Of a stretch of 64,000 nucleotides of DNA, positions 1 through 64,000 are shown one piece after another; the stretch's first letter is position 1, and every line of letters begins with the position of its first letter. Below the pieces are notes generated by a model. It saw only the letters and a list, made by a program, of their open reading frames with translations. It searched no databases and was not told the DNA's origin. The translations under genes and the position numbers were made by a program. Source of the DNA: Pecten maximus (taxonomy: Eukaryota); contig NC_047024.1 of the NCBI RefSeq assembly GCF_902652985.1, forward strand, positions 29,946,001 through 30,010,000. Direction: 5' to 3'.

Positions 1-1640
1 GATTAAAAATACCCATTCCAACTTTCGACTTTATTACATCAACAACAATGACAACACGCTTAAAGCAAATGCACCAATTACTGAAATATTTCCAAATTAA
101 ACAATATTCTAAACGCCAAGGCAACATGTTAGAAAGAAAAAAAAATTAAATTAGTACCTAACATCATTAACAAATATCACATTTTGAAACCAGTTATAAG
201 CACATTAACTACAATTTACGCAGTTTGTATAGAAACCTGTCAGGATTGTCCTTAATTTATCGAGAAAGAGCTTATCCGTAATACCTATTGTTTTCTGCAT
301 TAAAATAATAGCGCAAGTCATCTATAAGAGTAAACCATCTTATAGTGAGAACTACCGTCATTTTAATAGACCAAGAGCCTTGAAACCCAGAACATCGACA
401 CTCCTTTAGTTACAAGGAATTGTACGAAAACACACAGGATATTAGTACATTTAAATATAAACTGAGAGTTAGATACTGTAGAACCAAACGTTACTTAAAC
501 TACATCTTACACCTGTTTAGACTCTTTAGTGATGCTAAAGGCCTAAATTGATGTGCTGATACCATGGAGGCGTCTGAGGAAACTTAAACTAGGTAAAAAG
601 AAAAGTCAAAATATGAATGAGGAGGTTCAATATCCCGAGGGGATTTTACGGTATTCGCAATGTCATCGATCGGAGCAAGAGGCACACTCAAGTGTGATGA
701 TAAATACGGTAAATGAACTGTTTTATAAACCGTTTACTTTTTTTCCTCATTTTTTCCACATATCAGTTTAAAACTCACACATTGGACAGTGTAAAGCTGC
801 AATGTAAAATGTTGGATTACATACATTACAACTCTTCAGATTTTCCATTTGGAGGCGTGCGTAATACAAATATTTCTTAAAGCGCATTCGGGAGAAAATA
901 GCCATTTGAATTAGCTTCAGACAATTATAATGAGCGAGTTAGTAGACTTCTTAAAAGGATCAGTATCATACGTAATGCTTAATTGGTTGCGTGTTGATTA
1001 TACCACAGACGTTAGCATTTGCCTGTGGTTATACCAATCAAAATGATCCATTATATCGTGATAGTTTTCCCATGCCGTTGGAGTTGCCAGCTTATCTTGG
1101 TAACACATTTTATTGAGGGATTAACGTCAGATGATGAATGACTTCCTGTTGTATGTTAAATCACACGACCGATAGATCTCAAGTGGACAATGTGTACCAT
1201 GTATAGGTTTGTACGGAAATGTGCCACAAACACATTAACGTGATCACACCTTTAGTTTGGCCTCTTACAACGAGTATAATTCCATAGATCTCAGTGAGTC
1301 AGATAACATCGGTTTATTAGGTGATTGTTATTCAGATAGATCATGGGAAAATTCAATATACTACAGTACTTCATACCCTCTCGTTCACTTGTTTCATCCT
1401 ATTTTATTTTTTGTAATACTATTTTCGAATTTGGTGTCAATAGGATCATGATAAAGACAGCCTTCAGAATAGATCTCAGACACTACATAAGACAGTGCTA
1501 GCACGCTTCACATTGGTCATTAGTCTGATGAAGGTGACTGTGTAGTCATCGAAACTTCACACTCTTAAATATCATGTTGGTTGTGTCATATAGCTTTTAT
1601 CATAATTACTTTACCAACCTGAAGAAAAATATTCCAGAAT
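1..1640 (+). mobile_element. Highly decayed Penelope-like retroelement 3' remnant (putative)
   Basis: Broken reading-frame fragments at 1-140 (LKIPIPT..., EIFPN..., SKRQGNML) resemble the linker between RT and GIY-YIG in Penelope-like ORFs; the region ends in a minimal hammerhead-like motif (1525-1563), typical of Penelope pseudo-LTRs. No intact ORF. Confidence 0.4.
1521..1563 (+). ncRNA. Minimal type I hammerhead ribozyme-like motif (degenerate)
   Basis: CTGATGA(A) at 1525, 7-bp stem II GGTGACT/AGTCATC with a GTGT loop, then GAAAC-TTC. Stem I has only 2 bp and the stem III palindrome is broken (GAAACTTC rather than GAAACGTC). Confidence 0.6.
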
Positions 1641-1694
1641 AAAAGAAAGTATAGTAGATCATTGAATACAGTAGAGCAAAAACGAGTTAAACTG

Positions 1695-2338
1695 CACCAT
1701 ACCGCTGTTTTGTCCTTTTGGACTCGCCAGTGATGATAAGGACATCATAGAGCCGTTTGACCCTTTTTGGACTCGTCAGTGATGATTAGGACATCATAGA
1801 GCCGTTTTGTCCCTCTTGGAATCGTCCGTGATGATAAGGACATCATGCAGCTTTTTGGCCTTCTTGTACTCATCCGTGATAATAAGGACATCATACCGCT
1901 GTTTTGGAATTTTCGGGCTCGTCAGTAATGATAGGGACATCCTAGAGCCGTTTTGTCCCTCTTGGAATCGTCCGTGATGATAAGGACATCATACAGCTTT
2001 TTGTCCCTCTTGGTCTCTTCCGTGATTATAAGGACATCATACCGCTGTTTTGGAATTTTCGGGCTCGTCAGTAATGATAGGGACATCATACTGCTGTTTG
2101 TTCTTCTTGCACTCGTCAGTGATGATAAGGACATCATACAGCTGTTTTGTTTGCACTCGTCAGTGATGTCCCTCTTGGGCTCTTCAGTGATGTTAAGGAC
2201 ACCATACCGCTGTTTTGTACTTCTTGGGCTCGTTAGTGATGATATGGAATTCATACAGCTGTTTTGTCCCTCTTCGACTCGTCCTTGATGAAAGGGATAT
2301 CATTCAGTTGTGTTGTTCTTTTTGGAGTCGGCAGTGGT
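1695..2338 (-). repeat. 49-bp tandem array (~13 units) of hammerhead-ribozyme-derived monomers
   Basis: Period 49 (TGATGA at 1731, 1780, 1829). Minus-strand consensus: tccttat-CATCA-CTGACGA-GTCC-aagag-GGAC-AAAAC-agct-GTA-TGATG. Confidence 0.85.
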
Positions 2339-2985
2339 GCGAAGAGTATAGAGGGTTGATAGAAAGCGACTAGGTAGCTACAACTGGTGAACAGAAATTT
2401 CAATATCTAGATTGGAAAGTGCAAAGGTCCCGTAATTCAACAGATTTCATTAATTCCAATACTGGATTTCAAAATTGCTCGGTTGACAATTATGAGAAAA
2501 AGTATTTCGTGGTAAAATATCATAATGTTGTTCTATGAATAATATATGCAAAATAAATAGTATGATTCCATTAGTAATAAAGAATTATAAAACACGCGCA
2601 TGGTTACTTCATTTTTATTAGCTCCGTGCACTTGTATGATTATCAATTTGCATGCGAAAACATGTTTTTCCAGGTGTTTCACCCAAAAAGCATTAAACTC
2701 CAATTTGTTTAGAAAAGAAATGGATAAAAGCATAAAATGGAAACTATCACACTACCTTAGTATAGTGTTTCATCGTCTAGCCGCCATTGATATACACACG
2801 CGTCAATTTTAGAGTTGAAAGCGCATACAGTGTATTTAGCATTGTGAATTTGCAAAGAAACCATCTGTGAGCTAGATTTTACAGATACCTGACGACAGAT
2901 GACAGTTGCTAAAACAACCTCTCTTGAAATCGAGTCCGGAACGCAATCATCGATCACGACATGCGTATGATTTATTGTCTCTTAA

Positions 2986-3315
2986 AGGGGCATTCCTTCG
3001 GTCGGACATCAGAAACATGCACAATTTCTATTGATGAAATATATGTCCGAACGATGATTATATGAGTTATATGAGTGTCTGTGCCTACATGAAATAAAAG
3101 TAACGCCGAAATGTACAAGAAAAAGACGCATCGTATATAAATACCGTATGTATTTGCGTTAATTAGTGATACGTCGGGTAGAAATAAGGGTTATCTTGAG
3201 AGTAAAACTGCCTTATTAATGTAAAGATTATAACTTTAACTACTTGGAAAAATACATATTTTCTAGTTAGTTAGATTTTGACGACCTAAACATTATTCAA
3301 ACGAAGGATGCCCCA
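2986..3315. mobile_element. Non-autonomous TIR element with TTAA target duplication (Kolobok/piggyBac-type MITE)
   Basis: TTAA|AGGGGCATTCCTTCG ... CGAAGGATGCCCCA|TTAA (TTAA at 2982-2985 and 3316-3319). Confidence 0.65.
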
Positions 3316-5350
3316 TTAAATCACATATATGCTAGTAAAACAGAGCTTAGCCATGACACTGGCCGAATCTCTGTTTCACATTTTACCTATCAAAATAACG
3401 ACCCTGGTTCTTATTGACTTGGACATATAATAGAAGTGAAAAGAAATAATCAAACCCACCCTTCATACTAAGTTTACATTATTGTGAACAGTGCTCTTTT
3501 GGATTTACCAGTCTACACAAAAACACGAAATTAATTCTATTATGGCGTAAATGGAACATCACACCCCTCTGTCGCAAAAACAGCACTACAGTGCTAATGT
3601 TACTATGTTATCCTAATATGCGACTTTAAATAAAACAAATTTGACTCTTGACTTGACCATTAGTTCCGTTTGGCTCATTTTGATTTCCTTGGCATCTTTT
3701 CCTTTGGTCCCTATCACCAGTTTCGCGAAAAAGCTGTATAAAGCGGTTCTATACGTCAGCAATTACTGAATGTATATGTTAAGGTGCCGTGATATTGTAT
3801 GTTGTTTTATATAAAGTTCGCTGAATTAATCATAACTAACGTCTTACGATTATGAATATCACGAGAACAGTTCCCTTAAAATGGCTTGTGGCTGTGTTAC
3901 TGCACTCATTATCTTCCCTATGACGAGGTCAAGCTTTAAACATAATCTAGACTTGCTTGAAGACCATTGACAAAAAGTGTGTATGCACCTTTGCATATAG
4001 TAAATTTTCGTAAAATAAGTAAGGATTGCCCATTTTTATTAGTAGAGATGTGCCCTTTGGATGAAATTATTAACAGGTCATTTGAACCATTTTGCATTCT
4101 CTTTAAAACGATAACATTAAAAAAAGTACAGTTAATGTCGGTTATTCTATATACTAAGCTGAACTGTAACAATCAAAAGTACATAAAAACGTTACCTTTC
4201 TTTTTTCCTTATATGGCCGGTTGTGAGGTAGTATACTCTTCGTTTGTCGTCTAAACAATGATACTCGAGGGACCATCCATCGGTTGGTGTATGCCCCAAT
4301 TCATTTAGAAAGTGATATTAACCTCACGATGAATAGGAAGTAAGATGTCAGCCAATAGTCACTCTGACCCCGGATGTTCACATGACAAGGGTATGAGCCT
4401 ATAGATGTGAATTTAGCTACACATACCGTATATACCGAGTATTTAACATTAAAACTTCAGAATACAGCTGATTCGTCCTTCTCGAAATCGTTAGTGATGC
4501 AAGGTGTAAATAGATAAATAATAATAAATGACAAATTGGGGGATGGGAAGCGCGGGATTAAGATGGAGCTGCATTTGTTTGCTTGAAATGATCGCACAAA
4601 AAACAAATATTCAGTTCATTTCATAGACATTAACGTTTTAAATGATGTTTTGTTTTTAAATATAAAATATTATCGTTGCCCACTTTTCTTTCATCATTAA
4701 TTGCCTTTTATGATGCAATAGCCTTTTTCATCGTTCGAGTAACATTGAATCAAGCGAGACATGCGAGGTGAATAGCTATAATCTAGGGTTGTCAACAGTA
4801 AACTGGCTAGCCGTTTGTTTGGTCGGCAGACAGCTCGAGTACCAAAGTCGGTATACGAATAAACGGACGTATATGTTTAATTTAAGGAACCCCACGTTTA
4901 CCTGAATCCGATCGATCGATAGCCGGTGAATAGTAATCACTATCAAAACTTTGCCAATAAAAATGTAATTATATAGGCATATGATGGCTTATTATATTAG
5001 TAAGGATCGACGTGTGGTGTTCACAGGGGGGAGGGGGTTCCAATCCGGGTCCCAGCCCATTGTTAGGCTAACCGATTAACCGGTTGACATCCCTGCTATA
5101 GATTAAAACACATTTATCCAGTTATAGGCTTGATTTTTAGTTGATACATAACTATAAATGATCACTTCTCGTTTAAAGATAATGATCTTTTAATTTCAGA
5201 GGTATACCTCATACCTGTAAGGCAGATTCGAACAACGATTAACTAGGATAGAAATATCATCAATCAAGTAACATCCATGGAAGCCTGTTTGTGTCATCTT
5301 GATCTTTTTCTGAATTCGCTAACACGAGATCATACGACATCTTCAAATGA

Positions 5351-6611
5351 CACCGGCCTGTTATCCATAATGCATTGCGAGGTTCAGCCAATCGAATAAA
5401 TGAGATGTGATCACATGATCTGTTTTACTACACAGTTGCTACGCATCAGTCACTTGTTTCATTCATTAGATAATGATCTGTCTATAATGTTGCAAAAACT
5501 GCAGTGGGTAAACGAATATGGCTTATCAACCGGTATCAATTGTCGAAATGTTAACTATACACATAAAACCAAGAGTCTACCTTTGGAATTTGTAACTTAG
5601 ATGTAAACAAAGACACAAAAACTGGTATCCAAATTCGGTCAATTTATTCAGGAAAATCGGGAATTGTTTGTTCATTGACAACTTCCCGAACACTGGTCAA
5701 ACATTGCAATGATATTGTTTTGCTAGCTGTTCTAATTTTCTCAACTTTCATTCTTGTCACCAATTCATCTTTTACACTTTTAGGCATTGCTCTCACATTC
5801 TCGTCAATCATCGCAATCAATACCATTTTCGTACGGTTTAATATCTTTCTCTAAAGTCATTGTATCATTTTCAGTTACGGGGATTTTTCTTACTTTGATT
5901 TAAGGAATATTTTCCGGAAGATTTTTATAAGTTCAAAAGACCAAGTGTTCGTTTAACGCTTTCATATTTAAAAGTTGTGAGTTGTTGACACATTTCAATT
6001 CTACTATCAGTCGACTTAATTTTTCTATTAGAAACACCTAAAGGCTCATGCATATCAAATTATTGAACTTTAATAAATTCCATATGACATAATCATTTAT
6101 GTAAGATCCTTTATATACATAATACATGTACTTACTAGGTTATCTATTGTAATTTGGGGGCTTCTCGGGTAGGATTCCCTCACTTCAAAATGTTGCGTCA
6201 CTTTAATTTATATACGGCAAATTTCTAGCAGTAAATCGGGTATTAATTGTAAAACGAGAACTGCTTAATCCTCGTGATATGTTTGTTATGCGTGTTTGCA
6301 CGTTACACACATAGATTAACACGTGTCCTAGTACAAAAATACATGTATCTGAATACATTACATTATGTATTGATACCGATTTCAGTGCTTTATTTTCTCA
6401 GTCTTTTATAAACACGTGTGATTCCAAAGATGAAATTGTTAATAGTCTTATAAACTTTAATGAAACAAAATATTGAACAATAAATTACATAAATAAATTA
6501 TCCAGAGCCAAACACGTGTTTTTCGCATAGTAAACACGTAATAAAACAGATCATGTGCTCACATCTCATTTAGTCGATTTGTCGAACCACGCAATGCATC
6601 ATAGGCCGGTG
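5351..6611. mobile_element. Non-autonomous DNA element with ~100-bp imperfect terminal inverted repeats
   Basis: CACCGGCCT...ATGCATTGCG-GGTTC...AAATGAGATGTGA-CACATGATCTGTTTTA at 5351-5430 is the reverse complement of 6540-6611. No clear TSD. Confidence 0.6.
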
Positions 6612-8138
6612 ACGTTAATCTATGTTTATGTCCTTATATAGCGACCGACTCGGCCTGTCTTTACGCGATGTCAATTTTACGTCAATTACACGTGCACGCC
6701 ATGACAGACTATACAGAAACTAAGCAATGGCATGTGCTCCATTGAGAAATAATGAAAAACAACAATACTGAAGTAGAAACGAGGGCAAAATATGAACAAA
6801 AACTAAATTTGCGTTGTAACGTACAGAAAGACCAGGTCGCCTTACTGATCTTGATCTAATCGGGATAAAGTCACATACAGACGCAACATAAGTACAAGGA
6901 TGACAAGAACGGAAACAGGCATACGAATAAGTACACGGAAATAGAATATTTTCCGATGAGATCATGATGTCAAACATTCAACTTTCCCATGGTCTTCATC
7001 GATCCGGATAACACTGACGTCATCTAAATAAGCCATTACTCTATTTGCTTTACATCTAACTTTATTTGCTGTTTCATTTGTACGTGTCATAATTTCGTGA
7101 TGTCACAAACAAATTTATATTGTGAAAATTTCAAAGAAAGCTGTCAGTTTATCGGGTGTTCTACAAGGAAATGCTGTGGTATGCTTGCCTTGTGATGATA
7201 CTATAGAAGAAAGTAGAAAACTATCTTATCATACTTGTACTGATAACACCTTGATCAAAGAGCGAAATATACATAGGCGTATTTCCTTGTTATTCCTAAA
7301 AACAGCCTTGCCCCCTGCAGCCGTAGATTATGACTAACTTCCTCCAATGAGGAAACTATCGATCGTAACGTCATTAAGAAATTACACATCGGGTTAATGA
7401 GAAGTGTAATACCTTTCCTAATTGAATTCCACTGATTCCATATTAATGATGATAGGGTGCATAGAGCGCCATCTGGATTCGAGAAACTGCAAAGATGGTT
7501 ATAAAGGATGTTATGATTTTGTATGACTTAGTTGTCCATAGTACATACCAGTAAGTAGGTCTTGTGCAGTATGTATTGCCGATAAATACATGCATTTGGT
7601 AATTTATGGATACAACAGTTCCACCGGAAGAAATCAATGATGTCATCCAACTGTTTAGTGTGCTGAAGTAATTTGTTACAATGTACCAATACATACCTAG
7701 TATCTAAAAGGGCACTATATAGCACACATCTCATCAATAGCTTTCGCGGTTGATTGCACATACTGACCAGATAATGAAATGTTCCTATATTAACACAAAG
7801 AATGGTGTGTTTTATAACATATCAGACTCAAACGGCCTAATATGTAAAACATTGGTCAGCCTTGTGCTCCATGCGCCCCAATCTTTTACATTATATACAG
7901 TTTTCGGTGTAAACCATTTAATATAAGTTATCATTTCAATAAGATTACCATACTATTCGGGACCCAGAAGGAATGAACAAATTGATGATAGAGGAATTTC
8001 TACAGAGGTAATCATCCATTGACCAGTTAACCATGTAACTAAGGTGGCATTGTACAAAATCCATGTGTGTCGCCGGAAAACTGGTTAGAGTGTCTTTCAG
8101 TGGTAAAGTCTTTATCAGTTTGTATGATCTGACATCGA

Positions 8139-9137
8139 TATAACATCTGATATTTGAGTACATTAATGGTGTATTATGAGAATGTTTATGTATGTGGGAA
8201 GGGCGATGTTTATAACATCAAAAATCAGAACGCGAACGTCACCAGAACGACCAACGCGAGTTAATTTAAAAGTCGGAACATGCGTACGTGGTCTTACGTA
8301 CAGAGGCGTGCTATACACACCATATCAATTGATTCAATGCTCGATAACGAACTGTAACAGTCTTACGAAATCAAAGGGCTTGTGATATAATGTATCAACA
8401 AAAGTATCCGAAGATGTACAGTAGACTTTTATTCACACGCTTTCATTTGGTATAATAATATAGTCTTTATAGGTGAGGAGTTTTTCTTTCACACAAAAGA
8501 TACCACACTTAATCTCTGTAAATGGGATCTATCGAATTTTATCTCATGGTACGCTAATAAAAGATGACATATCCACTGAAATAAGTTTCTTTCTTTAATT
8601 TTAGCGGACCGAATTAACCATTTAGACATACAATGTGAGAATTTTTAGCGATTGTCCCAGTCGGACGTACTTCGAGACTATTAAATTCCGCGCAACCATG
8701 CGCTCTTGTACGTTTCAGTGTATATTTGAATGTTAGCTCTTTATTCATTTCCACACTATCTAATGACTGAGAATACGGCTAAAGTAAATCCTCCCCGGAT
8801 ATTAACACCTACACAGTATATTGAAAAAAAATTTGTATGGCTTACAGCACTGGAACTGTTTAGACTTTTGCATTGATCAGATGTCGTTTCAGGAAAGATA
8901 GAGATGCTGACAGACATAGTATAGTAACTTTTCGCCACGGATCAAGAGTAAAGTGTTCCAGTGATAGGTCTGAAGCTTTTGCGAAGAACATGGATTAGTT
9001 ATTAATTTCAAAATATTGGATTAGAATAATATTTTGAGTGATATAATTGACCTCTTGATAACCATTTTTGCGTAATATCTGACATGTTAGACATAAAACT
9101 ACTTTGGTCAGGCATCGTGTACGTAAACATGCATTTT
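8139..9137 (+). repeat. ~1 kb segment duplicated at 13158-14207 (copy A)
   Basis: Colinear match from TATAACATCTGA to ACGTAAACATGCATTTT; near-identical short ORFs at 8176/13195 and 8756/13733. Confidence 0.9.
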
Positions 9138-9899
9138 ATTTTTATTAAGAAATTATGACCGATTGCTCTAAAATTGCATTTTACAAATACAAATACTACA
9201 TTCGAAAATAAAGAACTCAAAATTCGAAATAAATATAACACTAGGTCAAAGCATTAACAAAAATATAGATTAGGGCATTGGGAAAGTGCAGAGAATGAGA
9301 CCAGGTTGTACGAGGGACTAAACGTCTTCTGTTTTATCGATGCCATGCGCCATTCAAATTTAGGTTAAATTACTGGTCACATTCTCAAAATGAGAAATAG
9401 GGTGAAGAAAACAGAACCAATATGCATATCAACACGCACCGTATAACATAGAAACCCAATGTATTTGAAATAAAAATTGGCCTTCAAACAATTCTAATAT
9501 GTATTGTGTAAAATTGCACATTGTGTAATCTTTTTTGTTTGTTGTTGCGATGTAATTTTTACATTATCAGATGCATAAACATATGCTCGCGCATCATATC
9601 GATTATTACAATTTGTTTAACACGTTTCTTTTGAGACTGGAATGACGCTGGAAGAAAATGCGGCTCAGCTTAAATGTCCACTGAAGGCTATGTGAAATCT
9701 TCTTAAGGATTTAGTATCGCCGCCTACTGAATTTGTACATACTGACAACACGAATTCGTGGAATTACAGAAAACGTAAATGACAAATTCTTTCCAAAAAC
9801 CGGTATCACTATATAAGTAAAAGGTCGCAAATATAAGTATGCTTATTTAATGAACATCAGAACACTGTCTGAAGAACAACTTTCAGGCACTCCAAATTT

Positions 9900-10210
9900 A
9901 AATATTCCATACACCCTTTGTAATTCCATTTTCTTAGGAGTTTTAGGCTATCCTAATACTCCCCATCCTAACGTACATCATATGTAATCCAATTTTGTTG
10001 AGAGTTTAAGACGTTTCTAATATTTCTCATCCTAACGTACATCACTTGTAATCCCATTTGTTGAGAGTTTAAGACGTTTCTAATACTTATCATCCTAACG
10101 TACATCACATGTAATCCCATTTTGTTGAGAGTTTAAGGCTCGCCTTATACTTCTCATCCTAACGTACATCCTATGAAATCCATTTTTTTTTTAGAGTTTT
10201 AGGTTCTTCT
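9900..10210. repeat. ~63-bp minisatellite, 4-5 copies
   Basis: CATCCTAACGTACATC...TTGTTGAGAGTTTAAG recurs at about 9964, 10028, 10091 and 10155. Confidence 0.85.
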
Positions 10211-10261
10211 CGTCCTTCTATATACGATATACCATGTATTGCATATAATCCAATTTGACGG

Positions 10262-10470
10262 ATGGCACTTACCTTACCTAGGTGGCCTTGGTTCGATTCA
10301 CCGCCCGGACGTGAAAAGGTACGGGGTCAACTTCCCGGCCACGTGGGTATTCCCCAGGTAATCCGGTTTCCCCCCACACTGAGACACCTCGCGCGCATCT
10401 ATTCGGGTCAACACGCCTGATTGATATAAGTTGATATCACTTGTTTCTTAATTGCTGCATAATAAATTAC
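10262..10470 (+). mobile_element. Old tRNA-derived V-SINE copy
   Basis: B-box GGTTCGATTC, then V-domain-like GTGGGTATTCCCCAGGTAATCCGGTTTCCCCCAC; same family as 44160-44350. Confidence 0.6.
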
Positions 10471-11217
10471 ATTTTTTACATATATAATCCGATTTGTTAC
10501 ATGATTTGTACTGTATATCTTCACGTATATCATATATAATCCAATTTGTAAATATGGTTAATTACACTCTTGATCTTCACGTATATATATCATCCCGTTT
10601 GTGAATAGTGTCTTCCTTATTCTTCCGTATAGTAAATGTTATCCCATTTGTTGTTAGGATTGTTGATAATATGGTGTATAGTGTAGTATGGTGAACAAAA
10701 AATCTCGTTGGCGGATGATATCTTATTGTTGCGACCAATCCATGGAATCCTAATCCGAATGCGTATCTTCTCTTGCATGGTGAAATATATTTTATGTTAT
10801 TTCTAATTAATATCAATAATGATCGCTATGATACTTAAATGTACTATAAAAATTGATATTCCCGTTATATATTGTTCAAAACAAAAGGCGACGTCGCATA
10901 ATATAATCTAAACAACATTTTATTGGTAGATAAAACATTTGTAAGGAACAAACACGACAGGGACGGCAACATGAAAAACAATATTTTTCATTGTTACAAG
11001 CAGGCATCATAATGTTTGAACGAAATGGCACATTTTAATTCTTAAAAATACTCTTAACATAACAAAAAATGTAATACATATTCCTGTGTCAGTTTATTTT
11101 GAGTTCACTGTTTTACCACATAAGATGACAAAATAACACGATTGTAACGAGTTCAATGATCAACAATGTACAACAAACGACAATAAGAAATGATTCATAC
11201 ATGACTGGCGTCGGGTC

Positions 11218-12138
11218 TTAAATGATCAACAATGGCATGTCATTACCGACACCTTCTGGTCTAGTGCGACAATACGAGATACTGTCTTTTAGTGATTTAC
11301 GGAGTGAATACGAAAATAGCACACATACAAAGAAAGTAATAGCGTGATTACTACAGTTCATGAGATGAGTTATTGTTATAGCGTATTTTAAACCCTGAAT
11401 GAACTCCAAGTCAGTAAACTTGTGGTCAGGAATTATAAAGTAGACAAGGTTGGATATAGTAGCCGGAACTGCGAGGATAAGATATATCATAGAGAGTCCA
11501 AGTATGGCTTTTGTAAGATCAATAGAAATTTTGTCCATTTCAGATTCTTCGGGTGGTTTTGAATAAGTGCATAGTCCGTTCACCATGAAAATGATCAGAA
11601 TCAGAAGCATAAGAAGAGGTGCAAATGTGAGGCAGATGGCCGAAAGCCAGCTCCATATGACATAATATAAGCTGTCCGAAAGCGGGACACAAAAACCATT
11701 TCTGAGCTCGAAGATCCAAAGGCAATGGATGTTAATCAGCATCACTCCAACGAAAATCATAATCAAGACCATTTTGGCCATAGCAATTCTACAAAAACAT
11801 TTCGCTCTTTGATGATTGCAGACAAATATATATCTATCCAGTAACATGGCAACTGCTATCCAAATCCCGCTATGCATAATCATCCTGTATCCGAATTGGG
11901 CTATTCGACATCCAAAGTCTGACATGTTTTCAGCATCAGGGTATCCTGTTACTTTGGCTATCCATGACCCACCGTATATCAATATCAGTATCAGCGTGTT
12001 ATCAACTGAGTAAGCTGTAACATAAAATCCAACTGAGAAAGAACGCAGAAACTTCTGATGATAAACTCCGATTGTCAGTATATTACCTATGACTCCTGTA
12101 ACAATTAACACAGGAATCACACACAGAGATATGTCCAT
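11218..12138 (-). CDS. Rhodopsin-class (class A) peptide-receptor-like GPCR (FMRFamide/sex-peptide receptor-like group)
   Basis: 306-aa uninterrupted ORF with 7 hydrophobic segments, TM1 GN motif (GVIGNILT), Cys at the start of TM3, DRY motif (LLDRYIFVC), TM6 Pro (LAVP) and TM7 NHAITFF, typical of invertebrate peptide-like GPCRs. The N-terminus is unusually short. Confidence 0.88.
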   Translation of the reverse strand: MDISLCVIPVLIVTGVIGNILTIGVYHQKFLRSFSVGFYVTAYSVDNTLILILIYGGSWIAKVTGYPDAENMSDFGCRIAQFGYRMIMHSGIWIAVAMLLDRYIFVCNHQRAKCFCRIAMAKMVLIMIFVGVMLINIHCLWIFELRNGFCVPLSDSLYYVIWSWLSAICLTFAPLLMLLILIIFMVNGLCTYSKPPEESEMDKISIDLTKAILGLSMIYLILAVPATISNLVYFIIPDHKFTDLEFIQGLKYAITITHLMNCSNHAITFFVCVLFSYSLRKSLKDSISYCRTRPEGVGNDMPLLII

Positions 12139-12490
12139 TCTCCGACGGACAATACTCTAGATATGCAGAGGCTGAGTGATGAATGACGAAATGCCGTTGT
12201 TATACCGTACGCTGTATATATATGGTAAAGCCACATGTGGCATTTATCTCTCAAGTCTTCCTCTCTAGCTATTGGTTAAGGCTGTGTATCTGTTAATATA
12301 TTCTATTGGCTCGATACAATACAATATAATAGACCATTATCTTTCTGTGCTACGAATGTTTCAATTATTTGAAATCACTGTTTTATAATAACCCATATTT
12401 ATTTTTTTAAATTATTCCTCTAGAACTAAAATAAAAATGAAAATATAGATGTTAGAAATTATTCTTAAAATTTTACTAATCTAGTAGTTA

Positions 12491-15400
12491 TTTAGGACCA
12501 ATGTGAGCTTATGCCATACCGCGGTGTCCTGCGTACGTCGTCCGTCCGTCAACAATCGACTTCTGCTTCATAACCGCTGATTCAACAAAATTTGACCGGT
12601 AGCTTCATTATGTGGTTGGGATTAAAAGTTGTACAAATGGTGGGGCTGGCCCCTTTGGGGGCTGAGAGGCGGGGTCAAAAAGGGTCAATTTGGCTAAATT
12701 GATATAAACGACTTCTATTGAACTAAGCAATGGATATCACTCATATTTGTGTGAAAGCATCCTTATGGGGTTGGGATACAAAATTGTATAACTGGCGGGG
12801 CTGACACACTCTGGGGGCCTGAGGGGTGGGGTTTAAATGGGTCAACTTGGCTAAATGTATGTAAATGTCTTCTTCTCTGGAACTAAGTAATAGATATCAT
12901 AGATATATTTTTGTCTGGAAGCATTGTTATTGGGTGGGAATTCGAATTATATAAATGATGGGACTGACCCCTCGGGGGCCAGATGGGCAGGGCCAAAAGG
13001 GGTCAATTTAGCTAAATTGATATTAACGACTTCTTCTCCGAAACAAAGCAATGAATATTGCTCATATTTGATTAGCAGCATCCTTATGGGGTAGAAATAC
13101 AAAATATTATAAACGTTAGGCTGACCCCCTGGTTGCCTGAGGGGCGGGGCTAAAAGCTATAACATCTGATACTTGAGTACATTATTGGTGTTATATGAGA
13201 ATGTTTATGTATGTGGGAAGGGCGATGTTTATAGCATCAAAATTCAGAACGCGAACGTCACCAGAACGACCAACGCGAGTTAATTTAAAAGACGGAACAT
13301 GCTTACGAGCTTTTACGTGCAGAGGCGTGCTATACATTGTTGTCGTAAACTGGACAATTCACGCCGTATACATGAATTCAATGCTCGATAACGTATGACA
13401 GCTGATGTACAAACTGTAACAGTCTTACGAAATCAAAGGGCTTGTGATATAATGTATCAACAAAAGTATCCGAAGATGTACAGTAGACTTTTATTCACAC
13501 AATGTCATTTGGTATAATAATATAGTCTCTATAGGTGAGGAGTTTTACATTTTACACCGAAGATACCACACTTATTCTCAGTAAAATAATAAAACATGAC
13601 ATATCCATTAAAATAAGCTGGTTCTTAAAATATATTGCCTTTAAATTTAACGGACCGAATTAACCATTTAGACATACAATGTGAGGATTTTCAGAGATTG
13701 TCCCAGTCGGACAAACATGTACTTCGAGAGTATTAAATTCCGCGCAACCATGTGTTATTGCATTCTGCAGCAAACGCTCTTGTACGTTGAAGTGTATACT
13801 TAAATATTAGCTCATTATTCATTTCCACACTATCTAACGACTGAGAATATAGTGAGATATTAAATCCTCCCCGGATATTAACATCTACACAGTATATTGA
13901 AAAGAATTTTGTAGGGCTTACAGCACTGGAACTGTTTAGACTTTTGCATTGATCAGATGTCGTTTCAGGAAAGATAGAGATGCTGACAGACATAGTATAG
14001 TTACATTTCGCCACGGATTAAGAGTAAAAGTATTCTAGTGATTGGTCTGAAACTTTTGCGAAGATTAGCTATTGATTTCAAAACATTGGATTAGAATAAT
14101 ATTATGAGTGATATTATTGACCTCTTGGTAACCATTTTTGCATAATAACTGACATTTTAGACATAAAACTACTTTGGTCAGGCATCGTGTACGTAAACAT
14201 GCATTTTTTCTCTGGAACTAAGCGATGGATATTATTCAGATATGTTTGGTTGCATTGTTATGGGGTAGGAATTCAAAATTGTACATATGGTGAGGCTGAC
14301 CCCCGGGGCCTGAGTGGCGGGTCAAATTAAGGGTGGGATCAAAAGAGGTCAAGGGGTCAATTTGGCTAAATTGATGTAAACGACATCTTCTCTTAAACTA
14401 AGCAATGTATATAACTTGTAGTTGTCTGTCTGGTTACATCGTTTTGGAATAGGAATTCAAAATTGTGCAAGTGATGGGGTTGACCCCCTGGAAGTCAGAG
14501 GGTGGAGCCAAAAGGGGTCAATTTAGCTAAATTGATATTAACTACTTTTTCTCTGAAACTAAGCAATTGATATCGCTCCTTTCGCTCGATACAAAATTGT
14601 ACAAATGGTGAGGCTGACCCCCTGGGGGGATGAGAGGCGAGGCTAAACGGGTTCAATTTGGCTAAATTGATGTAAACAACTTCTCTGAAACTAAGCAATG
14701 GATATCAATCTTATTTAACTGGTAGCATCCTTATGGGTAAGGGATACAGAATTGTACAAATGGTGAGGCCGACCCCCTGGGGGCCTGAGAGGCTGGGCTA
14801 AAAGAGGTCAATTGGGCTAAATTGATGTAAACAACATCTTCTCTTAAACTAAGCAATGGATATAACTTATAGTTGTCTGTCTGGTTACATCGCTTTGGAA
14901 TAGGAATTCAAAATTGTGCAAGTGATGGGGTTGACCCCCTGGAGGTCAGAGGGTGGAGCCAAAAGGGGTCTTCTTCTCCGGAAGTAAGCAATGGATATCA
15001 ATCTTAATTGACTGGTAGCATCCCTAGGGGGTGGGGATTCAAAAATTATAAATGATCCAGCAGACCCCAAAGAGGCTGAGGGGTGGGACCAAAAGGGGTC
15101 AATTTGGCTAAAGATATATAAACGACTTCTCTAAACCTAAGTTATGTACATCGCTTATATTTGATTGGTAGCATCCGTATGGGATAGGGATTCAAAATTA
15201 TACAAATGGTGGGGCAAACCCTCTGGGGGCTTAAGAGGAGGAGGGGGGGTCCATATGACAATATTGATATTAATGACTCTGGAACTAAGCAATGTATGAC
15301 ATTGATATTTCAGTGGTAACATCCCCAGAAGGCTGGGATTCACATTTATACAAATAATGGGACTGACACCCTCTACCCCACTCCAACCACTACCCACCCC

Positions 15401-15778
15401 CAACCCCACTCCTTGGGGTCTGTTGTTTTCCCCCACCCCTGAAGACTTATTTATTTTGTTTTATCTTTGAAACCATTCAGATTCCTACCCCATAATCATA
15501 TAATATAACCTTGCTGGACATCAAGAGATGAACAAAACCCTGATGTAAAAATAGGCCCAGGGGTCTTTCCCCACCCCAAGGGACCTATAGTTACCTTTAA
15601 AATAATCATGATTAATCTTGACTTTGTTTCTGGGTTAAATCTTTAAAGCAGTTGAGATCCCCACAACATGATCATACATCAACAAAAAAAGTTATTAGCA
15701 AATGGAACATAAACATTATTTTGATATTCAACTGAAGTAAACCAGGTGAGCGATACAGGCCTTTTGGGCCCCTTGTTT
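12491..15778 (+). mobile_element. HINE/pearl-like non-autonomous Helentron-associated element with ~160-bp tandem core repeats
   Basis: 5' GTGAGC sub-TIR remnant plus (GTCC)n microsatellite at ~12535; ~160-bp G-rich monomers; 3' end CCAGGTGAGCGATACAGGCCTTTTGGGCCCCTTGTTT (sub-TIR, hairpin, T-rich end). Confidence 0.8.
13158..14207 (+). repeat. Copy B of segment 8139-9137, inserted inside the HINE satellite array
   Basis: Flanked on both sides by 160-bp monomer sequence (…GGGGCGGGGCTAAAAGC | TTCTCTGGAACTAAGC…). Confidence 0.9.
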
Positions 15779-15827
15779 CATACTGATCACCCCCCAATTT
15801 TACATGTTATACTCAATAAAATATTTA

Positions 15828-15862
<35 letters not shown>

Positions 15863-17409
15863 ATTTACACTCATACGCATAAACACAGGACCAAGTATCT
15901 CGTTTAATTCTCTACAATACCACTAAGAACGAAAGCTAATATCCTACTAAAGTAGCTGTTTGTATTTCAGATTTGTTTTCGTGACTTTTGTGATAAGTTT
16001 TTCTTAGTTAATATTTCTATTATTAATTCTATCCACGGGTTTTTTTTTGTTTTCTTTATGCTGGTTTCGGTGTGGTTAAAAAGGACAAGAAAATAACAAA
16101 GACCCCATACAATGTTTCGTGATTAAAAGCTGGTTTGGGTGTGGTTCAAAATACAGGAAAAATAACCACAGATCCGATATAAATTACGCATTGTCTAAAG
16201 TTGTGATCTCATCAAGTAAGGCATTGTTCAGGCCAGCACCTGTTCACAGCTGTAACGGCTGTAATTATGTTGAAAAGGATTGACCTTTCATTGACGCAGG
16301 TGTCTCAGTAAATCAATTTTGTACGGACAGCATGATACTTGACATAAACAACACGATCAGTAGATAACATCAAAACTAATCTTCGTCATACTATCAGAAG
16401 GGTTCAAGCAATTGCATTGTATATTTCAAAATATGAAGAAGTGCATTTTTCATTTTGCTTAGGAATACAAATAAACATCACTTTTCGGATTTTCGTCAAG
16501 GAAAAAAATAGCAACTTTAGGAATATAAAATTATGAAATTATATATATTTTATCAAAGCGAAAATTTTTGCAACGGTGTGTAAGCGCCATTCTAAACACA
16601 AAGTTTGTCAATGTCGTCTGCTAGTGACGCGCTGATCTGACCGTTATTTATGGAAACCCTTTCAAACGAAATGTCCTTGGAATTTGTCACCTATTTCACA
16701 GGAGGACTTTCATTTATCAATTCTAAATTGATATTCTGAAAATAATTTAAGTCCATTTGGTGACAAATAGTCATTTCCGTGGATACAACTATTGAGGACA
16801 TACCGCGAAGCGCATGCGCAGATTTCTCCCTGAAGGAGAACGAATTTCTTACATAGATGATAATAATAGCGGCATTTCAGAAGAAAAAATTAAGATTAAG
16901 ATTAAAAAATGGATACCTCTGAAAACTAGTTTTGACATTTCTTCGTTAACATTATATACAAACTTGATCATGTGTTTACATAAATCTAACAATGACGGCT
17001 TTTATTTCAAACCATCAAAATAGTAAACAACTGTGATTAAAAAGTCAACAAGATGACACTTTTGTGAAATAAATAAAAAGTGTTCAAACCATAGTATGTG
17101 CTCGTTGTTTATAGTGACCAGAGGAGCTTCATTATTTTACCGGAAATACTGGCTCTTCTGGGAATTGAACATGCTTGTGTCAGTGTAAGCGACAAATTCA
17201 ACGTCCTTTTTGTTTCAGTTGAAGAACAATAAGTCAAAATATAAATATAAGTATTTATTGTTTTCAAATTCTAGTATACATTCGATATAAATGCAATATT
17301 GGTGACAGATAAATATTCATGTCGCCCTAACATGTGACATTTTATTGGTGTATATCCCAAATTGTGATTATATACTAGCATCTGATAATAGTTCAATGCC
17401 TAAACATTT

Positions 17410-17760
17410 CCCTCAATATATCTTTTAAGATAAATAAAATATTTTATAAAGAAAAACTATTATATAAGATATCTTAGATCTTTTATTAGATATCTTATAG
17501 ATTTTGTAAGATATAATATGTATCTTATAAAAGATATAAACTTTAGATATCCTGTCAATATGTAAGATATCTTATAAACAAAAAGATGTCTCCGTAAACA
17601 TGTAAGATATCTTATGGAGAAGTTAGACATTTAAAATAATAAATAAGACATTTTATACAATATATACAATACCTTATATAATTTAGTATGTTACTGAATC
17701 AACATTGATATTATGAATAAATGACATCTTGGTTTCCCATACATGTTTATCAACTTTGTG
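17410..17760. repeat. AT-rich (TAAGATATCTTA)-motif array plus one arm shared with 18635-18960
   Basis: Repeated TAAGATATCTTA palindromes followed by ATCAACATTG...GAATAAATGACA-CTTGG-TT-CCATACATG. Confidence 0.6.
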
Positions 17761-17767
17761 AAGATTG

Positions 17768-18090
17768 GTTTCTACCACAATAGGTGGGTGTAATTCACCT
17801 CCCAAGGCATGCAATAATCATTACAACTGTTGAATAACATTCACTTTATACCATACGTTGAATAAACCCTAAACGCGTTTTGATTGGTTGACACGGTGGC
17901 ATTTGACCGGAGCTGAAATTGTAATTAACGTCATCAATAATCGAATGACGTCACATCACCGGGTCCCTGCCGTCACTTATAAACCTTATTTGCATGCGCG
18001 AAATAACAGGTCACACGACTCGTGATTTTTGGATATGGAATTTATTTCAAATTCGTAAGTTATTTTTTAAAAGCCACAAAAAGATTTTGT
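17768..18090. mobile_element. Partial copy (inverted) of the palindromic element at 28280-28730
   Basis: TTTCTACCACAATA...GAATGACGTCACATC...CTCGTGATT...GATATGGAATTTATTTC...CGTAAGTTATTTTTTAAAAG matches the reverse complement of about 28350-28730. Confidence 0.7.
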
Positions 18091-18231
18091 CAGATTAACG
18101 AGTACACGACGAACAACTGCATTCGATGAAGTTCAGTCGTTCATTCTATTATCATGCTTTTCCTTTCAAAATGAAAATTATAGCGTTGCTGTTGTTTATA
18201 GGGAGGTAAAGCAAACGTGTACGTAACTTGA

Positions 18232-18267
<36 letters not shown>

Positions 18268-18634
18268 ATTTCTTATGTGTATGACGTCATGATTTTCTGT
18301 CATCGAGCACCGTCTACACGTTGGCAGTAACTTGTGCGGCGGACTTACACGTAAGTACAAAACGTGTAGCTTTCTATGATAAATGTATTCATCAATGAAA
18401 AGTTGTCATCGCATGAATTTTAAGATATTTTTCCACCCTGTTCAATGGATTAAATACCGTCGCATCCCCGTATTCCGTGGTAGTAGTTATAAATGTCAAA
18501 AAGTCCTATATTTCTTATATGAATTAAACATTACCTTTTTAGTGTAAAATCATTGAAAGGGCTAATAGATTGCTCGAGTGAATTGAGGGTCTTACCGATA
18601 CTGTAATTTTGGATTTTATTCTTGCAAACAAGCT

Positions 18635-18960
18635 GACAAAGTTGCATGTATGGCAAGCCAAGTTGTCATTTATTCGCGAAGCAATGTTGATCCAGTATTT
18701 TACCAAATTATATAAGATATCTCATTTAATTGTCTTTATAAGATATCTTATATAATATATAAGATATCTTATATACTTTATAAGATATCTTATATATTTT
18801 ATGAGATATCTTATATAGTATATAAGATATCTCATAAAAATATATATATAAGATATCTCATAAAGATATAAGATATCTTATAAAGTTTATAAGATATCTT
18901 ATATAATTTGGGTAATGCCTGGATCAACGTTGCTCCGTGAATAAATGACAACTTGATTTA
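18635..18960. repeat. Foldback/MITE-like palindrome centred on a (TAAGATATCTTA) array
   Basis: AAGTTGTCATTTATTC...ATGTTGATCCAG-ATT-TACCAAATTATAT (18660-18715) is inverted at 18900-18955. Confidence 0.65.
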
Positions 18961-19537
18961 ATTTTCCTATGTATACATACATATTCGCATATGTGAACAT
19001 TTGATTCATGAATTACCATTTACCCAAATTATTAGTGTACTGTTCTATTGATGAATGAATACATGTGCATATGTGCTGGTGTATGTACAATGTATATGTT
19101 CATTGAAGACTCGTGTATGTGGATTGGTGGAAGCGAATGTGAACGAGTACGTGATTGTGTGTATTGATGTGTTTACGGTTTGTACCCGCCAAATATGCAT
19201 GCTGATGCTTATTGGGCATGTGATATCATATACACATATGGCTGTGTGTTTAGTAAACAGCAGGCCAAATTACAATCATTCCCCCCTCAATACTTAATGC
19301 CAATCCGATGTAATATAACAATTTCCATTTCAATTTTAATGTTTTGTTACTACTTATGTTATTGTACTGTGGTGACTTATAAAACGTACCTTCTTATTCC
19401 TATTGATAAGTCATTTGTACTACTAAACTCTAGTTAATTTATTACTAAGTTGTACTGGTAACCAAACGTGATGGCTCGCTACGATTTTGCTTAGATTATC
19501 GTTTATTGAACCAGGTGACCCAAAAAGATTGTTTTTC

Positions 19538-20900
19538 GCTACCTAGGATCGATGACTCGTTAGGCGCACTCAAAGGCTCAAAATGGTTTTCGACGCTGGA
19601 CCTCGCCAGTGGTTACTGGCAGGTAGAAATGGACGAAAGAGATAAGCATCTTTTGTAACCACAGGTGGTATTTTCCCAATTTAACGCCATGCCTTTCGGC
19701 TTGTGCAACGCGCCTGCCACTTTTGAACGCCTCATGGACTGTGTCCTGGCAGGACTGCACTGGGAAACCTGTCTCATTTACTTAGACAACATCATCATTT
19801 TTGCTCTTGATTTTGAAACCCACCTAGAACGTCTAGCAGAAGTACTCACCAGACTCCGTACTGCTGGTCTTAAAGTGTCACCTAAAAAGTGCGATTTCTT
19901 CAAGAAAAGAGTGTCATTCCTTGGACATATAGTCTCAGACGAGGGAATAGCTACAGATCCTGCCAAAGTTGAAGCTGTGAAGGAGTGGCCACAGCCAAAG
20001 TCTGTTCATGACATTAGAAGTTTCCTTGGGACTTGCTCTTATTACAGGAAGTTTATCAAAGATTTCTCAAACATTGCAAGACCATTAAATAAACTGACTG
20101 AGGAAGCTGAGAACTTTAAATGGACGTCCGATTGTCAGGAATCGTTTGAGAGGTTGAAGCAAGCTCTTACATCAGCGCCGATACTACAGTATCCCAATTT
20201 GGAGTTACCATTTGTACTGGACTGCGATGCTAGTGGGTACGGAGTTGGAGCAGTCCTTTCGCGACATTGGTCAATCTATCATCTGTACATGAATCTACTG
20301 GATATATACTGGGAAATAGAGTTACCATTGGACCTATTATATGGAAGGCCTCCAGATGTGGAGGAAGATGATCCTTCAGATCTGCCAGAATTCGTCGAAA
20401 AAACTGCGTCAAAGATTGTGGCGGGTGCATGAAAACGCCCGCAACAATATGGTTGAGGCTAGTGATAGGCAGAAAAAGACCTATGATCATCGAGCCAACC
20501 AGCGATATTACCAGGTGGGGATGCCGTCTGGCTGAGGGACAGAAGAAAACGTAAGGGAGTCTCGCCTAAGTTACAAAGTCGTTGGAACGGACCATTCCTA
20601 ATTACAGAAAGACGAGATGACCTAGTATATTTAATTCAGAAGAACAGACGGAGGAAACCCATACCCGTACACCACGACAATCTTAAACTATTTCATGGAG
20701 AGGTGGACATTTTTTAGAGGCAAGAGAGTCAGAGACGGTATCATAACCAAGGGTATTGTCCGTACCAGATCAGTCGGAGGTTAATATCGAAACTTCCGAA
20801 AGGGAAAATAAAACTTGAAATTGTAATGCTCAGGACGGGCTACGACGGGGAAACAGAATTAGGAAACCACCGAAGTGGATGAGCTCGTTCCAGGTCTAAA
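19538..20900 (+). pseudogene. pol: Ty3/Gypsy pol remnant (RT, start of RNase H, integrase C-terminal region)
   Basis: LPRIDDSL...FSTLDLASGYWQV, MPFGLCNAPATFERLM, YLDN (mutated YLDD), FLGHIVS, SFLGTCSYYRKFI, F-L-CDASGYGVGAVLS, then a deletion joining to post-integrase sequence (LPLDLLYG...ARNNM...RQKKTYD...PKLQSRWNGPF). Contains frameshifts. Confidence 0.93.
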
Positions 20901-21329
20901 TGAAAGACAGTAGAGTATAGAAATTGTTTTATCATATACATGGACGGAAAGCGCCGCAAGTTGTAAGAATGGTTAGCGTGTAGCAGCTAACATAGGCCCT
21001 GTGCAGGAAAACAGGCAGAATTAATGCAGGGATACGCTTTATTGGCTGTAAAAAATGTATGGATCTCTCCTTGGACATCGTAACAGTTTTTCGTCAGGGC
21101 CTGACGACCGTCACTGATGACTCATCCTTTCCTGGGCCAAGAGGAAAGAAGTCAGATGTTCCTTGCTTTCAAGCAGGAAGAGAAGACCAGCAGAAACTGT
21201 TTAAAGAAAGAAATATTTTGATTTATGTACCATAACCCATATACCAATCTCTTTCTATAACTATATATGGACTCACGAGCCTATACTTTGTCCATAGAAG
21301 TAATGTACTCAATATTTGTATTTTACAGA

Positions 21330-22521
21330 ATGTTCCAATGCATAGAATGCTACAAGAAGTGCCCAACAATGAAGGGGTTAAACCAACATATCCAGGATTA
21401 ACACGGACAAAAGGAGAGGTGCCCCCATGAAGGGTGTGAATATACCTATCCAAGGGGTCGTACTGCACATCTGGACTCTCACTTGTTTCGTGTCCATAGG
21501 GTTATGAAGAGCCCAGCCATAAGGAGGAATCCTGTGACTCCTAGGGTAGCGAGTGTGGTCCGGCTAGTAAGATCAATAGCGGCCACCTCGTCGACCAGTG
21601 ACGTTCAACATGTATCGGCCATTTAAGAGAGTGCAGATGGGTTTTTTGGCTTCTGCAGGCCGCTTCATTCACTAGAAAGGATCACCCTTGGCAAATTTGA
21701 GGCAGGGTTATTCCAAGAACCACCCCGGAAGCTTATAAAACTCAGCTCTAATGATGTTGATGATACTACATCGGAGACGGCCACCGTTCCCACGGAACGG
21801 AAAGCGGCGATTCCTGAGACGGGTACCCTTCCTTCAGGTCAGGAAGAAGAGAAGTCCCCACCGAAGACAGACACCCTTCCTGCAGGCCAGGGAAGAAGGG
21901 GCGGGAGTATCAGGAACTGACACCCTTCCTGCATGCCAGGAAGAAGGAGAAGAGACATATTCAGAGGCAGACACCCTTCCGGCAGGCCCAGAGGAGGAGA
22001 AGATCCGTGAGTCTTCCGCTCTTCCTGTGGAACAGGAAAAGACTCGAGAGGAGAAGCCCTTGGGAGCTCGGGCTGTCAGCCTTCTGAGGACAGGAGGAAT
22101 GCCGGTCTTTCCTCCTGCGCCTCGACGGTGGGAGCAGGTCGAGGATGAATCCATCTCCGTATTACCTGACCTACTCTGGCCTCCTCGGGATTGGAAGAAG
22201 GCGACACCAGATGGAAAACTGTTGCTGTGGGAGATGGCGGCGGTCATGTTGTGTGGGCAGTCTGCTGGCAGACAGACGATACTTGGCCGCACACAGTTCC
22301 TGTGTTTGCCAGGAGGGCGGATGCCGACATTAGAGGAAGAAGATCGACAGTCAGCGCTGGCGCGATATTTCACATACTTGGCGGTAAAGAAGGTAGCAGA
22401 GACAGGAAGGGATGCAGCAGGTCTGGTCGTCGCTCTGGAGGCAGTTGGAAGAGACGCAGGACTGGATCCTTGCCTGGACTCGATGGAGGGTGTGCCGCTG
22501 GACCTTTTCGTGGAAAATTAA
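21330..22521 (+). pseudogene. Extra (post-pol) ORF of the Gypsy element: two N-terminal C2H2 zinc fingers, acidic repeats, unknown C-terminal domain; disrupted
   Basis: Acceptor-like TTTGTATTTTACAG just before ATG 21330; MFQCIECYKKCPTMKGLNQHIQD*H and CPHEGCEYTYPRGRTAHLDSHLFRVH; four (D/G)TLP(A/S)xxEE-like repeats; C-terminal GGMPVFPPAPRRW...WPPRDW...LLLWEMAA. Contains stops and frameshifts. Confidence 0.7.
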
Positions 22522-24219
22522 ACCGTTAACTTTGAACTATAAAGATTAAATTATATAGGTATATGGGCAAGGTACGTATTTATTATATTAAGTAATGTAT
22601 TCTTGTGGAAGGTAAAATTTATCTTAGGTTTGCATGATTTATCGTATATTGCAGTAAAAAAAAGGAACTAACTCAGTACAGTCTGTGGTAAAATACTTTA
22701 GTGAACCGTCCGTGTAGACGAAATATTTTGCAGTAAATTTTAGTTTTGAGAAGTTTGGTTAAAGTATTATCAAGTAATATAAATCATATCTCCTTGATGG
22801 AGTACCATACGGACCGTGTATGCTGTACTTAGGAGATATATCTGTCTCATTCGTGAACTTTGGTTGTTGGGTACGGAGCTATCAGACCATTGTGGAATGG
22901 AACCATTAACTACTGAAAAATTATATTGAACACTATGTACGTTTTTTGTATAGTTAAGATTATTACTACTGCAGAGTGTGTGTTTAGAGGCACGGATGAA
23001 TGAGAGGACAGCGGAAGTTATTTTTTTTTTACTTTGGTCGCTTGGTTACGGAATACCAGACCATTTGTGTATGGATTCTTATATATGCAATGTAGTTCAT
23101 GAAAAATTGTTATAAGTTCCGGTTAGTGAAAGGAATTTGGAAGTTAGGAAATTTTGAAAGAAGTGATTGATTAGTGTTATATTACTTAATAAATATCTGT
23201 ATATACATTTGTAGTTGAAGTTAGTGGAAGGAAAACTATTTCAGTAATTTGTCTTTAGTGGTAAAGGATTTTTTTTCATTTGTTAATTAGCATTGACGTG
23301 GACGTCAATTCTTTTAAAGTTGAGGGTAATGAAGCGAATTTAGGGCTGGGGGGGGGGGGGGGGGGATATTAGTGTAAAGATCGTGACGGTCATGCTCATT
23401 ACAACAGCTGCTTTTGTTTACTGTCTGTCACAGCTGTTGGATGATTCGTGTAGTAAGAACGTGTTCATTGTATAACCACTATGTAATACAGATGTATTAT
23501 GTATAGTTTGTGTCAGTGAGTTAAAAGTATCACATGGAAGCTGGTAGTTTCAGAACGATGGCTGGTCAGGGCATCACACTGTGCATTATTCATTTACGGC
23601 CGCCATGTTTGCAGCCTTACGTCATAGGCATTCAGCGTCTCAAGACATTGTATTTAATAACGTATCATTATTTAGACCTTACTTTGTAAAAGCAGTGATG
23701 TTCCAGATTGTTTGAATACATAATACATCCAGCACGTAATAATTCCAGGTTTACTATTCGCTAAATTATTGTATTTGATATTTGAGTCATTCCCTCTCGT
23801 TACTTTCAAGAGTGAGCTGGGCTAGGTTGTCGCTTCGGATGCGAATTGAAAAGTAGTTATGATTGCGATGTGAGTTTATTGTAGTAAGAAAGTAGAGAAT
23901 GCTAATAAGAAACTTGTATAGTTAACAGATTGTATTTATTGAAAGTTAGTAGCATATTTTACAATTTACTCCGGAACTATCTGATTGTAGTTCCACGGAA
24001 GATTCTTCCAAGTTGGTGTAAAAAAGGCTAATTTTGGCATCTCTGACCATATTTGGAAGAATTTGCAAACATGGCCACCCGAAAGGTATAAAAGGCCGCG
24101 AGCATTTCAGAATGTTATCCTTGTCCTGTTGACAAACCCGTAGATTACTACGCCTCAAGTCTATCGTAGCATAAAGTAAAGGGAAACAACTCTTACAATA
24201 ATGTTATACCGTCTAGGGA

Positions 24220-24832
24220 TAATATGTAGATATTCGATATCACTACGTATTATTAGCATATTCGTCATATATTTCACATTCATATTGCTAGGGTTAATAC
24301 GTAGATATTTGGTTGCTCTACGTATTAATAGCAAATGTCATTCTGCATTTGCTTATCTGTTTTAAAGATTGTTATTGTAATTCATCATATTTAATACGCA
24401 GATTTTTGGTACCTTTGCGTATGCATAGCAAATGACATTCTTCATTTGCTACACTATTTGCTAACGATATATTGTTGAGATTATTAGTATTTAATACGTA
24501 GAGATTTTGATTTGCTGCGTATTAATAACAAATGTTATTCTACATTTGCTATACTATTTAAGGCTCTAATATTTTGGTTACTATTACATATTTAATACGT
24601 AGATCTTTGATATCTTTACGTATGAGTAGCAATGACGTTCTACATTTGCTAGTTTGAGTATAGAATATTGTACAGCCTAAATCCTAATTTATATATTAGG
24701 ATATCTAGGTATTTTATAACATTAACTAGTAAACGAGTATTACTGTAGTATAATTACTTTCTACTAATTATGATTAATACGTAGATCTTTGGCTTCTCTA
24801 CGTATTGTAGCAAGTGATATTCTGCATTTGCT
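24220..24832. repeat. Array of ~59-bp double-hairpin repeats separated by divergent spacers, inside the LTR
   Basis: TAATACGTAG-N~12-CTACGTA...AGCAAATG-N8-CATTTGCT at 24294, 24391, 24491, 24592 and 24774, plus a degenerate copy at ~24220. Confidence 0.85.
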
Positions 24833-24943
24833 AACTGACGATTACTTGAATAGTTTGCAGTTAAACAGTTAACAGTGATACTTGACTGTACCGTGCCTTG
24901 TTAGTAGCTAAATTGTATTACACAAGGTCGAATTGAGTCTATA

Positions 24944-25419
24944 CCTGCTTGCCCCATTGCATGATCGTAAGAGGCGACTAAATTTGGGATCTTATCTTTT
25001 CTCTTCTTTCTGAACAACGTTCTTCTTCCTAATGTCTCCCTTGACAATGCCTCACTTTTGGCCTTTGGTTGAGCGTTCGCCGCTGTGAGGAAGGCTTTGG
25101 GTTCTGTCCCCTAGCCGAGATGCTGCTCCTGCTTAGCGCTCAGCATATTGGGAGTGGGACGACTGGTTCGCCCGTTGTCAGTATAATGTGACCGGGTGGG
25201 GTGTGCTGCTGGGTGTCTTCGGCAGTATGCTTCAGTGAGGTAGCACTATAAATCGACAAAAGTTCCGGCCTATCACAAGGAGACTTAACACGAACATAAC
25301 GCAGCCTCCCAAAACACACATACACACTCAACACACGCATGCATGTCGCACGCACGGGAGGCCGTCCTTAACTGACCTTAGCTGTTAATAGGACGTTAAA
25401 CAAGGTAAACCAAACCAAA
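24944..25419 (+). mobile_element. Meta-domain SINE inserted in the LTR
   Basis: Degenerate tRNA-like head (~25060-25120), Meta-like core TGCTCCTGCTTAGCGCTCAGCAT...GACTGGTT...CAGTATAATGTG, tail GCTGTTAATAGGACGTTAAA plus (AAACC)n; possible CTATA TSD. Confidence 0.75.
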
Positions 25420-27095
25420 CTATATGTTTATATTAAATTATCATAATGACTCGTTGAGTTCAATAGTAGGTATATGGAAAGAGAGATTTGTAACCCTAGT
25501 TAAACTTCCATGATATTGTATAGTTAATTAAATCATTATTAAGTTGTCATCTGTAAATTATCATCAGTTGTTATGCACTATTGGAATTGTTAATTGTTGA
25601 ATGATTATTGATAACTAATAAATAAATAATTGAGTTGAATTTGATATTGGTCTTGAGTTATGCTTAGAGTAGATGCGTAGTATTTATAAATACAACAAGA
25701 ATCGCTGGAGGTGATCTGTGATCACATGGAATTGACATAACCTGTGCCTGAAGTCAGAAGATAGACCCTAGACATCACGCTACACGACGTAGTGACACAG
25801 TTTCGTTACAATAGCTTGTTTCCATATATTCTATACTGTTTCAGTTTTGTAATGTGAAATATTTTGAGGAAAAAAAAATACCCCTAGAACAGCCAGACAA
25901 ATAATAATTTAATGAAAACATTAATTTATCTATCTTAAAGACATTGTCTTAATTTATTCATCAAAACCTAGTTTATACGACATTACGAATTACCCAAATC
26001 TCCCATAGGCCTATATTATACACATATCAATATATAAAACGTCGTATTTTTGTTTAATTTTCTGTTCAAATGGATTGAATTTAAACATATGTCATTGTCA
26101 ATTATAGGATCTAGATTGAGACAAAGGATTAGGCAAGCTATTTCAACTCATGGATGCCCTCTCCCAGCTTACAAATACATTACAAATGTAGGCCTACATG
26201 ATAACATTGAAATAGGCATAAACATCATTTAAAGTAGACATATAGAATATTTAACATAAACACGGGTCTGTTAAATAAGAATACATGCCAAAATTTATGG
26301 CTGTACTTGATGTAGTGCAAATTGATCACTAGTAGTTAAAACCAGAAATATATACGATATTATATATATACATTTGTATTTCTACTAAAACGAATTATTT
26401 AGGAGTGTTTGGCTCTTTGGGTTTTTTTTAATTGTTGGCCCTAAAAAAGGCCATTGGTGTTGGTCCTGAAAAGGGCCGTTTGATTTCTTCAGCAGCTGGC
26501 TAGTAATCTTCTTATTCTGCATGCGTAGTTCTCCATACCTATGTTGTTGTTTGGTGTATTGTTGTGGCGAGGTGGATTGTATCTGTGTGGTAATCTTGTG
26601 GATACTTGATGTCTTTGCCGGAACGTCACGAAGTTCTTGCCATATCTCTGCTGTAGTTTATATAAGTATGTACTTATATTTCATACATAACGTGTAATAT
26701 GCTCCGAAGATATGCTATCAGGGACATACAATGTATATTATATCAATGAGGCCCAATGTGCATAGCTTATAAAAGGCCGATGACTGATACAGTGTACATG
26801 TACAGTTTTGTATATTATATAGAATATATATGTCCCTGATAATATCGTGTCCATTAGCAGCTTAACCTATCTTTTTTATTCCCCTACTCTGTTTATGTAG
26901 GCCTAATCGTTGTTGACTGTGTAGGTCGAAATTCGTCAAAAAAGAATTTGAATTATAAACTACAATTTATAAAATATAGGCCTAGTTGACATATTTCAGG
27001 TTCGCTCATTTGCGGGTATAAAGAGGTCATGCTCATTAGGAGCCTCTCATTATATTAGACCTATATCGCATTACAAAGTGCTGTTTTTCCTAAAT

Positions 27096-27106
27096 GGGGA
27101 ATCCCC
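27096..27106. promoter_or_regulatory. Canonical NF-kB/Rel binding site GGGGAATCCCC in a candidate promoter
   Basis: Matches the kB consensus GGGRNWYYCC; ETS cores (CAGGAAG) at ~27192 and ~27234; GGAATTCCC at ~27886. Confidence 0.5.
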
Positions 27107-27109
27107 ACA

Positions 27110-27272
27110 GATCTCTGTCTAATGGACGCTCTAGATCTACGTGTAGTGCTATGCAGCCGACAAACAATCAGTTGATGCAGTGTTTCTAAAACAGGAAGCT
27201 TGGCCTAGGCCTAAATATCCTGTGCCAAGACAGCAGGAAGTTGGCATTCGTGGAATGTTTTTTCGCGTCGAG
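27110..27272 (+). other. Candidate non-coding first exon (possibly of TRAF6); start approximate
   Basis: CpG-containing stretch ending in donor GAG|GTAAAA at 27272, followed downstream by a long CpG-poor region; further exon-like segments at 27581-27666 and 32625-32667. Confidence 0.4.
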
Positions 27273-28279
27273 GTAAAAACCCCTTTCTGAAGATGACATA
27301 ACTTCATATTGAGCTTTCGATATTATCATGTGAACTAACAGGATATGCTTGCTACATTAGTATTTTGGTTGTATATACCCCCATTTCACTACATAACGTT
27401 ACCCCACTCTACATAGTTTGTCATTGGGAAAATCTTCCCACTGCACTTGTGTTCACCATGTAAATGATAATATATTTATATGCTTAATCAATATTACGGT
27501 AATAACAAACCAATTTCGATATTGACCGATAATGTTTACCATATTACTCTACTTTACTGCTCTGTGATATGTATTTGCAGAAAGGGTGGGGACCTTCGAA
27601 ATGTCGGTTGTCTTTTTAAATTATATTACTGAAGCCCTGTACAGAATCAGCTCACCCCTGACTGAAGTAAGGTTGAATGTTTTTATTTCGACACTTCTAT
27701 CAATTATTGGCCATCTTTCTGCGGCATAATGTCATTGACCCTCCAAAGTGCGATTTGACTCTTGAGATTGAAGGGACATGACAATTTGACTTGGGTCTTT
27801 ATCATTCGGATTTCACACAAATAGTTATTTGACTTTTGAAGTTACTAAAACTCTGGGGTCAGCTGGATATCCCACACAATGGTGAGGAATTCCCTTTAAC
27901 ATAGGCCTACTGTACATATAGTTTGGAGATACAGAGAACCTTTTAAACTTCACTAAACACATAGATTCAAGAAAAAATAGTTACATGTCATATTGGTGCT
28001 GTAGCACTGTTTTTGGGTTTGTTTCTATTGTTCAAGGCTAATGATTTGAACTCCATGCCAGTGTGAGTAAAATGTTTGTCATCTCTCAGTATTACATGTA
28101 AGTTAATATACCGTACAATAAATATACATGTACATGTTATAGAATATTTGGAAAGGCAGATTCATTGTGAAAGGTTATTTGGCAGTGAGAGATTATTCCT
28201 GTACAGACGAGAGATTAGTAGTGTGAGATGAAGGGTGACTGGTAACTTTAAGATGTGTGATATATAGAGGTTACAGTAC

Positions 28280-28730
28280 ACTCGTGATTGTTAGATATGG
28301 AATTTATTTCACACTCGTAAGTTATTTTTTAAAAGTAACAAAAGACACGAGCTTTAGCGAGTGTCTTTTGCAACTTTTAAAAAATAACTTACGAGTGTGA
28401 AATAAATTCCATATCTAACAATCACGAGTTGTGTGACCTGTTTCTACCACAATAATATCGGCTTGAATCAAAGGGAAAGGTGGCCAAGTATAATTTCGCA
28501 TATGCAAATAAAGTATACCGGTGACCTGCGGGACCTGGAGATGTGACGTCATTCGATTATTAATGACGTCAATAACAATTGCAGCTTGGGTCAAAGTTCG
28601 AATCCTTGACCAATCAAAAGACTGGAAGGTCATATACCACTAGTGGTATATAACATATATTTATTCAACTGTCGGCACATTTATACAATGGCTTGAGAGT
28701 GGAATAACACGGCGTATTGTGGTAGAAATA
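28280..28730. mobile_element. Non-autonomous DNA element with a 150-bp near-perfect hairpin
   Basis: 28280-28429 is an inverted repeat centred on CACGAGCTTTAGCGAGTG; a second inverted pair TTTCTACCACAATA (28441) / TATTGTGGTAGAAA (~28715); related copy at 17768-18090. Confidence 0.7.
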
Positions 28731-31700
28731 TATTTATAATGTTAATCTGGTCTCTGTTCAAGACTAATATATATATACTGTATACATACAGGCCCATTTT
28801 TTAAAAACATTATGTTGCTTAATCTTTTGAGTGGTCTTTGTTGAAAACATAGATGATGACTAAGTAATATTAAAGAATCAATACGAAACACAACGCTAAC
28901 TGAAAAATAGATATCTCTCTCACAGGAAAGAGTCACTTTACATGATTCCTCAGCTCGAAACACCAGGTTTGTATTAGTACATGTATTAAGATGAATCTAG
29001 AGAGTTACATAAAATGTCTCAAGTATGTTAATCCTGACAGGGTTAGGATAATGTAAGTTAGAAAGCGAGCAATTGAGTGTGATTTCAGATCACATTTGAA
29101 TATTTACTATACCTGGTAAAGTTCAATTCAAGATCTTTGTACATGTATCATATCAAAAACTTAATGTAAAGTTAACAATAATCAAGGGTATACCTTTCAT
29201 ACTTAATTTTTGGTTGAAAATGAAAAACTTGTTATAGATTATGATTATGAAATTATAGATTATGAAATTAAAAGTCAAAGCTTTTTTTTTTTGTATGTTA
29301 ATTGAAAGAAATGTTGTTGCAAATTTTGATATGTAATATACTTCAAGCTAAGAACACCTGAAAATAAATGAATTTATGATTGATGAAGCAAAATTAGCAA
29401 CATACTATAAAAACATGTATATTAGGTATACAACAAATTCCACTAACTTAACTTTTTGCAAATTGGCACCAGGGCTTGGAGATATGATTTAGGCACAGCT
29501 GGAGAGAAACTTTGTGAATATAGCTCAGATGGAAGAACCCAAAATATTGTGAACTTGAACAACAACCTGTTCATTGTTAAAACTTGAAATTAATTGACTT
29601 TAAAATTCACCAATGATTATGTTAAAGGTGATAATTATATAAGTCTTCAAAAGTTTGATGCGAATCATAAAATCTTGAGTAATGATATAATTGGATAGTG
29701 GGATAAGTGGGATTAATCATACCTAATTTTGTCAAAATCAAATCCTTTCAAAGTTGGTGAGTCTTTTAAAAGTTTCCTGGAAGTTCTTATTTAAAGCCAT
29801 TCATTCTACAGAGTCATTAAACATCTTTGTAACCATGATTCATATTCTTTGTCTGATGCAATTTTGTAATATTTTTGTGTCTTGACAAAAATAAGGCAGA
29901 TTGAAATCATTAATTCACTTTGTCATATCGAACATTAACTATTTTTCATTGATCATATATTTTGTACATGTTATATAGCTTGTAAAATGTTTTTGTAAAG
30001 ATAATTAAATTTGTTGGAATAATATACTTAAAGTTTTTAACTCACTTTCTGATGAAAGGGACTCAAATTTCAAGTTTGTTAAAAAAATTGCCTTGGTCCA
30101 AATCTTAGAAATCTTAAAAATAAATTTTGAAAGATCAATAATGTGTACAGGTAAACTTAATTACCATACTCAACCTATTAAGCATACATGCCCCTGTAAG
30201 CACACCCAAACACTTTTTTCAGAAAAAGAGGACCAGGGTGAGCTTATTGAAACATAAAAAGAAAATCCTTACGTAACTAATCTGCTTATACTCTTTATAA
30301 TCTTTTAATGAAAGACTGATTGTTTTTGCTACATACAGATATTTAAATGAAAACAATTGTTGTTTTGTCTACCTAGATTCACATGGAAACTTTTCTTGTG
30401 CATGTATGGTATTATTAGGCGAACCCCTTTTTAGTTTTTGTAAGTGCACATAACACTAGTCATAGGTTGAATAAATACTCTGCTATGTGTATTTGTATTT
30501 AAAGTAGATGGAAGTTATCAATATTTTTTGTTAGATTATTGCATATTGACCCGCAGTAAAAATCATGGGTATCAATACATTCAATAAAACATGCAAGACG
30601 AGCTGTTTTCATATTAATTAAAATTCATCCAAAACTGACAAGTGTAGGACTAAAAAGAAATCTTGATTCATGTACAATCAGAAATTAACATTTCAAAAAT
30701 ATAATTTGTTTCATACCAGGTATATAGCTATAATCAATATGTCATATGAATATGGTGCACAATATATGCATGTGTGGTCATAATTTAAAAAAAAAGAAGT
30801 CAATTTTAAAAGGATTCTATCTAGCATATATCTGTTTGTCACAGGTATGCTTTATACATGTATGTAGAATAATGTTACCACCTTATGGTGGTTATATTAC
30901 ACAGGTAAGTACTAAACATATAGTAATAGATACTTCACCTGTCCAGGTGATTGATAACTGACCTAGGTGATCTCTGTCCACCTGACATTTTATATACATT
31001 CGTTTTGTCAATTCATACACCTAACATATTAAATCAGTATCAGAGCTGGACCTGGACACATTTATGACATGACTATCTACATCCTAGATATTTTAGATAT
31101 TGTTATTTACATTTTTAAACTGAGAAAACACAAATGCCTTTGTACTTATTGTTTCATAATTCTTCTAAAAGAACATGCACAAGTTGGTATCTAGTATTTT
31201 AAAACACTGTTAAGTAAATTAAAAGTTCTAATTGGGATTTTCCTTCATACAAGTTTTAATTTTTTCATACCAGTATGTGAAGAAGAAAAAAACAATCTAC
31301 TGTGCAAGCAAAAATAGATAGCACAAAGAGTGTATACTGTATAAAGTCAAGGTAATATTTAAATTTTTTTTCTTGGTTGAAATATTCTCGATTTTGATGA
31401 TTAAATGTGTCAAAAATAAAGTTTGTTGTTTGCCATAAAAAGACAGCCTTTTGAATGTCTCAAATTGTTGTCTTGAGTTTTCTTGACTGGGAGCATTTAT
31501 ATATTTGTAATAATGACTACTCGCTAGATTGGTGAATTTGAGAAGAAAAAGAAACTTGAAACAAACTTCTCTGAATGGATTGTGCATGTTGTTCTGGAGA
31601 ATAAATGACAGTTATGTTAAACCCTTTGTCACTTAGAACAAAATTAAATGAGTATGGTAGAATGAATGTTGCATATCCAAACACCACATATATCAGAACT

Positions 31701-31829
31701 TTCATTCAGTTATCCTGTCTTCAGGCTTACATGTACAGCATTATTATGTAGCAGTTATCTCCCCTATAAAGGTTTTGAAATGAATCGTACTAACAACATG
31801 TTGATTTGAATATGATGTCAATAACATTT

Positions 31830-32572
31830 GTTATTGTCATCAGATGGTTAACTGTTCAATGGCCCTTTATATACTTGTGGTCTGGTCTATGTGTTGTCCA
31901 ATCCTTGCTATCACTTTTTCTTGAGAAGTACTTGAAAGATATTTTTCAAACTTCACATGCAGGTACCGTTCCCCATGATATTTAGTTGTAGTTGTACCCA
32001 TTCAGTTTTGAGTCTGATGGAGAAAACAAAATGGCCGACAGGCAACTATCTTTGAATCTTACAGTTGATGTTTGTTATCACTATTTCTTGAAAAGTACTG
32101 GGGGAATATTTCTCAAGCTTCTCATGTGCTTGCAGGTTTGCCTTGGTGCCTAGTTGTGACCATTGAATTATGAGTTTGATATGGAAAATGAAATAGCTGA
32201 CAGGTGGCTTTCTTTGATTTTGACATTTGATGTTAGTTATTGCTATTTGTTGAAAGGGATATTTCTCAAACTTCACATGTAGGGTTCCCCTGGTCCTTAT
32301 AGTTGCCCGTTCAATTTGAGTCGGATCTGAAAATAAAAATGGCCAATAGGCAGCCATCATGGATTTTGACAGTTGAAATTGGTTATTGATATATCCCAGA
32401 AAATTCTTCTTAGATCTTTCTTAGACTTCATACAGTATGTAGGTTCCTCATGTTATCAAATGATTAAAAGGAAGGGGGGAAAGAAGGGAAAAGTAGAGAA
32501 AAGAAAAAAGTTTTTCATAGGACCAATTAAGATCAGTCGGTGGTAGGCACCAAGTCCTTACGGGATCTCTAG
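31830..32572 (+). mobile_element. Old, diverged HINE of the 155-bp-monomer family
   Basis: About 3-4 degenerate monomers (AAAATGGCCGACAGGCA, GGATTTTGACAGTTGAA) and a 3' end GGGAAAAGTAGAGAAAAGA...GGTGGTAGGCACCAAG...GGGATCTCT homologous to 54425-54510. Confidence 0.75.
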
Positions 32573-33685
32573 TACATTGTATGATTATGATATTGAATTG
32601 TTGAATTGTCTTTTTTTTTTCCAGATAACACACATCCAACCTGCAATTTACAAAGAGATTCTATCTGGTAAGCTATACAATATATGTCAAATGTACTGAC
32701 CAAAACACCTACTGACTATAATGTTCATTACAAATGCTGATTTGTGTTTCATTTTAATTTGATTTGATTATGATATTTTCATAACAAATGCTAATTTTAC
32801 ATCTTAGTTGTTAATACATTTACATATAAAAATTATATTTTTTAAAATTCAAATGGATCGTCATAGCAACATCTGTTTATTTTATCATTTGATTGTTGTG
32901 ATGTTGCACAACTGATGCACTTCCTGGTTTGGTTGACTAGTAATGCACCCATGTGTTCTAAAACACCACCATGTTTTATTGGCAGACATTTAATATAAAA
33001 GCCATTTGTAAATGTAAATGCACTGGTATATAAAAATACGAAAGTCATAAAAAATAGGAAGTATCTAAATGCTGGGGACCCGCAGAACAATTTTCTATTC
33101 CTTAAACTTTGAACTTGCTATTTCAAAGAAGATTTTTTCAACATACATTAGATTGATGTCAATTTTATACACGATTATTAAATTGTCTCTGTAAATAATA
33201 GCAAAACAAACAAAAAACTACAGAAAATTTTCACTTGTTGCAAAATTTAATGAGGATTCATACCAGATAAGTTACAGCCATACATTATCAGTGTTCATAT
33301 TTCATATGATCAATAGAATCCTTCCCTAGTACCTCGAGGCGGTGCTAGAGAAATTTCCAACCCTCGGATGATGTTCCTGGTTATCTTAACAATGGACTAG
33401 TTATTATGGATATATAAATACAATGGGTAGCAAGGATAACTCTAATTAAGATTGGTTCACGAGTTTAAAAGGAGTTGTCCAGACAAAGGTAGCTGTTTTG
33501 TACATGAGTTATATTTGGAATTATGTCCTCCACCCTTTGCTTCATTGCTCAAATAAATGTATATGTTACCTGTCAAGTAAACATTTGAAATGTGTATCAC
33601 TGGATGGTGAAGTTCAGTAACAATTTGTTTTAACTGATAAATGTGTTTTTATATTTAACCCTGCTATGTAGTCTGAGGGTGATTT

Positions 33686-34045
33686 ACTGTCTGTCTGTCT
33701 GTAGGCACCCTGTCTGTCTGTCTGTCTTTGTAGAGGCACGCTGTCTGTCTGTCTCTAGGTACCATGTCTGTCTGTGTGGAGGCACCCTGTCTGTCTGTAG
33801 GCACCCTGTCTCTGTGTGGAGGCACCCTGTCTGTCTGTCTGTAGGTACCCTGTCTCTGTGTGGAGGCACCCTGTCTGTCTATCTGTCTGTCTGTCTGTCC
33901 TACAGGCTGTCTGTAGGCACCATGTCTTCCTGTCTGTCTGTGTGGAGGCACCCTGTCTGTCTGTCTGTCTGTGTGTGGGGGGGGGGGGCACCCTGTCTGT
34001 GTGTGTGGAGGCACCCTGTCTGTCTGCCTGTCTGTAGGCACCCCG
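33686..34045. repeat. Compound microsatellite/minisatellite: (GTCT)n interleaved with AGGCACCCT
   Basis: Directly visible; accounts for the five overlapping low-complexity ORFs. Confidence 0.95.
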
Positions 34046-36338
34046 CCGTGGAGCGGCGTCCGCCGTCCATCCGTCCGGCGTCAACTTTTCATTTAAACAA
34101 CTTCTTCTCAATAACCAAGAGGCCTAGTGACTTGATATTGGACCTCTAGCATGCTGGGGTTAAGGGCTACCAAGTTTTTTCAAATAAATGACCTTGACCT
34201 TCATTCAAGGTCACATGGGTCAAAAAGGATATTATCTTCCAACGACTTCTTCTCAATAACCAAGAGGCCCAGGGACTTGATAATGGCCCTGTAGCATGCT
34301 GGGATGAAGGGCAACAAGTTTGTTCAAATAAATGACCTTGACCTTCATTCAAGGTCAAATGGGTCAAAAAGGCTATAATCTTCCAACGACTTCTTCTCAA
34401 TAACCAAGAGGCCTAGGGACTTGATATTGGGCCTGTAGCATGCTGGGATAAAGGGCTACCAATTTTTTTTAAATAAATGACCTTGACCTTCATTCAAGGT
34501 CACATGGGTCAAATAGGCTATAATCTTCAAACAACTTCTCAATATCCAAGAGGCCCAGGGACTTGATATTGGGCCTGTAGCATGCTGGGATGAAGGCCTA
34601 CAAAGTTTGTTCAAATATATGACTTTGACCTACATTCAAGGTCACATGGGTCAAATAGGCTATAATCCTCAAACGACTTCTTCTCAATAACCAAGAGGCC
34701 CAGGGACTTGATATTGGGCCTGTAGCATGCTGGGGTGAAGGGCTACAAAGTTTGTTCAAATAAATGACCTTGGCCTTCATTCAAGGTCACAAGGGTCAAA
34801 TAGGCTATGATCTTCAAACGACTTCTCCTCAATAATCAAGAGGCCCAGGGACTTGCTATTTGGCCTGTAGCATGCTGGGGTAAAGGGCTACAAAGTTTGT
34901 TCAAATAAATGACCTTGACCTTCATTCAAGGTCACATGGGTCAAATAGCGTATAATCTTCAAACGACTTCTTCTCAATAACCAAGAGGCATAGGGACTTA
35001 ATATTCTGTCTGTAACATGCTGGGTGAAGGGCTACCAAGTTTGTTCAAATAAATGACCTTGACCTTCATTCAAGGTCACATGGGTCAAATAGGCTATAAT
35101 CTTCAAACAATTTCTCAATATCCAAGAGGCCCAGGGACTTGATATTGGGCCTGTAGCATGCTGGGGTGAAGGGCTACAAAGTTTGTTCAAATAAATGACC
35201 TTGACCTTCATTCAAGGTCACATGGGTCAAATAGGCTATAATCTTCAAACGACTTCTTCTCAATAACCAAGAGGCCCAGGGACTTGATATTAAGTCTGTA
35301 GCATGCTGGGGTGAAGGGCTACCAAGTTTGTTCCAATAAATGACCTTGACCTTCATTTAACGTCATATGGGTCAAATAGGCTAGACTCTTCAAACGACTT
35401 CTTCTCAATGACCAAGAGGCCCAGGGACTTGATATTGTGCCTGTAGCATGCTAGGTTGAAGGGCTACCAAGTTTGTTCAAATAAATGACCTTGACCTTCA
35501 TTCAAGGTCACATGCGTGGAATAGGCTATAATCTTCAAACAACTACTTCTCAATAACCAAGATGCCCAGGGACTTGATATTGGGCCTGTAGCATGCTGGG
35601 GTGAAGGGCTACAAAGTTTGTTCAAATAAATGACCTTGACCTTCATTCAAGGTCACATGGGTCAAATAGGCTATAATCTTCAAACGACTTCTTCTCAATA
35701 ACCAAGAGGCCCAGGGACTTGATATTGGGCCTGTAGCATGCTGGGGTGAAGGGCTACAAAGTTTGTTCAAATAAGTGACCTTGACCTTCATTCAAGGTCA
35801 CATCGGTCAAATAGCCTATAATCTTCAAACAACTTCTTCTCAATAACCAAGAGGCATAGGGACTTAATATTGTGTCTGTAACACGCTGGGGTAAAGGGCT
35901 ACCAAGTTTGTTCAAATAAGTGACCTTGACCTACATTCAAGGTCACACGGGTCAAATAGCCTATAATCTTCAAACAACTTCTTCTCAATATCCAAGAGGC
36001 CCAGGGACTTTATATTAGGCCTGTAGCATGCTGGGGTGAAGGGCTATGAAGTTTGTTCAAATAAATTACCTTGACCTACATTCATGGTCACAGGGGTGAA
36101 ATTGGCTTAAATGTGTAAACAATAATTTTGTGATAGCCAAGAGTCTCTGAAATATGACATTATGCGAATATTATACTGGAATGAAGGACTAGAGCATTTA
36201 TTAATATGAATAAACCCAGCATACACTGATATTTGAATAAAGAGGTAATCAGCATAGTATGTGTAGACATGACCTCAATCAACTTCAAAGTTGCGGTAGA
36301 GCCAGGTGAGCGATACAGGCCCATTGGGCCTCTTGTTT
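33686..36338 (+). mobile_element. HINE/pearl-like element with ~14 tandem 145-bp monomers
   Basis: Expanded 5' microsatellite; period 145 (CTTCTTCTC at 34101 and 34246); 3' end CCAGGTGAGCGATACAGGCCCATTGGGCCTCTTGTTT. The 5' boundary is uncertain. Confidence 0.85.
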
Positions 36339-36569
36339 TGATAATGTTTGTCTGGACAACTCATTCTAAACTTGTGAGCCAATTTCAATTAGAGTTATGC
36401 ATGTACACATCCATTGAATTGATGCAACCATTCAGTCCCATTTTTACGGATGTGTATACCAATTTGCAAAGCTACGTAATTTCAACTAAAATGAATGAAT
36501 TATTATTTGAAATTATAATTTTCATGCCTGCTGATTGCATTCAATAATAAGAAATATGGATACTTTTCC

Positions 36570-37271
36570 TTTTTAGCTCACCTGCCCGAAGGTCACATGG
36601 GTCAACTATCAAATAGGCTATAATCTTCAAACGACTTCTCAATAACCAAGAGGCCCAGGGACTTGATATTGGGTCTGTAGCATGCTGGGGTGAAGGGCTA
36701 CAAAGTTTGTTCAAATAAATGACCTTGGCCTTCATTCAAGGTCACATGGGTCAAATAGGCTATAATCTTCAAACGACTTCTTCTCGATAACCAAGAGGCC
36801 CAGGGACTTGATATTGGGCCTATAGCATGCTGGGGTGAAGGGCTACAAACTTTGTTCAAATAAATGACCTTGGCCTTCATTCAAGGTCACATGGGTCAAA
36901 TAGGCTATAATCTTCAAACGACTTATTCTCAAACACCAAGAGGCTCAGGTACTTGAGGTTTGGCCTGTCTGTAGCATACTAGGGTGTAGGGCTACCAAGT
37001 TTGTTCAACTGAATGACTTGACCTACGTTCAAGGTCACAGGGGTGAAATATTTTTAAATCTTGCCATAGCCAAGAGTCACCAAGTCCTGATATTAGGCCA
37101 ATAGTATGCTGGAATGAAGGACTAGAATATTTATTGACATGAATAAACCAAGCTTACTGTGATATTTGAATAAATTGGTTATCAGCATAGTATCTGTAGA
37201 AATGACCTCAATCAACTGCAAATTTGCTGTAGAGCCAGGTGAGCGATACAGGCCCATTGGGCCTCTTGTTT
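36570..37271 (+). mobile_element. Second, internally deleted copy of the 145-bp-monomer HINE (~3 monomers)
   Basis: Starts TTTTTAGCTCACCTG (5' sub-TIR) and ends CAGGTGAGCGATACAGGCCCATTGGGCCTCTTGTTT. Confidence 0.85.
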
Positions 37272-37665
37272 AAGTGATCTGGTCGTGAGCGGCAAGGGGC
37301 AGTAGGGGAAATAATGGAAATTCTTCTACTAAAGGAATGACAGCATTTGATCCATTTTTGGTCTGAAACATCCTTAAGGAAGGGTAATCCATTTTGTATA
37401 AATGATTAGGCTGGGGCTCCAGGGGCTCCAGGGGCCTCACGGGCAGGTCCACGCTTTTTCATCAAAATCCTTCTGTTTGAATGGCAGGATTCAGTCCAAA
37501 TTTGGTTGGAACCATCCTTGGGAAAGGGAAATCAATTGGTTTGAAGCATTCTTTTTTGAAAGGGAACAAGTTTTGTATAAAAAAAATTCTGTGATATAAC
37601 TGTTTTGTCTATAGTCACTGAAATATTCACGTGAGCAATATAGGCCCTCTAGACTTCTTGTTTTG
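37272..37665 (+). mobile_element. Degenerate HINE fragment of another family
   Basis: Monomer-like sequence ending in GTGAGCAATATAGGCCCTCTAGACTTCTTGTTTT. Confidence 0.5.
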
Positions 37666-38124
37666 TTTTACATTTCTATACAATCTTCTGAGACTATTTT
37701 AAAATTGTTCACTCCTATTTCACATACTGTATTCAAATTTCTGTAATAAATTTTTGATATAACTACATGTAAATAATTCTTGTTTCTTTTAAGATTTTGT
37801 CTTAAAATCTCATTTCACTGGACAATTTAATCTGACATTAAGCAGTAACATGACCATTTTCTCCATAAGGAAAATCAAATTGCAATTTGCTCATCGTAAC
37901 ACTAGAAGAAACTTGTTCATATTTTCTTATTGTGAAACATTTTATGCCTTAGTTTGATATAAACACGTTTTGATATGTGACAATGAGGGAGTATTTGGAT
38001 CTTGTGTACATGTTCATATTCCTGCAGCTGTATATTGTAATTTGTACTTCTCAGATGCTTCATATTGCAAACACTGGCCGATATCAAACATGACATTAAT
38101 TATATATTACGGTAAAATATGTCA

Positions 38125-39728
38125 GTCTGCTATCTCAGCTTTTGTGAATTCCTCCCATTTCAAACACTGAAATAGCTCATCTGAATTCCTCCTGGTTCCT
38201 ACACTTAATTAGCTCTTGTGAATAGCTCCCAGTTCATACACAGAGTTAGCTTTTGTAAATTCCTTCCGGTTCAACATTAAATCAGCTCTTGTGAATTCCT
38301 CCAGGTTCATACACTGAATTAGCATTTGTATATAATGTGCTTCCTGGTTCATACACTGCGTTAGCTTTTGTGAATTCCACCTGTTTCATACACTGAGTTA
38401 GCTCTTTTGAATAGCTCCCAGTTCATACACTGCATAAGCTCTTTTGAATTCTTCCTGGATCATACACTAAATCACCTTTTATGAATTCTTCCCGGTTCAT
38501 ACGTTTTTTTCTAGCTCTTGTGAATTCCTCCCGGTTTAAACACTGAATTACCTCTTGTGAATTTTCTCCCTTTCATATGCTGTTGTAGCTCTCATACATT
38601 CCCTGGTTCATATGCTGAATTAGCTCTTGTGAATAGCTTCTAGTTCATACACTGAGTTAGTTCTTGTGAATTCCTTCCAGTTCATACACTAAAACAACTA
38701 TTGTGAATTCCTTCTAGTCCATACACTGAATTCGCTCTTATGAATTACTCCCGTTTCATACACTGAGTTAGCACTTGAGAACTCCTCCTGATTCATGCAC
38801 TGAATTAGCTTTTGTGAATTCCTCCTGATTGATACACTGTGAATTAGCTTTTGTGAATTCCTCTCAGTTCATACGCCGCATAAGCTGTTGTGAATAACTC
38901 CCAGTTCATACACACTAAGAATTCCTCCCGGTTCTCCTCCCGGTTCTCCTCCCGGTTCATACATTGAATAAGCTCCTGTTAATCATACACTGAATTAGCT
39001 CATGTGAATTCCTCCCGGTTTTTACGCTGAATTAGCTCTTGTGAATCTTCCTGGTTCATACACTGAATAAGCTTTTGTGAATTCCTCCCGGTTTAAACAC
39101 AAAATTACCTCTTGTGAATTCTTCCTGGATCAGACACTGAATCAGCTCTATTAAATTTCTCCTGGTTCATAACGAAATCAGCTCATGTGAATCTCTCCCG
39201 GTTCATACGCTGAATTAGCCATTGTGAATAGCTCTCGGTTCATACACACAAAGTTAGCTCATGTGAATTCCTCCCGGTTCATACATTGAATAAGCTCCTG
39301 TTAATCATACACTGAATTAGCTCATGTTAATTCCTCCCGGTTCATACATTGAATAAGCTCCGGTTAATCATACACTGAATTAGCTCATCTTAATTCCTCC
39401 CGGTTCATACGCTGAATTAGCTCTTATGAATTCTTCCCGGTTCATACACTGAATAAGATTTTGGGAATGTCCCCTGGTTTATACACTGAATTAGCATCTT
39501 GTGAATTCCTCCTGGTTAATACACTGAATTTGCTCATGTGAATTGCTCCCTGTTCACACACTGAATTAGCGCTTGATCTTTCCTCCTGATTCATATACTG
39601 AATTACCTTTTGTGAATTCCTCCCGGTTGATACCTGAATTAGCTTTTGCGAATTCCGCCCTTATTTTTCTTCCAGAAAATACACTGAATAAGCTCTTGTG
39701 AATTTCTCCCGGTTCATACACTGAATTA
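38125..39728. repeat. 37-bp minisatellite, ~43 copies
   Basis: Consensus TTCATACACTGAATTAGCTCTTGTGAATTCCTCCCGG. Confidence 0.92.
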
Positions 39729-40429
39729 TTTGATCAATTTCTGCAATAAATATGGCATGTTGAAAGCAATTTGATCTTTTTGTTTAAATAGAATTAGAAT
39801 GACTTTAAATGATTCCAAAAAGTCTGATAACAAAGCAGATTTTAAAAGCTATCCACTACAATGATTGTACATTATAACTTAGTCCTACATATAGTTCGTT
39901 CAACTAAATAAAACTAAAGGATTTTAAAGTCGTGTTGATGTAGGAATGGATACTATAAATTGGCGAGGACGTGTACTGTTGAGAATTGTGTTTGCTCCAG
40001 TTAACGTAAGCATACGAAATGTAGGTTAAGTAAACGGTAATGGTTATTAAGCTAGACAAGTATCATCAGCTTGAGCCCTGGTGAAGTAGCCTGTTTGTCC
40101 ATTTCTTTGTCATTGCAACATGTTTACATGCATGTATTTGAGTACACATTTTACAGAGCGGTTTTGTTATGAACCTAACATTACACATCATTCTGAACAA
40201 ATTTAAACCTAGTTGATTTGAATGCAAGCCAAAATAAAAAGGTAGTTCCCCCTGAATATTTAACTTCCGCATTGGTTATGTTGGACTCATTTAGTTTATG
40301 TTTGACGACTGGGCTAGTGAGATCGGTTTGAGTTAAGCTCGATTGATGGACAGGTAAAAAATTTTCGTATTTGTGTGTCGAACATGGAAAATTATTTTAA
40401 AATCATCGCGTACTTGTAGATGGACGATG

Positions 40430-40600
40430 TGTCTAGTTTTTATGAGTTTAGATATCATATTGTTTTTATAAGTCTTAGATATCATTGTTTTTATGAGGTT
40501 AGATATGATATTGTTTTGTTGAGTCTAGATATTGTATTTGTTTTCTTGAGTCTAGATATTGTGTTGTTTTTATGAGACTTGATAACGTATTGTTATTTTA
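40430..40600. repeat. ~27-30-bp minisatellite, 5-6 copies
   Basis: GAGTCTAGATAT...ATTGTTTTTAT repeated. Confidence 0.7.
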
Positions 40601-43600
40601 AATTTTTCGCTAAACAATATGTTTGTTATGTATGACTGTTTTTCACTTTGATTTTAATATAAAGCTGTATACATCTGTTAGCAAAGCTAATGTGAGGTAT
40701 TATTAATGATTCAATTTAATTGATACATACCATTGTTATAAGACGACCAGATACATTAGTATTGTCATTCAATGGGCTATTGGACACGTGGGACTATTTT
40801 AGGCATCTTATGAATGACAGAATTGCTTAATGGTTATACTTAAAAATTCATGTGAATATAATTCAAATATATATTAATGATAGATATATTTAAACTTAGT
40901 CAATAGTACCGATCCCTGTTTACCTCTGTATACCATAGTGACACAAGCGGTTACGTGAACAACATGAATTTATATCTATTGTATGGAAATATGGGATAGA
41001 CTAGATCGTATCATTTTGTAGTAGACAAAGGTATTAGAAAGACCATAGAGAAAAAGAATAAGATTTCGAAATGTTTCAATATCGGTTTCATATAATACTA
41101 ACACGTGGATTTGTATTGTATAACTAGTAATCACGTACAGGAGTGTTTACACACCCAGCTATTTATGGAATACCTGGTATACAGGGGTATCCTGTGTGTA
41201 TTGATCGGCTTTTACATTGACGGTTATCTAGACGGTACAATTTATTATGTGCGATAACTTTGAGGAAGTTGATAAGATAAAGTTGAACTGACCAATCAAA
41301 TCAACCCGGTACTCAGTAATGTAGTAGACCAGTAAATCATGTTTGAAGCTTTGGGGCATTGGTAGTTTTATGTTATGTAACATGTATTGAATCATTTCTC
41401 CGTATTTATTAACGTAATGGGTAGTCGTAATAGACAGTTGTTTACCCAACTCTGAAGTGATGAAGTGATTAAATTTAAGATAATTCTTCAGGCAGAGGCA
41501 TTTTTTTCTTTTATATTTGTTTTGTTTCTTATACGAAATTGCTTTTAACATGTTATCAATTATATGAATACTCTTAATACATTTTGTATATTTACGCTTC
41601 AACTATATCTTTAAATGCTATATTTAAATCCCACGCATAGGGATTAATATTGATTATCCTGACAAATTTCTATGACATCAAAACTCAAGCTTTGTAGCCC
41701 TGTATCTTTAATTGATTCAGTCATTTGTACTTTTTAAGATAATACTTTGTGAAAAACAGTATACAGCTTGTGCTTGATCTGTGTGTTTACAGTGTAATAG
41801 ATTGATGCAATCTTTACATTTGGTTATACAACTTCCCGAAGGGTGTGTAATTAGCACATGGAATGCACTTCGATGTATCATTATTGCTATCATTTCCTTC
41901 TTGTGTATTTCTTTCATTGGTGCATATACCAGGGAGCAGGATGTAACAGAACATCCGTGTTGAGTTGTGTTGTCAGTTTATTGTATATATAAATACATTC
42001 TGAACTCGGATATAATCTGCATATAGCATTATATAAACTTCGGTATCGGAATAAATTCGCGAATGTCTGAATTATTCACCGTCGTTTCCCCCGGCGATGA
42101 TACAAGCTTTCAACTAGGCCATTTCATTAGTTTCATTAGTCCTTTATAGTAACGTTCTATTTTAAAGGTACATGTTGATTGGCTATATCGTGTATACATA
42201 GTGTCACCAGGTATAACACATTGGTAAATAAGAGAATGGTACATGTACCTTTAAGAGGGCGTTAAATAATAAACAAAATAATGCATCACGCAGCTTTCTT
42301 TCTTCTAGGACCCGTCAATCATTATATATAATTACCATATCCTTATAAGCGCACTTTTCGTTTACAATAACACAAACGTGCTTAATACTAAAATCATGTA
42401 CAGGGAAAAGTGTTCTTTTGAAATCTGGATGGAAAAACAGCTTTTACCTTTTCAATTACACACCCGTAGCGAAAAAAATCCAAAAGACTGAAGGTTATAT
42501 TGCAGATCAGTTAGGCATGGAGCATTATATATGTTTCAAATAGCGCAACTATTCTCTTCTGAAAAGAAGGCGGGATGCGCTTACAGGGGCACAAGCGCTT
42601 TATCACATTAAAAACGGTATATAAAACCAATGTGTCGGAATTCAAATGTTATAGGCAGCTCAAAATAGGCCTAGGCGATGGTTTTTCAATCTGGTCGTAT
42701 GACGTCATTGTAAGATGTTTTTGAATGACGTTTTCACAACTTTTAAAAACACTTTTTGGTAACGTCTTAGAATTGATTTTTATTTGATTTACATGAAATT
42801 GTATCACTGTTGTGTTTCAATACCCTAAACTCGGTGTGGTTTTATTCATTTAGATTGCGGACTCTTGGTAAATCACGAGCATACTTTTGTTTACCTGAAA
42901 GTAAATTAATCTGTTTTCATGTAACTTGGACTTGAGCAAAAAAGGTATGACCTCTCCCTAATATATATATAGCATTTGTTTTGTATATACTTCCTTGTTT
43001 TAAATTCAAAACTCTTCTGTAAGAAAAACTACACTGTAGGTTGTATAGGTAGACTTGAACTTCCTGGTTCTTTTTACATACATATACCTATCTTGTCATA
43101 CGTATTTAAAATAAAGGTAGTAACGTGTCACTGAACACTGTATACTTTACCTATATGACAACAATAAATCCCACTGATCCAAGGTATACTGCATCGGTTG
43201 ATCATTTTTGGCAATTGCTTTGATTTTATTTGCTATGATGATTATCATTTTGTACAAGGTATGTTTTGAAAGACCGTGTATGTATTTTCTTTTATGAGAG
43301 TTTTTGTACAAGTTGTATCATTCTCTGAATGTTGTTTTGGCGTCCGTGTTCATTGCTAACGTTTACTTCACTGCCAGGTTTAGATCTGTGTTAATTGGCG
43401 GGAGGTTCACCACTATTAGAGTTTAAACTAACCATACTTTGGATGCTTTAAAGGTTTACATATATCTGTATATTGGTTGAGATATTCTATGGACAATGAA
43501 TAAGATGACCTGTCGCATTTGGAAATTTTACATGGGATATTCGTGTTTCGTGGGGATTGTATTTTATTTGAGGTATTCCCATCTTTATCGAGAACCACAC

Positions 43601-44159
43601 TAATTTCCATTTACTTTAAGGCGGATGTTTTCAGTTTTGTGACCGACATATATGAGCATGTTACCATGGTATGGTTTTTGTTTGATGTATATTTAACACC
43701 TTATAGAAACTAATTTTTTTTTTTTTTTAAATAGTAGCTATTTATTAGATTTAATATGCTTTTTGATAGTACGGCCAGTAACGTTATCATTAGATATATT
43801 TATTTTGACGCAATGGAATTTTAGCACGTAACTGAATTTAAACAGCTTATTATGGTGAATTTTCGCATCCACAATACATGTCATACAAAACAACAAACGG
43901 AAACTATAATTAAGGCAAACATCACTGGTATTTAGGCGGAATACTTTCAGTGGGAAAAGGCTGAATAATTGCCTTGTTTGTAATTCAGTAATTGGTAGGC
44001 CTATATGTTAACTTTCTATAAGTCGCTGTCACACATATATTGCGTTGTATATGTAATGCTAGTAGACCTGTGGATTATATTATTCGGTTATGTACATATA
44101 ATTTGTGCAATGGCGCGTTGATCATTTAAAACTTCCTGGTTCAACATTTTTGTATTACT

Positions 44160-44350
44160 GGGGTGACCCAGTGGTAAAACACTCGCCTTTCATGTAGATG
44201 GCCGGGGTTCGATTCCACGTGCGGACGCGAAAAGGTTTTGGGGTCATCTGCCCGACCATAGTTTTCTCCGGGTACTTCGATTTCCTACCCCATCGCGCTC
44301 TTCCATCCGGTCAAACAAGAGGAATTGATATTAGTTGACATAACTTGTTG
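44160..44350 (+). mobile_element. Old tRNA-derived V-SINE copy
   Basis: A-box TGACCCAGTGG, B-box GGTTCGATTCC, V-like GTTTTCTCCGGGTACTTCGATTTCCT. Confidence 0.7.
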
Positions 44351-44595
44351 CCTTTTTACATGGAAGCAGAACACTTAAATACTTACGGGTTGGGTTCCAT
44401 GTCAACCCATCATATGAATGTGTTTCTGCTACTTTCTTATAATGGATATTGTATCATACCTTGTGTAGGCTAATAGCACCAATACATGGACACAAACTAA
44501 AACAACCCCATAAGTTCATGTCAAAATGGCATTGATTGTGATCCCAATTTTATTTAAACTAAATCATCAACTATTCCATTTCAGACACAGTCAAG

Positions 44596-44655
44596 ATGAA
44601 GTTATCCAGTTCACTGCGAGAAGTTCCCACTTCCCGTTTGCTCACAATGATGTGA
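44596..44655 (+). promoter_or_regulatory. uORF (19 aa) ending 5 nt before the TRAF6 start codon
   Basis: After acceptor TTCCATTTCAG|44585: ATG AAG TTA...ATG ATG TGA (MKLSSSLREVPTSRLLTMM*), out of frame with ATG 44661. Confidence 0.55.
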
Positions 44656-44660
44656 AATTC

Positions 44661-45031
44661 ATGGGTGATTTCGATGACAGTAATAATTCACCAGAGAGGG
44701 AGCATCATGATTCATCACCTGCTCTTTCTTGGTCGCAAAACGTTTCTGGTGTGAACACTGATACCAGTTATGACCGAAACAGTGACCACACGAGTCGGCA
44801 GAACTATTTTTCACAAGTGCACAGGTCCGGCCAAATGGCCACCGGAAGCGGAAGCGATTGTAGTTCTGGATTTCATTTTAATCAAAGCCGAGAGGAAGGC
44901 TACGACTTCGAATTTGTTTTACCGCGTGAGGACAAATATGACTGTCCAATCTGTTTGTTAGTTCTAAGAGATCCATACCAGACGGAATGCGGGCACAGAT
45001 TTTGTCAAAACTGTATTAAACGATGGCTCAG
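44661..45031 (+). CDS. TRAF6: TRAF6 coding exon 1 (N-terminus and RING finger)
   Basis: EGYDFEFV...KYDCPICLLVLRDPYQTECGHRFCQNCIKRWL is the TRAF6 RING; donor AG|GTTGGT, phase 2. The start ATG is inferred (the frame is open back to the acceptor at 44585). Confidence 0.92.
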
Positions 45032-45761
45032 GTTGGTGTTTCTGATACTTGAGTACTTGCACTGATCGGCCAAATGATTTTAAAAAAGAAAAAAAATGCC
45101 TTAAAATGAGTATTAAGATATAATGTTAAAATCACTGGTCATTTCAGTATATAGCACATATATGTTTCAGAATATCCAGGATTTGAACACATACACAACA
45201 TATCTAACGCACAGTACAGTTTCCATAAGTCACCATATTTAATCGAAAATTACCCTTTGCGAAACACGACACCTGGGTCGATGTCAAAGTCAATCTTTTT
45301 GAATAAGTTCGTGAATTTTCACATTAGGATATGGGCTTGCAATGCAGTGTTGTGTGCGGTTAAGGTGACCGAAATATTTCAATAGGATACATTTATTCTC
45401 AGATATTCTGTAATGTTTTCTAAATTGAATGCTGTAACTGAAAAAAACTAGCATGGAAGTTGTATCGTATCCTATATGACGATGTGTCAATGGTATACAC
45501 ACCGTGTTTCCATGTTTGCCGAAATAACATGTTATATATAACCGAATTATCATTACATGTAAACCAGGTACAATTGGAATTAACTAAAACTTCACCAGTG
45601 ATTGCCAAACGTTACATACAAGTACCTTTTGGGATGACATTGATTCACATATAAGAGATTGTCTTGTACCGATTGATGACACCCTTAATTGTTACCTAAA
45701 TTTGGCTAGATTCAGATGTAAAAAAATTGTTGCCATATAAACTTAACTTAATGTTCCTTAA

Positions 45762-46260
45762 AGGGATCCGATTGTCGGTGCAATATTTTGTCTTCTTACA
45801 TAACTATCCTTTAGCTTACAACACACTTGTGCTTGGTCATTCTTAAATACTCATCAGAGCTGTGATTGACTTTATGTTCCCATTGTGCAATCGTGACATC
45901 ACAATCACATTACGTCACATGCAGTGACATTAAAAAGAGTTCCAATTCAATTTTGACTATGCGTTTATATCATACTTCAGTCAGCTTTACTTCATAATAG
46001 AAATAATGGCCAAGTCAAGCGAATAACGTAAACGTGATACAATCGTTTTAACTGAATACACAAATAATCTAAATTTCAGTTGTTAGTAGTAGGTCTGGTT
46101 ACTTCGATTGAAAAGATGCACATAACTCTCAAACGTGTAAAGATGCGTAACGTCCCAACGTGTAACCATCTACTGAACATATGATATTGACTACCTAGTT
46201 AGAGTTGTATTTGATTTAAATGCCGGATATTTAATGTGCACATTTGTCACCGGACTCCTT
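45762..46260. mobile_element. Possible TTAA-type MITE in a TRAF6 intron
   Basis: TTAAAGGGATCCGATTG ... CACCGGACTCCTTTA form degenerate inverted termini. Confidence 0.35.
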
Positions 46261-47311
46261 TATTCGAAATATGAATACACTAGCATAGATTGTATAGTTG
46301 CATTAGAACAACTATCAACACTTCCCGGTAGAGAAATAGAACGTAGGTGATTTAAATCTTCCTGGTTCAGAACTGACTGTAAACAATTACATAATCCAAG
46401 TAACATTAATGTGTTGGATATATCTGCTGCATGTTCTCAAGGAAAGCCCAGTCAATTGTTCATATATCTAGTCGGATGTGTTATTATTTAATAATTTATT
46501 TGACTCGTAAACGGGGCCATTACTAAGACAATGTTGTATGACAACTAATGAGAATTCAAGATGTCGTCTGCTAGATAAGACCTGCCGACGCTTTGTTAAC
46601 GTTCAGAACTGCCATTGTAACGGTTTTTTATGAGTAGCAATATATTGATTTTACTGCTTCAAACTATATTTTTATTATTATTCCGTTATTATCACACTTG
46701 AGTGTTAAATTAGCGAATAATTATCACAATTGTGAGAGCGATGTTTTTACATGCCGAATTTTACAAATCTTAAAACCCTTAAATCCAAATGTTGATATAA
46801 TGTTCTGATACTTGTAGCATTTCAAGTCAAGGTCACAATTTAAGAAAAAGAACAGAGAATCCACGATATACTGTTGGATATCGGGTATATATAGGGTATC
46901 TATTTTTGGACACATGGCAACTATTGATTCCATCTGTGTTGAGCAGGACCCAGCAGTATCTTTATAATGCGTAGTGTTGATAGTGAAAATGTCCCGACAT
47001 GTCGTCTACATTTTTCAGATTAATCACAATAAGGAGATGTCTTTTCTTAGAAACATATCCTAGATTTCAGCCACCTGTATAGTATCTATACTTTGTGGTT
47101 GCAATGACCTGAGGCTGCCTACTTGTTGACCAGTTTATTGGTAAATTGTAAGTTTGTTAGTGCTCTTGATCATCAGTGACACACAATATAATTGAAACTT
47201 TCAACGTAAAAATGTAGTTTTAAGTTTCATGCTATACTCTAATAGGAGGGTTAACTTTGATTCAAAAGGTATTATGTGTATCTAACGTATGCTTGACGTT
47301 GTTGTTGCCAG

Positions 47312-47474
47312 GGAGACGGAAGCTGAACCACGCTGCCCAGTTGACAATGCCCCTTTGGGCGAAGGCCAAATATTCCCTGATAATTTTGCCAAACGAGAAA
47401 TCCTAGCTTTATTAGTAAAATGTCCCAATCATAAGGATGGCTGTGATACCCAGGTGGTTCTGAAACAACTTCAG
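47312..47474 (+). CDS. TRAF6: TRAF6 coding exon 2 (end of RING, zinc finger 1)
   Basis: CCAG|G; RCPVDN...[18 protein letters not shown]...GC; CAG|GTACTG. Confidence 0.95.
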
Positions 47475-47750
47475 GTACTGATTTAGACTCCTGATCACCA
47501 GTTGTATTTTAAGTGTTCACATCATTAGTATACCTTTATCATTATCGAATCTGTCATCTTTGTTAAAATTTTCCTTATAATAGCATATTCAGATTATTGT
47601 CCATCTAGCTCAAAATAATACAGCAGAACAGCTTGTGTTGTTTCTGTGTTGTTAGGTTAACCGCAAAAAATCATCAACTACTGTATGAATCGTCGAAGAC
47701 ACACGTTAATGTATAACTACAGTTCACAAATAAAATGGATTTTTTTTCAG

Positions 47751-47912
47751 AAACACCTGGAAAAATGTGAATTTGCGTGCATCCCCTGTCCAAACCGATG
47801 TAGCCATATTCTGCTCAGAAAAGACCTTACTAACCATTTAGAGGAAGTTTGCCACTTACGTATGGTAAAATGCCCCACTTGTCATACCGAATTACAGGCA
47901 GAATATTTACAG
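47751..47912 (+). CDS. TRAF6: TRAF6 coding exon 3 (TRAF zinc fingers)
   Basis: TTTCAG|; KHLEKCEFACIPCPNRC...HLEEVCHLRMVKCPTC; CAG|GTAATT; 162 nt. Confidence 0.95.
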
Positions 47913-48447
47913 GTAATTCAGACAAAGAAACTATACATGCTTCCTTTCATTTGTATCAAGGCTAGCTAGACGCCATAGAATTATCGCTGATAAAAATTAT
48001 TTAGTCATAAATTCTAAAATTTGTTTCGATGCCCTATTTATGGCGTACATGCATTTTCTTTTTTTGTCGATTAGAGGCTATATATACTTGCTGAAATTTG
48101 TTTAATTTGTTTGGGGAATGATGGTTTGATGTCGTAATTTTGATAAGTATTATAGATAACACAGGGTAAAACATGTAAAGGACAACTCAACCAAACAAGA
48201 GTTATTCTCATGAAATGAACAACTTTTAAATACTAGGTACATATTTGGTAAATGGTTCGATAAACGAGCTGTCCAAACCTGTGATATTTCAGTTTTACAA
48301 ATAAGCCATGACCTTATTTTATATAGAATTTATGTTTTTCAATTCTTCACGATGTACTACATGGTTAAAATCTCGTTATATACATTTGATACTAAATTTG
48401 TTGCTGATGACTGGACAATTGAAGAGGTTTTCATTTTATATCTTCAG

Positions 48448-48522
48448 GACCACGTAGATATATGTCCGTTGGCAAACGTTCAATGCCAGTTTTGTGGAAA
48501 CGATGGATTGATTCGAGAACAG
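48448..48522 (+). CDS. TRAF6: TRAF6 coding exon 4 (zinc finger)
   Basis: TCTTCAG|; DHVDICPLANVQCQFCGNDGLIREQ; CAG|GTATGC; 75 nt. Confidence 0.93.
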
Positions 48523-48572
48523 GTATGCTATATTTTATTCATACTGATCATCTTTAGTATTGTTATGGTTTG

Positions 48573-48845
48573 AGTCTGGCGAAATACATAACATCGAGAA
48601 CTTGTTACGGATTGTCTGGAGAAATAAACAATATCGAAAACTCGTTACGGAGTGTCTGGAGAAATAAACACTATCAAGAACTCGTTACGGATTGTCTGGA
48701 GAAATAAACACTATCGAGAACTCGTTACGGATTGTCTGGAGAGATAAACAATACCGAAAACTCGTTACGAGTGTCTGCAGAAATAAACAATATCGAGACA
48801 TCATTCCGGATTGTCTGGCCAAGTAAACAATATCGAGAACTCATG
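48573..48845. repeat. 40-bp intronic minisatellite, ~7 copies
   Basis: GTCTGGAGAAATAAACAATATCGAGAACTCGTTACGGATT, period 40 (48614, 48654, ...). Confidence 0.92.
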
Positions 48846-49895
48846 ACGTATTTTACTATACCCATTATTTATTTATAAAACTATCAAAATGCTTTTAAAA
48901 TGTACATCAAATATTTACAATTATATCAATAGATAAGTAACATAGGAAACAGAAATCCAGTTGTCTGTCACTTTATCATAACTAAACAAAACGAACATAT
49001 GGCCAAGACGAAGTTCGCCACTCCAGAAACACGAGAAAGTTAATTGAAAGCAAAACGTTGCGTGATATGATGAAGTAAAAATTCATGAAAACCAGGAACC
49101 GTAACGAATTGACATTAGACAAAATTTAACGAAAGGTACTGATATTTTTATTTGACTACAAAACCTCAATCATAACTGCACGTTTTAATGAAATGAAACT
49201 AGCGAATAGAACCCCATCACATCGTTACAAATTTAAATGAATAACAGAATTCAAATCTCACGACTCGCTACGAAGAAGCGACAGGAAATGAAATAAAAAT
49301 TAAATTTACATTAGGATATGGGAGAAAAAGTGAAGTTACTATTGTCTGTAAAACTGTTTAGGGCTGTAAATTTGATATAAGGAAACTGCAAAGAGTTCTA
49401 AAAGAGAAATGTTGCCATGTTAAAAGCTTATTATTAATCTTACTATTAACAGTAACCATAGTAGATTACAATAGAAAATATTGCAGAAACGTAAATGATA
49501 ATAAGAGATAAAGATACTGACTGAGTGAAGTTGTAATCGAATAAACGGAACAGGATTCAATTAAGAACGATATCAATCTGTAATGCTACATTATGATGGA
49601 AAATGCAATAAAGCCATGCTACCAAATCGTTTTCGTGATATATAAGGCCATTGTTTCGATATATTAAGATACAAGTGATTATAAGTTAACTATCCGGTGA
49701 TGTGTTTTGGAAGCGTGCATAATGCAAATGTTACGTTCTATGCTATTCAAAGTTATCCAGATCATACTATAAAACATTCTAATGACTTTCATTAGGATCT
49801 GATTAATCTAGCAATATATATTGTGACACTGTTTGTTTTTACTGTTGCCCATATCCTGTGTCAAAATTGTTTATTTCCATTTTGTTTTGTTATAG

Positions 49896-49973
49896 CTTCA
49901 AAGACACCTTAACAATGACTGTCCTAAGGCGGTCATCGATTGTGACTTTAAAGAGCTGGGCTGTAAGGAAACG
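49896..49973 (+). CDS. TRAF6: TRAF6 coding exon 5 (zinc finger; not in the supplied ORF track)
   Basis: TTGTTATAG|; LQRHLNNDCPKAVIDCDFKELGCKET; ACG|GTAGGT; 78 nt, phase 0. Confidence 0.92.
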
Positions 49974-50673
49974 GTAGGTTTATACAGAAATTGTTTATTT
50001 AGTAGTCTTATGATAATGGGTATCTGCTTTTTCCGATTTCTATGTGTTACGTGCACGACATAAGGAACCATTTTCGTTTGTACATAATTCGTTTAGCTCA
50101 AAATTCTATCGAAGTTAATATACATTAACAATATGTCGCTGTGATGGATAAAACGGTGTAAAAATTAGTCTCATTCATATATACCAACGTTACTAAAATT
50201 TAAAAACTTCACTTGTATATTCATATTTTATAAAGCACTATTAAAGTTCCCTTTTCCGGTAAAATTAAAAGCCATGATTAAGGGTATTATATTATATGAG
50301 ATTGTTATCACAGTGATTTCACTCGATGAACAAAATAAATGAATTCAAAAAGAAAAAAAGGATTATATCCTTCATTATGTTCATTGTTCAATTTACAAGC
50401 ACGAGATATTCTATTAATTCTCGTACGCTTATTTCCTTGCTTTTCAAATACTTGCAAGGCGGGTGGGGTTAGTATAGGAAATAAATTGAATTCTACATAA
50501 GCGCCACAAACTTGTGAATGTGAGACTGGCATTATTCTAGTTTAATCATTATATCTTTATGTTTGAATATATTTTGTAGTATCCACTTATTTTGTGAACA
50601 GCCCTAATAACTAATGGATGATTATGTATACAATAGCTAACTTTTTAAAGGATTAATTATGATTAAATTATAG

Positions 50674-51798
50674 GTTGAACGACAGGCGATGGCGAAACAC
50701 ATGCAACACTGTCAACAAGACCACATGCAGCAAATGTGTACAACCATCGTTTCGCTTGTACGTCTACTCCAGTTCAATCCCAGTACCTCAATTGACATCA
50801 CACGGCAGCCCTCCAATCAGAGTGGCCAAGGGGAAGAAGGGGAACAACAATCTTCCTCACTAAACGCGTTATCGGGCTTGCTTCAGGCCAGCATGGCGCT
50901 GGGACCCCAGTTAGGATCGCAGCCGCCTCAGTTACCCCACCGACTGAGGCAGCAGTTCAGTTCGGACAACACACTAAGCCATATATCTTCCGACTCTTCT
51001 ACGAGTAGATCAGGTGAAACGTTGGGGCGAAGAGATGAAGACAGAACAGTAAGTGGTAGAACCCAAGTCATGTCTACTGTTAGTATGACCTCTAATCACA
51101 TCCAGGGTGCAGACCTTGAAGGCGCGCCCAGATTACCCTTTCACCAGGATTTTGAATTCCAGTCACTTAAATGTCAGAATGCAACACAGGATGAAAGTCT
51201 GGCCAGGCACGAACAATCACTAGTTGAAATTCAACAGAAAAATGACACTCTTGAACGGACTAATAGAGATTTAAGATCAAAGGTAAAGGTTCTTGAAAGT
51301 ACTCTTGCAGACATAGAAGGTAGAACGTGCAACGGAACATACCTCTGGAAGATAAGAAACTATTCTAAGTTCCGTAGAGAAGCAGAGCACGGAGACACTA
51401 CCGCAATTCACAGCCCTCCGTTCTATTCCAGCTTCTATGGATATAAGCTGTGCATACGTGTAAATCTCAATGGTGTGGATAGTGCTAGAGGGACACACCT
51501 GTCCGTATTCATTCACTTCATGCAGGGAGAATATGATGATATTCTGGAATGGCCGTTCAGCGGTCGTATCGTTCTTACTGTGTTAGACCAGAACCCGGTA
51601 TGCGAGCAAAGGCATCATGTTATTGAAACTCTTGTATCAAAGCCACATCTAGCTGCTTTCCAGAAGCCCGTGACCCCAAGGAATCATAAAGGATTTGGAT
51701 ACATGGAATTTCTGCCTCTTGGTATCCTAGACAATTCAACCTACATTCGAAATGACACTTTGTTAATCAAAGCATTTATTGTTAATAGTTCTACGTAA
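50674..51798 (+). CDS. TRAF6: TRAF6 coding exon 6 (last zinc finger, low-complexity linker, coiled coil, MATH/TRAF-C domain)
   Basis: TTATAG|VERQAMAKHMQ...; CNGTYLWKI, IHSPPFYSSFYGYKLCIRVNL, HLSVFIHFMQGEYDDILEWPF, RNHKGFGYMEF, YIRNDTLLIK. The six exons total 1974 nt = 657 aa plus stop. Confidence 0.97.
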   Translation, partial: VERQAMAKHMQHCQQDHMQQMCTTIVSLVRLLQFNPSTSIDITRQPSNQSGQGEEGEQQSSSLNALSGLLQASMALGPQLGSQPPQLPHRLRQQFSSDNTLSHISSDSSTSRSGETLGRRDEDRTVSGRTQVMSTVSMTSNHIQGADLEGAPRLPFHQDFEFQSLKCQNATQDESLARHEQSLVEIQQKNDTLERTNRDLRSKVKVLESTLADIEGRTCNGTYLWKIRNYSKFRREAEHGDTTAIHSPPFYSSFYGYKLCIRVNLNGVDSARGTHLSVFIHFMQGEYDDILEWPFSGRIVLTVLDQNPVCEQRHHVIETLVSKPHLAAFQKPVTPRNHKGFGYMEFLPLGILDNSTYIRNDTLLIKAFIVNSST

Positions 51799-51902
51799 TT
51801 TCCCAGTCATTGATTGTGATAACCTTTGTGTTTGTATCAATCCTTATCAAGTGGATGGACATACATGTATTTAATTAATATGCGCGTTGTGAAGTGAACT
51901 GC

Positions 51903-51908
51903 AATAAA
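51903..51908 (+). terminator. Candidate proximal polyadenylation signal AATAAA
   Basis: First AATAAA, ~105 nt after the TRAF6 stop; usage unknown. Confidence 0.3.
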
Positions 51909-53163
51909 ATAACAGTGCTGTTAATTATCTGAAGGTATAAGTGGTCCGGAATGTATTAGTGTTTAATTAATTAAACTTTTCAAATTTAAGTTTAGAAGTT
52001 TGAGTTTTCTCATTGGATACCAGACCAAAATCTGTTGACAAATAGGAAGTTTTGCACATATGGTTTGGGAGAAATTTGACTACTGTAAAAGAATTGTGAA
52101 AAGAAACAATTACAGGAGTGTAAATCTTTTATCAGTCTTCTCATGTATTAGTGCAATACTTAATTGCATATTCCTTGAAAATTTTTAGATGCTTTCATTT
52201 TAGAGAAAGGTGCATCCAATTTGGAATATTATATATTATCAATATAATTGAAAGCTATTACACGTCATTTCTACTGAAAAGGCCTTTTACACTGGTGCAT
52301 TCATGTAATTCTACTATGTTCTAATGCTAAAGTGACCTTTTACCTTTGAACAGTATGTTAAACGTCCGAGAAAAGGCGTTTATATTTGCCTTGTAACGAG
52401 ACTTTTCCATTGGTTTTACTTTTGCAGACCTGCTGACTTTGACCGTTACCTTGATCTACTTTTATAAACAATTCCGAATTATAACCCACAGTATACTAGT
52501 CTAGTTTAAGACTAATCTAAGAAGGACAACGGTCCAGCGTCCTGGCCAGTGGTCATTTTAATGTTGGGAGAGCATGAATGAGCATCTTGGATTGCCATTA
52601 ATACACGTGTGCAACTCGAATTTTAGGTTGTTCGGGAGTATGTGGCTTTAACAATCGCAAGGTCGTATCATGCATGTTTGTGGTGCTAACTATTATCTTC
52701 CCGTTTCGCTAAATTGTTTCAATTTCATATTTTGGACATGTATGCATATTTATCAATATCTTTTTATCTCTACATTAATCATAATTTTATGACTTGCATT
52801 TTGCTATACCTGCTGAATCACGCAATATAAATAGGGGAGTAATTTTAGTAGCGCGCCGCATTTTGTACTTCTCATTTCATATCGTCTTACCTGATTCAGG
52901 TCACTTACTTTACAAATGTACTTGAATCTTAATACAGCATTTTGATACCGCAGACGACTTAACACTGTAAGCATTCCGAAGTAAATACATCTATTTGAGA
53001 TGATACGTACATACCGTGGAGGACGGATAAAGGGTTTGGTACACCTACCAGTAATCAGGCACTATTTTCATTGCTATTTACTACTTTGTGGTACTGTTAA
53101 CTACTACTAATAATAAACAGAGTACAATTATTACCAGAATGTGTAGAATTCGAATAGTTTAGA

Positions 53164-54511
53164 TTTTTAGCCCACCATGATCAGATGGTGGGCTATTCAA
53201 ATCGCCCTGCGTCCGTGGTCCGTCGTCCGTCCGTCCCTCCGTCCGTCCGTCCGTCCGTCCGTAAACAATTCTTGTTATCGCTATTTCTCAGAAAGTACTG
53301 AAGGGATCTTTCTCAAATTTCATATGTAGGTTTCCCTTGGTGCCTAGTTATGCATATTGCGTTTTGAGACCAATCTGAAAACAACATGGCCGACAGGCAG
53401 CCATCTTGGATTTTGACAATTGAAGTTTGTTATCGCTATTTCTGAGAAAGTACTGAAGGGATCTTTCTCAAATTTCATATGTGTGTTCCCCTTGGTGCCT
53501 AGTTATGCATATTGCGATTTGAGACCAATCTGAAAACAACATGGCCGACAGGCAGCCATCTTGGATTTTGACAATTGAAGTTTGTTATCACTATTTCTGA
53601 GAAAGTACTGAATGGATCTTTCTGAAATTTCATATGTAGGCTTCCCTTGGTGCCTAGTTATGCATATTGCGTTTTGAGACCAATCAGAAAACAACAAAGC
53701 CGACAGGCAGCCATCTTGGATTTTGACAATTGAAGTTTGTTATCACTATTTCTGAGAAAGTACTGAATGGATCTTTCTGAAATTTCATATGTAAGTTTCC
53801 CTTGGTGCCTAGTTATGCATATTGCGTTTTCAGACCAATCTGAAAACAGCATGGCCGACAGGCAGCCATCTTGGATTTTGACAATTGAAGTTTGTTATCG
53901 CTATTTCTGAGAAAGTACTGAAGGGATCTTTCTCAAATTTCATATGTAAGTTTCCCTTGGTGCCTAGTTATGCATATTGCGATTTGAGACCAATCGGAAA
54001 ATAACATGGCCGACAGGCAGCCATCTTGGATTTTGACAATTGAAGTTTGTTATCGCTATTTCTGAGAAAGTACTGAAGGGATCTTCCTCAAATTTCATAT
54101 GGATGTTCCCCTTGGTGCCTCGTTATGCTTATTGCATTTTGAAATCAATTGGAAAACAATATGGCCGACAGACCGCCATCTTGGATTTTGACAAATGAAG
54201 TTTGTTATCTCTATTTCTCAAAGTACTGAAGGGATCTTTCTCAAATTTCATAAGTAGGTTCCCCTTGGTCCCTTGTATTGCATTTTTGGACCAGTCTGTC
54301 CTGAAAACAACCTGGCAAACAAACAGCCATTATCGTTAAATCTCAAATTTTTTATATAGCTAGGATTCCCTTGTTTGAAAAGTACTGGAGGGATGTCTCA
54401 ATTTGCACAGATTAGTAAAATGAAGGGAAAAGTAGAGAAAAGATCAATCTGACATGGAACCTATGAAGATCATTCAATGGTGGGCGCCAAGATCCCTCTG
54501 GGATCTCTTGT
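53164..54511 (+). mobile_element. Young, complete HINE/pearl-like element with ~7 tandem 155-bp monomers
   Basis: 5' TTTTTAGCCCACCAT-GATCAG-ATGGTGGGCT hairpin/sub-TIR, (GTCC)n microsatellite, period 155, 3' ATGGTGGGC sub-TIR plus AGATCCC-TCT-GGGATCT hairpin plus CTTGT. Confidence 0.9.
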
Positions 54512-57500
54512 ATTTTTATATTTTGGTTGGTTGTTATAAAGAAAACAATGAGAACATAAAGTTGACAACACTTATAGAAACAAGTATCATCTAATTATAT
54601 TCTTCATCACTCTTATCTGGTGGGATATGAATAACCGGAGAAAACCTTGATCGAGCCGGTGTTTTGATAGTTTCCTCGTTCGTTTGGGGAAAATACCCCG
54701 CCATCATGGTGGAAGGAGACAGAATTATCAACTTCAGCAACTACACGTACCTCTTATTTACAAAAGGTAGACAAAGTTGGTCAGAATATCTTTGAAAAAG
54801 CTATAGAAACCTGTTGTATTTTAAGTCTGTCCGTAATATCAGCGAAAAACCACAAAGACAACGAAATTGAAGCGATACGATGCGGAAAAGACTACAACTG
54901 TAGGAAGGGGAAAAGATTTAGAATTTCTGAGGCGTAATGAACATCTGCTCAAACAGCTGTGATACAGGTGCATCAATGACAAATATGTGTAGACAAATAT
55001 CGAGGATATTTGCAGTCGGCGTTCAAGGAATAGCACACTATGCCGTGGCAGTGACCCTAACTTTATAGAATGTAGTTAGAAAACTTGTAGAAATCAAGTG
55101 TATCTATGTACTATGGCTACCAATATAATCCATCTACCTACAATACATTTACACGCTAGGGGAAGAATACTTTCCTTCAATAACTTATTGGAACTCCGTG
55201 AGTGAAATTTGTCTCTTATGTGAATACGTCACTCGAAGAACGTTGATAAGATTTTTAAAAGAACTGCGAAAACGTTTATAAAATGTCTCGGTTAGATAAA
55301 GAATCTGTTTTATGGCGCGGATATAAAATTCATTCTGCCAAATGATGTCACAACACTGAAGATTATCTTTATAATAAGCATTTCTTTACCTCATATCATG
55401 ATGCCCTCACAATGTCTGTAATAAATCACTATTAAAGAAAACATTAATTTTTGATGTCGCATCAATCAGTGCCACCTGTTGGGAAACACGGGAACAAACG
55501 TCTGATAGTACATCTGCATATTCTAAGGATAGTTATTCATAGCCAAGCAATCTGATGTCATGCAAACACATGAATCAATTTTTGTGTTCTGGTTTAATAC
55601 GCTTTGTAATATTCTCTGTCTCTCACCGTAGGTTTTATCTTCATATTCAACAAACACATTGTATACGAAATGTTGATTTAAACAGACTTTAACTGTGGAT
55701 TTCATACTCATTAAACGGTGGTTTCCTCTAATAAAAAGAGAAACCGGTTTTTGATGTAGCGATACTCGAGTTTACACCGTAAAAATGCTCTAACGGAATA
55801 CTCGTTTACGGGTCCTGAAAAACTTCAAACCTGGTTGATATTTATAAACAAGAGACCATATTGAAATCACGTGGATGCGATTGACGAGTCCGCTCAGTGT
55901 TCTGCATAAGAGGTTAACAGATTTAAGTATTTACAAAACATGGTTGCGCACATTTTTAGTTTTCGAAATTAAGGGAAAGTCTTTGTTTTGTGTTATAATA
56001 GAAAAACAAATTACGCCTGGTATTACTTTCCTTCAGTGAATTACGCTTAAAAGCGCTTTAATATCGGTTATTTAAAGAGCAAATACAAATATTCTCTTAT
56101 GAAACGAACCTTTTGTGATAATATATGATATGAACAGGATTGTTTTATTGTTGTCTTTCTCGGGAAACGTTCTTTCAATTTATTGTTAATGCTTTTCATC
56201 TGTACGATTGACAGAAGACACATTTTTCGATTCATCGAACGTCATATACACATGCGTGACGTCATTTTATGTGACCTCACGATATTGCTTCCATAATGAC
56301 AAGATTGATTGTTACCATAAAATCTGTTATCCAATGAATTCCTTCAAGCAAAAATTTGCATATGTCTCTAGTGATATATACGCTTTGGGCGTTTTTCTTT
56401 GATGCCAGTCAGAAATCGATTGTTATGTCATATAATGGTCAAAGATGTTACTTCATGAACTGAAAATGTCGCAGAAAAATGACTGCCTCCGTTTTAACTC
56501 ACCTGGTCCGACTGACCGTGGCGTCTGGCGTCCGGCGTCCGTCCGTCAACAATTGACATATTCCTCTGAACCGCTGATAAGAATTTAACCAAATGGTAGG
56601 AAGCATCCCTAGGTGGCTTGGATTCAAATGTATACATATGAAGGGGCTGGCCCCCAGTGGTCCGAGGGGCAGGACCAAAAGGGTTCCATTTGGCAATATT
56701 GTTAGTAAGGACTTCTTCTCTGGATCTAAGCAATTTATTACATTGATATTTCAGTGGTAACATCCCTAGGTGGCTGGGATTCAAATTTATACAAATGATT
56801 GGGCTGACCCCTAAGGAACTTTAGGGGCGGGGCCAAAAGGGCCCATTTGGCAATATTGATATTAACGACTTCTTCTCTGGACTCAATCTGTATATGACAG
56901 TGATATTTCAGTGGTAAAATCCCTAGGTTGCTGGGATTCAAATTTATACAAATGATGGGACTAACCCAACAGGGGCCCGGGGGGGGGGGGGGGGGGGTGG
57001 CAAAAGGGGTTCATTTTGCAATATTGATATGAACGACTTCTTCTCTCGAACTAAGCAATTGTTTGACATTGATATTTTGGTCGTATTGTCCCTAGGTGGC
57101 TTGGATTCAAATGTATTCAAATGTTGGGACTAACTTCCCCTCCCCAGGGGCCTCAGGGGCGGGGCAAAAGAGATTAATTTGATATAAAGGACTTCTTGCA
57201 TTTTTGAAACTATTAAGATCAAGAGATGAACACAATCCTGATGTAAAAATAAGGCCAGGGGGCTTTCCCCACCCCTAAGGGACTTTAAGGTTATTTAAAC
57301 ACACAGTCATGTTGAGTCTTGACTTCGTTTCTAGTTATTTTTGAAGCAGTTGAGATCCCCACCCCGTAATCATACATGTATCTAGCCTAAGTTTTCTCTG
57401 GCCCTAGGGCTGTCACCATGTCTGGTGTAGGGCCAGAGCGCACTACTATATGAAAACGTTGAATTCTCAGACACCGTTTGTTGTCGCGAAGAATTTGGTG

Positions 57501-58152
57501 CAAATACAATAAAATCGGGTGTGACATAACACCTACCTTACATATATGGATAAATTAGATATTTATTTACCCCAGAACACCCATTTAGTCCCATCTAGGT
57601 GTTTTATTCCGTCCGTATAGACCCTCGTTTTACGCTAGTCAAAATTTCATACTTGACTCGACGCAATATTGCTAACTATGTAGGTCGCGGGCGGCCTAAT
57701 TACCCAAATCAGTGCGCGATGGAGCGAAAAGAAAAAAATTCAACATTTATTTTTATATATTTTACCCCTTATAATTTATAAATAATACCTTTTTGAATTT
57801 AATGTAACATGTTTTGGTAAATAATAAGCTTGGTTTTCTTAATTTAAACCATGCAAGAAGAAAAACACAAAAAAACATATGTGGTCTTTTCGGTCCATCG
57901 CGTTCCGATTCGAGTGGTTAGTCGTACTGTCACTTACAAAATGGCGTGTCAACAGTACGAAATTTTGACTAGGGTAAAGCGAGGGTCTGTACTGACGAAA
58001 TAAAACACCTAGATAGGACTAAATGGGTGTTCTGGGGTAAATACATATCTAATTTATCCATACGTAGGTGTTATGTCACACCCGATTTTATTGTATTTGT
58101 ACCAAATTCTTAGCGACACCAAACGGTGTCGGATAATTCCACGTTTTCATAT

Positions 58153-58377
58153 TTTGGTTTGTTTGTTTTTTTGTTTAACGTCCTATTAACAGCCAGGGTC
58201 ATTTAAGGACGTGCCATGTTTTGGAGGTGGAGGAAAGCCGGAGTACCCGGAGAAAAACCACTGGCCTACGGTCAGTACCTGGCAACTGCTCCACATAGGT
58301 TTCGAACTTGCAACCCAGAGGTGAAGGGCTAGTGATAAAGTGTCGGGACACCTTAACCACTCGGCCACCGCGGCCCC
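58153..58377 (-). mobile_element. Full-length tRNA-derived V-SINE
   Basis: Minus strand: GGGGCCGCGGTGGCCGAGTGG (A-box), GTTCGAAAC (B-box), V-domain GTGGTTTTTCTCCGGGTACTCCGGCTTTCCTCCAC, tail GCTGTTAATAGGACGTTAAA(CAAA)n. Confidence 0.88.
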
Positions 58378-58426
58378 TATATATAAGATCCTTTATAAAC
58401 CAATATATATATATATATATATATAT

Positions 58427-58543
58427 AGGGGCAGGCTTATTACTGGACAAGAGTTAATGCTGGATAAATATGGTTTATATATAAGATCCTTTATAAGCCA
58501 TATTTATCCAGCAATAACTCTTGTCCAGTAATAAGCCTGCCCC
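58427..58543. mobile_element. Small palindromic MITE in a TA-repeat context
   Basis: GGGGCAGGCTTATTACTGGACAAGAGTTA... inverted with ...TAACTCTTGTCCAGTAATAAGCCTGCCCC, flanked by TATA. Confidence 0.75.
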
Positions 58544-60457
58544 TATATACATGTATATATTTTCATATAGTAGTGCGCTCTGGCCCTACACCAGACATTG
58601 TGACAGGGCCAGAGAAAACTCGGGCTAACATGTATCATAAACCAGGTGAGCGATACAGGCCTTTTAGGCCTCTTGCTTATTTTGCCTTCTGCATTTCAAC
58701 ATAACATAACAAAATTTTGTTTTTGTTTAATGATATTTTATTAATAAAACGGTCTATCAGCTCACCCAAAGTGGTAGTAATGGGACATTCCTTTGTTTCA
58801 TCGATTTATTCTCTGTTGTTTATGTAGCATTTGTTACAAGCTACTTATTTCAAATTCTGCACCTTTTTTTAAGATCGAAGAGCAAACTGTACCACGAAGG
58901 GGTTGGAAGTGGAGCTACGTCAATGTTTACTTACACCACATAAGGTTTCTCTTGTGTTCTCTTTTTCATTAACATATTTACGATTACTCCTTTTCTCCAT
59001 TGTGTTTAGTTTATTAACCAAAGAAAAAAAGAATGATTAAGTTTTCCTAAGACATAGTCACTGATATTTGTCTTCTCACTAAAATGAAATGCAAAATATA
59101 ATATTCATGGTCAAACTATGTACATTGTATTTACGTCGTCGCTGATAAATTGACAAGCTTGTTAGGTGATATCTTGACAGTTACAATAGGTGCTTATAAG
59201 GAAACACTTCCTGGTTTCCTAGTCATGTTGTGTTTTACTTTTTTCAAGCACAGATACCCGTGAATGCAGACATGTGCATGTAATACTGTTACGAAAGTGT
59301 AGTGGGTAAGGCATTTTTAACTTGGGTTTAGGAGTGTCTAAGTCGAGTTTTGTTGGCAACCCAAAGTAGGCTATCTGACATTTGATTAGGATACTGTGTA
59401 ATGGTTTACAGAGTGTAACAACATTATGTTAGGATTCCTGTCCACTATTATTTGTGTATTTAAGAGTTATGAGAGAATCTAGTGTTTCAATAGAATACCT
59501 TGTCACTATTTTGGTGGCCCTTTATCGTGGTCTGATATTTCTTGTTCAGAGTGTAGAAGATAAATATAACTTTGTTTCTACCTCTATCACGATTACTTCC
59601 GAAAACAATTCACTACTGAAAGAAACCATTTTTTTTATTATCTTAAGAGCAAATGAACCAAATACCCTGTGATACAAAAGGTGTACAATAGAGGGCGTTA
59701 TCAGGGACAGAAACACCTACACAGTATATGACGTAATTATATCATGATTCATTTATTGGTGGGTGTACATGGATCATCTTTTCATTTACATCACGATGTA
59801 TTCGTCCTCAGTTCATGGTGTGCACCAAAACAGATAACAAATGCAGTGCATCAGCATTTAAAAAAAAACCAAATCAACATATCAACAAGTTTCTGAATTA
59901 ACGACAGAGCTAGCGATACCACATACAAAAAATTATGCGGGTACCACCCCGTTGTCAACATAATACATATGAAACAGTATATAACATGAGATATAAAACA
60001 GGCAGGTGCTATTTAAATCGTCCTCTGGCTTTGCATGGTTACCTTTTTTTGCAGATAAGAGTAGTTAAATTTTGCACAGGTACAGTATTAACTAGTTTAA
60101 TGATACACCTCGCTTATGCACTGCTCCTAAAATACACCAGTGTCACATATTCGGAAAATACCGCGCCCTATATTTAATTCATGGAAAATGTCCCGTTCAC
60201 AGAATTAAAGCTCTATTGAACACGGATTGTTACCTTATATTTTTCAGGTTGGCTTATTTTTCAAAAGTCAGAAAGATTTAACTAGTAACTACTTTATCGT
60301 TCTGATTGTTGGTATGCTGAAAATAACCAAGTTGACTGTATATTTAGTGACGGGTATTATGATATGATAGTGATGTAAAATTGACAATCGAATTTAACAG
60401 AAATGTTGATGAATAGCATATATATATATATAAAGAATGAATATGTACATGTATAGC

Positions 60458-60665
60458 TTGGTTTGTTTTTGTTTAACGTCCTATTAACAGCCAGGGTCAT
60501 TTAAGGACGTGTCAGGTTTTGGAGGTGGAGGAAAGCCCGAGTACCCGGAGAAAAACCACTGGCCTACGGTCAGTACCTGACAACTGCCCCGCGTCGGTTT
60601 CGAACTCGCAACCCAGAGGTGGAGGGCTAGTGATAAAGTGTCGAGACACCTTAACCACTCGGCCA
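60458..60665 (-). mobile_element. V-SINE copy (same family as 58153-58377), slightly 5'-truncated
   Basis: Near-identical body; TSD GTATAGC at 60451-60457 and 60667-60673. Confidence 0.88.
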
Positions 60666-61132
60666 AGTATAGCATGATTTAAATGTTGTAATACGAGGTC
60701 AGCAAGATATGCTTGTATGAAACAATACGTTATTATCCCTACATAATTTACAAATCTGTAATACTTATAATTAAGATAATATTAATATACAACAACAGAA
60801 TTAAACATGGCGTCCAAATATCAATGGTCACACTATAATATAATTCTCGTTTGAATACCCATTTTGAGCGAAATTGTGAAATGTAAATTTACAATTTTGG
60901 TTATTTTGGTTATTCGCAATTTGCAATCTTGTCTAAATCAATTTTGTGATCCAAATAGATTTTTTTTTATATTTAATTTGTATTCTCCTAATATATTTAC
61001 CCAAACATGCTCATCAAATGATTTCACATTTACAAATAGAGTAATTGCATACAATTGGAACAACAGCACTTTTATGTAGATATATTCTACATGCTCCTTG
61101 AATAATGACATCCTATATCAATGCTAAGTCTA

Positions 61133-61665
61133 TCAGGATGGCAGACTGTAATGTTTACTGTTCTTTCCCGATTCAGCAGCAATATTACTTTGTGTGTCGT
61201 ACATAGAATCGGAAATAATATCGGTATCGCCTTTGTTTCGGAAAACATCGTATGTGTTCGATAACTCTCGAGAACTTTCGTACATGTTTTCTCCGCTGGT
61301 GGGATCGGTTCTTCTCGACATGACATCATATGTATCTGATGCGGCAGCAAAGTTTGCATGACTGTACTCATCATCCCGGGGTGATACGCCATTAGAATGT
61401 CGACCATCTTTATTGTTCAGAGTATTATAAACATCATCTGCTATATTTCCTGCATACGCGTTCCCGTCGTTTTCATTAAGACCCATGCTTTTAAAATCGT
61501 CATAATTTCCGTCCTTGCATTTTACTACCCGAGAATAATTGTCTTTACTTCTAGTGGCACCCTTTTCGCGATTACTTGAATGTCCATTACTTGGCGAATT
61601 GACATACGTGTTGTCATTTTCATTGCTGCTGCCCTCAGCCTTAACAGGTCTTCTGCTAGTTGCTT
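61133..61665 (-). CDS. MEGF10/Draper/SCARF-like receptor, last exon (tyrosine-rich cytoplasmic tail)
   Basis: Acceptor TTTTATTGCTTACAG|, phase 1; 11 Tyr, most preceded by acidic or Asn residues (NTYVN, DNYSRV, DVYNTL, DEYSHA, DTYDVM, NTYDVF...); TGA stop. Confidence 0.8.
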
Positions 61666-61905
61666 CTGTAAGCAATAAAAAATAATAAAAATTAAAAATG
61701 ATAATATCCGGAATTTAATAGCATTGTATAAACACTACATACGTTTAAAATATCAAAAATGGCACATACGTAGTGCGATTACTCAGAGTAGAATGAGACA
61801 ATGAGACGAAAGGAACTATTTATCCACGTTCTGCGTACGAGCTAGAACGTCTCTGGATAATTATCAAATTTTCAGTCTCACTGGATTTTCACAAATCATA
61901 CAAAC

Positions 61906-61979
61906 CAATGATATCTGGTTGTCTGAGATCATAGGTGTGGTTGTCGGCAAATGACCTTTCATTTGCAGTCCTTGTTTTC
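61906..61979 (-). CDS. MEGF10-like receptor, juxtamembrane cytoplasmic exon
   Basis: TTGTTCTAG|G KTRTANERSFADNHTYDLRQPDII G|GTTTGT; 74 nt bridging phase 2 to phase 1 exactly as required. Confidence 0.75.
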
Positions 61980-62772
61980 CTAGAACAATAAGAAGTTATC
62001 TCTTCTTAAAATATAGCTATAAATTATACATTATGACATTATGTCTGATTTGTCCTAATTAGTACAGTATTCCCCCAGCAGACTAACAATATGTCCGTTT
62101 GTTTGGGATCGATCTTATATTATCTATGCATAGTTTATACTTATTTTCACTCTTGTCTGTTGTATGTGTCTTTTAAACAAACAAATAGTAAATTATTTTT
62201 CTGGTCGCTTAACATCGTATAACAAGCTATTTAAAACGCGTTAGTAAAATAAAAAAAAAAAAAAAGCTTCAAAGTTGATCATCACAATAATAAGGTTTTA
62301 AATCATTGATGTGAATGGATTATTTCCCTTTACTAGTTTTTGACCGACATTCATTTACACCTTGTAAAGTAACTATATTTATTATTTAGTGTCAAATCGT
62401 AGCGTATAAATATAAATAAATCAAATTGATGAATCAATAAAGACAATTATTTTAAATGCTCCTTATCTAATACTTCCTTCTTTAAAGTACAAAATGTATT
62501 ACAGACATTGAAACTTCTCATATTCCTTTAGTGTAAACTTATTTTAGACATTAAAAAGACTATCCATATAGAACTTCTACATACCCTACTGCCATTTGTA
62601 ATAATCTCAAAATAAACCAATACTACTTACCTCATTGCCATTTGAAGGTTACTGAACTTTTAGACATAAAAATAATATCTTAACAAGAAAATACTATTTA
62701 CATCACTGTCATCTGAAGGTTGATGAATTTCATACATAAAAAAATAGTCTCCAAATAAGCAAAACTACTTAC

Positions 62773-62929
62773 CGCACTGTCATTTGAAGGTCGCTGAACT
62801 TTCGACCTCCTTTGCGTTTATACATAACGACGCATATCACCACAACTATGATAACTACGGTTGATGATATTACAATGCCTAATACAAGGCCTATATCTGG
62901 TGTGTCCTGGTTTGTGTCCTGTCTCTTAC
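62773..62929 (-). CDS. MEGF10-like receptor, transmembrane exon
   Basis: TTGTAG|; IGLVLGIVISSTVVIIVVVICVVMY followed by KRKGGRK stop-transfer; CG|GTAAGT. Confidence 0.85.
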
Positions 62930-63639
62930 CTACAATATAATAAGCTTTTAAGACACCTATCACCACATTAAAAATGAAATACATTTATCAGTTACCGTAT
63001 TTTATTGTTGTCAATTGTACAGATTCCATGATTGGCAACTAGTATCTCGAAGTATAAAGGGGGAGGTGAACGGAATATACAAAAGTACGTTTTGTTCAAA
63101 CCAAATATTGTTCTGTCGTGTATTCAAAATGATCTACTTTTTACCCTGTTCCTGTTTAAAAACACACCGATAAATAACACTTGAAATACCAATTTAAAAC
63201 TGCCTTATTCGACCCTTTCGGTCTGAGCAGGCATGATAAGGGTATAGCAGGGAAATCTATGAAAGTCAAAACAAAATCAGTCTACCATGTGTTAAAATAT
63301 AGCGAGGCGTGTGTCTGGTTTTATCAATTTGCATATGTTTGGATATGCAAATGTATATTCTGAACGGGTGTCAAAACATTGAATCTTATACTATTCTGTT
63401 ATACATATCTCAGTGCTAATATAGCTACTATACGTCGGCTTTCGTCATACTGAATGATTTCCCCTCATCAGTAAGTGTAAAATGAAAATATTTAAGCAAT
63501 AGATAGCAACTTTAATTTGTATTCTCTATTGTCGAAAATTCCTGAAAGAATTAATTGCTTTAAAGCAATATTGAAGAAAGAAACTACTAGTTGGACATAT
63601 TTCGATTGATATCATTATCATAATATGTAAATTACTTAC

Positions 63640-63744
63640 TGTTTCCGGTATCTACACAACGTCCATCAACATGATCACATCCTTCACCGTCACCACATGT
63701 ACATCGTTGACCGCAGCCTTCTCCGTACATTCCTCTAGGGCAAG
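63640..63744 (-). CDS. MEGF10-like receptor, laminin-type EGF exon (gene continues beyond the window)
   Basis: TTTGTCAG|; CPRGMYGEGCGQRCTCGDGEGCDHVDGRC; A|GTAAGT; 105 nt, phase 1-1. Confidence 0.85.
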
Positions 63745-64000
63745 CTGACAAATGAATAAGACTTATTTCACAGGATTCAAACAACCGCGATAATCTGGGA
63801 AGCTTGATTTGATCTCATTTACCGGGTTTTCCGTGAACAATGTGTTTATATAAACAAACAAATGTGATGAAGATTAACTTACAAAGTATGTGAGATAGGC
63901 TTTACGCTATGGATTTATATGGACTAACCCATCGTGTGAAATAAGTTGTATGCTATAAACTGAGAAATTATGTGAGATAGTTTTACGCTATCGACTTACA

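Follow-up and report, generated by a model that had tools for sequence, protein, structure and literature searches.

The response elements of HTLV lie in the LTR (PMC3504254). In HTLV-1/2, RxRE is one structured fold of 226-254 nt near the major donor, unspliced RNA has RxRE-2 at its 5' end, and the regulator Rex is produced from spliced RNA and binds through an arginine-rich motif. The Cer1 element of C. elegans encodes CERV, an accessory protein translated from a spliced mRNA that has a zinc-binding motif, a C4-type loop and G/M domains and is needed for the export of unspliced RNA; no RNA target is identified in the export section of the paper (PMC10309623). In MLV, Psi consists of consecutive stem-loops immediately 3' of the donor, with pyrimidine-G motifs, and the NC has a single knuckle (PMC2951377). 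The foamy virus LTR contains a donor upstream of the poly(A) signal, structure in R matters there, and the site is chosen by U1 and RNA structure; in the abstract of PMC3694450, the structure covers the donor itself and repeated units are unmentioned. Conservation of stem-loops has also been noted for long R regions in general (PMC3601003).

We analyzed an array of double hairpins in an LTR of the scallop Pecten maximus within a window of 64,000 nucleotides, meaning the whole stretch of DNA examined. Similar to RxRE, the array is predicted to be structured RNA in an LTR near a candidate major donor, and the counterpart of Rex would be a putative zinc-finger protein made from spliced RNA. However, the scallop array is a variable number of 60-nt units rather than one fold, and the candidate protein combines two C2H2 fingers with an unrelated domain in place of an arginine-rich motif. 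Compared by description, the putative scallop protein resembles CERV as an LTR-retrotransposon accessory protein with a zinc-binding motif, and CERV differs in its C4-type loop and G/M domains. The array resembles MLV Psi in its position just 3' of a candidate donor and its pyrimidine-G motifs, beside a Gag with one knuckle, but it lies inside the LTR and upstream of AATAAA, whereas Psi of MLV follows the LTR and does not form a tandem array. As in the foamy virus LTR, a candidate donor lies upstream of a candidate poly(A) signal. No description of the array or of the adjacent extra ORF was found in the literature searched, which did not extend to Repbase, to subscription journals or to the PMC6238403 supplements, where the families may be listed. 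In the main text of PMC6238403, a survey of mollusc LTR elements, the terms ORF, zinc and PBS do not occur.

The array and its element

The array in the 3' LTR was found to comprise six double-hairpin units, five good and one degenerate, the latter with a rearranged hairpin 2 (Table 1); unit coordinates were taken from a covariance model built from the same six units. Hairpin 1 has a stem of 10-11 bp and a loop of 13 nt, and hairpin 2 has a stem of 9 bp and a loop of 6-8 nt. The spacers measured 36-40 nt, with a single long one of 122 nt. Three strict double hairpins were present in 24220-24835 (616 nt), whereas dinucleotide shuffles contained one in 5 of 500 cases and none in 495, which places the array far above chance. 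Folding of one unit gave z = -5.6. These results bear out the preliminary description of five good units of ~59 nt and a degenerate copy, with spacers of ~40 nt and one of ~125 nt; the compensatory pair it had reported in the 24391 unit and the G-U-compatible change in the 24491 unit were likewise present. No Rfam family matched over the array at E <= 5, and four array loci gave 0 matches at the gathering score.

Table 1. Features of the array, of the element that carries it and of the rest of the window
Feature	Position	Strand	Basis
ORF of rhodopsin-family GPCR	11218-12156	-	
Reverse transcriptase and RNase H remnant, 5'-truncated, broken	19449..20432	+	Pfam RVT_1 and RT_RNaseH_2 above cut-off
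Integrase C-terminal remnant; bulk of integrase deleted in the window copy	20487..20714	+	Pfam Integrase_p58_C; comparison with L002
Candidate splice acceptor, pyrimidine-rich tract and CAG, one base before extra-ORF ATG	21302..21328	+	
Extra ORF: two C2H2 fingers, acidic/proline-rich repeat linker, conserved C-terminal domain (22060-22518)	21330..22521	+	
3' LTR, TG...CA, ~2.0 kb without later insertion	23330..25810	+	ends common to other copies; solo-LTR duplications
TATA box, predicted transcription start ~25-30 nt downstream	24087..24093	+	sequence
Candidate major splice donor	24173..24181	+	AAA/GTAAAG in window copy, AAG/GTAAAG in other copies
Unit 1, degenerate, hairpin 2 rearranged	24219..24290	+	covariance model
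Unit 2, double hairpin	24294..24354	+	covariance model, folding
Unit 3, compensatory C-G pair and a G-U pair	24391..24451	+	both common to 7 loci
Unit 4, U-G pair	24491..24551	+	change common to 8 loci
Unit 5	24592..24651	+	covariance model
Unit 6, G-U pair in hairpin 2	24774..24833	+	change common to 9 loci
Later insertion, high-copy ~480-bp interspersed repeat, not the element's own	24942..25422	.	absent from other LTR copies; many flanks have one
Candidate poly(A) signal AATAAA	25617..25622	+	same place in 9 of 9 LTRs
Histone 3' stem-loop, weak match	26413-26457	-	E = 0.008, below gathering score
Tandem array, 145 nt	34015-37060		
Tandem array, 37 nt	38112-39660		
Tandem array, 155 nt	53117-54346		
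RING exon of TRAF-like gene	44514-45065	+	
MATH exon of TRAF-like gene	50674-51798	+	

The element carrying the array is a decayed Ty3/Gypsy LTR retrotransposon with the order reverse transcriptase (RT), RNase H, integrase. A DNA search of the 918-Mb genome returned 11 candidates, from which nine LTRs were kept as family A, the fragments L010 and L015 being excluded from all counts. These nine are the window copy, six solo LTRs and two 5' LTRs that precede a primer-binding site, presumably one for tRNA-Leu, and together they carry 56 units (2-8 each). All six solo LTRs have 4-bp target-site duplications, five of them perfect. The location of the array inside an LTR, as originally proposed, was confirmed by the TG...CA ends, the duplications around the solo copies and the primer-binding sites. 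It was noted that the duplications (flanks of L003-L007 and L009) read ATAT or GTAT, which suggests a sequence-specific integrase. A CGCCATnTT motif, presumably YY1-like, occurs at window position 23601 and in the U3 of seven of eight families, at -460 to -620 in six. The ~480-bp repeat inserted in the window LTR was also encountered near 58149-58211 and 60440-60509, is abundant in RNA contigs and sits in several related elements.

Within the window LTR, the order is TATA box (24087), candidate donor (24176), array (from 24220) and AATAAA (25617), and the array begins 44 nt downstream of the candidate donor. An exact-match search recovered the TATA box in six of the nine family LTRs; the candidate donor is present in eight of nine, matching the U1 consensus at only 6 of 9 bases. 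Because the array lies between the TATA box and AATAAA, it is predicted to be transcribed, and if the candidate AATAAA is used it would fall in R and thus be at both ends of the full-length RNA. Contigs from RNA runs X1 and X2 cover the LTR and the array at a depth of ~4-8; they cover U3 too, so DNA or read-through may be the source of this coverage.

Pairing, strand bias and related families

We assessed how the parts of the unit vary among the six unit types of copy L005. Stems differed at 35 of 565 sites (6%), loop 1 at 50 of 190 and loop 2 at 32 of 120 (26-27%), and the spacers were 38-66% different (34-62% alike). The earlier claim that stems are conserved while loops and spacers drift therefore holds for the stems, which are slowest, but not for the loop cores, since 6 of the 13 positions in loop 1 did not vary and loop 2 had an invariant core of 5 nt. 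Family A stem changes found at two or more loci kept pairing in eight cases and broke it in two, compared with 9:20 for changes private to one locus (p = 0.011); two aligner-gapped rows were re-read as G-U from the ungapped listing, and without them the shared changes stand at 6:2 (p = 0.042). This count leaves out gap events as well as three damaged hairpin-2 arms. Covariation within family A, covering 17 of the 56 units, yielded one compensatory pair with a score reached by 48 of 500 shuffles, which is not significant. Of the test set out in the preliminary description, the slower change of stems relative to loops and spacers was observed and significant covariation within the family was not, the strong signal coming from other families.

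Related elements in the same genome were located through the extra ORF. Family B (L092, L098, L108-L122), with an RT 75% identical to that of family A, has 3-9 units in its fuller copies, most of them preceded by a third hairpin, and its array begins 35 nt past a donor-like AAG/GTA. Family C (L153, L163-L178), with an RT 68% identical to that of family A, has 1-10 nearly identical units with a period of ~110 nt, located 127-153 nt past candidate donors. Families A, B and C have the unit shape and the LTR position in common, while the stem letters differ. The loop is 12-15 nt long in family B and 9 nt in family C, and the letters conserved between families sit in the asymmetric loop. It was noted that the two LTRs of one insertion can differ in units, with 6 and 3 at G000:C16:3077500-3089500 (flanking LTR 97-98% identical), 9 and 3 at C11:13244000-13258000, and 1 and 4 at C6:31180000-31193500. 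In family F3, the elements L094 and L095 (G000:C8:11987700-12017699) are arranged head-to-tail with one LTR in common.

When nine chosen units from the three families were compared over the eight inner pairs of hairpin 1, 71 of 72 cells paired in a table that was anchored on structure by hand and is so biased toward structure, and five of the eight positions used two or three different Watson-Crick pairs. As an independent check, a structure model trained on family A alone was run on ten loci (86 kb). Of its 18 matches, the ten best were units of families B and C, all on the sense strand of the element, with best E-values of 0.014-0.06 that are rough. The sequence-only model gave only partial matches to these units (E 5.7-7.3), and in ten loci (100 kb) of array-less families the structure model returned one match at E = 1. 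In the cross-family count, stem changes at two or more loci kept and broke pairing 14:5, compared with 16:34 for private changes (p = 0.003). RNAalifold found no structure in a cross-family MAFFT alignment, a result of the 3' arms being out of register there.

A genome scan with the loop motif gave 59 matches compared to 96 in the control and no further array family; one candidate was a satellite and others lacked an array. A suspected single unit in family F9/F7 was unsupported by the structure model. In the LTR of family F9 (L149; G000:C1:56876000-56885999, minus strand), past the TATA box, a different branched stem, long and rich in G-U, occurs twice; it folds better on the sense strand (z -4.2 compared to -1.9). 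No array was found in viral contigs or, by protein, in the metagenome (0 each), and the metagenome pattern search gave nine single-site matches and no arrays. These single sites scored 17-28 bits, which is why E-values of the structure model are taken as rough.

An explanation without function is that a chance palindrome was neutrally amplified by reverse-transcriptase slippage or unequal exchange. The number of units is indeed unstable and can differ within a single insertion from one LTR to the other, the units of family C hardly differ among themselves, and many private changes break stems. However, three families whose LTR tails have no nucleotide-level similarity share the shape and the place of the unit, stems diverge far less than spacers, and shared changes keep pairing. 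Neutral amplification is thus disfavored, and we regard it as quite improbable.

An additional question is whether the array acts as RNA or as DNA. Pooled over the three families, the shared stem transitions gave 13 G-U against one A-C on the sense strand, a count in which some events reflect recent common descent, one locus (C355) may be represented by two haplotype copies, and family B and C units with more than three arm changes were dropped in matching. The background in the non-array part of the LTR was 28:29 (p = 0.003), and the 13:1 ratio is therefore not a general strand bias. This excess points to an array acting at the RNA level. A-to-G editing of folded RNA could raise the G-U bias, and it would still imply RNA structure. 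Folding energy picks no strand, both giving similar z-scores.

The DNA reading, raised in the preliminary description as dyad protein-binding sites, takes the repeats as inverted half-sites recognized by a DNA-binding dimer with a specificity that shifted from family to family. Dyads would also predict symmetric changes in both arms, the spacing is fairly constant within family A, and the extra ORF encodes C2H2 fingers. A one-strand bias of 13:1 is nevertheless unexpected for double-stranded DNA, the loop length varies between families, and the conserved letters belong to an asymmetric loop. DNA half-sites appear improbable on these grounds. The small-RNA precursor cluster, also suggested initially, fits repeated hairpins in a transcribed region. 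The stems are 9-11 bp in the window and 9-13 bp taken more widely, whereas Drosha and Dicer substrates are far longer (a microRNA precursor would have a stem of about 22 bp or more and conserved arms), the arm sequences differ between families, and no Rfam family matches over the array. This reading is unsupported, and we give it hardly any weight.

The motif is a real, selected RNA motif that is absent from Rfam. The multimerized cis-element under selection for RNA structure that was first proposed is upheld by the cross-family covariation and the sense-strand G-U bias, and it is probably a docking array for protein at the RNA level.

Candidate ligands

The extra ORF, which in the window copy is broken by a stop and frameshifts, was examined as the source of a ligand. 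In 8 of 11 loci, representing seven families, a YAG preceded by pyrimidine-rich sequence ends 0-1 nt before its ATG, the other three loci being disrupted there, which suggests translation from a spliced RNA. The donor-to-acceptor joint was absent among the joints listed for the window (runs X1, X2, X3 and X13; 15 of 93, nearly all from the high-copy insertion) and among the five joints listed for a family B copy (runs X1-X4).

The bay scallop homologue P0001 is 59% identical over the C-terminal domain, which recurs in 307 clusters at E <= 0.001 (50% clustering). All named relatives are bivalve (Argopecten, Pecten, Mytilus, Mercenaria and Pinctada; four of ten looked up carried a name), and one or two fingers are present in 53 of 86 proteins of at least 300 aa. 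In the scallop protein P0002, the domain is fused to a kinase-like domain. Neither the window ORF nor any of 12 relatives had the domain covered by a Pfam family, the PDB sequence searches returned nothing clear, and a homologue search with a single protein gave none. The domain was modeled with a pLDDT of 96; Foldseek against the PDB found no match at E <= 0.001, the best VIA match had a Z of 2.4, the viral library gave none and the ESM Atlas came back blank. A lack of fold match does not prove a new fold, but the C-terminal domain is an undescribed protein family. Three loose matches to the NES pattern in P0001 were not discriminating.

All three array families have T-[MLR]-K-[GSA]-L-[NK]-Q-H as the helix of the first finger, unlike three families that lack the array. 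None of the trees built from RT, RNase H-integrase, Gag or the C-terminal domain resolved the array families, and monophyly could be neither established nor rejected (p-AU 0.07-0.45); kinship may therefore account for the shared helix. The extra ORF is present in at least five families in which no array was found, indicating that the protein does not need the array.

Binding of the array by the zinc-finger protein is plausible. About half of the weight that we place on RNA-level docking goes to this protein as the ligand, and our leading, though tentative, interpretation is that the array forms its docking sites as a Rex/Rev-like response element. Transcription would start from the LTR TATA box, and splicing from the LTR donor to the acceptor before the zinc-finger ATG would yield the zinc-finger mRNA. 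The units would fold in vivo in the sense-strand RNA of the element, where the conserved loop (U-U/A-G core) may be recognized on a stem of any sequence and several copies of the protein could dock. Bound protein would then restrain use of the adjacent donor or favor the export of unspliced RNA, so that genomic RNA would build up once the spliced product suffices, and avidity would be tuned by the number of units (1-10). HTLV Rex with its RxRE and CERV of Cer1 are the precedents for such a mode of action. Several points weigh against this interpretation, namely the 6 of 9 match of the donor to U1, the ORF in array-less families, the lack of significant covariation within family A, the similar folding of both strands, the possible kinship behind the helix match, and family F9, which has the first-finger helix of the array families yet no unit (structure model best E = 4). 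Moreover, proteins that pair C2H2 fingers with an acidic linker frequently turn out to be activators that bind DNA. If AATAAA is used, the spliced RNA would carry a 3' copy of the array too, which also counts against it.

The main rival, somewhat unlikely in our estimate, is a packaging or dimerization signal for the Gag nucleocapsid knuckle with the guanine of each loop as contact. Across all three array families the array lies just 3' of a candidate donor (35-153 nt), as does Psi in HIV-1 and gammaretroviruses, and their Gag has one CCHC knuckle. Loop 1 holds UUUG, UCUG, UUCG or UUAG, and MLV NC binds unpaired UCUG (PMC2951377). However, families without the array have a knuckle of this type too, the spliced RNA would share the array given the downstream AATAAA, inspection revealed no self-complementary kissing loop that all three families share, and one or two units are enough in some LTRs.

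A further alternative, which we rate as unlikely, is that the array docks host RNA-binding proteins as a splicing silencer, a constitutive export element or a 5'/3' poly(A) switch. Independence from the zinc-finger protein would explain the array-less families, the UAG loops presumably resemble hnRNP A1/Musashi sites, and the foamy virus LTR offers a precedent in its donor and its structure-dependent choice of site. A host ligand should nevertheless keep the stem or the loop more constant than observed, there is no Rfam match to CTE-like or other families, and the array does not pair with the donor in the predicted fold.

For invertebrate LTR retrotransposons with a spliced gene, the protection, export and selection of unspliced RNA are largely unmapped. 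Here, a short repeated RNA unit, for which three families supply natural compensatory variants, adjoins a candidate ligand that is widespread in bivalves, and for this reason the question is directly testable with 60-nt RNAs. It is possible, if doubtful, that a bivalve Ty3/Gypsy lineage independently evolved a switch in the style of complex retroviruses, in which a spliced accessory protein would read a tandem RNA element in the LTR and copy number would tune the balance of spliced and genomic RNA. Even with Gag or a host protein as the ligand, the locus still offers a protein domain that has not been described and an RNA motif that Rfam lacks.
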